A stretch of DNA of 64,000 nucleotides from Leptolyngbyaceae cyanobacterium (GTDB taxonomy: Bacteria; Cyanobacteriota; Cyanobacteriia; Phormidesmidales; Phormidesmidaceae). Positions 1-64,000 of this stretch are shown piece after piece. Location: contig JBHJHA010000088.1 of the NCBI GenBank assembly GCA_050331235.1, forward strand, positions 1 through 64,000, read 5' to 3'. The notes under the pieces are model-generated. The model was not told where the DNA came from. It saw nothing but the letters and a program-made list of their open reading frames with translations, and searched no databases. The stretch's first letter is position 1; every line of letters begins with the position of its first letter. Both the position numbers and the translations under genes were made by a program.

Positions 1-250
1 CATCCAACCCGGCAGCCATGGCAATCGCTACCGGCGGTCTACCGACAATATGCCAAGGTCAACACGGAGTACTGGGAGGCCGACGAAACGGTCATGCCTC
101 GCAAGCGTCACTTCGCTATCGGCAAAGAGAGTGGGTTAACACACGACTTGGCAGCGGATATCGCGGCTAGTGAGAAAGACGCTGTCGTTTTCCAAGAAAG
201 TAGAGAATCATATCGGTGTCATCTGGACGTTCATTACTTCCTGCTATTGC
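1..250 (+). mobile_element. IS1-family transposase (InsB-like) C-terminal remnant, frameshifted; runs off the left edge
   Basis: Frame 1 reads WQSLPAVYRQYAKVNTEYWEADETVMPRKRHFAIGKESGLTH; a shifted frame continues WQRISRLVRKTLSFSKKVENHIGVIWTFI, typical of cyanobacterial IS1 transposase C-termini. Confidence 0.8.
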
Positions 251-284
251 CTCTGTCCTTTACTGAAAAGCACGACCCTTCTTT

Positions 285-545
285 GGACAACGCAGCGGCG
301 GCTGTCGGTGAGCGATGCTGCCCCATGACTTTTCGTCCCATCAAACCGTCTACAAATATCAGTGGCAGCGTAATGGGATTTGGCAGGCCATTCACGACGA
401 GTTGCATTAGAAAAGGGGTCGAGAGGAAGACTCAAGCGTTGCAGTAGCTGACTCGCAATTCGTCAAAACGACGGAAAAACGAGGGCGATCTACGGGGGTG
501 ACGGCAGCAAGAAAGTTCAAGGCCGTAAGCGCTATATCGTAACTG
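285..545 (+). mobile_element. IS5-family (IS1031-like) transposase fragment, degraded
   Basis: GCR*AMLPHDF..QTVYKY.WQRNGIWQAIHDEL...ADSQFVKTTEKRG then YGGDGSKKVQGRKRYIV; internal stops and a frame change. Confidence 0.75.
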
Positions 546-574
546 CCGTCATGCCGTACCCCCATTGTCATTTT

Positions 575-1150
575 GAAGACGCCCGAAATGGAGCGGGCGC
601 TTTGCCCCAGAATTTGCAGAGCACATCCGCTACTAGCCTCAGCATACCTTTGGTCGCATCTGGTACGTGGACGAAACCAACGTCAGAATTCAGGGAAGAT
701 GGTGCTCCTCTGTCGAGGCATTGATGAATATGGCAATCTGCTTGATGTCAGGCTCAGTGAACCTCGCGACCTAGAGGTGGCCAAAGCGTTTTTCGCACAA
801 GTTGCCGAATTGATAGCGGAGCCACTGGAGCGCGCTGTCACTGATGGCCACAGCAGCTAACCCTGCGCTATTTCAGAAGTCCTAGGCGAGTCAGTTCAGC
901 CTTAGGTCTCAAAGTCAGTCCATCCTCCAGTTGAACAAAGTCATCGGAAACTCAAGCGCAGCGATATTATCCGACGCTGCGCTTGAGCCAGGCTAAGACA
1001 ACGAGATATTTTTGTAAGGCCATTGAGAAACTGAATCATTTTTTGTGCGTTCGTCAATTCATGGTGGAAGCCGTGTCTCTACCAGAGTGCCGGTCCAGAT
1101 CAAAGCTCGAATGAACGCACTCAGAGATATAGCAAAGGCTGCGTGGGAAT
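575..1150 (+). mobile_element. IS6-family transposase remnant
   Basis: WYVDETNVRIQGRW, frameshift, LCRGIDEYGNLLDVRLSEPRDLEVAKAFF...VTDGHSS*P, later VEQSHRKLK: IS6 DDE core with stops and frameshifts. Confidence 0.75.
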
Positions 1151-1433
1151 GAGGATGGGTGGATCGGCTTGTCAGCGATCGCTTCTTTCTTCGATAGTCT
1201 GCGCCACGGTCAATTGCTAGATATCCTTGCCTCTCAAGGACTGTCTTAGTTTCGAGGTGTACCCAATTCTGTCCTTCAAAAGCGTTCCTCTGCCTAAAGT
1301 CATTGAAGAGCGCAATGTCATCAAAGCTTCAATTTTTCTTGGAAATATAAAGCATCCATGAACTCTCTTCAATCTTCCGGTTACTGGGCTATTTCACCTG
1401 GTTATTGGAATGGTAGATGCACCCTGATTCCAA

Positions 1434-1465
1434 GGTCCTATGGCTTCGGTCATAGGACTTTTTTT
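1434..1465 (+). terminator. Rho-independent terminator
   Basis: GTCCTATGGC-TTCG-GTCATAGGAC stem with cUUCGg loop, followed by T7. Confidence 0.8.
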
Positions 1466-1610
1466 CTGTTACTGACCCAAATCGACTCAATCGCTCATGT
1501 CAGGGCAGGGGCAGTGCCGCGGTTGTCCCAAAAAACTGTGTGCCAAATACAGTCAAATGCCCCTTTGTCTGTAAAAATAAAGAGCTTGTGAGTTCACTAG
1601 GTAATGTGCA

Positions 1611-2816
1611 ATGGGTCGAGCAGAGAGAGTCGTACTGGCATACTCCGGTGGCGTCGATACAACGGTGTGTATCCCCTACCTGAAAAATGAATTTGGCGTT
1701 AAAGAAGTCATTACCTTAGCAGCCGACTTAGGGCAGGGCGAAGACTTAGAGCCAATTCGACAAAAAGCACTGAAGGCAGGCGCTTCAGAGTCTTTGGTCG
1801 TTGATGCTAAAGAAGCTTTGGCAAAGCGCTATGCCGTTCCTTCTATCAAAGCCAATGCACTTTACGAAAATCGGTATCCGCTCTCAACAGCGCTGGCTCG
1901 TCCGCTGATTGCCAAGCTGCTAGTTGACGCGGCGGATCAGTGTGATGCCGATGCCGTTGCCCACGGTTGCACGGGTAAGGGGAATGATCAGGTGCGCTTT
2001 GACGTGGCTATTGGCGCTCTCAACCCAAATCTCAAGGTGCTGGCCCCGGCTCGAGAGTGGGGCATGAGCCGAGAAGAAGCGATCGCCTATGGCGAAAAGT
2101 TTGGCCTTAGCTTCCCGGTCAAAAAGTCTTCTCCCTACAGCATCGACTACAACCTATTGGGGCGCAGCATCGAGGCGGGTCCCTTAGAAAATCCTTGGAC
2201 AGAGCCCCTGCCCGATATCTTTGCTATGACGAAGGGAATCGCCGAAACCCCAGACGAGCCCGAGTATGTGGAAATCGGCTTCAACAATGGTGAGCCGATA
2301 AGTCTCAACGGTAAAGAGCGACCGATCACGCAGTTAGTTGGCGAACTCAACGCGATCGCGGGCAACCACGGATTTGGTCGCATCGATATGGTCGAAAACC
2401 GCCTGGTCGGCATCAAATCACGGGAAATCTATGAAGCCCCTGCCCTGCTGTTGCTGATTGCGGCCCACCGCGATTTGGAAAGTCTCACCCTGACGGCGGA
2501 TGTGACCCAATACAAACGCAACGTTGAGGAAACCTATAGCCAGCTAGTGTATAACGGTTTGTGGTTTAGCCCGCTCAAACTCGCCCTAGATGCCTTTATC
2601 AATCAAACGCAGGAGTATGTCTCTGGTGTGGTCCGCATCAAGCTGTACAAAGGCAATGCCCAGATTGTGGGCCGCCAGTCAGACAATGCCCTCTACAGCG
2701 AGGCCCTAGCGACCTATGGGGCTGATGACTCGTTTGATCATCGGGCAGCTGAAGGCTTTATCTATATTTGGGGTTTACCTACCCGAGTTTGGTCGCATCG
2801 GATGGGAGATCAGTAG
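1611..2816 (+). CDS. argG: Argininosuccinate synthase
   Basis: [38 protein letters not shown] motifs; 401 aa. Confidence 0.98.
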
Positions 2817-2939
2817 AGTATCGGTTCTGCACCAATTATGGAGAAAGGCGTTGCGATCGCCTACACGCTAACCCAGTTCGGCATTGAGAGATGGAAGCAA
2901 CAATGTGTCACCTGCCGAACTGGTTAGCAAATTTCGCAC

Positions 2940-3173
2940 CTATGTTTGAGGCTGCGAAAGAACTCGCCGGAGTAAATTACGCTGGTTAATTGGAAGGGCC
3001 GCAATAACTTCCTCCAAAGCGTCGGGATGAATCCGCCTGAGCATTTGTAATAGCTCAACGCGATCGCCATTGATGATGGCATCAACAGTGAGTGGATCTT
3101 TTTCTGGATAACAGATCCCACCATCGTCTTCTACGCATTTTGATAAAAGAGGCGCATTCGGTTGCTGGGTCAA
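2940..3173 (-). CDS. Small hypothetical protein (77 aa)
   Basis: Protein-like helical composition, fills the gap between argG and an IS remnant; no recognised family. Confidence 0.4.
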   Translation of the reverse strand: MTQQPNAPLLSKCVEDDGGICYPEKDPLTVDAIINGDRVELLQMLRRIHPDALEEVIAALPINQRNLLRRVLSQPQT

Positions 3174-3235
3174 GTTGATAGTTTGCTTATATGGCTATCA
3201 ACTTGACCAAAATACTTGAAATGGAAACTAAGAAA

Positions 3236-3500
3236 ACGTCAGTTAGGATTGAGCGATAGAAAGCAAAGCCTACTCTAACTGCAGCGCTAGCTTCTTCGGT
3301 TGATAGCGATAAGCAATCAGCCCACAGATCACAGATCACATTGACGATAAAGTGAGTCGGTCTGCGATGACGGAAATGTTTGATCTGCGAAACATTCCTG
3401 AGCTGATCGATGACAGTTTCAATGCTGGCGCGCCTGCAAGCCAATAGCTTGTCGACTTCATCAATTGATTTTCATATTGCGCTTGGATTGAGCTCGACTG
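3236..3500 (-). mobile_element. IS982-family transposase 3' remnant
   Basis: RRASIETVIDQLRNVSQIKHFRHRRPTHFIVNVICDL resembles the IS982 C-terminus (IETVIDQLKNISQIEHSRHRS); frameshifted and truncated. Confidence 0.7.
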
Positions 3501-3510
3501 ATGATATGCT

Positions 3511-5250
3511 CTAGACTTGATACGCTGATTTCGGCAATATGTCAGCCTCGACAGCTGCAGCTGAGAGCGGTTTCGAGAATAAATACCCTTGACCGTATTC
3601 ACACCCCATGTCTTCTAAATAACTGAGCTGTTCTTTGGTTTCAATACCTTCGGCAATCAGGGGAATGTTTAGCTGCTGACTCAGAAAGAATATGGTTTTC
3701 ACGACATTTGAAACTCGGTTTTCCTTGCCGACTTCGTTGATAAATGAGCGGTCAACCTTAATAGAGTTCACTGGGAAGCGATGTAGATATCCGAGGGAAG
3801 AATAGCCAGTACCAAAGTCATCAATGCTGATATTGATTTTCTGAGCCTGTAGTTGATCAGTTACCGACAGCGCTACTTGAGGGTTCTGCATAATCGCACT
3901 TTCAGTAATTTCTAAATTGAGTTTCGCCGGGTTGACCTTCGTTTCAGCAATGACTTGGTTGATATCTCGAAGCAGTGTTGGTGAGGAATACTGTCTAACG
4001 GAAAGATTAACGCTCATCATCAAGTCAGGATAGCCGGCTTGCTGCCAAGCGTGCAGTTGCTTACAGGCCTGCCTGAGGACATAAATACCCACTGGAATAA
4101 TGAGTCCGGTGGTTTCCATTGAGGGGATGAATTCTCCGGGGGAGACGAAACCGCGGAGGGGATGTTGCCATCTTACCAGGGCTTCAAATCCTCGTAGGGT
4201 TTGATTTTGAATATCAAAAATTGGTTGATAGTGCAGGAAAAACTCTTGCTTTTCTAAGGCCCTTTGTAAGTCGTTTTCCAGTGTAATGCGGTTGAGCATT
4301 TTCTCTCGCATTTTTGACTCAAAGAACTGGAAAGAGCCTTTACCTTTTTGCTTGGCCTGATACATAGCGGTATCAGCATTTTGTAGAAGTGCTTCAGGGG
4401 AGCTTTCCAGCTTTTGATTAACGGACACGCCGACACAAGCAGAAATATAAATTTCACAACCATCAACGAGAAAAGGCGGTTTGAAGCAATTCTGAACTTC
4501 AGTGATAAAGGTTTCAATATCAGCTCTATTTTCGGTATTGGTCAATAGAAAGCAAAATTCGTCTTCGCCGATCCTAGCGAGTAGGCCATCGGCAGTGACT
4601 TTGCGCACCAATCGCTCGGCGATCGCCTTAATCAACCCATTGCCCAAGTTGTGACCAAAAGAACCATTGACCAGGCTGAAATGATCGCAATCAATATAGA
4701 TTAGGGAGTGAGAAGTCTTGCCCTCCCGCTGGATGTTTTGGACTTTTTCTAGAAGTGCTGTCCGACTTGGTAAAGCAGTCAGCTGATCTTGGTAAATTAA
4801 TTTTTTGAGTTCTGAAGTGCGCTCCTGCACTTGTTGTTCAAGTTGGGTGTTGAAAGTGTCGAGCTGAAGGTATTGGTGTCGAATCCGCAACATAGATCGG
4901 ACTCGCGCATCTAACTCAAATCGATGTACCGGTTTATGAATAAAGTCATCGGCCCCAGCAGTCAGACATCGGGATAGATCCTCTTTGCGGTCTAAAGCGG
5001 TGACAATAATTACCGGTAGCGAGACTCCTATCGGCATGGCTTTGATGCGCTTACAGGTTTCAATGCCATCTAAGCCCGGCATCATCACGTCCAGGAGAAT
5101 CAGATCTGGTTGAAAAATATCGAGGAGACGAATGGCTTCTTCGCCACTCGATAAGTAATGCATTTGATAATCAGTATGACTAAGCAGAGATTCAATAACA
5201 TCAAAGTTGTTAGGCTCGTCGTCGACGACCAGTATAAACGGCTGTTTCAT
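3511..5250 (-). CDS. REC-GGDEF(degenerate)-EAL response regulator, probable c-di-GMP phosphodiesterase
   Basis: ILVVDD/LLDVMMP receiver; RIGEDEF in place of GGDEF; EAL and DDFGTGYSS intact. Confidence 0.92.
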   Translation of the reverse strand: MKQPFILVVDDEPNNFDVIESLLSHTDYQMHYLSSGEEAIRLLDIFQPDLILLDVMMPGLDGIETCKRIKAMPIGVSLPVIIVTALDRKEDLSRCLTAGADDFIHKPVHRFELDARVRSMLRIRHQYLQLDTFNTQLEQQVQERTSELKKLIYQDQLTALPSRTALLEKVQNIQREGKTSHSLIYIDCDHFSLVNGSFGHNLGNGLIKAIAERLVRKVTADGLLARIGEDEFCFLLTNTENRADIETFITEVQNCFKPPFLVDGCEIYISACVGVSVNQKLESSPEALLQNADTAMYQAKQKGKGSFQFFESKMREKMLNRITLENDLQRALEKQEFFLHYQPIFDIQNQTLRGFEALVRWQHPLRGFVSPGEFIPSMETTGLIIPVGIYVLRQACKQLHAWQQAGYPDLMMSVNLSVRQYSSPTLLRDINQVIAETKVNPAKLNLEITESAIMQNPQVALSVTDQLQAQKINISIDDFGTGYSSLGYLHRFPVNSIKVDRSFINEVGKENRVSNVVKTIFFLSQQLNIPLIAEGIETKEQLSYLEDMGCEYGQGYLFSKPLSAAAVEADILPKSAYQV

Positions 5251-5365
5251 GCTATTCCTCTGAGTAGAGCACTATCGCAACTTTGATGATGAAGCTCTCC
5301 GGTGCCATCCTTATAGAATAAAGGGTGCCCAAAAAATCAGGGCGAAGTTGAGTCAAAGCGGGCGT

Positions 5366-8300
5366 CTACTGATTTTTTTGTAGCAGATCAGCAATCAAGT
5401 TTGACAATTCTCGAAATTTTATCGGTTTAGTGATGTACTCATCAGCGCCGGCGGCGAGGCAGCGATCGCGATCGCCTTCCATGGCTAGTGCCGTCTGGGC
5501 AATAATCGGAATATCCTTCTGCAAAACTTGTCGGATGTGCTGTGTGGCTGTGATGCCATCTATGCCAGGCATCTGAATATCCATCAAAATCAGGTCAGGG
5601 GACTCACCGTTATCGACCATTGAGATGACTTCATGTCCGGTTCTGGCAACCTGCAGCCGATAGCCTTTCGCTTCCAGATAGCTAGAGAGGGTGAGCACAT
5701 TAGCTTCGTTATCTTCCGCCAGTAAGAGTAGCGGCGAGGCTGCCGTTGAGCATTCAGCTGCGATACTGACAGTATGCTGTGAGTGGATGTCTCGGCAAAC
5801 CGGAAATTGTTTTTCAGCACAGGGCAAGGTCACGGTAAAGCAGCTGCCAATGCCTTCTTCGCTTTGGACCGTGACCTGCCCACCGTGTAATTCTGCAATG
5901 CGTTTGACCAGCGCTAATCCTAACCCTGTACCGGCATACTGTCGATTGAGAGCGCTGTCAATCTGGACGAAGGGTTGAAACAGTTTGTCAAGGTTTTTGC
6001 GGGCAATGCCGATGCCGGTGTCACTGATCGAAATGTCTAAATAGTGAGCGTGATGGTCGGTAGCATAGTTGGGATTGCGCTGCACTTGTAAAACAATCTG
6101 GCCCCGCTCTGGGGTAAATTTCACCGCATTACTCAACAGGTTGATCAAGATTTGTCGGACTCTTCTTTCATCGACTAATAGATCTGGGATTTGTTGAGGA
6201 ATTGTGGAGGATAAGTGAATACTTTTTTGCAGTGCCTGGTGCTTGATAAACAATAGGCTGGAGGAACACAGGGTATCTACCGGCACTGGAGACGGCTCGA
6301 TCTCCAACTGGCCAGCTTCAATTTTGGCCACGTCGAGAATGTCGTTGATGAGCTCGAGGAGATGGGTGCCGCTATTTTCTATCGTGTTGAGCGCTTTTTG
6401 CTGGCGATCGCTGACGGTGCCAAAGATTTGTTCTTTGAGAGACTCCGTCATCCCGAGAATGGCGTTTAACGGCGTCCGGAGCTCGTGGCTCATACTCGCC
6501 AAAAATTCATCCTTGAGACGCGTCGCCCGCTCTAATTCCTGATTAGTGCGATACAGCTGTGATTCGGCCAGTTTGCGATCGCTGATATCTTGAGCCGTGC
6601 CGATAATTTGTTGGACCTCGCCATTGGCATTCCGCTTAAACACGGCATCACGGCTAATCAGCCAGCGCCAAGAGCCATCAGCATGCTGTAAACGATACTC
6701 GCATTCAATAATTTCGCCGTCGGCTAAATGGGCAAACTGCCGATAGTGTTGGCGATACCGATGAAGATCGTCCGGGTGCATTTTAGAGATCAAAAACCGG
6801 TCGCCAATGCCTTCAAGCTCAGTCGGAGCATAGCCGAGCACGATGGCAATGTCGCGATTAGTGTAAATATTGCGTCGTAGCGCTAAGTCAAACAGATAAA
6901 GAATGTTGGGTGACGCTTGGGCCACGCTGGTAATAAACCGCTGGCTGCGCTTGAGCTCCCGCTCTGCTTGCTTTTGTTCGGTGACGTCTTCGACGACTCC
7001 TTCAATGGCGATTAACTGTTCGGTCTCGTCAAAGACAGGATGTTGGACAATGAGGATAACCCGCTGCCCCCCATCCGGATGGCGAAACTCCGCCTCAAAC
7101 TGTTGAGAATCATCGACTCCCTGCTGAAGTCTCTGGTCATAGACTTCGAGCAAAGCAGCCGAGTGAGGAAGCCAGCAAATCGTTTCTAGCCAACTATTTC
7201 CGAGAATATGTTCTCGAGGCAAACCAAATACGGTATTCACACCACTGCTGAGATAGGTGATTTGGCGATCGCTACTGGAGTAGCTAAAGACCACAAACTT
7301 GTCGCCAATATCATCAACGAGGCGTTGATATTTGGCTTCGCTGGCCTCGAGGTTGGCGACGACCTCATAAAATCCCGACATGTCCCGCTGAATGCCGAAA
7401 TGCCCCGTGATACGTCCAGCCTGATCATAAAGACAGATGTAGTCACCCTCTACCCAAATTGAGGTGCCATCCAGCTTTTGCTCTTGGGCATTGAGGTGAA
7501 GCCGGCCGTTGTCATAGAGCTGTCGCCAAAGCAGCTTGCCAGTCAGGGGCGCTTCACTGTACAGATCAGCAGGGGTCTGGCCGATAAAGTCAGTATTGGC
7601 AGCCCCATACTGATTGAGGAATGCCTGATTGACCTTAGTAATGCGCTGATGATGAAAAGCGTGCTCGAGGATCGCATTTTTGTCGACGGTGCTATCCCAG
7701 CAAATGGGAGTATCGAGCATCATAAAGAAGAAACCATCTTGCGACTGGGTAAAGAACAGCTCTAATAACCGTTCGCGATCGCGCAGGTCTTCTTCGGCCT
7801 GCTTGATTTCGGTGATGTCGGCAAGATAGCCAATGTACTCAATCAGATTGCCGTCGGCATCGTGTATTTGCTGGAGCTCGGCTCTCAGCCAGACGTAGTG
7901 GCCAGCCTTATGGCGAAACCGATACTCGTGGTTGACATGGGCCTGCTCTAGCCGGGCCAAAACCGGTGGAACATCGTCTGGATGTAGGTTATCCCTCCAT
8001 AAACTAGACTGAGCCAAAAACTCAGTGTCGGTATATCCCACGAGGTTGCGAATATTTTCACCAATGAAGGTGGCACCATAGTCGCTATCGGGATGACAGG
8101 TAAAAATCACTGCCGGACTCTCCGACAGAAGGAACTCTAAACGTTCTCGAAGGCGTTGATTTTCCTGTTGGGTGGCGAGCCGTTCACTAATATCGGAAAC
8201 CACTGCCAGACAAAACGTTTCCCCCAGATAGGAGTGGGCTTGAAGATTGATCTCCACGGGATAAAAAGAGCCATCGGCACGCCGGTGTTGAGCTTCAAAC

Positions 8301-11300
8301 AAGAGGTTGGCGACCTCTCCAGCCAGCAACGGCGCAATTAATGACCGAAATGATGCCTCAGTAAAGTTAGGCTTGAGGTCAACTGGGGTCTTTTGCTTGA
8401 TGGTCTCGAGGTTGTACTGCAAGTTTTGGACTGCGCCGTGATTGGCAAATACAAATTTCAGGCTGTGGGCGTTGAAAATGTAAATTTCGTTATTGCTGGA
8501 CTCCAGTAAGGTCAAAAGGCGATCGCGCTCTGCGGCGGTGCGTTTGCGCTCGGTAATGTCGCGGCCAATGGAGCGGATCGAAACGGGCTGACCGTTGACT
8601 ATCTGACAGTTGATGTTGCATTCGATATTGATGGGTTGACCAGAGCGGGTCAGTAGAACGAGCTCGAACTGATCAATGGCTGATCGCTGACCAGCAGCCA
8701 TTTGTTCACACAGTTGCTCATAGCGATCGCGACAGCCAGGGTGCAAAACATCGTAGATGGTCAGTGCCTGAGCTTCATCCGCAGGATAGCCCAATGTCCT
8801 TTCCCAAGCCCGGTTGACATAGGCAAATCGGCCCTCGGGTAAGCTATGGCTATGAATCAGGTCATTCGCGTGGTCTAAAAAGTCCGCGAGCTGTGCTTTT
8901 TGGTCGGCAAGTTGCCGCGATCGCGCTTCGACCCGCGATTCCAACTCAGCATTTAAGTGTTGCAGCGATTCATAGTGCTGCTGGCGTTCGAGCTCTGCCC
9001 CCGCCCGGGCGGCAAAAATCTTGAGCAATAGGTGAGTGCCTTCGACATGGGGAATGGGGCGATCGTGCAAAATGGCCAACACACCGATGGCCTTGCCCGC
9101 AGTGTCGTGTAGCCCCAAGCCGATGTAGCTCTCGACGTGCTTACCCGCGATCAAATCGTAGTTCGGATAGGCCAGGTGCAAATCGTTCAGGTGCAGATAT
9201 TCCCCCATTTCCAGCGCCTGGGTGCAGGGCAGTACCGCATCAAAGGAAAAGGATCTTGCAGATGGATGCAGCTCGCCCTCAGACCAAAAGATCATATTTT
9301 CGAACCCGTGGTCAGTGACTCGACAAATGGCCACATGGTGGATTTGCAGTGCCTCGGCAATGTGGCGGGCAAACGCCGCAAAGAACTGTTCTCCGGTGAG
9401 TGCCGCTGTGCCTTGTACCACATGCTGCAGCGCATTATGCAGCCGGCCTTTTTCAAGCTCGGCCTCTTGCAGGCGAGTAATGTCTTGGATAGAGCCGCGG
9501 GAGATCAGGGGCCGACCATCTGTGGTGAAGTCCGTTTCACAATGTTCGTGAATGTGCTTGATGCGACCATCAGCCATCTGGAGGCGATAGATCAGGTCAT
9601 AGGGAGTTTTGCTGTCGAGATGGTGTAAATAGGTTTGATGAACCGTGTCGCGATCGTCGGGATGGGCCCGCGACAAAAAGAGTTCACAGGAGACCACTTG
9701 GTCAGTGGGCAACTCGAGGATGTGATAAACCTGTTCTGACCAAAATACGACATGACGGTGGTGATCGACCTCCCAATTACCTATGTTGGCCAGGGCTTGG
9801 GCTTTGCGTAGGCGAGCTTCGGCGAGTCGCAAATCACGCTCGGCTTGCTTGCGATCGGTAATCTCCCGAATCATAAATAGGGCTTCATCGTCGCCGCACT
9901 GAATGACCCGGACCTCTTCGTCTTGCCAGCGATCGTCCACCTTTAAACGCTGCTCATAGGTTTGCATGTTCCCCGTGGCTAAGGCCCGTTGTAGAGCCCG
10001 ACGCTGTCGCTTAGCCACGTCTGACGGCAAGACCTCCTCCAGCGATCGATTGAGAATCGCGTCCTCGGAGGTCACAAGGGCAAAGGCCTCGTCGAGTTTG
10101 ACAAATCCTCGGTAAATGCCATCGGCATTGACGCGAAACATCAAATCGGGAATGGCGCTGAGAATCGCCCGATGTTGGGCATCCTGCTGGCGCAGTTGGA
10201 GTTCGGCCTGTTTGCGGGCGGTGATATCGGTGTGAATACCGAGAATCCGCTGGGGCTGCCGGTCGGCTGTCCATTCCACCACTTTGCCCCGGGTCAAGAT
10301 CCATGCGTAGGTGTTGTCTTTGCGACGGACTCGGTGTTCCTGGAGATAGACGGGGATCTTGCCGGCAATATGCTGCTCCAGCTCGACGTAGCACTGGGCC
10401 AAATCATGGGGATGGACGCGGGATTCCCACTCGTCAAATGTATTCCCGATTTCCGCCGCTTCGTAGCCCAGCATCCCTTTCCACTGTTGGGAATAAAAGA
10501 CCTCGCCCGTGGGCACATGCCAATCCCAAACGCCCTGTTGAGTGCCCTCTAGGGCAAACTGCCAGCGGGCCTCGCTGGCCCGTAGGGCCTTGGCCGTCCG
10601 ATCGCGCTCGATCGCGATCGCGGTGACTTTGGCCAGTTGTGAGATGGCCTCTAATTCTTCATCAGTGGGATTTTTGGGCGTGTTGTAGTAAATGCCAAAC
10701 GTGCCGAGGACAGCGCCTTGGCTGCTGATGACGGGCACCGACCAGCAAGCCTGGAGATCATGTTCTAGCGCGATCGCCTTAAAGTTTTGCCAGAGTGGAT
10801 CGCGGGCAATATCTACCGAGCAGACCGTTGCTTGGCGATAGGCCGCGGTGCCGCAGGTGCCGACTCCCTCACCGATAGTGACACCATCAACAGCTTGCAG
10901 ATATCCTGCTGGCAAGTGAGGCGCGGCTCCATGCACTAAGCGGTTTTGCCCGTCGAGCTGCAAAATAGAACCCAGTCCACCCTTGAGATCTGCTTCTGCC
11001 GTCAGAATGATCGCCGTAAAGATGTCCGCTAATGGCTCGTTGGCAGCGATCCGTTCCAGCAGCTGATTTTGCTGAGCCAGGCGGATTTCAGCTCGCTTGC
11101 GATCGCTAATATTGCGCACAACATAAAGCGCCTCGTCATCGGTGAGCTTGACCGCTTTAAATTCTTCGTAATGGCAGCTATCGTCCACACATAGCCGCTG
11201 TTCAAATGTCTGCGGTTCACCAGTATCTAGCGCCTGCTGAATGGCTAGTAGCTGCCGTTCGGCCACCGCTTGGGGCAGATAATCAACAATCGAGCGCCCT

Positions 11301-13450
11301 CGAATCTCCTCATCCTCTGGTACAACATCAAAGTCTTGATAGTTACCGTAATTAGCTAAATAAGTGCCGTCACGGTTAGCCCGCACTACCAAATCAGGAA
11401 TGGCCGCCAAAATGGCCTGATTTTCCGCCTCTTTTATGGTCAAGGCGATGGTTGCCTGTTTAGTGGCGGTGACATCTTGCGTCAGCCCAATCAGCTGCAC
11501 AGCTTCGCCCTCATCGTTCATGATGGGATAAAACCGCTCTGTCAGCCAGCGAATCTCCCCCGTGTCAGTCTGGATGCGAAACTCGATGACAATCGTTTCA
11601 TCTGATGTAAAGGTATATTGCTCATCGATGAGATATTTCGCTACCCGATCGCGATCGTCGGGATGAATGCGCGCTAGCAAACAGTCAAACCCGTCTTCAA
11701 TCTGATCAACGGGAAGGCCCCAAACCGCTTCAAAATTAGGGCTGGTGTAAATGGGCCGATTGGTCTTAATGTCATCAATCCAAAATACGGCGTCGATGGT
11801 ATTGGCAATCAGTTGAAAGCGGTGCTCAGAAGCTTGCAAGGCTTGTTCTGACACATGGCGATCGCTAATGTCGGTGATGGTGCCAACATACCCTTGGACC
11901 TGTCCATCGAGGCCACGTTCAGCGACCGCTTGACAGACAATCCAGGTGACTTGCCCCGTTGGTTTGAGAAAGCGGCATTCAGCTTGGAAGAGGCGGTTTT
12001 CTGCAACGGCTTGATACCACTCAGCAATCACGCGGTCATGGTCTTCTGGGTGCAGCGCCTTTTCCCAACCGGGCCCCAGCACCTCTGTCAGGGGATAGCC
12101 CGCAATTTCACACCATTTGTCGCTGGCAAAGGTGCAATACCCCCGCTCATCAGTGCGAAAGATACCCACTGGCGACACGGAGACCAAGTTGGCATATTGC
12201 TGCTCCCGCTCGCGGATAATCAAATCGGCTCGTTTGCGATCGGTGATGTCCGTAACGGCTCCAACAAAGCCGATGCAGGCACCATCACAGCTAAATTCTG
12301 GCTCTACCTGAACATAGATCCAGCGAATGCTATCGTCGGTTTGTTGGAGCCGATATTCAACCGTGGTAGACCGCTGTTGCTCCACTACCTGACGCCACTC
12401 AGCGACTAGCCAGTCGCGATCGTCGGGATGCACTGCCTGTTGCCAAGCGTCGCCCAAAGCATCTGTATCGGTCAACCCGGTGATCTTGCTCCAGCCTGCA
12501 TTGGTAAAGATACAGTTGCCGCTGACATCCGCCCGAAAAATGCCCACCGGAGCCACTGTGAGCAAATCCGCATATTGCTGCTCACCTACCGGCCGGATCG
12601 TCTCTGGATGCTGGCGATCGCTGACATCCCGCACAATTACCAGGGCTTCATTTTGGTTACAGGGGGCAATCCGGATTTCTTGACACCGAGATTTGCCATG
12701 AATGTCAATCGTTTGTTCGTAGGTGACGGTTGTCCCGGTATCTAGAGCCGTTGCCAGATGAGTCATGCGCTGGCTAGCGAACTCAGACGGCACCAGGGTA
12801 GAAAAGTGATGGCCAACGCAGGTGTCCGGTTGATTGAGCGAGATCCCATCAGGCACCGTAATGAACTCTAGGTAATCCCCAGCGCGGTTGACGCGAAAAA
12901 TCAAGTCTGGTAGAACCGGCTGCGGCGCCAGTGGGGCCGGAGAGGCAAGGAACGTCTCCATTGAGCATTCCTCGTCGGGCTGGTCTAGGGGCATTGTTTC
13001 TGTAGGCTGACTGGCCCATATGGCCAACAGACTGGCTCGGGTCAACGTACCCACGAGCTGATTGTGATCATCCACCACCGGCACGAGCCAGTCTGCATGG
13101 GTCTGGCTGCTTTCAAGCAGACTCGCAATGGTGGGTAATGCCGTCAGCCGTACGATTTGCGGGGGCGGCACCATCACCGTCTCGACCAAACAATCCTCTA
13201 GGTCAGTCGGCGACAGCAGCAGTGGCAGCAGCGATCGCTGGGTGACAATCCCGACGACTCCCGACTCAGCAACGACTACAGCCCCGAATCCTGCTACACC
13301 TGGAGAGCTGCCATTGGCGACGGCGCGGCCATTTTCAGAGGCGGCATTGGCCCCTGACAGCCAGTGCGCGATCGCGGGTTTAACCGAGGTTTTTGGAGCA
13401 ACCACAATCGGATTGTGATTAATCGCGGCAGCTAAGCTTTGCGGCACCAT
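5366..13450 (-). CDS. Giant cytoplasmic CBS-multiPAS-GAF hybrid histidine kinase (2694 aa)
   Basis: Degenerate N-terminal CBS pair, ten or more PAS/PAC repeats (HPDDR, DITxRK), two GAFs, SHELRTPLN H-box, NAVKFT, GTGLGL, C-terminal REC. Confidence 0.93.
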   Translation of the reverse strand: MVPQSLAAAINHNPIVVAPKTSVKPAIAHWLSGANAASENGRAVANGSSPGVAGFGAVVVAESGVVGIVTQRSLLPLLLSPTDLEDCLVETVMVPPPQIVRLTALPTIASLLESSQTHADWLVPVVDDHNQLVGTLTRASLLAIWASQPTETMPLDQPDEECSMETFLASPAPLAPQPVLPDLIFRVNRAGDYLEFITVPDGISLNQPDTCVGHHFSTLVPSEFASQRMTHLATALDTGTTVTYEQTIDIHGKSRCQEIRIAPCNQNEALVIVRDVSDRQHPETIRPVGEQQYADLLTVAPVGIFRADVSGNCIFTNAGWSKITGLTDTDALGDAWQQAVHPDDRDWLVAEWRQVVEQQRSTTVEYRLQQTDDSIRWIYVQVEPEFSCDGACIGFVGAVTDITDRKRADLIIREREQQYANLVSVSPVGIFRTDERGYCTFASDKWCEIAGYPLTEVLGPGWEKALHPEDHDRVIAEWYQAVAENRLFQAECRFLKPTGQVTWIVCQAVAERGLDGQVQGYVGTITDISDRHVSEQALQASEHRFQLIANTIDAVFWIDDIKTNRPIYTSPNFEAVWGLPVDQIEDGFDCLLARIHPDDRDRVAKYLIDEQYTFTSDETIVIEFRIQTDTGEIRWLTERFYPIMNDEGEAVQLIGLTQDVTATKQATIALTIKEAENQAILAAIPDLVVRANRDGTYLANYGNYQDFDVVPEDEEIRGRSIVDYLPQAVAERQLLAIQQALDTGEPQTFEQRLCVDDSCHYEEFKAVKLTDDEALYVVRNISDRKRAEIRLAQQNQLLERIAANEPLADIFTAIILTAEADLKGGLGSILQLDGQNRLVHGAAPHLPAGYLQAVDGVTIGEGVGTCGTAAYRQATVCSVDIARDPLWQNFKAIALEHDLQACWSVPVISSQGAVLGTFGIYYNTPKNPTDEELEAISQLAKVTAIAIERDRTAKALRASEARWQFALEGTQQGVWDWHVPTGEVFYSQQWKGMLGYEAAEIGNTFDEWESRVHPHDLAQCYVELEQHIAGKIPVYLQEHRVRRKDNTYAWILTRGKVVEWTADRQPQRILGIHTDITARKQAELQLRQQDAQHRAILSAIPDLMFRVNADGIYRGFVKLDEAFALVTSEDAILNRSLEEVLPSDVAKRQRRALQRALATGNMQTYEQRLKVDDRWQDEEVRVIQCGDDEALFMIREITDRKQAERDLRLAEARLRKAQALANIGNWEVDHHRHVVFWSEQVYHILELPTDQVVSCELFLSRAHPDDRDTVHQTYLHHLDSKTPYDLIYRLQMADGRIKHIHEHCETDFTTDGRPLISRGSIQDITRLQEAELEKGRLHNALQHVVQGTAALTGEQFFAAFARHIAEALQIHHVAICRVTDHGFENMIFWSEGELHPSARSFSFDAVLPCTQALEMGEYLHLNDLHLAYPNYDLIAGKHVESYIGLGLHDTAGKAIGVLAILHDRPIPHVEGTHLLLKIFAARAGAELERQQHYESLQHLNAELESRVEARSRQLADQKAQLADFLDHANDLIHSHSLPEGRFAYVNRAWERTLGYPADEAQALTIYDVLHPGCRDRYEQLCEQMAAGQRSAIDQFELVLLTRSGQPINIECNINCQIVNGQPVSIRSIGRDITERKRTAAERDRLLTLLESSNNEIYIFNAHSLKFVFANHGAVQNLQYNLETIKQKTPVDLKPNFTEASFRSLIAPLLAGEVANLLFEAQHRRADGSFYPVEINLQAHSYLGETFCLAVVSDISERLATQQENQRLRERLEFLLSESPAVIFTCHPDSDYGATFIGENIRNLVGYTDTEFLAQSSLWRDNLHPDDVPPVLARLEQAHVNHEYRFRHKAGHYVWLRAELQQIHDADGNLIEYIGYLADITEIKQAEEDLRDRERLLELFFTQSQDGFFFMMLDTPICWDSTVDKNAILEHAFHHQRITKVNQAFLNQYGAANTDFIGQTPADLYSEAPLTGKLLWRQLYDNGRLHLNAQEQKLDGTSIWVEGDYICLYDQAGRITGHFGIQRDMSGFYEVVANLEASEAKYQRLVDDIGDKFVVFSYSSSDRQITYLSSGVNTVFGLPREHILGNSWLETICWLPHSAALLEVYDQRLQQGVDDSQQFEAEFRHPDGGQRVILIVQHPVFDETEQLIAIEGVVEDVTEQKQAERELKRSQRFITSVAQASPNILYLFDLALRRNIYTNRDIAIVLGYAPTELEGIGDRFLISKMHPDDLHRYRQHYRQFAHLADGEIIECEYRLQHADGSWRWLISRDAVFKRNANGEVQQIIGTAQDISDRKLAESQLYRTNQELERATRLKDEFLASMSHELRTPLNAILGMTESLKEQIFGTVSDRQQKALNTIENSGTHLLELINDILDVAKIEAGQLEIEPSPVPVDTLCSSSLLFIKHQALQKSIHLSSTIPQQIPDLLVDERRVRQILINLLSNAVKFTPERGQIVLQVQRNPNYATDHHAHYLDISISDTGIGIARKNLDKLFQPFVQIDSALNRQYAGTGLGLALVKRIAELHGGQVTVQSEEGIGSCFTVTLPCAEKQFPVCRDIHSQHTVSIAAECSTAASPLLLLAEDNEANVLTLSSYLEAKGYRLQVARTGHEVISMVDNGESPDLILMDIQMPGIDGITATQHIRQVLQKDIPIIAQTALAMEGDRDRCLAAGADEYITKPIKFRELSNLIADLLQKNQ

Positions 13451-13593
13451 ATCGTCCAGCGATTCCTATTAATTACAGACTGGGCCAGTCTGTATCTACA
13501 TTTTGGCCATGGGGCCTATCGCTCACAAGATATAGACAAATTCAAACAATAAAATTTACAGCGTCCTGCGGCTGACTGCTAAGCATAACTGAC

Positions 13594-16500
13594 CTAAAGG
13601 TCTTTACCTATGTTGCCCACTGGGGTCGCCAACAAACGCTGAACTAGGGTGCGCAGGTCCCGCAGCTTTACCGGCTTGCTGATGTACTCAGTGGCCCCGG
13701 CGGCCAAACAGCGATCGTGGTCTTTTTGCATCGCCAGTGCCGTGAGCGCCACAATGGGAATGTGGGCCAATGTAGCCGTTTCTCGTATCTTTTGGATAGC
13801 TGTGATGCCGTCCATTCCCGGCATTTGAATGTCCATCAAAATCAAATCTGGGTGCAGCAACTGTGCTTTTTCCACCCCTTCAAAGCCATCTTTCGCCACC
13901 GCAATTTGGTAGCCAAACGCTTCTAAATAGCTAGATGTTGTCAATACATTGGCCGGATTATCTTCGACTAACAAAATGAGCTGCTCGGCGGGGAGCGGGG
14001 GAGACTGACTCGGCTGAGAATCGTCATGGGGGGCGTCAGCTGGTTGAGATAAACCAGGACCCTCGACGCCCGCATCGTCCGGCGGGTGGTCCAGTTCCGC
14101 AATGGGCAAATAGAGAGTAAAACAGCTGCCCTGCTCCAGTTGGCTGGTCACATCCACATAGCCACCGTGGAGTTCCACCAGCTGCTTCACCAGCGACAGG
14201 CCTAGCCCAGTGCCGCTGTATTGTCGGTTGAGCGAGCTATCGACTTGCACAAACGGTTGAAACAGTTTGGGCAGATCCTCGGGGCCGATGCCGATGCCCG
14301 TGTCTGCGACGGAGACGGCAATGTAGCGATCGCCCGTCTGGGTGTCAGCGGTCTCCCATTGGACGGTGAGCGTGATTTTGCCGCCCTCCGGGGTGAACTT
14401 AACGGCATTGTTCAATAGATTGATGAGAGCCTGGCGAATGCGGCGCTCGTCGAGCATCAGCATGTGCAACTGCGGCTCAATACTGACGATCACTTGAATA
14501 TTTTTCTTCAGTGCCTGCTGCTTAATGAAAACCTCACTCGACTCGCAAATGTAGTCGATGTTGGTGGCGGCTTTGTCTATCTTGACCTCGCCGGAGCTGA
14601 TTTTAGCAATATCTAAAATGTCGTTGATCAGCTCCAGCAAGTGAGACCCGCTCTGTTGAATCGTATTCACCGCCTTGCCTTGCTTGGGATTGAGCGATCC
14701 CAGCAGCTCTTCTTTGAGCGATTCGGTCATCCCCAAAATGGCGTTTAGAGGCGTTCTCAGCTCATGACTCATGTTGGCCAAGAACTCGTCTTTGAGGCGG
14801 GTCGCCCGCTGCAGCTCGGCATTGGCTAGCTGTAAGCTGGCCTCAGCCTGTTTGCGATCGCTAATATCTTGGGCGGTACCGATGATTTGTCTGACCTGAC
14901 CATCGGCATCATAGGTAAAAGCTGCATCGCGACTGTAAAACCAGCGCCAGGTCCCGTCGGTGCGCCGCATCCGGTATTCAAACTCCAGGACTTCGCCTTC
15001 GGTCAGTGCCTTGAGTTGCGCCGTGTGAGCTTGAAACTTGGGCTGGTCGTCAGGATGCATTAGCTGTTCCACAAAGCTGTGCCCCATCGCCTGAACTGTA
15101 CCGGCCGAATAGCCCAACACCTGGGAAAGTTCCCGGTTGCAGTAGAGATTTTGATTAGTGACCAAGTCATGGAGATAAAGCACATTGGGAGAGGCGTCAG
15201 CAATCTGCTGAATAAACCGCTGACTCGCCTGAAGCTCTCTTTCTGCCCGCTTGCGCTCAGTTTCGTCTCGAAAAATGGCTCGGGATGAAGTCGGTTTGCC
15301 GGCCTCTATGCGGCAGTTAATGCTCCCCTCGACGATGACTGGCTCCCCAGCTTTAGTGATAAAGGTGAGCTCAATACGAGGAATCGTTTGTAACTCACCC
15401 GCTTGCATCTGACGCAGCGCGGCTTGACAGTGGGGCTGGCATTCTGGGGCTAAAACGTCAAACAGACTAAGGTCAACCAGTTCGGCTGCGGAGTAACCCA
15501 GGGCTTTTTGCCAAGATTGATTGACATACTCAAAGCGCGCATCCTCTAGCTGCACGATTTGGATGAGATCATTGGCGTTATCGAGAAAGTCCTGCAGCCG
15601 TTCCTCTTGCTGTTGCAGCTCGGCAGTGCGCTGGGCAACGCGGTATTCCAGCTCAATATTGAGCTGTTCTAGCTGAAGAATTGCCTGTTGGCGCTCTAGT
15701 TCGCTAGCGGCCCGGGCAGCAAAGACCGTGAGTAGCTTTTCGGCCCAGGCACTATTCTTAATCTGGCCGCGCTCGACAATACACAAGTTACCGATCGCTT
15801 CTCCCTGTCGGTTTTTCAGCGCCACGCCGAGATAACTTTCCGCCTGGAGCATTTGTAGATGAACATCCGTCGGAAATTTTTCCTGGACGCGATCAGGGCA
15901 AAAATACCCCCCAGACTGCAGCGATAGTTCGCAGGGCGTGCCCTCCACCGCATAGCTAAACAAGGATTGCAGAGCCTCATCTGACCAAATGTCTAACACC
16001 TGGAGCTGATTGCCGATGCGTTCGGTGAGAAAGACGTAGGGCACTTCCAAGGTTTTAGCAATGTGCTCCACCAAAGCGGGGAAAAATTCCCGTCCCGTGG
16101 TGGCAGCCGTCGCTTCAATTAAGTTGTGTAGCTGTTCTTCGGCTTGTTTGCGATCGCTAATGTCTTGGATTACCGCCATGGCATAGCTGACATTGCCCGC
16201 TCCATCTCGCACTGGCGATACGTCCACATTGGCCCAAAAGCTGCTGCCGTCATGGCGCAGATACCGTATTTCTTGCACAAAGGAAGGCCAATCGCCGGCA
16301 AACAGCTTCTCTCGATCTGGCTGGATGCGATCGCGATCGTCGGGGTGAGTCAGATCGGCGATCGTCTTTGCCAGCATGGCCTCCGGCGAATAACCAAACA
16401 TTTGGCAAGCGGTCGGATTGGCCTGCAAAATAGTGCCATCTGGAGCGGCACTGATAAATCCCACTGCCGCCTGGTCAAAAATACTGCGATAGCGATTTTC

Positions 16501-19032
16501 GCTTTCCCGCAGTTCCCGTTCGGCCTGGCGGCGATCGGTGACATCCATCGCCATAGAAATCGCCACCTGACGGCCGTCGGACAGTTCTTCCAGCGGGGCT
16601 GTGCTAAAGTGCCAAACCCGCTGCTGGCCATCCCGGGTTTTGATCACAAACTCACCCTCATCCTGGGCGGCTGACAGTTCATACTGCTGGGCAATGCGAT
16701 CTTGATAAACGACTTCCGCGTTTTCCCCATAGGCGAGCTGCAGCCAAGCTTTCACGGTGGGTAGGTCTTGGCTGTCATACCCCGACAGCTGCGCCCAAGC
16801 CTGATTAGTTTGTAAGATCTCGCCGTCTTCGGCGTGGATCATGATTGGGAAAGGGGCAAACTGCAGCGCTCGACGAAAGCGCCGTTCACTTTCCTTTAAC
16901 CGCTGCTCGGCTGCCTGTCGCTCAGCCTCAATGCGTTTGCGCTCGCTCACATTCCGAATTATGAAGAGCACTTCGTCCTCTCCACTCTGGATGATTCTGA
17001 CTTCTTCGTCTTGCAGATGGTTATTGACCCAGATCTGCTGTTCATAAATTTGCAGTTCGCCGGTTGCGATCGCCCTCTGGATCGCTTGGGTATGGCGATC
17101 GGCAACGGCAACGGGCAAGACCTCATGCATCGTTTTGCCCACAGGGCTATCGATGTGGTTTAAAGCATCAATTTCTGGGCTAAAGGTAATGTATTGCAGA
17201 TAGGTGCCGCTGCAACTCACCCGAAACATCAAGTCCGGGATCGCGGCTAAGATGGCCTGGCTTTGGGCTTCTCGCTGTTGCAAGGCTAGCTCGGCAGCTT
17301 TTCCGGCGGTAATATCGGTGATGGCTCCGACATAGGCGATGACGTTGCCGTCTTGATCGTGTTCAGCCGCGACGGATTGCCCATAGACCCAAGTTACTTT
17401 GCCCGTTTTGACGTGCTGAAAGCGATACTCTAGCTTGAAAGGCCGCTGCTCTTGAGATGCGGCGTACCACTCGGCAGCAATGCGATCGCGATCTTCCGGA
17501 TGCAGTGCCTCACTCCAGCCGTATCCCCGCGCCTCTTCAAGGGTCAGTCCGGCAATCTCTGACCAGAGCTCATTGATGTACGTACAGCAGCCATCTGCAT
17601 CCGTGTGGAAAATGCCCACCGGCGCTGTGTTGACCAAGATTCGGTAGCGTTCTTCGCTTTGACGTAGCTTTTCATCCGCTTGCTTTTGCTCGGTGATGTC
17701 TGTCACCATGGCCAGCGCCCCAGTGTGCTGACCGTCGGGGCTGTAAAGGGGATTAGCCGCAATCTGTGTCCAAATCAAGGTGCCATCTGGCCGCTGAAAG
17801 CGAAATTCATGGGCTTCTTTAACGCCTGCTTGCCGTTCGGATAGCTTGGCTTGGGCGATGGGGATATCAGCCGCCTTCATAAATTCAAAGACGGTTTTAC
17901 CCAGCATGTCTTCGACCTCGTAGCCCAAGATTTCTGCCATGCGCGGATTGGCGTAGCTGGTTCGGTGCTCGCTATCGAGGGTCCAGACGCCTTCTAATGT
18001 CGTCTCGACGACCTGGCGATAGCGCTGTTCGCTGGCTTTGAGCTCAGCCGTGCGCGATCGCACCTCAGATTCCAGCGAGGCGGCGCGACTTTCCAACAGG
18101 GCAATTTTCTCCGCTTCTAAAGTCGCAACTTTTTGGGTCAAAACCTCCGTCATGTTGTACAAGTCGAGGGGATTGAGCACCTGGAGCAGGCTGGTTTGGG
18201 TGACAATACCCAACAACTCACCGCGATCGCCGTTGACCACCACCCGCCGAATGTTGCGCTGATGCATCAGATTTTGCACCATCAGCAGGCTATCCGCCTC
18301 CGCCACCGCAAAAACGGGGGAGCTCATGAATGACCGCACCTGATTTTGCTGCAGGCCTAGCTCCAGCGCCTGAAACTGGACAAGATCCCGCTCGGTCAAA
18401 ATGCCCACGGCCGTCCGCCTGCCGTCTGCGTCATGGCTGGCAACGACCACGCAGCTAATGCAAGCCTCTGCCATGACGGCCGCCGCCGCTGCCATCGTTT
18501 GCTCCGGACCGATGCACATCACATCGGTGGTCATCACGTCCGCGACCCGGCTGATGCGCAGGAGGTCCATTGGTCGCACCAACTCCCGCAGACTCTCTTG
18601 GGTGACCACGCCCATGACCTGACCGTGATCATCCAGCACAGGCAAATGGCGGATTTTGTGCTCTTGCAGTAGCCCCAAGGCGGCAAAAACATCCCCCAGG
18701 GCTGACTGCTGCATCGCAACGACCGGTTGGGTCATTACATCGCCAACCCGTAATCCCTCAAGACTGGCATATTGCACGCTCAGCCGCACCACGTCTCGCT
18801 CCGTCAAGATGCCGACCACCTGTCCCTGATCAACCGCGAGTACACAGCCGGAACGGGCGCCTAAATGCACATCATTTGATGCAGTTTGAGGGGTAGTGAG
18901 GCAATGGTCATGGAGACCGCTCATCAGGGCTATGGCATGACCTACGGGCGCCTCTGGAGAAACGATAAGAGGCGCTCGGACGATCGCAGACTCAACATTA
19001 TTTAGAGAAGTCACACTTAGCTCTAAGCTCAA
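13594..19032 (-). CDS. CBS(x4)-multiPAS-GAF hybrid histidine kinase (about 1812 aa; start uncertain)
   Basis: GILTERD CBS repeats, several PAS/PAC, GAF, SHELRTPLN, HATPase, REC. Confidence 0.93.
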   Translation of the reverse strand: MSLELSVTSLNNVESAIVRAPLIVSPEAPVGHAIALMSGLHDHCLTTPQTASNDVHLGARSGCVLAVDQGQVVGILTERDVVRLSVQYASLEGLRVGDVMTQPVVAMQQSALGDVFAALGLLQEHKIRHLPVLDDHGQVMGVVTQESLRELVRPMDLLRISRVADVMTTDVMCIGPEQTMAAAAAVMAEACISCVVVASHDADGRRTAVGILTERDLVQFQALELGLQQNQVRSFMSSPVFAVAEADSLLMVQNLMHQRNIRRVVVNGDRGELLGIVTQTSLLQVLNPLDLYNMTEVLTQKVATLEAEKIALLESRAASLESEVRSRTAELKASEQRYRQVVETTLEGVWTLDSEHRTSYANPRMAEILGYEVEDMLGKTVFEFMKAADIPIAQAKLSERQAGVKEAHEFRFQRPDGTLIWTQIAANPLYSPDGQHTGALAMVTDITEQKQADEKLRQSEERYRILVNTAPVGIFHTDADGCCTYINELWSEIAGLTLEEARGYGWSEALHPEDRDRIAAEWYAASQEQRPFKLEYRFQHVKTGKVTWVYGQSVAAEHDQDGNVIAYVGAITDITAGKAAELALQQREAQSQAILAAIPDLMFRVSCSGTYLQYITFSPEIDALNHIDSPVGKTMHEVLPVAVADRHTQAIQRAIATGELQIYEQQIWVNNHLQDEEVRIIQSGEDEVLFIIRNVSERKRIEAERQAAEQRLKESERRFRRALQFAPFPIMIHAEDGEILQTNQAWAQLSGYDSQDLPTVKAWLQLAYGENAEVVYQDRIAQQYELSAAQDEGEFVIKTRDGQQRVWHFSTAPLEELSDGRQVAISMAMDVTDRRQAERELRESENRYRSIFDQAAVGFISAAPDGTILQANPTACQMFGYSPEAMLAKTIADLTHPDDRDRIQPDREKLFAGDWPSFVQEIRYLRHDGSSFWANVDVSPVRDGAGNVSYAMAVIQDISDRKQAEEQLHNLIEATAATTGREFFPALVEHIAKTLEVPYVFLTERIGNQLQVLDIWSDEALQSLFSYAVEGTPCELSLQSGGYFCPDRVQEKFPTDVHLQMLQAESYLGVALKNRQGEAIGNLCIVERGQIKNSAWAEKLLTVFAARAASELERQQAILQLEQLNIELEYRVAQRTAELQQQEERLQDFLDNANDLIQIVQLEDARFEYVNQSWQKALGYSAAELVDLSLFDVLAPECQPHCQAALRQMQAGELQTIPRIELTFITKAGEPVIVEGSINCRIEAGKPTSSRAIFRDETERKRAERELQASQRFIQQIADASPNVLYLHDLVTNQNLYCNRELSQVLGYSAGTVQAMGHSFVEQLMHPDDQPKFQAHTAQLKALTEGEVLEFEYRMRRTDGTWRWFYSRDAAFTYDADGQVRQIIGTAQDISDRKQAEASLQLANAELQRATRLKDEFLANMSHELRTPLNAILGMTESLKEELLGSLNPKQGKAVNTIQQSGSHLLELINDILDIAKISSGEVKIDKAATNIDYICESSEVFIKQQALKKNIQVIVSIEPQLHMLMLDERRIRQALINLLNNAVKFTPEGGKITLTVQWETADTQTGDRYIAVSVADTGIGIGPEDLPKLFQPFVQVDSSLNRQYSGTGLGLSLVKQLVELHGGYVDVTSQLEQGSCFTLYLPIAELDHPPDDAGVEGPGLSQPADAPHDDSQPSQSPPLPAEQLILLVEDNPANVLTTSSYLEAFGYQIAVAKDGFEGVEKAQLLHPDLILMDIQMPGMDGITAIQKIRETATLAHIPIVALTALAMQKDHDRCLAAGATEYISKPVKLRDLRTLVQRLLATPVGNIGKDL

Positions 19033-19746
19033 AAAAAGCCGATTTAATAGTTGTCTTTATAATGCCCTGACTGTTTGACAGAAATAGAATTATTCACATT
19101 ATTCCTAGCTGACCAATGATGTAAAGATTTTGGCTGTCAGCCTTGGGCTAGGCTCCCCATCATAACCCCGTGCATCTGGGCGGCGGTGCGAATTAATCGA
19201 CAGTGGGCAATTTCAGTCGATTTCTGTCTGCGGCATTGAGGCTATGGCGACTGGTCATCATGAAGATTTCTGGTCGCATAGACGCTGCTATTCAACATAA
19301 ATGACTTAAACCAAAATTGATATGCCCGTAACGCGCTGGGGTACCTTAACAAAGACCATGGGGACCTGGGGAGATCTCGGTTCTACGGGCGGCCACTCGG
19401 TGCCGTTGGGGCTTTGCCCGCTTCTTGAAGCCAACTAGCAATGCTATGGACGTTCTTTTAGCGATCGCCCCAGGGCTAATAGAATGAACCAATCGCCCAG
19501 ATTAGCAGTCGGGTACTGGCCCCCGTCGATGCTCGCTTGAATGGCGCGGTTGATATCGACCCAACGTTTTGGCGGTTAGACAGGAGACGTTTAATGTCGC
19601 CATCATTCTCCATCTAGCTGACTGGCATCCTCAGGAACGCATCACAGCAGCTTAGTGATTCAAATTTCGGTTGTGCCAACACCCCTGGTTCCCTCTCACT
19701 GTTCATTACTGTGAACCCTCAAACCCTTCGTCAGGAGAATTTGATA

Positions 19747-20043
19747 ATGGAAGTTACCTGTGTGCATGTGTATGTCAAGCCCGAGAACGTAGCAGATTTC
19801 ATCGAAGCCACTCGGATTAACCACAAAAACTCAGTTCAAGAGCCCGAGAACCTGAGATTTGACGTTCTTCAAGATCCACAAGATTCGACCCATTTTTTAC
19901 TGTACGAGGCCTACAAAACTAAGGCCGGAGCCGCTGCCCATAAAGAGACCGAGCATTACCTAACTTGGCGAGAAACGGTGGCAGACTGGATGGCCCAGCC
20001 GCGCCAAGGGGTGCCTTACACCGTGATTGAGCCTACCAGCTAA
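19747..20043 (+). CDS. ABM-family protein, LsrG-like
   Basis: EPENLRFDVLQD..FLLYEAY...AAAHKETEHY closely follows the LsrG/ABM pattern; AGGAGA RBS upstream of ATG 19747. Confidence 0.85.
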   Translation: MEVTCVHVYVKPENVADFIEATRINHKNSVQEPENLRFDVLQDPQDSTHFLLYEAYKTKAGAAAHKETEHYLTWRETVADWMAQPRQGVPYTVIEPTS

Positions 20044-20116
20044 ACCGGGCACGGGGTCATCCTTCGGCCCGTCACGCTTACCGGAGAAAACGCGCCCCCC
20101 AATTTCAGGGTTTTCC

Positions 20117-21304
20117 ATGTTTACACCTCCTTCCTTCACCTTTGCCAAGGTCCCGCCGATTTACTTTGGCCCTGGCAAAATTGCTCAATTACCCACAGTG
20201 ATCAAACAGCTCCAGGGGCATCAGGTATTGCTCGTGGTCGGCCAGCGATCGCTGCAGGTTAGCGGCCAGCTAGACCAGATCTATCAGCTCTTTGACACGG
20301 CTGAATTGATCCATTGCACCGTCACCTGTCAGGGAGAGCCCACCACGGCGTTAATTGACGCGGTATGTCAGAAGCATCGGGACTCAGGGGTCGATATCGT
20401 GGTGGCGGTTGGGGGCGGCAGCGTGGTAGACGCGGGAAAGGCTATTTCCGCCATGCTGCCCCACCGCAATTCCATCCTCGACCATTTAGAAGGAGTCGGT
20501 CGGGGGCAGCCCCACAGCGGCGTTAAGTTGCCATTCATTGCCGTGCCAACCACCTCTGGCACCGGGGGAGAGGTGACCAAAAATGCGGTCATCAGCCAAG
20601 TGGGCGAAGCTGGCTACAAAAAGTCTATTCGCCATGAAAACCTGGTGCCCGATGCGGTTATTGTCGATGGCAACTTACTCGTCGGTTGTCCCCCTGGGGT
20701 CACTGCGGCCTGTGGCCTGGATGCGTTTACCCAACTAGTGGAGCCTTACCTATCGCCGACGGCGACGCCCCTAACCGATGCGATCGCCTGGAGCGGTTTA
20801 GTCGCCTTCCAAGCTAACTTCTTATCGGCCTGTGGGTCGGGCGCTGACGATCCCCATGTGCGGGGGGGCATGGCCTATGCCTCGCTGATGTCTGGGATTG
20901 CCTTGGCCAATGCTGGGTTGGGCATTGTGCACGGTTTGGCTTCGCCTCTCGGCGGCTTTTTTCCCATTCCCCATGGGGTTGCCTGTGGCACCTTAATTGG
21001 ACCAGCCCTAGAGCAAAACTGGCGCGCACTTAAGGCCAGAATGCCCGACAGTGTCGCCCTTACTAAGCTGGCTAAGCTAGGCCAACTCTTGAGCGATGAG
21101 CCTCATAAAACTGATGATTGGTATGCCCAAGCGGTGGGAGAAATTATTCAGACCTGGACGGCGATGTTAGAAGTTCCCAGGCTAGGAGCCTATGGCATCG
21201 AGGCTCAACATCTCGAAAAGATCCTGGCCGGGGCTAAAAACCGTAACAATCCAATCGAGTTAACTCGGATTGAAGTTAGGGAAATCTTAAACCAAAGGCT
21301 CTAG
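20117..21304 (+). CDS. Iron-containing alcohol dehydrogenase family protein
   Basis: GGGSVVDAGK, PTTSGTGGE, DAFTQ (Gln at a usual His ligand), GIVHGLA, PHGVAC; ATG at 20117 preferred. Confidence 0.92.
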   Translation: MFTPPSFTFAKVPPIYFGPGKIAQLPTVIKQLQGHQVLLVVGQRSLQVSGQLDQIYQLFDTAELIHCTVTCQGEPTTALIDAVCQKHRDSGVDIVVAVGGGSVVDAGKAISAMLPHRNSILDHLEGVGRGQPHSGVKLPFIAVPTTSGTGGEVTKNAVISQVGEAGYKKSIRHENLVPDAVIVDGNLLVGCPPGVTAACGLDAFTQLVEPYLSPTATPLTDAIAWSGLVAFQANFLSACGSGADDPHVRGGMAYASLMSGIALANAGLGIVHGLASPLGGFFPIPHGVACGTLIGPALEQNWRALKARMPDSVALTKLAKLGQLLSDEPHKTDDWYAQAVGEIIQTWTAMLEVPRLGAYGIEAQHLEKILAGAKNRNNPIELTRIEVREILNQRL

Positions 21305-21346
21305 CCCAGCCATCGAACGTGTTACCCATTCTTCGGTTCAAGCTTT

Positions 21347-22462
21347 ATGTATCTTGAGTCTCCTAAAATTGAGGACCTCCTCACTGCGATCGCGGATCTT
21401 GCCCTCACGACTGAGGATGTTGTCCTCATCCTAATTGGGGAACATGCCGACCTAGAGATTGATACGTTGATTCAACAATTATCAAAGCAGGAATACACCT
21501 TTATTGGGGCAATTTTTCCAGCGGTAATTTTTGAGAATACCCACAGTACATCCGGCGTCATCTTAAAATCTTTCCCGGCGGCAACCCAGCCCTATCTCAT
21601 CCAAAATTTAGATACTGACATTTCCCTGCCAGAGTTTGAAGAAGAATTCGATCTGTCAGAAGAGAATGACCTAACGGCCCTCGTCCTCATTGATGGCCTA
21701 ACGAGCCAAATCAGTAATTTTTTGTCTGAGCTTTACAATAACCTTGGCAACTCTGTTCGTTATTTAGGGGGGGGAGCTGGCTCGCTCAGCCTGGAACAAA
21801 AACCCTGTATTTTCACCGCTGCAGGATGTTTCCAAGATGCAGCGATTATTTTCTTTACGGCGTTGCAAAGTCAGCTTGGGGTCAAGCATGGCTGGCAGCG
21901 GTTAGAGGGTCCTTTGCCAGCGACTCAAACCCACCGCAACGCGATCGCAGAAATGAACTGGAAAAATGCCTTTCAGGTTTATAAAGAAACCGTCGAGGCG
22001 GACTGTCATCAGCAAATCACTTCAGACAACTTTTTTGAAATTGCCAAAGGATATCCCTTTGGAATTTACAAAGAGGGCCAGGAAGACATCGTGCGGGATC
22101 CCATCATTGTCACCGAATCGGGGGAACTAATTTGTGTCGGTGAAGTGCCAGAAAATGCCCTGTTGTATATCCTGCGGGGGGATGTTGAGTCCTTAGTCGA
22201 TTCCGCTAAAACAGCGGCGGCAGAAGCGATTGAAAACAGTCAAGCTGACCTTAAAGATATCCTTGTGGTTGACTGTATTTCTCGCGTTTTGTTCTTAGAT
22301 CAAGACTTTGATAAGGAGCTTCAGGCCTTGAGTGAAAAGCTCCAAGCTTCTGACTGCGCCTTGTCAGTGGAAGGCATTTTGACCCTAGGTGAAATCTCAT
22401 CTTACGGAGACGGATTTTTAGAGTTCTTCAATAAGACGATTGTTGTCGGAGCCCTTTTTTGA
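21347..22462 (+). CDS. FIST (FIST_N + FIST_C) sensor protein, NosP-like
   Basis: [46 protein letters not shown] motifs. Confidence 0.88.
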
Positions 22463-25083
22463 AATCTATGAGTCAAGCAGATAGCCGGCAGACTACCGTC
22501 AAAGATTTGAGCTTGCTTTATGAGCTCGCCCTCAATACGGGAAAGTCTTTGGATTTAAAGGAGAACTGTGATGCTTTTCTCAAGCATCTGATGGCCCGCA
22601 CCGATCTGCAATATGCTGCGGTTTGGATTCATCAGTCTAGGCTGGCAGAAGATCGCGATCGCGTCTCCTTGGTCTATGCCAATCCTCGCTTTCACGCTAG
22701 GGATAAACAGCTAGCTGCTGACCACCCCCTGTTCAATGTGTGGACGGCTAAAACTGACTACGAAATCATTGCTTCTGAGACCGATGCTGAAGCTTTTGAA
22801 CAGGTTTTAGTGGAAAAACGTATCAAGCAAGGAACGTTCGTTCTCATCAATTTGAAGCACTGGGGAGTGCTGAAGCTTTACCAATCTTCCAGCTCAGAAA
22901 CCTACAACGATCAAAAGCTCAATAAGCTGCGTAGCGTTATCAATAACTTTGCCCTGTCTTTAGAAGGGTGTTTGGCCCATGAGCGCTCAATTAGCGAAAT
23001 TGAGTCCCGCAAAAAAGCTGAGGCTGAACTACGCCAGGCCAAGGAAGCTGCAGAAGCCGCAACTAAGGCTAAGAGCGAGTTTTTAGCTACCATGAGTCAC
23101 GAAATTCGGACGCCGTTGAATGGCGTGATTGGCATGACGGGGTTGCTGTTAGATACCCATTTAACGCCGCAGCAGCAGCATTACACGGAGGTGATTCGGA
23201 GCAGTGGTGATGCGCTGTTAACCATCATTAACGATATCCTCGACTTCTCCAAGATTGAATCCGGACAACTCACCCTGGAAGTGCAGCCTTTCAACCTACG
23301 TCAGTGCTTAGAAGAAGCCTTTGACTTAGTGTTTAACCGGGCTAGTGAAAAAGGTATAGAACTGGCCTATCAAATTGCCCCTGACGTGCCTGGGGATGTT
23401 TATGGGGATGTCACTCGCCTGCGTCAAATCTTAGTCAATTTGCTGGGAAATGCGGTGAAATTCACCCATGAGGGGGAAGTGACGGCCAAGGTCACCGTGG
23501 AAGCGGTCAGTGCAGATCATGCCGAGGGTGATCCCTATACGATTCAGTTTGCTGTGAGTGATACGGGTATCGGCATCCCCAAAGATCGCTTAAACCGTCT
23601 GTTTCAGTCATTCTCGCAGGTGGATTCATCGATTACCCGACGCTATGGTGGCACTGGTCTAGGATTAGCGATTTGTCAGCGCCTCTGCCAGCTCATGGGC
23701 GGTAAGATTTGGGTTGAAAGTCAGGTTAATCAGGGCTCGACTTTTGCCTTTGCTCTGCCAGTACAAGCAGTTCCCGGTGATGCCACCGACCAATCTACAT
23801 CGGAGATTGCGCAACTGGCGGGCAAACGGCTCTTGATTGTCGATGACAACGCGACTAGCTGCGAAATTTTGCTAACCCAAGCCCAAGCCTGGGGACTCGA
23901 GGCCGAAGCCTATCAGTCACCGACAGCCGCGCTGTCGGGCCTCGGGCAAGATCCGTTTGACTTCGCCATTTTGGACTTGCAAATGCCGGAAATGGATGGC
24001 ATTTCCTTGGCCAAAGCTATCCGACAATCGCCCCACGGGACCCAAGTGCCCATGATTATGGCTACGGCCTCAGCCGGACCAGAAAAAGAACAAGAGGCTC
24101 TAGAGGCGGGGTTTGCTGCATTTGTGAATAAGCCGGTCAAGCAGTCTCAGCTATTGGCAACATTGGCCCAATTAACCCATAAGAAAGGCTCGGCCCCGAT
24201 CAAGGTGAACTCAAAAAATAAGCCGGCTTCGGGCATCGATAGCGAATTGGCCCAGCGACATCCGCTCAAGATTTTGGTGGCTGAAGACAATCTAGTCAAC
24301 CAGCAGCTGGCTATTCAGCTATTGCAGCGCATGGGTTATCGAGTCGAGGTGGTCGGCAACGGCCAAGAAGTTTTGCAGGCTCTAAGCCAGCAGTTCTACG
24401 ACCTCATCTTCATGGATTTGCAGATGCCCGAGATGGATGGCCTTACTGCTACACGAGAAATTTGCCAGCGCTACGCGGCTGAGGCGCGTCCCTATATCGT
24501 GGCGATGACGGCTAATGCGATGCAGGGCGATCGCGAACGGTGTCTCGAAGCTGGGATGGATGACTATGTCAGCAAGCCGATTCGCTTGCCGGAGCTCACT
24601 GCGGCCCTCCAGCGCTGCCCTCAGCGGGGTGAGGGTGCGGCTGAGGCTGACTGGGTCGTCCCAGAGGCGACGGCGATCGCCGAGCCGGATGTCCTGATGG
24701 ACTATGACATCTTAGAGGGCTTAGTCGCCTTATTTGGACCAACGGCTCAAAGCCAGTTGCAAGAGATTATTCAGACTTTTGTAGAAGAATCCTCTAAGCA
24801 ACTCACCACTCTTATGGCTGCGACTAAATCAGCGGATCGAGAAGCGATTCACACCGCGGCCAAAGGCTTGAGTTCAGGAAGCCGCTCGGTAGGCTTGAGA
24901 CAAATTCCGCTCATTTGCACTCAAATTATTGATGCCAACGTTCACGAGCTGTCAGCCCTGCAACCTCATCTGCGAGAGTTGCAGCAGCAGCTGTCACAGG
25001 GCCATGGCCTACTAAATCAGTTTTGCCAAACCCTACAGCGACCCGAAAAAGGTCTTGTAAGTTCTACCCCGACCGTCCCCTAG
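22459..25083 (+). CDS. Hybrid histidine kinase HisKA-HATPase-REC-REC-Hpt(degenerate)
   Basis: [22 protein letters not shown], two receivers; start overlaps the FIST stop (TTGA); Hpt His appears replaced by Lys. Confidence 0.92.
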
Positions 25084-25147
25084 ATTGTCCCAATGCCGCT
25101 GTTTCTCTCAGACTTTACTTAATCAATCGTTTTCGAGCGCTAATGCT

Positions 25148-28100
25148 ATGGATCCTAAGACAACTGTTCAGAATCATCGCTCGGCTCAAGACGAGTCACT
25201 GACCGCCGACCGAGGCGAAAACAGCGACATGCAAACTCTGAATATTGCCCTGCAAACAGCGCTGCAGCAAGGGTGTGAAGCCATCAGTTGGGACTACGGG
25301 GAAGTTTGGATGTTCCAAAGCCCACCCGATACTTTGACTTTGAGTGAGGCCTACTTTGTTAAGCCTGAGCACACTGAGGCTGTCACTGAGTTTCGGCAGC
25401 AGAGCCGTCGGTGGACTTTTGCAAAAGGTGAGGGCCTCCCTGGTCGATTATGGGCAACTGGTCAAGCAGAATGGATTGATCTCTCGGATGAGCTAACGGC
25501 CCAGGGGTACAAAAGGGCCGCTTTATCAGCGGCGGCGGGATTGGAGACAGCGTTGGGAATTCCGCTGTTTATTTGCGATCGCTTGATTGCGGCATTTGTG
25601 TTTTATAGCTGTCAGGCTCTACCGCCTAATCCAGAAGCGATTCGACAGATTCAATCGCTGATTCAGCTTGGCTCTCAAGTCCACTACACGTTGTCAGCAC
25701 CAATCGTCTATGAGCGCGAGCAGCGGTTTCGGTTACTGGTCGAACATGTCACCGACTACGCCATTTACATGCTGGATCAAGATGGCAGAGTTGATAGCTG
25801 GACCCTAGCTGCGGAAAAGATGAAAGGCTACAGAGAGACCGAAATCCTCGGTCAGCATTACAGCACTTTTTTTGATCCTGCGGACCAGGCAGAGGGGTTG
25901 CCGGCACAAATCTTGAGTACCGCCGCCGCTACCGGCTATTTTCGCGGCAAGGGTGTCCGCGTCCGCAAAGACGGCAGCAAATTTTGGGCCCGCGTTGTGG
26001 TGACAGCCCTTAGAGACGAGGGGGGAGGACTCACTGGCTTTGCCAAAATCGTCCAGGATGTGACCCAAGAGCACCAAGCGACGGAACAGCTCAAACAGCG
26101 AGAGGCAATGTATGGCAGCCTCTTTCAGCAATCTAATGACGGCATCTTGATTCACAACTTGGAGGGAACCATTCTTGATGCGAATAACCGCATCTTGGCG
26201 CTCTTGGGCTATAACTACGATGAAATTTTGCAGATGCGAGTCCATGAGCTACATCCCCCTGAGGAAAAAGAAGTCTGTCGACAGGCCTTGCTCTCTGTGC
26301 AGACGGAGGGGCAAGACCAGTTTGAAAGCTACTTTCAGCGAGCCGATCAAACCTTAGTGCCGGTGGAGATTTCCGCTAGTTTCATGCAGGTCGGCGATCG
26401 CCGCCTTATTCAAGGCGTTGTACGTGATATCAGCGAACGCCGGCAAACCGAATCCAAAATGCGGCAAAAGCTGGAGGCGGAGAAGCTGCTCACCACCATC
26501 TCTACGAGAATCCGACAATCACTAGAGCTGAAAACGCCCCTACAGACCACGACCCAAGAAGTGCTCGATTTTCTCAAAGTCGATCGAACCCTGATCTATC
26601 AGTTTTCCGAAAATTGGGGCGGCAAAGTCATCGTAGAAGCCGTTACCGATCAGAGCCTATCGATTCTCAATCAACCAATTTATGACCCTTGTTTTGGAGG
26701 CAATTATGCGCGGCTTTATCAGATGGGTCGCGTTAGCGTGGTTGACGATATCCACAAAGCCAACTTAAAAGCCTGCTACGTCGAGTTTCTAGAGCAAATT
26801 CAGGTCCATGCCAGTTTGGTGGTGCCAATCATCTATCGCGAAAACCTTTGGGGTTTGTTAGTGATTCATCTTTGCCAGGCTCCTCGCCCTTGGACGCCGT
26901 GGGAAGTCGATTTGATTAGTCAGCTATCAAATCAAGTGGCGATCGCAATTCACCAAGCCGAGCTCTATACCCAAATCCAGTCGGAATTAAAAACGCGATC
27001 GCGGATCGAGCAAGATCTCCGCAACAGCGAAAATGCCATTCGTAAACTCTACGAAATCACATCGGCTTCAGACACGGACTTTCAGGAACGCCTCAAGCAA
27101 CTCTTACAATTCGGGCGCGAGCAGTTCGGGCTGGAGGTTGGTCAGCTCGCACAGATTACCGGCGACACGTATCAAATCACGACGGCACAGTTGAGCAACG
27201 GGGTAACAACAGCCGGGGCCATCCTCGACCTGCAGCAGCAGTTTTGTGCCAATGTCGTCAAAATCCAAAAGACCCTATCGATCACCCATGCCAGCGAACA
27301 GTCCCAATGGGCTGATCATCCAGCCTATCAAGCCTTTGGGATTGAGGCCTATTTAGGTACTCCGGTCACCGTCAATAATCAAATCTTTGGAACTCTAGCC
27401 TTCACAAGCCGCACTCCACATTCAGGTTCTTTTCACCCAGTTGACCGGGAGTTACTCCAGCTGATGGCCCAATGGATTGGCGTCACCATCGAACGCCGTC
27501 AAACCCTTAAAGATTTAGAAGCGGCTAAAAATAAGGCCCTTGCTGGAACTCGCTCTAAGAGCGAATTTTTGGCTACCATGAGCCACGAAATCCGCACACC
27601 AATGAATGCCATTATCGGCATGACCGGGCTGCTTTTAGACACGCCGCTTAATCACCAGCAAAAGGACTTTGTTGAAACGGTGCGTAACAGTGGGGAGACC
27701 TTACTCACCATCATCAACGATATCCTTGACTTTTCTAAAATTGAGTCCGGCCGGCTCGAACTTGAGGAGTCGATCTTTGGTTTGCGTCAGTGCGTTGAGG
27801 ATGCGCTTGATCTGATCGCGGCCCAAGCACAGCAATAGAAGTTGTAGCTGGCATACGAGATTGCGAATGATGTGCCGCTGACAATCGCCGGCGATATCAC
27901 TCGTCTGCGACAGGTTCTTGTTAACCTGTTGACCAACGCCGTCAAATTTACAGAAAAAGGAGAAGTTTTTCTCCAGATTCAGCTCGAGTCAGCCTCTGAA
28001 CCCAATAATTCTGAAAAGCCTTATCTCTTCCATTTTTCCGTCAAAGATTGTGGCATTGGAATTCCCCCAGAACGGATGGATCGCCTATTCAAACCCTTCA

Positions 28101-29656
28101 GCCAAGTTGATGCGTCTACCACCCGCAAATATGGCGGTACGGGACTCGGATTGGTCATTTGCAAACAGCTGGTTGAGGCCATGGGGGGCACTATCTGGGT
28201 AGAGAGCATTGTCAGCCAAGGCACGACCTTTCACTTCACCATTGGCACCAGTGCCCACACAGAAGCCACGACCGAGTCCCAGAGTGCTGACAGCAGTAAG
28301 CTTCAGCATAAAAAAGTGTTAGTCGTTGATGACAATGCCACCAATCGCAAACTTTTGCAGGCCAAGACCCAAGCCTGGGGCATGCAGCCAGTTTTAGTCT
28401 GCTCTGGGCCAGAAGCTCTAACTCAGCTACAGCACAGCGAAGACTCGTTTGATATTGCGATTTTAGATATGCAGATGCCAGGAATGGACGGTCTGCAGTT
28501 GGCGCAAGCCATTCACGGAACAACACGATACCGTGATTTACCACTGGTCATGTTGACCTCGGTCGTGAGGGAAACGATAGCAGCCGCAGAGATCAAGAAA
28601 CATTTCAAGACGTGTTTGCACAAGCCCGTCAAACACAGCAGGCTGTACGAGGTGTTGTGTGAGGCACTCTTTGATGTCCGAATCTCCTTGAGCACCTCAG
28701 CTAAGGAAAGCCCGATTAATCCGCAGCCGCTGGCCGAGAGCCATCCGCTCAAAATTTTGGTCGCGGAAGATAACGTCGTTAACCAAAAGCTGGCTATTCA
28801 CCTGTTACTCAGTTTAGGCTACCGTATTGAGGTTGCCGCCAATGGGATCGAAGCCCTAGAAGCCCTAGCAAGGCAGTCCTTTGACTTGGTGTTGATGGAT
28901 GTACAGATGCCTGAAATGGATGGCCTTACGGCGAGCCAAAAGATTCGGGAAAAGTATCATCCTTGTCCTAAGATTGTGGCCGTTACAGCCAATGCTATGG
29001 CCGGCGATCGCGAACAATATTTGGCATCTGGCATGGATGACTATATCAGCAAGCCAATCCGTGTCGAGGAACTGGTCGCAGTGCTGAAAAATACTCAACC
29101 GTTGGCCTTAGAACAAGATCAGACTCCCGATCAGGCACAGCCAGCACCCATGGCATCAGTGGAACCCGATCCTTTTGATGGTGTTTCTGCCAGCCGGATA
29201 GCGACGTCCAATAACGAATCTGACAATCAGCCAGAGAAAGTGTCCGGCGGCTCGATATACCCGTTATCTACCAATGACATCCGGGCGATCGGCATTGACA
29301 CACAACCTCTCATCGAGATGCACGAAGCCTTTGGAGGAAATTGGCAAACTGTCGGCCAAGTGGTAACGCTGTTTCTAAAAGAGGCTCCGAGCTTGATTAT
29401 TCAGCTGCATCAGGCTGCCCAAGCCGATGATTTGGAAGCCATCAACGCGGCCGCGCACACCTTGAAATCTAACAGCGCTATGATGGGTGCCAATACGCTG
29501 ACCCAATACTGTACTGACTTGGAAGCCCAGAGTTTGCGTAAAACGCTATCTTCTGCTGATGCCCAAACCATGGCTAACAGCATTCAAGAGAACTTTGAGC
29601 TGCTCAAAACCTTTCTCGCTGAGTTGATTGCCAGTGATTTTGCCCTGCTCCAGTAA
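25148..29656 (+). pseudogene. GAF-PAS-PAS-CBCR GAF-GAF hybrid kinase (HisKA/HATPase-REC-REC-Hpt) interrupted by two in-frame TAGs at 27836 and 27845
   Basis: ORFs 25085..27838 and 27872..29656 share a frame; junction AQQ*KL*LAYEIANDVP aligns without gaps to [17 protein letters not shown] of the upstream paralog. Confidence 0.85.
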
Positions 29657-29805
29657 TCTTGCTCTGAGGAGGCCGACAAGCTCCCTTTGCTAAGCTGGCG
29701 CATCCCACCCTGTAAACGCTGCCGACGCAGTAATGCATTAGGCTTCAGGCAAGAGAATCAGGAGTTCTGAAGCGCCTTCTTTAATGCCCGTAGACAAGTA
29801 GGATA

Positions 29806-29918
29806 ATACTATTTCTGCGAATCACGACTATACATAAGCTTCTTCAAAGCCCCTTTTTCAAGGGGCAGCGACAGCGGGGGATTTTCAAATCTGTAGCGCT
29901 ATTACAGAGAATTGGTAT
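29806..29918. repeat. Short MITE/dispersed-repeat-like element
   Basis: Imperfect terminal inverted repeats (ATACTATTTCTG.. / ..GAGAATTGGTAT) enclosing a GCCCCTT-TTTC-AAGGGGC hairpin. Confidence 0.4.
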
Positions 29919-30011
29919 AACCCGATGGAAAGCAACTGCCGCTGCCTTAGTGAAACAGGAGAGCGACGGCGACTAGAAATCGGGAACTGCCATATTGATG
30001 TTCCCAGCAGG

Positions 30012-30329
30012 CTACAAAACGCTGGCTTCAAACTCCTGGCGATCGCCATAGATCTTAAAGACTCGGTCCATTTTGGTGAGCTTAAAAATCATGCTTACCT
30101 GATCAGACAAACCGCACAAATAAAGGTCCTTGTTTTGTGCTCTAACCGCTTTCAGAATGGCCACCAGCGCACCAATTCCTGAGCTATTCATAAAGGTAAT
30201 ATCTTGCATATCGACAAGTACCATCTCTGTATTGGAATCAAGGGAACTCAGAATTTTGTTTTTCAGTTCGTTAGTTGCAGCGCCATCCAAAACGCCAGCG
30301 GGATTAACAATTTTGAGTGTAGTGGTCAT
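30012..30329 (-). CDS. STAS-domain anti-sigma factor antagonist (RsbV/SpoIIAA-like)
   Basis: LVDMQDITFMNSSGIGALV with phosphoacceptor Ser; GGAG RBS before ATG 30329; 105 aa. Confidence 0.92.
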   Translation of the reverse strand: MTTTLKIVNPAGVLDGAATNELKNKILSSLDSNTEMVLVDMQDITFMNSSGIGALVAILKAVRAQNKDLYLCGLSDQVSMIFKLTKMDRVFKIYGDRQEFEASVL

Positions 30330-30389
30330 GTCATTCTCCAGTACTGTAGAAAAGGTAAAAATCATGATTGAACGGTCGAAATAAACTGC

Positions 30390-32768
30390 TTATGCAGTTT
30401 GCGTTTGAACTTCGGGTTGCCACATGGCCGCCCGAAGAATCACTTGTAATAGGGCAAGATGGTATAGTCCCCAACCGAGGTTGATGAGATAAATTAGCAG
30501 CTCTTGGCTAAAACCCAAGAGGAGACTAACTAGCCCCCAGACCAGGCCGGCAACGGTCAGCAGCGCCACACAGAGCTGAACCCTCACTAAGTTGATATAA
30601 ATACCGCTTTCGCGCTGTTTAGGTGTCACCTGGAAGCTAATTTTCTTGCCTGTGAAGACGCTCCACACTGCTTGAATTTGCAGTGGAAAGAGTGCGATCG
30701 CATATTGCTCATTGCGCCATAGTTCCTGCATTGGCGTGCCCCAACTCGCTGCCATAAAGGTCAGGCGATTGATGGCATAAGCCGGTATGAAATGCAGCGC
30801 AAATTCGTAGCTGTAGCTATCCACCGGGATCAATCCAGTAAACAAAGAAATGATGGGGCAGGCTAGAAAAATTGCGATGAAAAAGCCGGCGAAATAGCTA
30901 TACATCGTTTGGAAATATTGCAGCCGTTGCCAAAAAGAAAGTCCTGGCTTGACAAGGGGATTATCTCTGACGAGTACCTGCAAAGTTCCCTGCGCCCACC
31001 GCAGCTTTTGTTTCAGGGTAGAGCTCAAATCATCGGGCGCTAATCCCTCAGCCAAAACTTCCTGATGATAGGCCGATTTCCATCCCTTAGAATGCAGCCG
31101 CATCGCCGTATTCATATCTTCCGTGATGCTGATACTCGAGAGCCCCCCGATGAGCTCAAACTCGGCCAACCGCCCTTCATCATCGGCAAAGTCATCAGCA
31201 AAATGCTGGAGTCCCATACTGATCAATGCTTCGCGCCTGAGGATAGCATTTGTCCCGGTGTAAAAAGCGGCATTCATGCCATCTTTGCCTTGCTGAATGA
31301 GACCATAAAATAGGTGAGCTTCGTGGCCAAAAGGATCGTTTTGCGGCAGGTTATAAAATGCCTGAGGGGTTTGCACAAAGGCCAAGTCGTTTGTGTCATA
31401 GGTGCCTTGCCCCAAGTTGAACTTCAGGAAATGAGGCAATACCCTCAGTAGAAAGTTTTGCTTGGGAATGTGATCGGCATCCAACGTCAAAATCAGATCG
31501 CCCTGGGTTTCGCCACAAAAAATGGCGTGGTTGATATTGCCCGCCTTAGCATGGTGGGGTTTGTCCTTGGGCTTCTCTCTGGCGATGTAACGACAGCGGG
31601 CCAAGTCTCATAAGGCCTGCATTTTGCAATCAATTAGCGTTACTAATTGCCACATCTGCTGCCGCACAAAATCAGTGGTGCTGTCGGCGGCATGGCTCCA
31701 TAGCACTACCTGACGCAAGCTCTGGGCATAGCCGACAACAGCCCCCGTCGTTGCATTCGAGTCGCCTGCCGCCATTTTGATCAGGGTCAAACAGTTGCGA
31801 CCATCCGCCACCCGGACATAGGACAGGTGCTCCGCCAACTGACTGAGGATGTTTAATCCCCGGCCGCGTTCCGCCTCAACGGCGATCGCCGTTGGTACTG
31901 TTTGCAACTTGCCCTCAAAATCAAAGGCCGGTCCCTGGTCCCAAATCTTGAGAATAACGCTGCTATCGCAAATCGCTGCTTCGAGCATGATCGGCGTATC
32001 TGCCGGTAGCTGACGATGGGCATGACAAACCGCATTGTCAAATCCCTCACCCAGGAGCGTTTGGCAGGCACACCAGATATCGTCAGCTAGGTGGGCTGGC
32101 TTGAGCCCATTGAACCAGTCTAAGACCCGCTCAATTTCTTCAGAACGACTCAGGGCTTGAAAGGTATAGGTGGCCGCCCAGCTTTCCAAGCTGTTGAGTT
32201 CGGGCTCAAGCAATTGCAGTTGCTCTAGGCGGCTAGACAGCGCATATCGCTCAATGTTGAGCCGCTCCGCGGCCTGCTGCAGTGCTGGCATTTGCAGATC
32301 CTGCAGGCACAGCCGCTCGGCCATGGCTCGCATATTTGGCGAGTTGCCGTCATCAAGAATGTAGACCTTGAGCTTGTCAACGGGATAATCGAGTTGGAGG
32401 GCCGCTCCTGCCGTAGCCTCCACGATGCTCGTCGGTTCGTTGTAGCAAGTAATGAATACATCGACGGTGGGATAATCATCTTCAGCCAAAGCTGGCATGA
32501 GGTGATCAAGACTGCGCACCTGGCGTACTATCGGTCGCCACAACCCAATCAAAAACAAGGCTCCCCCCACATACATGTAGGTTTCTGCCAGTGCCAACGG
32601 CATCGAAAACCAAGGGACATCTAGGTTTAAAGAGCTTGACCAGCGCCAGCCGAGATACCAACCCCCAATGATGAGGTTGACCAGCGCAAAATATCGAAAC
32701 AATAATGTGCGATCGCGGAGGCGGATCTGCACATTATTTTGCAGGTAATTGCTAGCTGAGATGCTCAT
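30390..32768 (-). pseudogene. Cellulose-synthase-like GT2 with inserted RsbW-type HATPase domain; single in-frame TGA at 31608-31610
   Basis: DVFITCYNE, YILDDG, [EGFDNAVCHAH, WDQGP, ERGRGL insert], MQAL*DLARCRY, HAKAGN, DADH, QTPQ, TED, QKLRW; N- and C-terminal TM helices; no PilZ; both ORFs in one frame. Confidence 0.85.
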
Positions 32769-33002
32769 ATATCAATGGATAATAGTCTGAGGGAAATCTC
32801 TGACTGACATATCGAGCGGTCGTCTTGATACACCCTCTCTTTCTCTTAAGTACACTTGGGGCGACGTGTAACCGGAATATTTTGATGACCGAAACTTTTT
32901 TTTTTCGGACGCCAAGAGGGTCTAGAAGAAAGTCTCTATAGCTAAAATCTTGGGATTGAGTTTACTAAGGCAGTATTGATTAAAACAGGGCAGTAAGACA
33001 GT

Positions 33003-34259
33003 TTGTTTAGCAGTTTAATCAAAGAAAAAAACCAGAGAAAATACTGCTTATTGCCTTTTGGATTGGTAATTGCTTCTAGTGGAATTCTCGGATTGCTGGG
33101 CTTCTCTGCGCAGGCCTCAGACCGACTGGAAGCCGACTTTAAAAAGCCCTTGAATAAGCCGCTGCCGTTGGAGCTTTCGACACAAGTTTCTCAATTCTTA
33201 CCGGCGCCCTCGTTGTCCTTAGCAGCCCCATCCATCAAGGATGATAATTCATCGCCGGTGGCCAGGGTGCGCCCAGGTATTCATTTGGCTGCCCCTGAAA
33301 ATCTCATTCCAGGCTTATATGTACCGCCACCGGAGCCAAACCCGATTGAAGTCGAGCCACCCACCTCTGAACCGGAAACTTCTGAGCCGTTTACGCCATT
33401 CTGGCAAATCGAAGATTTGACCGTCGATCTGTCCGATGAATTTACTAATTTTGACCAAAGCAACCGACTAGTGGAACCGACCATTTCGGGGGTTCTGCCC
33501 AATGGCGATCGCCTCTCACTCTCGACGGGGCTTAACACCTTTAGCCAACCGGATGTGAATGATGTTGTGAATATTCCTCTGCGGGTGGCCTGGACTCGAG
33601 AGATGGGAGATTTCACTACTACCGTGGGAGGCGGTATCGATTGGTTTGACGAAGCCCCCCTAGCCCTCAATCTTGACGCGAGCACCTCTGTGCCCCTTGG
33701 TCGCCAAGCAACCCTATTTTTTGACATTGAGCAGGGACCCTACAAGTTCAACGCGGAAACTCTGAATCAGCAGATCACTGCTTGGCGCTATGGTCCTAGC
33801 CTGTATTGGCAAATCGCGCCGGACACTAGCTTTTTCTCTCTGGTGCGCTGGGGCCGCTATAACGACGGCAATCGTGAGCAACAATCTTTTAGCCGGTTTG
33901 AACATCGCCTGGGAGAATTTGCGATCGCCGCTAATCTGTTTAATTGGCGTTACCGACAGGACTTAGAAAACGTATCGGGCTATTTTTCTCCCCAAGACTT
34001 TTTAGTAGCGAACGGTGAGATTGCTTGGGCTGGGGAAGTTTTTGACTGGTTGGATTGTCGGGTTGCAGCCTCTTGGGGGCAGCAACGCCTCGCCGGGGAA
34101 TGGACTGCAGCCTACGGCTATGGAACTCAATGCACCTTTGCGGTGTCAGACAGTACAGAGATTGACCTTGGCTACAGCTATGACAATGTAATTGGTCAAG
34201 CTGGGGGCAGTGCCTTCAACAATCGAGCGATATCAAGTCAGGTCAGGATGACGTTTTAG
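33003..34259 (+). CDS. Putative outer-membrane beta-barrel, BcsC/PgaA-porin-like
   Basis: N-terminal hydrophobic signal segment, Pro-rich linker, aromatic alternating strands, GYFSPQ motif, terminal Phe. Confidence 0.6.
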   Translation: MFSSLIKEKNQRKYCLLPFGLVIASSGILGLLGFSAQASDRLEADFKKPLNKPLPLELSTQVSQFLPAPSLSLAAPSIKDDNSSPVARVRPGIHLAAPENLIPGLYVPPPEPNPIEVEPPTSEPETSEPFTPFWQIEDLTVDLSDEFTNFDQSNRLVEPTISGVLPNGDRLSLSTGLNTFSQPDVNDVVNIPLRVAWTREMGDFTTTVGGGIDWFDEAPLALNLDASTSVPLGRQATLFFDIEQGPYKFNAETLNQQITAWRYGPSLYWQIAPDTSFFSLVRWGRYNDGNREQQSFSRFEHRLGEFAIAANLFNWRYRQDLENVSGYFSPQDFLVANGEIAWAGEVFDWLDCRVAASWGQQRLAGEWTAAYGYGTQCTFAVSDSTEIDLGYSYDNVIGQAGGSAFNNRAISSQVRMTF

Positions 34260-34315
34260 CCAATCATTGAAGCTGGCCCTGGGATTGCAAGTGTAAGTGA
34301 GTGAGGAGAGCGACG

Positions 34316-34951
34316 ATGAATCTACATCGCCCCTATTACAGCATGGGCTGGATTGTGTTGCTCTTCATGGCGGGACACAGTCTAGGTGTTTTTTCAGGTG
34401 CGACAGCGGCGGAGGCGGCGATCGAACAACCAGCGATCGCCGAAGATACCCCAGCTACCTCAGAATTACCTCCAGAGGATGTCATCGTGCGATCGGTCTT
34501 GGAGGAGGTGCAGCGAACCGATCAGTGCAATGGTTTCTATGACCCGAATATAGCGCTCACCCAGTCACAGGTTCTGTGGATTGGTAACTCAGTCTTAGTG
34601 GAAGTTGTCTGTACGCTGACGGCCTATCAGTTGATCTACACCTACAGTGCTTATGCTTCGGATGGCTCGATTCTGCCCCTTCCATTAGATACTTTCTACC
34701 GCGATGAAGCTGGCGGTTTCGAGCGTTCAAATACGCTGACGCTCGCCGGACTGGCCGACTTTGATCATAATCGAAATGAATTAGCTGTATTTTCCAAGGC
34801 CAGAGGCTTAGGCGACTGTGGCTCCTGGGCTGCGTATCAGTGGACGGGCATGGAGTTTGTGCTTACAACGTTTCGCTACCAGGTATGCGGTGACTCCGCT
34901 GGAGAATACGTTGCGCCAACGGACTATCCCCAGGTATTTCCGTTTGATTGA
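34316..34951 (+). CDS. Secreted DUF1176-like protein
   Basis: Signal peptide, C..TAYQ and FSKARGLGDCG motifs; GAGGAG RBS before ATG 34316. Confidence 0.65.
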   Translation: MNLHRPYYSMGWIVLLFMAGHSLGVFSGATAAEAAIEQPAIAEDTPATSELPPEDVIVRSVLEEVQRTDQCNGFYDPNIALTQSQVLWIGNSVLVEVVCTLTAYQLIYTYSAYASDGSILPLPLDTFYRDEAGGFERSNTLTLAGLADFDHNRNELAVFSKARGLGDCGSWAAYQWTGMEFVLTTFRYQVCGDSAGEYVAPTDYPQVFPFD

Positions 34952-34961
34952 TGATCTAAAT

Positions 34962-35450
34962 CTACAGACTGTTTGCCGTATCGCTCAGATAAGCCGCAAG
35001 ACTAGGATTATCAAATCCTTGGGCAACGACACCGCAAGTGTAACCATCTCCCCCATAGCCGATCTCCCAATGCTCAAGTCGTAGCTCGGTGGTGTGAGCC
35101 AGCGCCATGACCAAGGGGGTATCGCCAAAGTCTTGCCCCCCTAATGTGTGGGTAATCCAGAGGGTGGGCTCGCAGATTTCGATCATGGCTGAAAACCATA
35201 TCCGGACATCTGCACCTCGCTGTCTCGCTTGCCATTTGCCGGCGGTATCAAGATCAAGATACTGCCGGCAGACAGCCCCTGTGTGAGGGCCTAACAGGGC
35301 AAAATTATTGGCACAAAAGGTATCAGGCAAACGCTCATCCACCCATTGCATTAGTGGCTTAGTACTAGATGGGTGGAGAGTGGACCTCAAGTAATAATCA
35401 GGGCCATACCCTTGGGCGCTAAGCTGCCAATGCCAGGGCCGCATAGTCAT
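34962..35450 (-). CDS. Hypothetical protein (162 aa)
   Basis: ATG-started ORF filling the gap; no recognised family. Confidence 0.55.
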   Translation of the reverse strand: MTMRPWHWQLSAQGYGPDYYLRSTLHPSSTKPLMQWVDERLPDTFCANNFALLGPHTGAVCRQYLDLDTAGKWQARQRGADVRIWFSAMIEICEPTLWITHTLGGQDFGDTPLVMALAHTTELRLEHWEIGYGGDGYTCGVVAQGFDNPSLAAYLSDTANSL

Positions 35451-35615
35451 GAATTTCGATTTCGATATCTCATCACAGTTTGATGATGCCCAAATCTCAG
35501 CGATTACGCTGATAGCGCTGTTGTTTGGAGCTTAGACATCTTTCTTTCAGAAGACGTCAAAGACGCAGTTTCCGACTAACTTTAGGATGTTGAGTAATGT
35601 AAAGGTTGAGAGCTA

Positions 35616-36050
35616 GTGGTTACGGCAGGCAAACGATCAGGAAAGGTCCAATGGGAAAAGTTTAAGGATGAGTCTGTCGTTACAAGCTACTTTGAACATT
35701 TCAATGCGGGTGAGTTTGAACAGGCGGCCCATCTGTTTACTCCAGAGGGTATGCTACAGCCGCCGTTTGAAGAGCCTGTGGTTAGCCCGACCGCGATCGC
35801 TCAATATCTCAAGTCTCAGGCCAAAGGGATGCAGGCATTTCCTAAAGAAGTTGAACTGGATGATGCGTCAGCCCCACAGCTTTGCCAAGTCGTAGTTCGT
35901 GGGCAAGTTACGGCCGTGGTTTTTAAAGTCAATGCGGCCTGGATCTTTGAGCTCAGCCCCACCGGTCAGATTCAGCATCTACGCGTAAAGCTACTGGCAA
36001 CTATGCAGGAGCTGCTCAATCTAAGGGATCCTCACGCTAAGCCGGAGTAA
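35616..36050 (+). CDS. Orange carotenoid protein C-terminal domain homolog (CTDH/CCP, NTF2-like)
   Basis: YFEHFNAGEF, LQPPFEEPVV, AIAQYL, VNAAWIF, VKLLATMQELLNLR match the OCP-CTD/CTDH pattern. Confidence 0.85.
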   Translation: MVTAGKRSGKVQWEKFKDESVVTSYFEHFNAGEFEQAAHLFTPEGMLQPPFEEPVVSPTAIAQYLKSQAKGMQAFPKEVELDDASAPQLCQVVVRGQVTAVVFKVNAAWIFELSPTGQIQHLRVKLLATMQELLNLRDPHAKPE

Positions 36051-36250
36051 CTGCGATAACACTATTTGTGTTAGCTGTTGGCAGTTATTTAAGGAAGTTA
36101 GAAGGCGATCATGCCTTTGTGTTTTGCAGGCTTAACTTCTGTTGGGATTTCTAACCTAGCGATCGCTAGCCTCACCTTGATGCTGTTCGAGGGCCGCCAA
36201 TCGGTGGGAAAATAGACGCAGTATCTTGTTATCCTCTTACCGCTGGATTT

Positions 36251-36835
36251 TTGCTTAGCACCATGCCCTCGATTAATCAGTTGGTTCCGCCTTCCATTTT
36301 TGGCTTGACTTGCCTGCTGTTTATTGGTCTGTTCTTTTTTATTCGCGCCTCCACCAAAGACCGAACAGAGACGGCCCAGTATGCCACCCCCTTAGAGGCA
36401 GTCCCCCTTTTAGAAAGCTTGCAGCAGTACTTTTCTAATCGGTCCTATCGAGTTATTGAGGTCAATCAGACCTCTGGACAAATCGCTCTGGAAGGGGCCG
36501 TTGGCGCAAGTCTCTTTTTGGCTGTATTTTTAGGCACACTGGCAGGAATTGGATTGTTGTGCCTCGCCTTTGTATTGGCGATCGCGATGCCTGGGTTAGG
36601 GCAATGGCCCTACAGTTTGCTGCTGCTATCGCCATTAGCAGCTTGGTTCTATTGGCGGGGCGCGACTCGCACTGAGCAAGTTACTTTCAAAATTCTGTCG
36701 CCTGATGAATTAAGCGTGGATAGCGAAATGCCAGCTCAGTCGGCGACTCAAACCCAACTCCAGGTCACAGCCCATCGTGACGAGCTGGCTACACTCACTT
36801 CACAGCTACCTTTAAAGCGTCGAGAGGCAGAGTAA
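36251..36835 (+). CDS. ccb1: Cofactor assembly of complex C subunit B (CCB1/DUF3529)
   Basis: GLFFFIRASTKDRT, three TM segments, AHRDEL. Confidence 0.85.
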   Translation: MLSTMPSINQLVPPSIFGLTCLLFIGLFFFIRASTKDRTETAQYATPLEAVPLLESLQQYFSNRSYRVIEVNQTSGQIALEGAVGASLFLAVFLGTLAGIGLLCLAFVLAIAMPGLGQWPYSLLLLSPLAAWFYWRGATRTEQVTFKILSPDELSVDSEMPAQSATQTQLQVTAHRDELATLTSQLPLKRREAE

Positions 36836-36850
36836 AAACTCTACCTCTCG
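36821..36850. terminator. Hairpin between convergent genes
   Basis: CGAGAGGCAGAGT-AAAA-ACTCTACCTCTCG, one mismatch. Confidence 0.5.
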
Positions 36851-36934
36851 AGGGGAGTGGATTTTATTTTCCCGGCTAAAAATTCACTTTGGGATTGACT
36901 TTTGAGGCATCCCTTTAAGCCGTTCGGTGAAATC

Positions 36935-37249
36935 CTATTTAGACAAGCTAACAACCTCGTCTTCTTCTTCGTTGAGAAGGGCTCTCAAGCTGGGGAACAG
37001 AAAGTGATTCTCTTCGACATATTGGGCACCAAAGAGGCCTTTCTCAGCCCAAAAGTATCGATCAGTTGTGTGCTCGTTGCGTTTCACAAGCAACAATGCT
37101 GGGGGGGCAATGTTTTCATTGTGGATAAAATTACGAGCGGCAGTAACGGGCTTATCAGTTCCACTTTCGATACTATACTGGGGCACGCACTCCAGTATTC
37201 GCCGGCCTTCTAGACGACGGCGGCTCTTGCGTTTACGTCTTCTTGCCAA
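36935..37249 (-). CDS. DUF3155 family conserved cyanobacterial protein
   Basis: MARRRKRKSRRR.EGRRILE.VPQY...KPVTAAR...YFWAEKGLFGAQY. Confidence 0.88.
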   Translation of the reverse strand: MARRRKRKSRRRLEGRRILECVPQYSIESGTDKPVTAARNFIHNENIAPPALLLVKRNEHTTDRYFWAEKGLFGAQYVEENHFLFPSLRALLNEEEDEVVSLSK

Positions 37250-37293
37250 CCTGCCTACCTCCTACTCTCGGTCTACATCTTTGAGGGGGTGTA

Positions 37294-37309
37294 TGTAGTT
37301 TGTGTTACA
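37294..37309. promoter_or_regulatory. Putative NtcA/CRP-family site
   Basis: TGTA-GTTTGTGT-TACA = TGTA-N8-TACA in the divergent intergenic region. Confidence 0.4.
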
Positions 37310-37516
37310 AAACCCCCAACCCTGCAAAGTATATCCGGTAAAAACTAAAATTTCAACTTGTTTTGTGCCTATGCCGGGTAAGTAGCGTGGTTAAATAGTA
37401 GATTTCTACAACTGCTTTGCCTGACAGTAACCTGCGTTAAGTAGTACATTTAAGCTGTTGCCGGCGGGTAATTTTTTCCTTGCTAAAGGGAGCGTTGGCA
37501 AAAGGGACTTTAGACG

Positions 37517-38914
37517 TTGTTTATGATGCTAATGCCTGCGAGTGCAGAGTTTGCGACTCTGTGTCAGTCTCAGCTAGCGATGATAACCGAATGGGTGGGC
37601 GCTGAGTCAGCGGCTGTATATTTGGCCGAAAGTTGGTCAGATCAAATGACGCCGAAGCTGTTACCGGTAGCGGTTTATCCGAGGGAGGCTACTCGGCAAG
37701 AGGCCGTTGTTGGTGATAAAGCTTTACCCAAAGTGTCGGCAAAATCGACCGCGTTACTCAATCAATCAGGAGCCGTTGCTGTCAAACCATGGGCTGATAA
37801 TACATTTTCCACCGACACCGATCCTGGAGAACAATCAATGGAGGCTCAGCGCCTGGCGATTCCGATGATGCATGAAGGCGGGGTGCTGGGTATTTTGGTG
37901 GGCTGGCGCACTGACCGAGACTGGCTGGATACCGATCGCCATCGAATGGAAGAATGCGCGCGATCGCTCAGCCTGGCCTGCGTATTAGATCAGCGCGGGC
38001 AGTGGTTGAAGACCCAGATGAGCTCGCTGGATCACGTCCAGGCCCAGCAGTCTGATCGTTTCCACGAGCTGCTACACCAGCTCAAAAGTCCCCTCACCGC
38101 CCTCAAAACCTTTGGGCGGCTGCTCAATCGGCGGCTACCTTCCGAAGATCCCAACCAGCGCTTGGTCTCCAATATGCTGCGTGAGAGCGATCGCATGCAG
38201 GAGTTGCTGGGCTATTTTGACGATACCCTCCAGGCTGCCGACGATACTCGCGAAGAAGCGGCCACGACGGTTCCTTTGCTATTGCCTGCTGATGGAGACA
38301 CTGAGGCGGCTCTGCCGATTGCGGAAACTCCGACGCCTGGGTCGCTAGCGCATTTTGGGGGGACGTTGACGATGCGTCCCTGCGCAGTGGCTTCATTCTT
38401 GCTGCCCTTGGTCGATATGACCCAGCCTCTGGCGGAAGACGTGAATATGGAGCTTTACACCATTCCCCCTAGTGAACCTGTTTGGGTCCAGGCAGATCCT
38501 AAAGCTTTGCTAGAAGTGCTCAATATCTTACTCGAAAATGCCCTCAAGTATGCCCAATCAAGCAATCAGATTTGGTTGCAGTGGGGTCTACTATCCGCTC
38601 AGCAGCCCCACATGACGGGCATTCTCGTGGGGGATACTGGGCCGGGCATTCCCCAGACGGATCAAGCTCATATTTTTGAGCGTCACTATCGCGGGCAGCA
38701 GGCCGATGGAGAACAGGAAGGCAGTGGACTCGGCCTCGCGATCGCGGTTGATCTGATCCAGGAGATGCAGGGAATGATTGCCGTTTTTAGCCCACTTGCG
38801 GCTCTCCCATGGGCTTTGCCCCTGACCGTTGGGGCTATAGATGAGCAGCGGGGCACAGCCTTTGTGGTGTGGTTGCCACAGGCGATCACCGTGGACTCCT
38901 TACCTGAAGTCTGA
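37517..38914 (+). CDS. hik2: GAF sensor histidine kinase, Hik2/CSK-like
   Basis: MLMPASAEFATLCQSQ N-terminus, LACVLDQR, LLHQLKSPLTALKTF, GSGLGL; beside DUF3155. Confidence 0.8.
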   Translation: MFMMLMPASAEFATLCQSQLAMITEWVGAESAAVYLAESWSDQMTPKLLPVAVYPREATRQEAVVGDKALPKVSAKSTALLNQSGAVAVKPWADNTFSTDTDPGEQSMEAQRLAIPMMHEGGVLGILVGWRTDRDWLDTDRHRMEECARSLSLACVLDQRGQWLKTQMSSLDHVQAQQSDRFHELLHQLKSPLTALKTFGRLLNRRLPSEDPNQRLVSNMLRESDRMQELLGYFDDTLQAADDTREEAATTVPLLLPADGDTEAALPIAETPTPGSLAHFGGTLTMRPCAVASFLLPLVDMTQPLAEDVNMELYTIPPSEPVWVQADPKALLEVLNILLENALKYAQSSNQIWLQWGLLSAQQPHMTGILVGDTGPGIPQTDQAHIFERHYRGQQADGEQEGSGLGLAIAVDLIQEMQGMIAVFSPLAALPWALPLTVGAIDEQRGTAFVVWLPQAITVDSLPEV

Positions 38915-38942
38915 GATAATTCCACCCACCCAAAGTCTAAAA

Positions 38943-39344
38943 TTATGGCGAAAGGACTGTGCTGGCAACGTATCCTTTCATCACGAGGTCCGTGACGGAT
39001 ACGATACCTAGCAACTCGCCCGCCTGGATGACTGGTGCCCGCTGAATACCCGCCTCAGACATCGCCAAGGCCGCTTCAATTAGGGTTAACTGCGGCTCTA
39101 CAGCAACACAGGGCTGGCGCATGATGTCTTGTACACGTACCCGGTCGGGCTCCAAGTTGCGGGCAAAGACCTTATACACAATGTCTCGCTCCGTTAGCAC
39201 ACCGTAGGGCAGTTCAGGCGCAGGACGGTCGACGATAAGCGATCGCACGCCGTGGGTCTGCATTTGCACAATGGCATTTGCGACCGTGGCTAAACGATCA
39301 ATTACTTGTACTTCCCGAGTCATGATATCGGCGACTGTCAACAT
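38943..39344 (-). CDS. CBS-pair protein
   Basis: TVADIMTREV, YGVLTERDIV, LLGIVSVTDL. Confidence 0.88.
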   Translation of the reverse strand: MLTVADIMTREVQVIDRLATVANAIVQMQTHGVRSLIVDRPAPELPYGVLTERDIVYKVFARNLEPDRVRVQDIMRQPCVAVEPQLTLIEAALAMSEAGIQRAPVIQAGELLGIVSVTDLVMKGYVASTVLSP

Positions 39345-39487
39345 TGGTTTCTGCTTCCTCCTGCTGATTCCATATTTAAGCTGGTGCGGATGCCAAGGGG
39401 CCTCATCCTCTGTTTATCCTGGCCAGAGTAAAGCCTGTTTCAGCTATATCTGCGGGATATTTTTAGCTTTTAGCGAGAAAGTCATCC

Positions 39488-39520
39488 AAAAAAAAGCTAC
39501 CTGTTGCAACAGGTAGCTTT
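39488..39520 (-). terminator. Rho-independent terminator
   Basis: Perfect 28-bp palindrome AAAGCTACCTGTTGCAACAGGTAGCTTT (39493-39520) ending in a T8 run on the minus strand. Confidence 0.8.
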
Positions 39521-39594
39521 GACATCTACAAAACCTCAATGCGTTGTCAACTTTCAGTTCAGGAGAAACTCCGTGCCGTTACCGACGACGAGTC

Positions 39595-39738
39595 TCAAGC
39601 CGACAATATTTTGCGCCACCAAACTCTACGTCGAGTATCAACCAGGGCGCCACAACCGCTACATTTCTTGATGCCACGGACTCGTATACGTCGCAACTTA
39701 GTCTCACCACAGTTAGGGCAATGAACGGAATGGGTCAT
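39595..39738 (-). CDS. 47-aa CPxCG/CxxCG zinc-ribbon microprotein (absent from ORF track)
   Basis: MTHSVHCPNCGETKLRRIRVRGIKKCSGCGALVDTRRRVWWRKILSA*; AAAGG 6 nt upstream of ATG; terminator downstream. Confidence 0.7.
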   Translation of the reverse strand: MTHSVHCPNCGETKLRRIRVRGIKKCSGCGALVDTRRRVWWRKILSA

Positions 39739-40006
39739 GATGCGCCTTTAAAGGTTGGATAGTACTCACCTTGAATACAGTTCTATCGTGCTAATTTTCT
39801 GACTTAAGGACCCCCAAGACACTACCTAACCTGGCATAGAGCCCCCGGCTAGTTTTATGAGGTTTTACGGTTGGCAGCCCCAAACCAGTGCTTTTACCTA
39901 GGGCCACTCTGGAAATTGTCTGCTGTTGCCATGATGATGGCGCTGCTAGGCCGTACGGCTCAGCAGCGTAAATGGCGCCACTGAGCCCGTGGGGACTGGC
40001 GATCGC

Positions 40007-40423
40007 TCAGCTAAACAGGTCTAGGGGAAGGGGGCCGTAGGTGCCATTTATGACATCAACGTCAGGGTCAGAGGCATGGAAAGTGATCAAAACGCCACGA
40101 GATGGACCGGAATAGCTGTCTACATACCAAGCACCATTAAGAGTATTGAATTTGAAAAATACTGGTCCCTCGACCGGAGACAACGTTAATTTGACCGGCT
40201 GACTGAGTGCCGCGACATAGGCCTCTAAAGCCGCTTTGCCCAGAGTGGCCTGAGCGGCACAGACACCAATCGTTTGATAATCCGAAACCTGATTAAACGT
40301 CTGCAAAATTTCCCGCAGTTCGAGGCGTTCGGCGTCGGCAAGGGCTGGCGGTACATCTAACCGGCTAAAGCGTCCCAAACGCCGACGCTGCTCAAGATAG
40401 GGGGAAGGAACAGAATCTATCAT
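40007..40423 (-). CDS. DUF1824 family protein
   Basis: SDYQTIGVCA, GPVFFKFN, YSGPSRGVLI, GPLPLDLF. Confidence 0.85.
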   Translation of the reverse strand: MIDSVPSPYLEQRRRLGRFSRLDVPPALADAERLELREILQTFNQVSDYQTIGVCAAQATLGKAALEAYVAALSQPVKLTLSPVEGPVFFKFNTLNGAWYVDSYSGPSRGVLITFHASDPDVDVINGTYGPLPLDLFS

Positions 40424-40519
40424 GGCTCACTACTCAACGTACCGTTAATGCCAAAAGTCTCTCGGGCTTAATGAGTATACGGGGTCGAGCCCATTTTGAT
40501 TAACGGCTCAGGTGTAGCG

Positions 40520-41269
40520 ATGACGACTTATCAGGTACGCGTGACGGATATGCCCTCCAGCGAGCGGCCGCGGGAGCGGTTGCTCGCCCAGGGGGCCAAA
40601 ACCCTCGCCACCGCGGAGCTGATTGCCATACTGTTGGGAACTGGGCAAGGGCCAGGCAAACTCTCAGCGGTGGGGTTGGGCCAGTATGTTTTGCAGTGCT
40701 TGGGGACAAACCAGCGGGACGCCATGGGAGTGCTGCGTGATGTATCAGCCCAAGAGCTGATGGAGATTCCTGGAGTGGGTCCAGCCAAGGCAACGAGCAT
40801 CTTAGCTGCGATCGAATTGGGTAAACGGGTATTACAGTCTCGCCCACCCGAAAAAACCATAGTCGATGATCCGAGTGTGGCGGCTGCCGCCATGAGCCAT
40901 GAGTTGATGTGGCAATCACAAGAGCGGTTTGCGGTCTTATTCCTCGACATCAAGCACCGGATCTTAGGGATGAAAGTAATCACCATTGGCACCGCCACTG
41001 AGACACTCGCCCACCCGCGAGATATTTTCCGAGAGGTTTTGCGCTATGGAGCCACTCGCATCATCGTGGCGCATAATCATCCCACTGGCAGCCTCGAACC
41101 GTCTCAGGCAGACATTGAGCTCACTCAGCAACTACTGGAGGCTGCTAACATCCTCGGTATTCCCATCCTTGATCATTTGATTTTAGGGAATGGTGATTTC
41201 AGTAGTTTGCGCCAGGTCACGGCCCTCTGGCAAGCCGCAGCAACTGCTCAAGCGCTAAATGCCAGCTAA
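40520..41269 (+). CDS. radC: RadC (JAB/MPN) family protein
   Basis: ERPRERL, HhH GVGPAKA, HPRDIF, AHNHPTG..PSQAD, LDHLI. Confidence 0.93.
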
Positions 41270-41807
41270 TTTACCGTTGTCATTTCATATGGTTACTCCG
41301 GATGGAGCAATGGGCGAATGAGACATCATCGCCATCGGAAACTGTCTATGGGTGACCAACAAAAATGCCTTTAGGTTGAATAGATGCTGAGGCAGTTTTT
41401 GGCCTTTGTAAGAACTATTCCACAGGCATAGGGGAGATGAGCAGGATAGCGCGTAGGGGAGATGAGCAAAATGGCTGACAAATGAATTTCAGGGCACCTA
41501 GCCCTTTATTAACCGGGCAGAGCGGACTACCCGACAAGTTCCTGGTGCTGACTATGAGCTTAAAAATATGGCACTTGAAAACCTTTAAGAAAGCTTTGAA
41601 TATTGAAGCGCTCAATACAAGATATGTTGATTGATATGAGGTTGATTCTAGTGGCTAACTTTGGGGCTTTGGGGCTGCTGCACAGTTCTGAAAGTTGCGG
41701 CTAGGGACGTCGGGGAAGAGGGTTGTGGTAGGAAGGAGCGGAAAATATATGCTGCGGTGGTTGCGGGCCGATCTACAGGTTTCAGGGTCTTAAAACTTAA
41801 GCCTTCA

Positions 41808-44800
41808 ATGACAAATCAAGATCGTGATTGGATAGAGTCACCATTGTTTGATGGAATCTGTGATTCGCCTTTAGCCTTATCTCCTAACGATTCGGTGGCG
41901 ATCGCGATCGCGCAGATGACGGCTGCGAGTAATTATCATTCCCCACCGGATCATCAATCAGTTCCTCCGCTTTGTGATCAGGTGAGAGCGCACTGTGCGG
42001 TGGTGGTTGACCAAGCCCAGATCGTGGGTGTGTTGACTAGCCAAGAGCTTTTCCAGTTTCAGACTCGAGGGCAGATAGCGAGTGAGCATTTGGTGCAGGA
42101 GATCATGCAGCCTGATTTTGTCAGGGTGACGCTGCGGGATTCTCGTCAAACTGTTCAGCGGCAACTGGTCGAGCGCGGTGCTCCCTGTGCTGTAGTTGCC
42201 GATGATCAGGGTGGACTTATCGGGATCATCACTCCCGCCACCTTGCTAGCCGCCCTAGAGGCCTCAAATTCTGCGTCTCAGACTCAGAATTCATCACCGG
42301 CGTCCTGGACTAGCGCTAAGCAATCGCGACCACAGCATAGCGATCTCGCCACATCTGAGCCTGAGATCAGCGAGAGGATCCCAGAGGGGATTTATCAGGC
42401 GCTGTTTGACCAGTCGGTGTTAGGAATTGCCCTAAGCCGCTTAGATACAGAAATTCCGCAACCCTTACACATTAATCAAAAGCTCTGTGAACTGCTGGGA
42501 TATTCCAGAGACGCACTCATGACCATGAGCTTTATGGATATCATCCCACCGGAGGATTTACCGATCGCCCGTGAGAGCATCCAGCGCTTGTTAGCGCATC
42601 CCGAGCGAGGGCAAAGCGTTGTTCACCGGTTTATGCGGCGCGATGGTAGCGTCTTTTGGGCCCAGGTGACGCTTACGTTGTTGAGCGGCGTGCCCCAGTA
42701 TCCGCCGGTCAAACTAGTGCTCATTGAGGATATTAGCGATCGCAAGGCGTTAGAGGCAGAGCTATCTGGTGCCTTCCAGAAAATGGGCGCGGTGCTTGAT
42801 AGCGCCGACGTTGGGATCGTCCGCTTGCGATTTTATCGTGACACGTCCATTGAGTACGACTACATATCGCCCAACTGCGAGAAAAATTTTGGCTACACCG
42901 AGGCAGAGCTGAAGAATAATTCAGACCTGTGGCGATCGCGCATTCATCCTGATGATTGGGCTAGTTCTGTGTTGCCGGCTATGCATGCTCTGCTGAGCGA
43001 CCACAGCGGCAAACCCCAAACCGTAACTTGCGAATATCGCTATCAGCGCAAAGACGGCTCCACCTGCTGGCTCTTGGGCAAATGCCAGGGGCATTGGATG
43101 GCGGCGGGGGGATATTGGAGTGTTACCGTTGTCGACACCGACATTAGTCACCAAAAAATAGCTGAGGCCGAACTGCAAGCAACCACCGCTCGGCTCCGCA
43201 ACATTGTCGAGTCGATGCATGACTGGGTTTGGGAAATCGACGCCAACGGCATCACGACTTATTGCGGACCACAGGTACAGCGCTTGCTCGGCTACGAGCC
43301 GAAAGACTTGATGGGGCGATCGTTTGAGGTCTTTATGGACCCAGCCGAAGCAACCCGAGTCGCTGCCATTTTTCAACAACTAGCCGCTAATCGAGACTCC
43401 TTTCTCAATTTGGCGGCGACCCTGCGGCACAAAAATGGACAGCCCGTCATGATTGAGTCCAGTGGTGCTCCAATTTTAGATAGTGAGGGCAACTGCTGCG
43501 GCTTTGTCGGGGTCGATCGCGACGTTAGCGATATCAGGCGGGCAGCGCAAAAGCTGGATGCCTACAACCAACTGCTGGTCAAAACAGCTCGCAATGAGCC
43601 CCTCGCAACGGTTTTACAGGCTAGCGTCCACACGGCCCAGCAATTGCTCGACACCAGCGCCGCAACCCTCTTTTTGCTAGATGAAACCGCTCACCTCAAG
43701 TGCCTTGCTGCCACTGACTTTCCGCCAGCTCTGAGCCAACTGATCGAAGCCAGTGACCAAGACGCGGCGATTCCGTGTGCTGCCGTAACCCAACGGCAGG
43801 AACCGCTCATCTGCGCTGATCTCCGAGCTGATGAGCGCTGGCCTGGCTATGGAGACTTGGCGCTAGACTACGGATTCCAATCGGTTTGGTCTTATCCCCT
43901 CACTCAGGCAGACGGTAGCCCCTTAGGCGCGTTTGCCCTGTACTATCGGGAACCCAGATCGCCGCAGCCCACAAAACTCGACTTCATGGCTCAGTTGGCC
44001 AATATCGCTGAGATTGCCATTACGAAAGCGCAAACCACGATCGCCCTGCAGGACAGTGAAGACTATTACCGTTGCCTGTTCAATCAGTCTTCTGCGGGGA
44101 TTTTCACCACCCGTGACGGGCACTTTATTGACGCTAACGTCCGAGGCTGTGAGTTATTGGGATATTCGCGGGCAGAGCTGTTGACCAAGTCAGTGGCGGA
44201 TATCACCCATCCCGACGACATGGTGCCCATCGTCCCCATTCAAGACCAGCTGATGACGGGCGAAACCAGTTTCTTTACCCAGGAAAAACGGTATATCCGC
44301 AAAGATGGTAGCCAGTTTTGGGGCAGCTTAGAGGTGGTGCTGGTACGAGACCAAAGCGGTGCCCCCAAGTGCTACATGGCGGTGGTGTACGACATCACCA
44401 GTCGCAAACTGGCGGAACAGCAGCGACAAGAGAGTGAAGCGCGCTTTCGCGCCATTTTCGACAATATGTATCAGTTCATTGGCTTGCTCTCGACCGATGG
44501 GGTGGTCTTGGAGGTCAATCAAGCCGCGCTCGACTCGATTCAGCAGCCCCGTGAGGCGATCGTTGGGCAACTGATTTGGGAAACCCCGTGGTGGGAGATT
44601 TCTCAAACCGCCCAAGCTCGGTTAAGAGCAGCGGTTAGCCGGGCAGCCCAGGGAAAATTCATCCGATATGAATGTGAGTGCTACGGGGCCAACAAAACCT
44701 TACTCACCCTCGATTTTTCTCTCCGTCCGCTGATCAATGACCAAGGAGAAGTCGTTTTGCTCATCCCTGAGGGGCGCGATTGCACCGAGGCAAAACGACT

Positions 44801-47800
44801 CGAAGCCGAGCGTGAGCACCTGCTAACCGAACTGCAAAATAGTGAGCAGCGGCTGCAACGGCTCGTAGCCGGGACCGCTCGCACCACGGGTGAAGACTTT
44901 TTTCCAGCGTTGGTGCAAAACCTTGCTGAGGCGCTGGCTGTGGAGTACAGCCTTGTGGCTGAACTGATTGACTGCCGCTTGGAAACCCTGGCTTTTTGGG
45001 CTCATGGAGCTTTGCAGGCTAATTTTTCCCATGAGCCGGCTTTAGGCCCCTGTGGTAGAGCGCTCCAGGATGCCCAGTACTTTTGCCGCGACGCGGTACA
45101 GAGCTGGTTTCCAGATGACGATCTTTTAGCAGAAATGGGGGTGGAAGGTTACTTAGGCTTGGCCCTGGAAAGCAACAGCGGGGAAGCGATGGGGGTGTTA
45201 TGCATTATGAGTGCCCGGCCGCTGCAAGTGCTCCAAAACTATGAGCCTCTATTGCAGATATTCGCGGCACGGGCAGCGGCGGAACTCGAACGCCAGCGGA
45301 CAGAATCAGCTCTCAAGAGCATTGTAGAGGGCACAGCCGCCTTGACCGGACCAGACTTTTTTGCCGCACTTGTACGTCACATTGCAGAGGCACTAAGGGT
45401 GTCCCACGTATTTATCAGCGAAGCGGTTGAGGGCGATCGCCTACGCTTCTTGGCGGCTTGGGGAGATGGCGAGTATTTGCCCAATGACACCGTTGACGCG
45501 ATAGGGACGACCTGTGCAGTGGCGCTCAGAGAAGGCAGCTACCATTGCGATCGCGATGTGATTGCCCGTTTCCCCCACAATCCTCGACTGCCCGCCATGC
45601 AAGTTGAGAGCTATCAAGGAATAGCCCTGAAAAATCGTGCCGGTCGGGCCATCGGTACCCTGTGTGTATTTGCGCGTCGGCCTTTACTGATTCCTGACCG
45701 CTCAGAACAAACATTGCGAGTCTTTGCCGCCCGAGCCACCGCTGAGCTTGAGCGCTTGCACGCGCAAACGGCCTTGGAAAGCCTCAACCAAGCCTTAGAG
45801 GCACGGGTCGAACGGCGAACGGCGGCCCTGCTAGCGCAGGAGTCGCGATATCGGGCATTGATGAGCGCAGCGCGAGACATGATCGGTATCGTCGACCTTG
45901 ACGGCAATGTCTTGGAGGCCAACCCCGTTGCGGCGAGGCTGTTGGGATATAGCCAGGCTGAGCTGACCAGCCTGAACCTAGCCCAGCTCCATGCCCCCGA
46001 AGATTTGCTGTTTTTACAGACTCAGCATGAAAAGTTAATGCACGGCGAAATCACGTCATACGCTTGTGATCTTGACTTTGTTTGCAAAGATGGCAGCCGC
46101 CTGCCCACCAGTTGTTCCGTCAGTCTGGTGGATGTAGATGGAACACCCCTGATGATGGGGGTCTTTCGGGATATCCGCGATCGCAAACAAGCAGAAGCAC
46201 AATTGCAGGCGCTGTCTGATCGGCTAGAGCTCGCCATCCGATCAGCGGAAATTGGCATCTGGGAATGGAACTTTCAAACTCAACATTTGACCTGGGATGC
46301 CCGGATGTTTGAGATCTACGGCGTGCAGCCTGCGAATTTCCAGCACCGCTACGAAGACTTTGTGAACTGTGTTCATCCAGAAGATCTGGGCAAAATCGAA
46401 CCGGAAACCTTTGAGGAGAACAACAATTTTGCTACGGAGTTTCGCATTGTGCGTCCCGATGGCACAATTCGCCACGTATTCTCAACGGCTTTGATTCAAA
46501 CCGATAGCAGCGGACAACCCGCTCGGGCGGTCGGGGTCAATTTGGACATCACCGCCCGGAAGCTGGCCGAAGAACATCTCCGCGCGAGTGAGCAGCGCTA
46601 TGCGACCCTGGCGGCGACGGTACCGGTCGGTCTATATCGGTTTGATCCGCGTGGCCGGTGTACCTATATCAACCAACGCCTGAGCCAAATTACCGGATTC
46701 TCAATGGACGCTGCCCTAGGTTCTGGATGGCCGACCATCTTGCATCCGGCAGATCGCGATCGCGTCCTGGCGCAATGGCAACAGACCCTGCAACAGCAAT
46801 GTCCATTCGAGATGGAATTGCGACTTCAACATGCCGATGGTCGTGTCGTTTGGATTTACGAGTACTGTGTACCAGAACGGGATGCTTCTGGACGCGTCAT
46901 CGGCTACGTCGGTACCGTGACGGATATTAGCGATCGTAAGCAGGCTGAGTTGGCGCTACAGCAGCTATCGCAAAAGCTTTCCTTAGCGTTAAATTCTGGC
47001 AGCTTAGGCTACTGGGAATGGAATATTCTCACCAATGAAGTGACTTGGGATGAAAAGCTATACGAATTTCATGGGTTGACGCAGCTGCCATTGAGCTACG
47101 AGCGATTTAGAAAGACTGTTCACGATGAGGATATTGAGCTGCTAGAGCAACTCGTCCAACATGCCGTTGCCGGTGACTGCGACTATCACAATGCCCTAGG
47201 TCGCTCCTGTCCCTGTGAGCTGATTTATCGCGCTGTCCATCAAGACGGCACCATCACGTTTATAAAAGCTTACGGCGTCGTACTGCGTGATCACCAAAAC
47301 CAGCCGACCAGCATGCTAGGGGTCAGTTTCGACGTGACAGATTTCAAGGCGACGCAGGAGCAGTTAACTTTCACCAATATCGAGCTAGCCCGCGCCACTC
47401 GACTCAAAGACGAGTTTTTGGCAAATATGAGTCACGAGCTACGGACGCCGATGAATGCCATTTTAGGGAATACCGAAGCGATTTTAGAGGGCATTTATGG
47501 CGAAGTCTCTAGAGCCCAACAAAATGCCTTAGCGACGATAGAGAGCAGCGGTCACCATTTGTTAAGACTGATCAACGAGATCCTTGATTTGGCCAAGATT
47601 GAATCGGGTCAAATCAGACTTTACCCCGGTGCTATTAACCTCAAAGTTCTCTGCGAAGAAAGCATTTTATTTATCCGACAGCAGGCAACCAAAAAGCGCT
47701 TGCAGGTCAATCTGCATGTCTCTCCTCAGGTGCCAGTGATTGCTGCTGATGAGCTGCGCATCCGGCAGGTGATAATCAATCTGTTGAACAACGCAGTGAA

Positions 47801-48563
47801 ATTTACCCCTGAGGGCGGGGCTGTGTCGCTCAGGGTTCTCAACTGCATAGAGACTCCTGCCGCCGCGACGAGCGATGAGCAGTGGCTGCGGGTGATGGTC
47901 ACAGATACCGGCATCGGCATCCACGCGGATGATCTGTCCAAGCTCTTTCAACCTTTTGTGCAGGTTGATGGTGCCCTCAATCGTCAACATGAGGGCACCG
48001 GGCTAGGGCTGGCTTTGGTCAAGCGGATTGTGGAGCTGCACGGGGGGCAGGTGGGGGTTCAGAGTACGGTGGGGGCGGGCAGCCAATTTTGGTTTGATCT
48101 GCCCTATCAACCGGTGACGATCGCTGACCAGTCGGCCTTAACGGCAGACTCCACTATCGAAACCGAAACCCGTAACCCGCCGTCTCCCCCGCTAACGGTG
48201 CTCATTGCTGAAGATAATCCGCAAAATGCTGAAATGTTGACGCTCTACCTGCAGAACAAAGGCTATACGGTGTTGCTGGCCAGTGATGGCCAACGGGCCA
48301 TTGATCTGGTCCAGTCTGAACAACCCGATATTGTGCTGATGGATGTACAGATGCCCGGAGTTGATGGCTTAGAGGCGATCCGCCAGATTCGTCAGAGGGC
48401 AGAGTGTGCCTCCCTACCGATTATTGCGTTGACGGCGCTGGCCATGGCAGGCGATCGTGAAAGGTGTTTGGCAGCCGGGGCGACGGCTTATCACAGCAAA
48501 CCCTTTAAGCTCAAAGAGCTCACTGCCCAATTGGAACTGCTCTGCGCAGCCGCTTCAGATTGA
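41808..48563 (+). CDS. Giant CBS-multiPAS-GAF(x3) hybrid histidine kinase (about 2250 aa)
   Basis: Degenerate CBS pair, many PAS/PAC, three GAFs, SHELRTPMN, NAVKFT, GTGLGL, REC; first ATG at 41808. Confidence 0.92.
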   Translation: MTNQDRDWIESPLFDGICDSPLALSPNDSVAIAIAQMTAASNYHSPPDHQSVPPLCDQVRAHCAVVVDQAQIVGVLTSQELFQFQTRGQIASEHLVQEIMQPDFVRVTLRDSRQTVQRQLVERGAPCAVVADDQGGLIGIITPATLLAALEASNSASQTQNSSPASWTSAKQSRPQHSDLATSEPEISERIPEGIYQALFDQSVLGIALSRLDTEIPQPLHINQKLCELLGYSRDALMTMSFMDIIPPEDLPIARESIQRLLAHPERGQSVVHRFMRRDGSVFWAQVTLTLLSGVPQYPPVKLVLIEDISDRKALEAELSGAFQKMGAVLDSADVGIVRLRFYRDTSIEYDYISPNCEKNFGYTEAELKNNSDLWRSRIHPDDWASSVLPAMHALLSDHSGKPQTVTCEYRYQRKDGSTCWLLGKCQGHWMAAGGYWSVTVVDTDISHQKIAEAELQATTARLRNIVESMHDWVWEIDANGITTYCGPQVQRLLGYEPKDLMGRSFEVFMDPAEATRVAAIFQQLAANRDSFLNLAATLRHKNGQPVMIESSGAPILDSEGNCCGFVGVDRDVSDIRRAAQKLDAYNQLLVKTARNEPLATVLQASVHTAQQLLDTSAATLFLLDETAHLKCLAATDFPPALSQLIEASDQDAAIPCAAVTQRQEPLICADLRADERWPGYGDLALDYGFQSVWSYPLTQADGSPLGAFALYYREPRSPQPTKLDFMAQLANIAEIAITKAQTTIALQDSEDYYRCLFNQSSAGIFTTRDGHFIDANVRGCELLGYSRAELLTKSVADITHPDDMVPIVPIQDQLMTGETSFFTQEKRYIRKDGSQFWGSLEVVLVRDQSGAPKCYMAVVYDITSRKLAEQQRQESEARFRAIFDNMYQFIGLLSTDGVVLEVNQAALDSIQQPREAIVGQLIWETPWWEISQTAQARLRAAVSRAAQGKFIRYECECYGANKTLLTLDFSLRPLINDQGEVVLLIPEGRDCTEAKRLEAEREHLLTELQNSEQRLQRLVAGTARTTGEDFFPALVQNLAEALAVEYSLVAELIDCRLETLAFWAHGALQANFSHEPALGPCGRALQDAQYFCRDAVQSWFPDDDLLAEMGVEGYLGLALESNSGEAMGVLCIMSARPLQVLQNYEPLLQIFAARAAAELERQRTESALKSIVEGTAALTGPDFFAALVRHIAEALRVSHVFISEAVEGDRLRFLAAWGDGEYLPNDTVDAIGTTCAVALREGSYHCDRDVIARFPHNPRLPAMQVESYQGIALKNRAGRAIGTLCVFARRPLLIPDRSEQTLRVFAARATAELERLHAQTALESLNQALEARVERRTAALLAQESRYRALMSAARDMIGIVDLDGNVLEANPVAARLLGYSQAELTSLNLAQLHAPEDLLFLQTQHEKLMHGEITSYACDLDFVCKDGSRLPTSCSVSLVDVDGTPLMMGVFRDIRDRKQAEAQLQALSDRLELAIRSAEIGIWEWNFQTQHLTWDARMFEIYGVQPANFQHRYEDFVNCVHPEDLGKIEPETFEENNNFATEFRIVRPDGTIRHVFSTALIQTDSSGQPARAVGVNLDITARKLAEEHLRASEQRYATLAATVPVGLYRFDPRGRCTYINQRLSQITGFSMDAALGSGWPTILHPADRDRVLAQWQQTLQQQCPFEMELRLQHADGRVVWIYEYCVPERDASGRVIGYVGTVTDISDRKQAELALQQLSQKLSLALNSGSLGYWEWNILTNEVTWDEKLYEFHGLTQLPLSYERFRKTVHDEDIELLEQLVQHAVAGDCDYHNALGRSCPCELIYRAVHQDGTITFIKAYGVVLRDHQNQPTSMLGVSFDVTDFKATQEQLTFTNIELARATRLKDEFLANMSHELRTPMNAILGNTEAILEGIYGEVSRAQQNALATIESSGHHLLRLINEILDLAKIESGQIRLYPGAINLKVLCEESILFIRQQATKKRLQVNLHVSPQVPVIAADELRIRQVIINLLNNAVKFTPEGGAVSLRVLNCIETPAAATSDEQWLRVMVTDTGIGIHADDLSKLFQPFVQVDGALNRQHEGTGLGLALVKRIVELHGGQVGVQSTVGAGSQFWFDLPYQPVTIADQSALTADSTIETETRNPPSPPLTVLIAEDNPQNAEMLTLYLQNKGYTVLLASDGQRAIDLVQSEQPDIVLMDVQMPGVDGLEAIRQIRQRAECASLPIIALTALAMAGDRERCLAAGATAYHSKPFKLKELTAQLELLCAAASD

Positions 48564-48757
48564 GTTACGGATGGGTTGTCATCGGCCCAGGCCTCGCGCT
48601 GTTGTCCCGGTTGATGGCGAGGGGTCGCAAAGCTGCCAATAGCGCTGAGCGACCCGTCGCAAAAATCGCCCCAAAGGTCCCTATGTCGGTACTCCCTTGA
48701 GGCGATCAGAGAAGAATGAGAATTACTCACCGGTTGGTCAGCAATCCTGGGGATAGT

Positions 48758-49963
48758 CTAAGCGTCATCCAGAGCCGCAATCCCTGGTAGAGTCTTGCCT
48801 TCGAGCAGCTCTAAGCTAGCGCCACCGCCAGTGGAAATATGGCTCATTTGGCTGGCGACACCGACTTTCTCAACGGCGGCCACTGAGTCGCCCCCGCCGA
48901 TGATAGTGGTCACCCCGGTCGGCGTAAGCTCAGCTAGGGTGCGGGCGATCGCTTCTGTACCCACAGCAAACGCATCAAACTCAAATACCCCCATAGGGCC
49001 ATTCCAGATGACAGACTTACACTGCTTCAGCGCCGCCTGAAAAACGCTGACAGCATCGGGGCCAATATCTAATCCCATCCAGCCATCGGGAATTGACTCA
49101 ACGCTAACGGTTTGGGCACTGGCATCAGGAGCAAAGTTATCTGCCACAACAACGTCAGTGGGCAACAGCAGCTCAACGCCTTTTTCCTTCGCCTTGGCCT
49201 CAAGGGACTTGGCCAAATCGAGTTTGTCTTCCTCGACCAAAGATTTACCCACGCTGAGGCCGCGCGCCTTGTAAAAAGTAAAGATCATCCCCCCACCAAT
49301 CAGCAGCTTATCCACTTTGTCAAGCAGGGTATCAATCACACCGATCTTACTGGAGACCTTGGAGCCCCCGATGATGGCCGCCAGTGGCCGCTGGGGATTT
49401 TCGATCGCAGCCTGCAAATACTCCAGCTCCTTCTCAATCAAGAAGCCACCAACGGAGGGACTCAGATAGTTGGTCACTCCCTCAGTAGAAGCGTGGGCCC
49501 GATGAGCAGTACCAAAGGCGTCGTTGACATAGAGGTCTGCGTTGGCCGCCAATTCTTTGGCAAATTCGGGGTCGTTGCTTTCTTCGCCCGCGTGGAAGCG
49601 CACATTTTCTAGCAGTGCAACCTGGCCATTTTGGAGACCGTTGACCGCCTCGGTGACAGCCGCCCCTACACAGTCATCACACTTAACGACATCTTGACCA
49701 AGCAGTTCAGAAAGACGCTTGGCTACCGGCGTCAGGCGCATTTCGTCCACAACTTTGCCCTTGGGACGACCAAAGTGGCTACACAAAACGACCTTGGCAC
49801 CTTTGCCAGTGAGGTCTTGAATGGTGGGCAAAGCGGCGCGAATCCGCGTATCGTCGGTGATATTGCCCTGATCATCCAACGGTACGTTGAAATCGGCCCG
49901 CACCAACACTCGTTTGCCCGCTACGTCAGAGTCGTTGAGCGTTGCTACTGTTTTCTTAGCCAC
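48758..49963 (-). CDS. pgk: Phosphoglycerate kinase
   Basis: [46 protein letters not shown]. Confidence 0.99.
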
Positions 49964-50153
49964 AGGCTTGCACCTCCCAAGTTGCGATTATTACGTTTCT
50001 GCATGGCTCCTGCAGAGAGAGCCCCAACCGTGAATTACTCTATTGATTGAGACTGTGCACGACCCGGCAAAAGTCAGTCACCATTTTGTTGTCAGTGCTA
50101 CAGCCATGCTCGAGAATCATTTTACCGGAGTCTGTGTATTCGTCTGAGGAGCT

Positions 50154-50555
50154 ATGTTCAAGACGGTTCTGTTTCCTATTGATATGAGCCCCGAAGCTCA
50201 ACAAGCAGCGACCTTAGCAGCCGATTTGGTCAAGCAGCATCACAGCCAACTCGTTTTGCTCTCAGTGGTTGAGGCTAAAGAGCAAGCTGACCACCCCCAA
50301 CAGTCCTCAACCCAGGCGGTGGCGGCCTTGCTGAACCAGGCTCAAGCCATGTTTGAACAACAGGGCATTGCCAGCAAGATTCTCGAACGAGAGGGGCAAC
50401 CCGCCTTTGTGATCTGCGATGTCGCTGATGAAATTGAAGCTGACTTGATTATCATGGGATGTCGGGGGATTGGCCTGATTGAGGACGCTGTGCAGGAGAG
50501 CGTGACCAACCGGGTCATTAATTTATCTCCTTGTCCGGTCTTGGTCGTGCCTTAA
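50154..50555 (+). CDS. Universal stress protein
   Basis: FKTVLFPID, ADLIIMGCRG, SVTNRVINLSPCPVLVVP. Confidence 0.93.
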   Translation: MFKTVLFPIDMSPEAQQAATLAADLVKQHHSQLVLLSVVEAKEQADHPQQSSTQAVAALLNQAQAMFEQQGIASKILEREGQPAFVICDVADEIEADLIIMGCRGIGLIEDAVQESVTNRVINLSPCPVLVVP

Positions 50556-50597
50556 GGCGCGATCGCGATCTCTGCGGGCTGCCAGCACCCACGGATG

Positions 50598-51482
50598 TTA
50601 GGTAAAACAGCCGAGGATCATGCCAACCAGCAACGCACATCCCAGTATCACGTTTTGCCGAAAGATCTTGCCATATAGTGAGCGAGGCGGGGTGTAAAGG
50701 GTTAGCAAGTACCCTTCCCGCGCCCACAGAACAATCGCCCCCAGCAGCGCCAACCAAAAAGGCCAACCCAGAGACATCACCCATCCTGTCGCGCCTAAAA
50801 AGGCGGCAGCACAGCCAAAAAAGACGGTCACGGCTAACGGTGTACTGGAGCCAAAAAACCGGGCACTGGAGTTTACCCCAAGTTGGGCGTCAAACTCGCG
50901 ATCGGGAATGGCATACACCGTATCGAAGCCCAACGTCCAAAACACAACGGCTGCCCACAACAGCCAAGCCGCCAATTCCAACTGATTGGCCACAGCCGCC
51001 CAGGGAATCAGTACGGCAAAGCCCCAGGCAATCGCCAACACCAACTGCGGAATCGGAAAATGCCGCTTAGCCAGGGGATATAGCACAATCACCGGCACTG
51101 CTATAACGCAGAGCATAAAGCTGAGAGCGTTGAGATAAAAAGTCAGACCATAGGCGCAAACAAAGAGCAAGATGGCGAGGGCGATCGCCACCCAAACGGA
51201 TAATTGTTTGGCGGCCAACGGCCGATTGCGAGTGCGCTGTACTTGGGGGTCAATGTCTCGATCCCAGAGATCGTTCACAATGCAGCCCGCAGCGCTTGTG
51301 ACCACGCTACCCAACACAATCACAATGAGTAGGCCCAAGGGTGGCGTTCCCCGAGCCGCTAAAAATAATGCCCACAGGGCAGGCACCATCAAAATCAAAC
51401 GGCCCGTGGGCTTATCCCACCGGACTAGCCGGAGAATAACTTTCCAACTCGGTTCAGGCTTAGGCAGATTGGGCGTTTCCAT
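50598..51482 (-). CDS. plqA: 4-hydroxybenzoate solanesyltransferase (UbiA family)
   Basis: RWDKPTG, NDLWDRDIDPQVQRT..RPL, YPLAKR, FDTVYA. Confidence 0.93.
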   Translation of the reverse strand: METPNLPKPEPSWKVILRLVRWDKPTGRLILMVPALWALFLAARGTPPLGLLIVIVLGSVVTSAAGCIVNDLWDRDIDPQVQRTRNRPLAAKQLSVWVAIALAILLFVCAYGLTFYLNALSFMLCVIAVPVIVLYPLAKRHFPIPQLVLAIAWGFAVLIPWAAVANQLELAAWLLWAAVVFWTLGFDTVYAIPDREFDAQLGVNSSARFFGSSTPLAVTVFFGCAAAFLGATGWVMSLGWPFWLALLGAIVLWAREGYLLTLYTPPRSLYGKIFRQNVILGCALLVGMILGCFT

Positions 51483-51749
51483 ACACTCGTGACAGTTCTT
51501 TGATTTAAAGCATAGCCCTGATGGAAAGTGCGGATGGTCGAAAAATATTGATTTCCACCAAAATGTTCCGTTGACTATCGGTTGATTGACGACTAATGGG
51601 CGATCGCTCGTGTGAGAATTTGGTAAAGTCCGCTGGGCCCGACACGCTACTCAGTATCCAACTACACATCGGGCACATCCCGGTTGAGAGACTCTGGAGG
51701 TTTATAAAATACTTGTGAATTCTGTCCCATTGTCAAAGACCGGCAAAAT

Positions 51750-51774
51750 ACTTATGGTTAAAGTAACCATAAGT
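51750..51774. promoter_or_regulatory. NrtR operator
   Basis: Perfect inverted repeat ACTTATGGTTA-AAG-TAACCATAAGT with GT-N7-AC core just upstream of an operon containing nrtR. Confidence 0.85.
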
Positions 51775-51785
51775 CATTCAAAAGG

Positions 51786-53153
51786 TTGTCCATGACCCCT
51801 GCACCTTTACAGGCATTGCCTGAAGATTACAGCCTGCTGACCGATCTTTACCAGCTCACCATGAGTGCCTGTTATGTCGGTGAGGGGCTCGATCAGCGAC
51901 GGGCTAGTTTTGAGCTATTTACCCGGCGACTGCCCCCTGATTTTGGCTATTTGATTGCAATGGGACTTGCCCAAGCGATCGAATACCTGGAGACCTGGAC
52001 CTTTTGCGATCGCCACCTAACTCAGCTGCAGGCCTTAGGCGTGTTTGATCAGGCTCCCGCAGCGTTTTGGGAGACCCTGCGGGACGCTCGCTTTACCGGC
52101 GATGTCTGGGCCGTCCCTGAAGGAACTGCAGTATTTGCCAATGAACCGCTGCTACGGATTGAAGCCCCACTGTGGCAAGCCCAGGTGGCAGAAACCTATC
52201 TGCTCAATACGTTGAACTACCAAACCCTAATTGCGACCCGAGCCGCCCGCATGCGGGATATGGCCGGTCCTGAGGCCAAGCTGCTGGAGTTTGGCACCCG
52301 TCGGGCCTTTAGCCCCCAAGGGGCCATGTGGGCGGCTCGGGCGGCCCTGGCGGGCGGGTTTGATAGCACATCTAATGTGTTAGCAGCGATGCAGTTGGGG
52401 CAGCAGCCAACCGGTACGATGGCCCATGCGCTGGTGATGGCGATCGCGGCTTTAGAAGGAAGTGAGGCCGATGCCTTTGCCGCCTTTCAACGGTATTTTC
52501 CCGGAGCACCGTTGTTGATCGACACCTATGACACCGTGGCCGCAGCCCGATACTTGGCAGCGAGTCGCCAACAAGGTGAGCTGGGCTTGGCTGGAGTTAG
52601 ACTCGACTCAGGGGAGTTAGTGTCCCTCTCGCAGCAGGTGCGCGAAATTTTGCCGGGCGTCCCGATTTTTGTCAGCGGTGATGTGGATGAGTATGCGATC
52701 GCGGAAATGCGCCAAGCCGGAGCCATAATCGACGGCTACGGTTTAGGGACTCGGCTAGTAACAGGTAAACCGGTTAACGGAGTCTATAAGCTGGTGGATA
52801 TTGCTGGCATCCCCGTTATGAAAGAGTCTTCTAGCAAGGCGACTTATCCCGGACGCAAGCAGGTCTTTCGGCAGTATCAGGGCGATCGCGCGGTCAAAGA
52901 TTGGCTCGGTTTGGCATCGGAGTCGCATAACCATGGTGCTCAGCCCCTGCTGCAGCCGGTCATGCAAGCAGGGCAGCGGGTTAGCGAGCCGGAGTCGCTT
53001 GCCACCATTGCCGAGCGTACCGCCCATTCAGTGGCGGCTTTGCCAGAGTCGAGCCGGCGGGTCCGTGACCCTAGTGCTTACGATGTGGAGATTACGCCAG
53101 AGCTCTTAGCGCTAACCCAAACCACCCGTCAAGCAGCGGTCTCACTCCAGTGA
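51786..53153 (+). CDS. pncB: Nicotinate phosphoribosyltransferase
   Basis: LLTDLYQLTM, EFGTRRA, GTMAH, LIDTYD, VRLDSG, GVYKLV. Confidence 0.95.
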   Translation: MSMTPAPLQALPEDYSLLTDLYQLTMSACYVGEGLDQRRASFELFTRRLPPDFGYLIAMGLAQAIEYLETWTFCDRHLTQLQALGVFDQAPAAFWETLRDARFTGDVWAVPEGTAVFANEPLLRIEAPLWQAQVAETYLLNTLNYQTLIATRAARMRDMAGPEAKLLEFGTRRAFSPQGAMWAARAALAGGFDSTSNVLAAMQLGQQPTGTMAHALVMAIAALEGSEADAFAAFQRYFPGAPLLIDTYDTVAAARYLAASRQQGELGLAGVRLDSGELVSLSQQVREILPGVPIFVSGDVDEYAIAEMRQAGAIIDGYGLGTRLVTGKPVNGVYKLVDIAGIPVMKESSSKATYPGRKQVFRQYQGDRAVKDWLGLASESHNHGAQPLLQPVMQAGQRVSEPESLATIAERTAHSVAALPESSRRVRDPSAYDVEITPELLALTQTTRQAAVSLQ

Positions 53154-53208
53154 TCTCAACCCGCCCAACGTTGATTAATTGTTGTTGACGATTCCTTTCC
53201 CAAAGCCT

Positions 53209-53808
53209 ATGCGCATTGCTTTATTTGGTATGAGTGCCGACCCCCCCCATCGTGGCCATGGCGATATTTTGTCCTGGTTAGCCCAGCATTTTGACCATGT
53301 CGCGGTGTGGGCGTCTGACAATCCCTTTAAGGAGCATCAGTGTCCGCTGCGCGATCGCGCGGCCATGTTGGAGCTGATGATTCAAGATTTGCCAGTAGCG
53401 GCGGGCAAAATAGCACTCCACGAAGACCTGAGTCATCGGCGTAGCTTAATCAGCGCCCAGCGAGCCCGAGACCGCTGGCCCCAAGCGTCACTGAGCTTAG
53501 TCGTGGGGGCTGATTTGGTCGAGCAGCTACCTCGCTGGTATCAATCTCAAATGCTCTTTCAGCTGGTGGAAATTTTGGTGATCCCCCGTCCGGGGTATCC
53601 ACTGTCAGAGGCCGCATTAGAACCCATTCGGCAAGCTGGGGGAACGGTCACGATCGCCGACTCCGCCGAAACCTTCGCGATCTCTTCTTCTTATTACCGG
53701 CAGACAGAAGACCCTGAAGCTTTGCCGGCGTCTGTCCGGGCTTACATTAACCAAAAAAACCTATATCCATGCACGGAAAGCTCCAAAGAAAAACAGCCAA
53801 TTGTGTAG
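53209..53808 (+). CDS. nadD: Nicotinate-nucleotide adenylyltransferase
   Basis: MRIALFGMSADPPHRGH, VVGADL..LPRWY, ISSS; operon context. Confidence 0.9.
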   Translation: MRIALFGMSADPPHRGHGDILSWLAQHFDHVAVWASDNPFKEHQCPLRDRAAMLELMIQDLPVAAGKIALHEDLSHRRSLISAQRARDRWPQASLSLVVGADLVEQLPRWYQSQMLFQLVEILVIPRPGYPLSEAALEPIRQAGGTVTIADSAETFAISSSYYRQTEDPEALPASVRAYINQKNLYPCTESSKEKQPIV

Positions 53809-54515
53809 AACCTGAATCGTTAGCCGACTTCAAGGTGGGCGTCGATAATGTGATCTTTTCGGTGGATACTGATCAGCATCGCCTGTTAGTGCTGTTGGTG
53901 ATGCGTCATAACAGTCCCTACGGGGGCTGTTGGAGTCTACCGGGTACTTTGGTGCGCCAAGGCGAGTCGTTAGAAGATGCTGCCTATCGCGTCTTGTCCG
54001 AAAAAATTCGGGTTAACAATCTTTATCTCGAGCAGCTTTACACCTTTGGCGGACCGGATCGGGATCCACGGGAAGCCAATGAATCCTATGGTGTGCGATA
54101 TCTTTCGGTTAGCCATTTTGCCCTAGTACGCTTTGCCGAAGCGGAACTGATCGCTGATGGCGTCAGCGGCATTGCCTGGTATCCTTTAGCGCAAATTCCG
54201 ACCCTAGCCTTCGATCATGCAGAAATTTTAGCCTATGGCTATCAGCGGCTAAAAAATAAGCTGGAATATAGCCCGATCGCCTTTGATGTCTTGCCAGATG
54301 TCTTTACCCTGGGCGACCTGTATCAGCTCTATGTCACCGTGTTGGGCGAAGATTTTTCTGACTATTCCAACTTTCGATCCCGGTTACTCAAGCTGAAGTT
54401 TTTACAAGATACGGGACACAAAACGTCCCGAGGTGCAGGGCGTCCGTCCAGTTTGTACCGATTTGATGCGGCGGCATTTGCCGATCTCAAAGATAAGCCG
54501 AAGGTATTTATCTAA
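53769..54515 (+). CDS. nrtR: Nudix-related transcriptional regulator
   Basis: WSLPG degenerate Nudix box, LEQLYTF..RDPR, LAFDH, C-terminal wHTH (NFR, GRP..LY). Confidence 0.92.
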   Translation: MHGKLQRKTANCVEPESLADFKVGVDNVIFSVDTDQHRLLVLLVMRHNSPYGGCWSLPGTLVRQGESLEDAAYRVLSEKIRVNNLYLEQLYTFGGPDRDPREANESYGVRYLSVSHFALVRFAEAELIADGVSGIAWYPLAQIPTLAFDHAEILAYGYQRLKNKLEYSPIAFDVLPDVFTLGDLYQLYVTVLGEDFSDYSNFRSRLLKLKFLQDTGHKTSRGAGRPSSLYRFDAAAFADLKDKPKVFI

Positions 54516-54626
54516 AACTCAGGGGGCGCAAACAGACCTAATCGCCCAGCCTGAAATGACCCACTTTCTTTACTGGTGGCTGTCATCTGTCTGACCTCTC
54601 TTATCCCTTGATTATGGGTATTTCCA

Positions 54627-56399
54627 ATGAAAATTGCGATCGCTCAACTTAACCCCACCATTGGCAACCTCACCCAAAATGCCGACCAGATCTTGGCCGC
54701 CGCTAATGACGCGGCCCAAGGGGGGGCTCGTTTAGTATTGACGCCAGAGCTGTCTCTGTGTGGCTACCCGCCGCGGGACTTGCTGCTGCGGCCGGGCTTT
54801 ATTCAGGCAATGGAGGGACAACTGCAGGCGTTAGCTCAGCGTTTGCCCGCAAACGTAGCGGTACTGGTGGGCTTTGCGGAGCCCAATACCGGGGCCAGCG
54901 ATCGCGGAGAAAAACCACTCTACAACAGCATCGCTTGGCTCGAGGCAGGGGGCATCCAGCAGATCTTTCGCAAGCGACTCTTGCCCACCTACGACGTGTT
55001 TGACGAAGACCGATACTTTGAACCCGGTGACCACGTTAACCACTTTCACTTAGCCCTCTCGGCGGGAGCAGTGCTGCACATTGGCGTCACCATCTGCGAA
55101 GACCTATGGAACGATGAACAGTTTTGGGGGCAGCGTAAATATCCCCATAACCCCATCGCTGAACTGCAGGAGGTAGGAGTCGATTTGGTAGTCAATTTAT
55201 CGGCCTCTCCGTTTACGGCTCGCAAACAGCAGATTCGCGAGGCCATGCTGGCCCACAGTGCCCAGCGCTTTCAGGTGCCTATTGTGTATGCCAACCAGGT
55301 GGGGGCCAATGACGACTTAATTTTTGACGGCAGCAGCGTGGCCGTCAGCCGGGGGGGAGCCGTAGTTGGGCGTGCGGCCGCTTTCAATACCGATTTGCTG
55401 TGGGCAACTTATGATCCAAAGACTCAGGATTTACAGCCTGAACGTATCACGGCGGCGATCGCAGACCTCAACGAAGATATTTGGCTAGCATTGGTACTCG
55501 GGGTCAAAGACTACGCCCACAAATGCGGCTTTAGCAAAGCGGTAATTGGCCTCAGTGGGGGGGTTGACTCGGCGCTGGTGGCGGCGATCGCAACCGCCGC
55601 CCTAGGGCCGCAAAACGTGCTGGGTATTTTGATGCCCTCTCCCTACAGCTCTGAGCACTCCATCAGCGATGCCGAAACATTGGTCAGTAATTTAGGCATC
55701 CACAGCGAAAAGCTCGCCATCGGCTCTCTAATGGATGGCTACAACCAAGTCTTAGCCGGTCTATTTGCCGATACGGAATTTGGCGTCGCGGAAGAAAACA
55801 TTCAATCTCGCATTCGCGGCAATTTACTGATGGCGATTTCCAACAAGTTTGGCCATTTACTCCTCTCGACGGGCAACAAGTCAGAGATGGCGGTGGGCTA
55901 CTGCACTCTCTATGGCGATATGAACGGTGGCTTGGCAGTCATTGCGGATGTTCCTAAAACTCGGGTTTATGAGATTTGCCGCTGGCTCAACCGACATCCT
56001 CAGGCAGTTTTAGGGACGGAGGAGCAGCATTCAGCCACTGCCCCCGTCATTCCGAGCAATATCTTGACCAAGGCCCCTAGCGCCGAACTCAAGCCCGGAC
56101 AAGTCGATCAAGATTCCCTACCTAGCTATGAAGTGCTAGATGACATTCTCGATCGCTTGGTACAGCGTCAACAAGCGACGTCAGAAATTGTTGACGCCGG
56201 CCATGATTGGGCGATCGTAAATAAAGTTGTACGACTAATGTCACGGGCTGAGTTCAAACGCCGGCAGGCCCCTCCGGTGCTCAAGATTACTGATCGGGCA
56301 TTTGGGTCAGAATGGCGGATGCCCATTGCTAGCCGGTGGGTAAGCAGTATCACACAAACCGAGGCTGCCCTAGTATCAACCCCCACCTCGGTGTCCTGA
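54627..56399 (+). CDS. nadE: Glutamine-dependent NAD+ synthetase
   Basis: Nitrilase-type domain (PEL, RKRLLP, ICEDLW) plus GLSGGVDS, TGNKSE, PSAELKP. Confidence 0.97.
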   Translation: MKIAIAQLNPTIGNLTQNADQILAAANDAAQGGARLVLTPELSLCGYPPRDLLLRPGFIQAMEGQLQALAQRLPANVAVLVGFAEPNTGASDRGEKPLYNSIAWLEAGGIQQIFRKRLLPTYDVFDEDRYFEPGDHVNHFHLALSAGAVLHIGVTICEDLWNDEQFWGQRKYPHNPIAELQEVGVDLVVNLSASPFTARKQQIREAMLAHSAQRFQVPIVYANQVGANDDLIFDGSSVAVSRGGAVVGRAAAFNTDLLWATYDPKTQDLQPERITAAIADLNEDIWLALVLGVKDYAHKCGFSKAVIGLSGGVDSALVAAIATAALGPQNVLGILMPSPYSSEHSISDAETLVSNLGIHSEKLAIGSLMDGYNQVLAGLFADTEFGVAEENIQSRIRGNLLMAISNKFGHLLLSTGNKSEMAVGYCTLYGDMNGGLAVIADVPKTRVYEICRWLNRHPQAVLGTEEQHSATAPVIPSNILTKAPSAELKPGQVDQDSLPSYEVLDDILDRLVQRQQATSEIVDAGHDWAIVNKVVRLMSRAEFKRRQAPPVLKITDRAFGSEWRMPIASRWVSSITQTEAALVSTPTSVS

Positions 56400-56608
56400 A
56401 GTAGGAACGAGTTCCTATATCTCAAGATCAGCCGAACGACTGCTTGCCGTTTGGCAAAAATGCGCTCAAATTTTTCTGACAACTATTGTCATAACTAAAC
56501 GTTGCAGCGGCTCAGCGCCGCCCCCGCCCAAGCCTCTCCGACCAAATCATCGAGGCCCATTAAGTCATCGATTGAATTATTGCAGAAAGCTTATTCTTTA
56601 TTTTCATT

Positions 56609-56627
56609 ATTGCAATCAATTCTCAAC
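56609..56627. promoter_or_regulatory. Putative Fur box
   Basis: ATTGCAATCAATTCTCAAC, AT-rich imperfect palindrome (TTG.AAT..ATT.TCAA) upstream of a TAAACT -10-like hexamer. Confidence 0.5.
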
Positions 56628-56647
56628 AAATTAGGGTAAACTGAATG

Positions 56648-56726
56648 AAAAGAAGGCTTACCAGTTAAGCATTTCTGTTCTCCTCTCAATATTGACTTAG
56701 GTGCTTCTACGGAGGCACCTATTTTT
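56648..56726 (+). ncRNA. Candidate small RNA, IsaR1-like
   Basis: 5' hairpin, CU-rich TGTTCTCCTCTCAA tract, TAGGTGCTTC-TACG-GAGGCACCTA stem plus T5; Fur-like box upstream. Confidence 0.5.
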
Positions 56727-57136
56727 ATGATGCCTGCCGCTTTTCGCAGTACGGGTTTTTCTGTGCGATCAATCTTCTCATTGAGCGTTTAGGCTCAATT
56801 TCGGGAATAGTGGATGTGTGAATTTCATAAGGATTCTCGGAGTATCATCAAGCTTCTATCGGAAAACCTTTGAAATCTGCGTGTTTTTACGTAGTTTACC
56901 TCCCTGCTGGCAAGGACTGTGTCCGGAGCATGATCGCCCTGCGCGATCGGCTGAGGTTAAGTCAAGCCGTTATCACTTTCCTCTGCATTACTACTGTTTT
57001 GAGTCAGTGTTGTTTTGGCCGTAGGTAACGGGACTAGTCGGAGTCTTGACGACGATAGTCCTGGACTATTCACTAGATAGCCTTTGAGTTGCCTCAATGT
57101 CGATTTGAACGTTGTTCATCACCATTTTCCCCCGAC

Positions 57137-59377
57137 ATGGTCCGTGATTTTCCCTCTATGCAATCTCTCCCTTCGTGCAAACAAGTGACCGACACTCTCT
57201 TCACGATTCCAACTGTTTTAGATTCAATTGCCGATCCCATTTTTCTGACGGATGCCAAGGGCAATTGGATTTATGTCAATCGTGCTTGTTGCGAGCTGTT
57301 GGGAGTCCAGTCGACAGCTTTGTTGGGGACACCGCAATCTGCTTGGCTTACTCACACCGGATTGGATGCTTTACAGGCTTTGCAACAAACGGCCTTGATA
57401 ACCTGCGCCCCCCAAGAGCAAGAGATTGCCCTGCGAAATGGCCAGGATGAGGTGCGGATTCTCGCGGTCAAAATTAGTCTGTTGCCCCAGCCTGAACAAC
57501 CAGAACTGTTGGTTCATATCCTGAGGGATATTACGCATCGGGTCGAAGCGGAACAAACGCTGCAACGGGAATCTCGCCGCGAGCGGTTGCTAGGGGCGAT
57601 CGCAAAGCATCTACTCCAGTCAATGCGACCGGCGGATTTGCTAGAGCGCAGTATGGAGGAAGTCCAGCGCTTTTTAGAAGCTGACCGTGTGTTGTTTTAC
57701 AGCCTGCGCCCGGACCATGTGGGGGTGATTGCCGAAGCCGTTGTGGCAGAGCAATGCTCCCTTAAAGAAATTTTGCTGGATCATGCTTGCTTGCAGGGGC
57801 AGGGGCTCGACAACTATCGTCGAGGCGAAATTCAGGTCGTTGAAGATGTGGTCAACGCCAACTTGCCCGCAGAGCAAAAGAGCCATCTGCAATCCTTCAA
57901 TGTGCAGTCACACATCTCTATTCCGGTTATTCAAGGGGATACCTTGCTGGGGCTGATTTGTGTGCATGATTGTACTCATCCGCGGCCGTGGCTACCGTGG
58001 GAAATTGAGTCTCTGCGGGATGTAGCCATCCAAGTGGGGCGGGCGATCGCCCAGGCGGATCTCTACAGCGAAGTCCGTGATCTCAACACTCAATTGGAAA
58101 CTCAAGTCGAACAGCGTACGCGGCAACTTCGTCAAGCCCTCGATTTTGAAGCTACGCTGAAGCGCATTGCCGATCGCGTTCGCGACAGCCTAGACGAATC
58201 CCAAATTTTGCAAACGGCGGTGGAAGAACTCACGGGTGTACTCGGGGCTCGAGGTTCCAACACAGCACTGTACGACCTTGAGCAAGGAACCTCCACTATT
58301 TATTACGAATACAATGAGTCGTTGCCTCCCTATCAAGGTCGAGTTGCCCAGATGGAGGCTTTTCCTGAGGTTTACCATCAGCTACTGGCGGGGCAATATT
58401 TTCAGTTTTGCTCAAAAGAACCTAACCCAGTGAGGGGACATGTAGCGATGTTTGCTTGCCCCATTCGGGATGATCGAGGGGTGCTAGGCGACCTGTGGCT
58501 GATCAACGAAAAAGATTACGGCTTCGAAGATCAAGAGATTCGCTTAGTGCAGCAAGTTGCCAATCAATGCGCGATCGCCATTCGTCAAGCTCGGCTCTAT
58601 CAGGCCTCCCAAGCTCAGGTCAAAGAACTGGAGCGCCTCAACCAACTCAAGGATGACTTTCTCAGCACCGTCTCTCACGAATTGCGTACCCCCGTCACCA
58701 GTATGCGAGTCGCGCTGCAACTCTTGGGCGTTACCCTCAATCAAGAGTTTCAGCTCAACGAGGAATTGCTCAAACCCAAAACGAGCCAAAATCGGATTGC
58801 TCGTTACTACACAGTGCTCAAGGAAGAGTGTGAGCGGGAGATCAGCCTGATTAATGATCTGCTCGACTTGCAGCGGCTAGATGGCGGTAACCATCCCATC
58901 ACTCCCCAAGACATCAATCTCAAGAGCTGGCTGGCCGGCATTGCCCATGGTTTTGACGAACGGGCCCAAAGCCGCGACCAGTCGATCGGCATTGATTTGC
59001 CCGAGACATTGCCAGCGATTATCAGTGATCAAGCCAGCTTGGAGCGGGTATTTGCAGAGCTGCTGAACAACGCCTGCAAATATACTCCTCCCGGCGAAAC
59101 GATTTTAGTGTCTGCGTCTATGCAGCCCGATCAAAACATTTTGGTAACCGTGGCTAACTCCGGAATCGAAATTCCGCCAACGGAGCTTGCCCGAATTTTT
59201 GATAAGTTTTATCGAGTCCCGAGTTCTGACCCTTGGAAGCAGGGCGGCACTGGCTTGGGATTAGCCCTAGTGCAAAAACTCTTAGTCCACATCGGTGGCG
59301 ATATTGAAGTCACCAGCCGTGACAATATGACCGCCTTTAAGATTACCCTGCCGCTGGATCTGACGCTGGTTCTATGA
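57137..59377 (+). CDS. PAS-GAF-GAF sensor histidine kinase (start uncertain)
   Basis: PAS, phytochrome-like GAF (DRVLFY), second GAF, VSHELRTP, NNACKYT, GGTGLGL. Confidence 0.92.
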   Translation: MVRDFPSMQSLPSCKQVTDTLFTIPTVLDSIADPIFLTDAKGNWIYVNRACCELLGVQSTALLGTPQSAWLTHTGLDALQALQQTALITCAPQEQEIALRNGQDEVRILAVKISLLPQPEQPELLVHILRDITHRVEAEQTLQRESRRERLLGAIAKHLLQSMRPADLLERSMEEVQRFLEADRVLFYSLRPDHVGVIAEAVVAEQCSLKEILLDHACLQGQGLDNYRRGEIQVVEDVVNANLPAEQKSHLQSFNVQSHISIPVIQGDTLLGLICVHDCTHPRPWLPWEIESLRDVAIQVGRAIAQADLYSEVRDLNTQLETQVEQRTRQLRQALDFEATLKRIADRVRDSLDESQILQTAVEELTGVLGARGSNTALYDLEQGTSTIYYEYNESLPPYQGRVAQMEAFPEVYHQLLAGQYFQFCSKEPNPVRGHVAMFACPIRDDRGVLGDLWLINEKDYGFEDQEIRLVQQVANQCAIAIRQARLYQASQAQVKELERLNQLKDDFLSTVSHELRTPVTSMRVALQLLGVTLNQEFQLNEELLKPKTSQNRIARYYTVLKEECEREISLINDLLDLQRLDGGNHPITPQDINLKSWLAGIAHGFDERAQSRDQSIGIDLPETLPAIISDQASLERVFAELLNNACKYTPPGETILVSASMQPDQNILVTVANSGIEIPPTELARIFDKFYRVPSSDPWKQGGTGLGLALVQKLLVHIGGDIEVTSRDNMTAFKITLPLDLTLVL

Positions 59378-59430
59378 GGGGGCAGCGTAGCGTCCTGCCG
59401 AATACATCAATGACTGCCACCGATCGCCGC

Positions 59431-61044
59431 TCAAGCCTCCTCTGGTAAAGAACGGGGCTCGGCGATCGCTGAGTCCCGCATCTCAACTGGCAATTGGCCG
59501 CTGCGAATATGTAAATCTCGCTGGGGAAATGGAATTTCAATTTGCTTGTGACGTAAGGCAGCTTCGATTTCAAAATAGAGATCGCTTTTGATTACTAACT
59601 GCTTTGGGGGGTCCACAATCCATACCAGCAGTTCAAAATCTAGGGAGCTATCGCCAAATCCTTTGAAAAAGACCAAGGGCGGCGGATTAGAAAGAACTTG
59701 AGGATGCTGATAACTCACCTCGATCAAGACTTCTTTAACAAGTTTGGGATCGGAGCTATAAGCCACACCCACCGGCAAGCGAATCCGAGAAACTGGGTTG
59801 CGATGGCTCCAGTTAATAACTTCTTGCTCCAAAAAGCGAGAGTTCGGCACGATGATTGAGATTTGATCTAACGTTCTGATCTCAGTGCTTCTCACACCGA
59901 TGTGCTCAACAGTGCCTTGAAAGTCACCAAAGGCGACAAAATCACCAGCCTGAATGGGCCGCTCAAACACTAAAATAATGCCGCTGCCAAAGTCTTTCAC
60001 AATATTTTGTAATCCTAAGCCGACGCCGACCCCCAGGGCACTGGCGATGAGCGCAAGAGAGCTGAGGTCTAACCCCCAAATTTGTAGCAACACCACTGCA
60101 CCGACAAAAATGAAGCAATATTTTGCCAGAATCGATATTGCTTCGCGGGAACCGCGATCGATGCCGGTGAGTCGCAGTACCCGAGAGCGCAAAAAGTTTG
60201 CAAAAATGCTGGAGATGACGACTACCGCCAGCATCAGCATAAACAAAATTAATAGGCTGAAAATCGAAAACTCGTTTTGTCCCAACTTAAGGTTGGGTTC
60301 TAGGAAGCCCACAAAGGCCTGACGGCGAACGAAATAGCTCCATCGGCGAGTCAAAGGAAACAGCGTAGTGATGTAGGTAATGACGCTAAACCACAGCCCA
60401 AAGCGAATCAAACTTAGCAAGAGAGAGAGGGAGAGGTTGAGCCCAGCCGGTGTTTGGTGACCATCATCGTCATCCGTGCTGGCGGCATTTTCCAGCATGG
60501 GGCGTAGCATCCGCTCCCACAGATAGCCGATGAGCTGGTGGGCGGCAAGGGTTAGCAAGATGAGGACGATCGCCAGCAAAACGCGCTCTCGAAATACCGA
60601 CTGGCTGCGTTCCTGTTGGGCCGTGGCAAACTCTTCCCGGAGCTGGATAGACCATTGATCACTGAGCGATCGCGGCGAGCTCGCGTCATTGAGCCGGGCA
60701 TCTTCTTGGGTGACGGTCATCAGATAGCGATCGTTCACCAAAATCACCGGGGCCTTATTGCGAATCTCAGTGCTGACGACTAGGTCGTCCTGTTCGTCAA
60801 TGAGTTCTTCCAGTTCCTGGCTGATGCCGTCGGCCCTTTCTTCGGCTTTAACTTGATTGGTTGAAGCCACGCTGAAGATGGGCCGACCATCAATAACGAT
60901 GGGGGCATCTTCGAGAAGACCAGTTTGGGCCATCACGCTGCCCATCAGCACGACCCACACCAAGGCAACCCAATAGACTGATCTCAGACATTGCTTGACG
61001 ACTGATCGCGGCCAATATTTTTTTCGCCTTGCTCGCTTGCCCAT
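59431..61044 (-). CDS. MscS-family mechanosensitive channel
   Basis: GVGLGLQ, FERPI..GD, IIVPNS, FGDSSLDFEL, IPFPQRD. Confidence 0.93.
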   Translation of the reverse strand: MGKRARRKKYWPRSVVKQCLRSVYWVALVWVVLMGSVMAQTGLLEDAPIVIDGRPIFSVASTNQVKAEERADGISQELEELIDEQDDLVVSTEIRNKAPVILVNDRYLMTVTQEDARLNDASSPRSLSDQWSIQLREEFATAQQERSQSVFRERVLLAIVLILLTLAAHQLIGYLWERMLRPMLENAASTDDDDGHQTPAGLNLSLSLLLSLIRFGLWFSVITYITTLFPLTRRWSYFVRRQAFVGFLEPNLKLGQNEFSIFSLLILFMLMLAVVVISSIFANFLRSRVLRLTGIDRGSREAISILAKYCFIFVGAVVLLQIWGLDLSSLALIASALGVGVGLGLQNIVKDFGSGIILVFERPIQAGDFVAFGDFQGTVEHIGVRSTEIRTLDQISIIVPNSRFLEQEVINWSHRNPVSRIRLPVGVAYSSDPKLVKEVLIEVSYQHPQVLSNPPPLVFFKGFGDSSLDFELLVWIVDPPKQLVIKSDLYFEIEAALRHKQIEIPFPQRDLHIRSGQLPVEMRDSAIAEPRSLPEEA

Positions 61045-61322
61045 GGCGATCTGACAATCTCCTCATGCTCTATCGCAATCCCAGCACAAATACTTGCCCT
61101 GAGCCTTTTCTGCATCCAGTAGCCAATGCCTTAGAATCTATGACGTTTCTAGATTTAGCAACCATTCACTCGCAACAGCCCCAGCCGTTGCCTGCGCAAT
61201 CGCGGTACCACTCAGACTGCAATTGCGGCTCAGCCAATTAGCAGCGGGCTTCCCTCAAAGAGACTAGGATACTTTCCGCCCGGAGGTACTATCCCCCGTT
61301 TAATAGGGGTTGCTCCCATTGG

Positions 61323-61655
61323 TCAAAGCATCTCGTTAATTTTGTCGGCAATGACTGCTTGGGCCATTACCCCCTCGGTGCGATCGATTAGGCTGCCGTC
61401 TTTAAAGAACAAGAGGGTAGGAACGCCCATGATGTGATATTGATTTGCCAATCCGTTGTAGTCATCGATGTTGATTTTGGCGAGTTTAGCACGACCGGCA
61501 AACTCCTCAGCCAAATTGTCAATGATGGGATTAATCAGCTTGCAAGGACCGCACCAGGCAGCCCAAAAGTCGACGACTACGGGAACATCACTTTGGATAA
61601 CTTCTTTCTCAAAGTTTTCGTCGGTCAGCGTGACATATTTGGTTGCTTCGGCCAC
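61323..61655 (-). CDS. Thioredoxin
   Basis: VVVDFWAAWCGPCK, VPTLLFFKDG. Confidence 0.96.
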   Translation of the reverse strand: MAEATKYVTLTDENFEKEVIQSDVPVVVDFWAAWCGPCKLINPIIDNLAEEFAGRAKLAKINIDDYNGLANQYHIMGVPTLLFFKDGSLIDRTEGVMAQAVIADKINEML

Positions 61656-61844
61656 AGTGTTGCTCTCCTAGCTACGGCGGTTGTTCACTTGTTCAGTCTA
61701 TATAGGAATCTGGCCGATCATCGACTTTCCCAGGGCGATCGCGCACAATCTTTCTGACTTGAGGGAGCCAAGCTTAGGACAAAGCCTTGATCACGATGCG
61801 CCATGCCTACCGAGTGCAGGGTTAGCTAAGTTTGAGGTTACCTT

Positions 61845-61881
61845 AAAAAAACCGAAGGCATGACGCAACATGCCCTCGGTT
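61845..61881 (-). terminator. Rho-independent terminator of cugP
   Basis: ACCGAAGGCATG..CATGCCCTCGGT stem with A7 on the plus strand (T tail on minus). Confidence 0.7.
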
Positions 61882-61924
61882 GATGTTTTAACCGCTTATC
61901 TAACTCAGCTTGCCCTCAGCCCCA

Positions 61925-63088
61925 TCAAGCCTGCTGCCCCATCAGTTCGGCTATTTCGTGATGCTCAATCGGGGGTTTCGCGAGTTCGGCTTGCCGTGTA
62001 TCGGTGATCAGCCGGTTGAGAGCCGCCGCCTGCATATCGATAGAAGCTCCAGTTTTGTCCACGCAGTACCGGCCAAACACTAACTTGTCGACTAGTCGCA
62101 CCCCAGGGCCGATGCGTGAATATTCAAAAATGACGCTACGGTCAACAATGGCATTGCGACAAATGGCGCAGTTAGGCCCAATCATCGTTGGGCCTACGAT
62201 TTTAGCCCCGTCTTCGATATGGGCCCGAGCACCGATGTAAACAGGCCCCTGGATATCCACCTTGTCCCAATTAATCTTGACGTTTAGTCCGGTGAATACG
62301 CCTGGTTTGACTTCCTCTCCAGGAATATCGACCAGCTTCACTTGACCGGTCATCACGTCTTGGATGGCTTGCCAATAGTCGGGCACTTTGCCGATATCGA
62401 CCCATTCAAAGTCCATGCTGATACCAAAGAAAGGGGCGCCGGCAGCCACAAGCTTGGGAAACAGGTCGCCGCCAATGTCGTATTCCACCCCGGCGGGAAT
62501 GTAGTCGAAAATCTCTGGCTCGAAAATGTAAATACCGGTGTTGATATCGGTGCTGAGGGCTTCTTCGACCTTGGGTTTTTCCTGGAAAGATTGAATGCGG
62601 CCATCATCATCTGTGACGACGACACCGTAGCTTGGAACCTGCTTGAGGGGCACTGACTTCATCACGATAGTCGCGATCGCCCCTTTTTCCTTGTGCTGAC
62701 GGACTGCCTCAGTCAAATCGAGATCAATCAGCGCATCGCCACAGAGCACCACAAATGTATCGTCAAAAAAGGGAGAAAACTCTTGAATTTTCTTCATGCC
62801 GCCGGCAGAGCCTAAAGCATCGCCCACTAGCTGGCCATCTTCGATGCGACCTTCAAAGGAGTAGGCAATCTCAACTCCAAAGCGCTGACCATCGCGAAAG
62901 TAGCCTTCGATTTCATTGGCGAGGTGGCTGACATTAACCATAATCTGATCGAAGCCATGATGCTTGAGCAGATCAAGTAAAAACTCCATTACTGGCTTTT
63001 GCAGAATGGGAATCATCGGCTTCGGAATCGTGTAAGTGATGGGTCGAACCCGCGTTCCCTTACCAGCGGCCAGAATCATGGCTTTCAT
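61925..63088 (-). CDS. cugP: Cyanobacterial UDP-glucose pyrophosphorylase (NDP-sugar synthase family)
   Basis: MKAMILAAGKGTRVRPIT.TIPKPMIPILQKPVMEFL, AYSFEG, C-terminal hexapeptide region. Confidence 0.88.
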   Translation of the reverse strand: MKAMILAAGKGTRVRPITYTIPKPMIPILQKPVMEFLLDLLKHHGFDQIMVNVSHLANEIEGYFRDGQRFGVEIAYSFEGRIEDGQLVGDALGSAGGMKKIQEFSPFFDDTFVVLCGDALIDLDLTEAVRQHKEKGAIATIVMKSVPLKQVPSYGVVVTDDDGRIQSFQEKPKVEEALSTDINTGIYIFEPEIFDYIPAGVEYDIGGDLFPKLVAAGAPFFGISMDFEWVDIGKVPDYWQAIQDVMTGQVKLVDIPGEEVKPGVFTGLNVKINWDKVDIQGPVYIGARAHIEDGAKIVGPTMIGPNCAICRNAIVDRSVIFEYSRIGPGVRLVDKLVFGRYCVDKTGASIDMQAAALNRLITDTRQAELAKPPIEHHEIAELMGQQA

Positions 63089-63711
63089 AAGGCATCCTTT
63101 GAGCTTTAAATACAACTTATAAGAGCAATGCACGCCTGAGATCTGAGGAGCATTCTGGGAAAGGCCTCCGGAGGGGCATCTCAGACAAGCACATGCTATC
63201 AGAGGATACCCGTAGGAGTAGAGATGCTCACGGCATCAAGGTAAGTCTGGGATACCCAGTACGGAGCAGAGCCGGGTTGCTGATAAAACTGGTCTGCTGG
63301 AATGAGTGCGTCGCAACCACCACCTTGGCCTAAGTGCACTAGCGCCGGCATATTTCCGGTCAGCCATCCTGGCTCAACAAAGTTCAGCCAAGGCAACTCT
63401 GACTCGACAGAGTGCAGCCCGCATATCCACCTGACGACCCGCGACAAGCAATGGCCAGGATCCACACTACGTCGCTAAGCTGCAGGCGATTTATTCTCAA
63501 GCAACTGGACAGAAGCCAAGCATCGATTTGCCCTCGTCAATCGATCTCTGGAACACGCACTCAACCACGTATATGGAGAGCAATTTAGTAAACCGCCAGT
63601 AAGCCTGCCAGGCTTGTCACGCTGCAGATCAGAATAATTGCAAGTCGCTATACATGGCTGCCGCAAATGCATCTGGTAGGATTTCGAGGATTAAAATCAG
63701 CAGATTTCTAT

Positions 63712-64000
63712 ATGGAACAACATTATTTTTCCGATGAAGAGTGGACGCTCTTGCGACAGGCGCCAACCCAGGCAGCCATTGCCGTTATCTTGGCCGACAA
63801 GACTGATCCCGTTTCGTTTTTGAAGGAGACTCAAGCGGCGGCTCAGATTTTACTGGAAGAGCAGGCTCGGGTTGTAGATGAAGCCAGCGACTTGGTGAGC
63901 GCTGTGCTGGAGGCCATGGGCGCAGCGGAAACCAGCAACCAAGAACATCCAGGACTGCCCAATGCCACACCAGTTGACCTCAAGCAGCTCGACATCCTGA
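63712..64000 (+). CDS. Hypothetical protein, truncated by window end (absent from ORF track)
   Basis: Open frame from ATG 63712: MEQHYFSDEEWTLLRQAPTQAAIAVILADKTDPVSFLKETQAAAQIL... Confidence 0.7.
   Translation, partial: MEQHYFSDEEWTLLRQAPTQAAIAVILADKTDPVSFLKETQAAAQILLEEQARVVDEASDLVSAVLEAMGAAETSNQEHPGLPNATPVDLKQLDIL

Follow-up and report, generated by a model that had tools for sequence, protein, structure and literature searches.

The cellulose synthase encoded in the window (the whole 64-kb stretch of Leptolyngbyaceae DNA that was analysed) carries, between its catalytic motifs, an insert that by sequence and by predicted model amounts to an entire HATPase_c_2 domain, its boxes intact and its fold SpoIIAB-like. 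Since this complete kinase is nested in the enzyme and a gene for the family's usual partner, a STAS protein, lies downstream, it is likely that the synthase is switched by phosphorylation and not by c-di-GMP. We lean towards the view that the synthase itself is the target of partner switching.

The synthase gene and its locus

The features of the locus are as follows.

30012..30329, minus strand: STAS-only protein of 105 aa with the motif FMNSSG; predicted acceptor Ser49, codon 30185-30183; PF01740, TIGR00377
30390..32768, minus strand: PilZ-less 'PCR-type' CesA with a nested kinase; 792 codons, one TGA interrupting the frame in the assembly
31599..31733, minus strand: pair of helices running back from kinase to GT2 core, making up the arm's second half (homologue-model helices 340-361 and 368-391)
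31608-31610, minus strand: in-frame TGA, codon 387, most likely an assembly error
31770..32168, minus strand: nested RsbW/SpoIIAB-type (HATPase_c_2) Ser-kinase domain by sequence, residues ~201-333; N box E241/N245, D box D277/G279, G box R303/G304
32172..32291, minus strand: long helix entering the kinase and making up the arm's first half, at the plant P-CR position (homologue-model helix 161-199)
33003..34259, plus strand, divergent: probable outer-membrane export barrel gene, weakly like the BcsC C-terminus (PF05420)

The initial annotation described the synthase motifs QTPQ, TED and QKLRW as intact, and this was borne out. All the motifs that it named share one minus-strand frame: from N to C the frame 32768-30390 holds YILDDG, EGFDNAVCHAH, WDQGP, ERGRGL, LSY...DGRNCL, HAKAGN, DADH, QTPQ, TED and QKLRW. 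With the TGA read through, D, DxD, TED and QxxRW lie in a single frame with flanking transmembrane helices. The protein scores 119.6 bits against PF03552, and against the BcsA-family model TIGR03030 its 316.6 bits fall below the cut-off of 699.1. The predicted model of a 796-aa homologue resembles BcsA (Z 33.2, rmsd 2.2, 472 aligned); it matches plant CesA as well. The window synthase has the GT2 core, the catalytic motifs, the FxVTxK loop and, by this model, the fold in common with BcsA of E. coli and Rhodobacter sphaeroides, but it lacks PilZ and has an arm and a kinase inserted where BcsA has none. The absence of a C-terminal PilZ domain had also been proposed at the outset; among the Pfam profiles none of this family matched the window protein, and the RxxxR...D/NxSxxG motif was found in the C-terminal part of 0/44 full-length fused homologues.

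With its U1-U2 helical insertion, the absence of PilZ and its grouping with alr3757-type proteins, the window synthase is a cyanobacterial 'PCR-type' CesA. The unfused synthases of this type likewise lack PilZ, have the U1-U2 helical insertion and are followed by a STAS gene, but they are ~660-690 aa long without a nested kinase, and the kinase is a separate gene of 138-143 aa (alr3760 type) behind the STAS and REC-PP2C genes. The product of the window synthase is probably a beta-1,4-glucan, by analogy with the genetics and labelling of the 788-aa CesA of Synechococcus PCC 7002 (P0115), to which it is 58% identical over 780 aligned positions. The barrel gene scored 23 bits against PF05420, slightly below the cut-off of 23.5, and its homologues adjoin many synthase loci (for example L030-L034, L040-L043 and the P0115 locus). 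A promoter and terminator scan gave no excess over shuffled sequences.

The in-frame TGA

The locus had first been described as encoding a 792-aa protein. The architecture does lie in one frame, but that reasoning left out the TGA at 31608-31610 which breaks it, and in the window the 792-aa product exists by read-through only. A single contig from run X1 (depth 10) covers 29892-34300 and has G at 31609, giving a Ser codon, and a short contig from run X2 (depth 2.2) likewise has G at this position. Since the contigs of two runs give Ser, the TGA is most likely an assembly error. Ser is also the commonest residue at the equivalent position in homologues (40/89), and within 44 nt there are three further differences, two of them yielding the commonest homologue residue. 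The fusion was found in an uninterrupted frame of 798-810 codons, with no stops, in 6 of 60 relative genomes. The spanning X1 contig, the prevalence of Ser and the intact relatives together mean that the fusion is neither chance nor chimera. A chimeric assembly, which had been named together with absence from other genomes as what would speak against the fusion, is ruled out by the one X1 contig that covers the STAS, synthase and barrel genes. Stop-codon recoding was ruled out as well: the candidate read-through stops of the source assembly (G000) were TAG (45), TAA (41) and TGA (23), mostly ordinary gene ends, and the contigs have a sense codon.

It is extremely unlikely that this copy yields no fused enzyme, whether as a pseudogene or as a gene truly in two pieces in the source organism. 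Such a reading could draw on the TGA and on the DUF3131 partner genes and long sensor phosphatase, which were not found in G000. Against it stand the Ser codon in the contigs of both runs, the further mid-gene stops of all three types in the source assembly, housekeeping-like genes included, and the close relatives with an intact fusion, which are likewise without adjacent DUF3131 genes.

The nested kinase domain

The initial assignment of the insert to HATPase_c_2 agrees with the profile search, in which PF13581 matched residues 209-331 (window 32144-31776) at 51.8 bits (cut-off 27.4), over model positions 5-127 of 127. In P0115 the same family was matched at residues 204-329 with 57.8 bits. 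A profile built from the insert matched RsbW (6m36, E 1.3e-10) and SpoIIAB (1til, E 1.2e-8) with the boxes aligned to both, and a Foldseek search with the predicted model of the homologue P0004 returned 1tid_A/1th8_A (E ~1e-5, target TM 0.69-0.72, rmsd 3.8-4.7). The residues of the N, D and G boxes have known roles in this kinase family. E241, N245, H251, D277, G279, R303 and G304 are invariant in 89/89 fused proteins, and mean identity among these proteins is 49.5% in the insert compared with 41-44% in the flanking helices. The N-box Asn is catalytic in this family (PMC13712970).

The window domain and its STAS partner share with the Bacillus systems (SpoIIAB/RsbW with SpoIIAA/RsbV and SpoIIE/RsbU) the predicted fold, the N, D and G boxes and the STAS acceptor Ser, together with a candidate PP2C partner. 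Unlike SpoIIAB and RsbW, the window kinase lies inside a membrane enzyme, with no evidence of sigma binding, and falls far under the cut-offs of the NCBIfam equivalogs NF003144, TIGR01924 and TIGR01925: P0115 scored 21-27 bits where 135-155 are required, and the window protein gave no match to the three at E 0.001.

The helical arm

In the predicted structure a helical arm bears the kinase at its tip; a helix of ~39 residues in the homologue model holds the kinase distant from the active site. The leading arm helix is also found in unfused synthases, which have a linker of ~10 residues in place of the kinase. The arm occupies the same position as the plant P-CR and is of similar length, and P-CR and PilZ fill overlapping space (PMC8892547). 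With a profile of the unfused synthases, plant CesA was aligned in one stretch through the arm region whereas the BcsA alignment breaks there, and the predicted synthase could be superposed over 518-544 residues on plant CesA as against 443-488 on BcsA. A profile of the arm alone, which was uninformative, gave no match to plant P-CR at E<0.1. The model of an unfused synthase was poorer (pLDDT 68) and also uninformative.

The main role of the kinase fold could be dimerisation or clustering of synthases, much as plant CesA is trimerised by its P-CR, with STAS binding doing no more than tune assembly or localisation. This would be in keeping with the place of the insert in an arm at the P-CR position, with the unbroken alignment of the unfused profile to plant CesA, and with SpoIIAB and RsbW being homodimers. 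We consider it quite improbable, since the residues of the N, D and G boxes and the STAS Ser are all invariant, which suggests a working phosphorylation cycle, and the arm alone has no sequence match to P-CR.

The STAS gene and the candidate phosphatase

The STAS gene had been placed about 60 nt downstream of the synthase, and its start at 30329, 60 nt past the synthase stop, has GGAG immediately upstream and agrees with the starts of homologues. Its product scores 66.8 bits against PF01740 and 73 bits against TIGR00377 (cut-off 53.45). N48 and S49 are invariant in 25/25 aligned fusion-linked STAS proteins, which form a separate group in the tree (92/94, not starred). The motif has Asn in this type and Asp in the general paralogues, a difference that also sets the window protein apart from the Bacillus system. 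A second, general STAS is encoded elsewhere in 6/7 fused genomes, and the dedicated extra STAS of fused genomes is present or absent together with the synthase. A STAS gene lies within 1.5 kb in 30/39 fused loci and is absent within that distance in 9/39; among genomes without an intact adjacent STAS, the same N-type STAS was located elsewhere in 4/5 tested, in 3 of these next to a PP2C gene. The STAS product of the gene directly downstream is the likely binding partner and phosphorylation substrate of the nested kinase. No PP2C gene is linked in the 64-kb window, the nearest candidate being an unlinked REC-PP2C orthologue on contig C60 of the source assembly. A compensatory pairing of kinase D244 with STAS N48 was considered and rejected: the two tend to co-occur, yet N-type STAS proteins accompany T, I, A and S kinases (L078, L083, L090, L054, L058, L075), and at L149 a D kinase lies beside a D-type STAS.

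Conservation of the fusion

The fusion has been kept in 88 protein clusters from many families. The comparison of fused proteins with separate rsbW, STAS and PP2C neighbours, suggested in the initial annotation, was made for loci with 4 kb or more of downstream sequence, which are kin-biased and not independent trials. At unfused synthase loci STAS was present in 29/29, PP2C in 29/29 and a separate kinase in 27/29; the corresponding numbers at fused loci were 26/33, 13/33 and 0/33. Of the 31 synthase-bearing genomes in a Nostocaceae sample, 28 have the kinase orthologue as a separate gene; among the three that do not, one is fused. The D-box Asp is kept in only 1/28 of the separate kinases beside unfused synthases, and therefore the unfused systems may work differently.

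In a kinase tree of few columns (85 rows kept, redundant rows left out), nested and synthase-adjacent kinases fell together, apart from other paralogues, with weak support (86/73). A careful core tree, from which 7 near-duplicate rows were left out, had two fused clades of 9 and 19 rows, with one clade in 9% of bootstrap trees; on the quick tree the AU test did not reject a single fused clade (p 0.71). A weak search for shorter homologues gave 3 matches among 12 candidates.

The fusion might have arisen by accident between adjacent genes and been tolerated, the kinase acting on STAS as it does when separate and the tether being meaningless. The genes are already neighbours in unfused clusters, and the arm tip is a variable loop in which insertions would be tolerated. 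This is nevertheless very unlikely given that the nested insertion has been retained so widely, that a separate copy never stands alongside it, and that the nested kinase retains the D-box Asp lost in most separate copies.

The CesA of Synechococcus PCC 7002

The initial annotation knew of no characterised protein with the nested architecture. This was wrong: the CesA of Synechococcus (Picosynechococcus) sp. PCC 7002 (P0115, ACB00100.1/WP_012307721.1) has the same architecture, and the two primers of the paper on it flank this gene, 4,367 bp apart. Knockout of this gene (SYNPCC7002_A2118) removes the cellulose layer of the wall, the product having been shown by genetics and by cellulase and cellulose-binding-domain labelling (PMC4851311). 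Zhao et al. (2015, PMC4851311) speak only of 'an insertion of ~90 amino acids', and the words 'kinase', 'STAS' and 'anti-sigma' are absent from the main text of that paper. A 2025 review places the protein in the 'PCR-type' without mention of a kinase (PMC12430437). No description of a synthase with a nested kinase was found in the published literature, and a search by locus tags gave unrelated papers only. It appears that the nested kinase in this already studied CesA has gone unnoticed. As in the window, the STAS gene follows closely, 53 nt after the synthase; in PCC 7002 the locus further includes genes for DUF3131 and REC-PAS-PP2C proteins, both lacking in the window. Since knockout, complementation and YFP-fusion strains of this fused synthase exist (PMC4851311), our proposal is directly testable.

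Proposed partner switching on the synthase

Partner switching directly on a cyanobacterial glycosyltransferase has a precedent in the All4160-Alr3423-HenR system of Anabaena PCC 7120, in which the glycosyltransferase All4160 is under the control of STAS phosphorylation (Harada et al. 2026, PMC13555669). There, as proposed for the window synthase, the partner-switching parts act on a polysaccharide glycosyltransferase and no sigma factor is involved. The arrangement is reversed, however, since there the STAS and a Bac_transf enzyme form one protein and the kinase is separate, whereas in the window the kinase is inside a processive GT2 enzyme and the STAS protein is free. We propose that a sensor-coupled PP2C/SpoIIE phosphatase would dephosphorylate the STAS protein, which would then dock on the nested kinase and, via the arm, turn synthesis on; phosphorylation of Ser49 by the nested kinase would release STAS and turn synthesis off. 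The binding, the phosphorylation and the allostery of this cycle are inferred, and its sign would follow All4160, SypA and HmpV, in which unphosphorylated STAS is the active form.

The separate kinases belong to a module that has been studied in Nostoc punctiforme as HcyA-D, with the gene order STAS, PP2C, kinase and hybrid histidine kinase and an acceptor that is also S49; its output is hormogonium control, with target unknown, and no link to cellulose was made (Klicki et al. 2022, PMC9127174). Deletion of hcyA, the only published phenotype of the module, gave fewer UV-A-induced hormogonia (PMC9127174). The signal could accordingly run outwards, the synthase anchoring or controlling the kinase without being switched itself, and STAS phosphorylation conveying the state of the synthase to some other target, either a sigma factor or the control of motility and hormogonia. 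The hcyA phenotype would fit, and so would the kinase orthologue having no synthase match in 9/37 of the genomes that have it, the HetR dependence of alr3758 and its increase in heterocysts (PMC4192349), and the canonical sigma-binding switch shown in Anabaena (PMC13712970). At L150 and L153 the STAS, phosphatase and kinase genes lie together with no synthase nearby. We regard an outward signal as unlikely, since HcyC binds HcyA and none of the three sigma factors SigC, SigF and SigJ (PMC9127174), the dedicated extra STAS comes and goes with the synthase, and synthases of this type have no other known on-switch. Counting against direct gating are the module without synthase, the hormogonia phenotype and the fused loci with no STAS near, and also the lack of a linked PP2C in the window, the distance of the kinase from the active site and the loss of the D-box Asp in separate kinases.

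Direct gating by partner switching can be taken further, and here we are more tentative. PilZ-less, plant-like synthases may be gated by an in-built, self-timing partner switch, and the synthase may supply the non-sigma target that the Hcy/alr3758-alr3760 module is missing. STAS docking at the arm tip, in the PilZ/P-CR position, would open the synthase until its own kinase ejects STAS, and sensor phosphatases would reset the switch. The mechanism of PilZ-less cyanobacterial cellulose synthases is regarded as unresolved (PMC12430437), and SypA, HmpV and HcyA/HcyC are STAS switches with no known target; the nested kinase would be one concrete answer to both. If true, this would allow native cellulose production to be manipulated independently of c-di-GMP and would bear on the pre-plant role of the plant P-CR position. 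As to the hcy genes themselves, the hcyA primer matched 0/196 loci, its sole genome match (L197) not being an hcy locus, and one hcyC flank primer matched 11 unfused-synthase loci, ~600-750 nt upstream of the separate kinase.

Results

The synthase gene and its neighbours

The genes and elements concerned are as follows.

32768-30390, minus strand: PilZ-less cellulose synthase with nested kinase, 792 codons, one internal TGA at codon 387
start 30329, minus strand: STAS gene (PF01740, 66.8 bits), 60 nt past the synthase stop
33003-34259, plus strand: divergent gene with weak likeness to the BcsC C-terminus
25085-29656, plus strand: neighbouring GAF/PAS hybrid histidine kinase gene with two in-frame TAG codons (27836-27838 and 27845-27847)
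29801-29925: element of ~120 nt between converging genes, with 52 blastn matches in this assembly, the best ones at ~88-93% identity

Every motif named in the initial annotation is present in frame in 32768-30390, and the insert that it had proposed to be a nested HATPase_c_2 domain was recovered as such by profile search, PF13581 matching residues 209-331 over nearly the full model (51.8 bits against a cut-off of 27.4). The C-terminal half of the synthase matched PF03552 (119.6 bits) and no PilZ family was matched in the protein, in agreement with the same reading, as is the position of the STAS gene, noted there about 60 nt downstream.

The best solved-structure matches of the insert profile were RsbW and SpoIIAB, and E241, N245, H251, D277, G279, R303 and G304 are present in all 89 fused proteins (synthases with the nested kinase). 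A merely passive fusion is judged very unlikely. In the predicted model of a 796-aa homologue (pLDDT 82.7, pTM 0.76), with structural matches to BcsA, plant CesA and SpoIIAB, the kinase is flanked by a helix of 39 residues on one side and by two helices that lead back on the other. The same helical arm is found in unfused synthases, with a short linker in place of the kinase, and its position is that of the P-CR in plant CesA, although a profile of the arm alone was uninformative on homology. A role for the kinase in oligomerisation is considered improbable.

The internal stop codon

We read the TGA at codon 387 as an assembly error. As a check for chimeric assembly, the fusion region was found unbroken in a single contig of sequencing run X1 (29892-34300, depth 10), in which position 31609 is G, giving a Ser codon; a short contig of run X2 (depth 2.2) also has G. 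Both runs belong to a single study, and X1 is possibly the source sample itself; this agreement therefore serves as a check by re-assembly but does not count as independent evidence. Among homologues, the residue most often found at this position is Ser (40/89), and two of three further differences near the TGA yield the commonest homologue residue (E376, 30/44; Q378, 15/44), the third fitting neither reading. Other mid-gene stops in the assembly, including those in conserved genes on contigs C10, C15 and C32, suggest scattered consensus errors; judged by their motifs, the broken genes would be those of glucose-6-phosphate dehydrogenase, catalase-peroxidase and AcrB. The TAG codons of the hybrid kinase are probably another such error, and the second is a sense codon in a low-depth X1 contig. 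That the TGA marks a broken local copy is thus, in our judgement, highly improbable. The element at 29801-29925, where contig depth is very high, is a dispersed repeat or miniature element.

Distribution of the fusion

The fusion recurs in other genomes, being intact in 6 of 60 relatives (3 of 60 have an unfused synthase). Searching with the insert region yielded 113 clusters, of which 88 carry PF13581 within the synthase and 25 lack it; the names attached to them include Leptolyngbya, Nodosilinea, Coleofasciculus, Pleurocapsa, Calothrix, Geminocystis, Acaryochloris and Picosynechococcus. In an even sample of the phylum, the synthase was found in 24 of 401 genomes, 3 fused (this genome included) and 21 unfused, and the fusion is therefore patchy; one or two fusion events are possible. 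One fused synthase, P0087, carries the label of a Chloroflexi bin but falls inside a cyanobacterial clade, reflecting transfer or a binning error.

Gene context and STAS proteins

Of 287 confirmed genome loci, the best 80 were examined, 48 of them fused (3 partial or frameshifted) and 32 unfused; requiring at least 4 kb downstream removed 15 fused and 3 unfused loci with short flanks. Unfused loci were then followed by STAS (29/29), PP2C (29/29) and a separate kinase of 138-161 aa (27/29), whereas fused loci had STAS in 26/33, PP2C in 13/33 and a separate kinase in 0/33, counts that are not independent trials since Nostoc kin make up many of the unfused rows. When the downstream flank was required to reach only 1.5 kb, STAS followed all 30 unfused loci and 30 of 39 fused ones, in one case on the opposite strand. 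Five of the nine fused loci lacking a next-door STAS were tested: four have an N-type STAS elsewhere, three of these beside PP2C, and in the fifth an adjacent STAS copy is interrupted by a stop. A PIG-L family deacetylase gene often lies between the unfused synthase and STAS genes (L073:10176-10889 and other Nostoc loci).

The D-box Asp is kept by 48/48 nested kinases but by 1/28 separate adjacent kinases, being replaced by Ser or Gly in 27/28 of these HcyC/Alr3760-type proteins (unfused loci L071-L109, e.g. L073:12674-13090), which, judged by this substitution, may be weak kinases or pseudokinases. Nested and synthase-adjacent kinases share one weakly supported clade.

The fusion-linked STAS proteins form their own group (92/94), separate from the general paralogues, of which the copy on contig C118 of this genome is one. 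In the relatives set, each of the 7 fused genomes has a STAS scoring at least 164 bits, and the other 54 genomes reach at most 149 bits. Because fusion-linked sequences were used to build the profile, only the extra STAS copy, present in 6 of the 7, is informative. Asn precedes the acceptor Ser (FMNS; 30183-30188) in all fusion-linked STAS proteins and Asp does so in general paralogues; this Asn could be a marker of the cognate STAS.

A fused synthase already studied

The initial annotation knew of no characterised protein with the nested architecture, but one exists: P0115 (ACB00100.1/WP_012307721.1; 788 aa; P0058 cluster), the CesA of Synechococcus PCC 7002, has PF13581 at residues 204-329 and is a CHARACTERISED member of the fused group. 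It is encoded at 100% identity in one genome, where the cesA primers of Zhao et al. flank its gene 4,367 bp apart, matching the 4.37-kb fragment amplified for cesA (SYNPCC7002_A2118) (PMC4851311). This gene is followed after 53 nt by a STAS gene and preceded by genes for REC-PAS-PP2C, DUF3131 and barrel proteins. The available parts of that paper report that the cesA knockout loses a cellulase-sensitive wall layer and is rescued by complementation, which shows that a synthase of the fused type is functional in vivo; they describe the insert merely as about 90 extra residues, and in the main text, as far as available, the kinase domain goes unremarked. Regulation of the synthase thereby becomes testable in an existing mutant.

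Discussion

The nested fusion is real and conserved, in a known enzyme family and from known regulatory parts. With its architecture, conservation and linkage observed, we lean slightly towards direct control of the synthase by partner switching. When docked on the nested kinase, STAS in its unphosphorylated form would allosterically turn synthesis on, phosphorylation of Ser49 would release STAS, and a sensor PP2C would reset the cycle. The sign is proposed by analogy with All4160 (PMC13555669) and with SypA and HmpV (PMC8256260), as described in the available parts of these papers.

Several observations speak against so simple a reading. The three regulatory genes are also found together without a synthase nearby. 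Across 101 Nostocaceae genomes, with one weak 43% kinase match left uncounted, the separate kinase orthologue occurs in 37 and the synthase in 31: both in 28, the kinase alone in 9 and the synthase alone in 3, one of these fused. One hcyC primer maps the Hcy system to unfused-synthase loci, and its phenotype, in the available text, is hormogonium control, HcyA binding HcyC and neither SigC, SigF nor SigJ being bound (PMC9127174). The D-box loss also counts against it, as do two absences in this genome, where no phosphatase gene is linked to the synthase and no DUF3131 gene was found. Outward signalling from the synthase is, at present, a less probable but still serious alternative to direct control.

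The literature searched, which did not cover Maeda 2018, Riley 2018, Nobles and Brown 2004 or Romling and Galperin 2015, yielded no account of the nested architecture and none that links a synthase to such a switch; a term search of PMC10673042 gave no match. The phylum survey PMC13712970, in the part available, counts 48 accessory domains, and its domain sheets could list the fusion. Further background is in PMC12430437, PMC12267927 and PMC4192349.

One to three DUF3131 genes flank most synthase loci (L048-L069, L094, L116:6196-8973), with none found at L030-L039. The kinase family is also fused to the C-terminus of non-synthase proteins of 414-800 aa (P0155, P0198, P0213, P0219, P0250).
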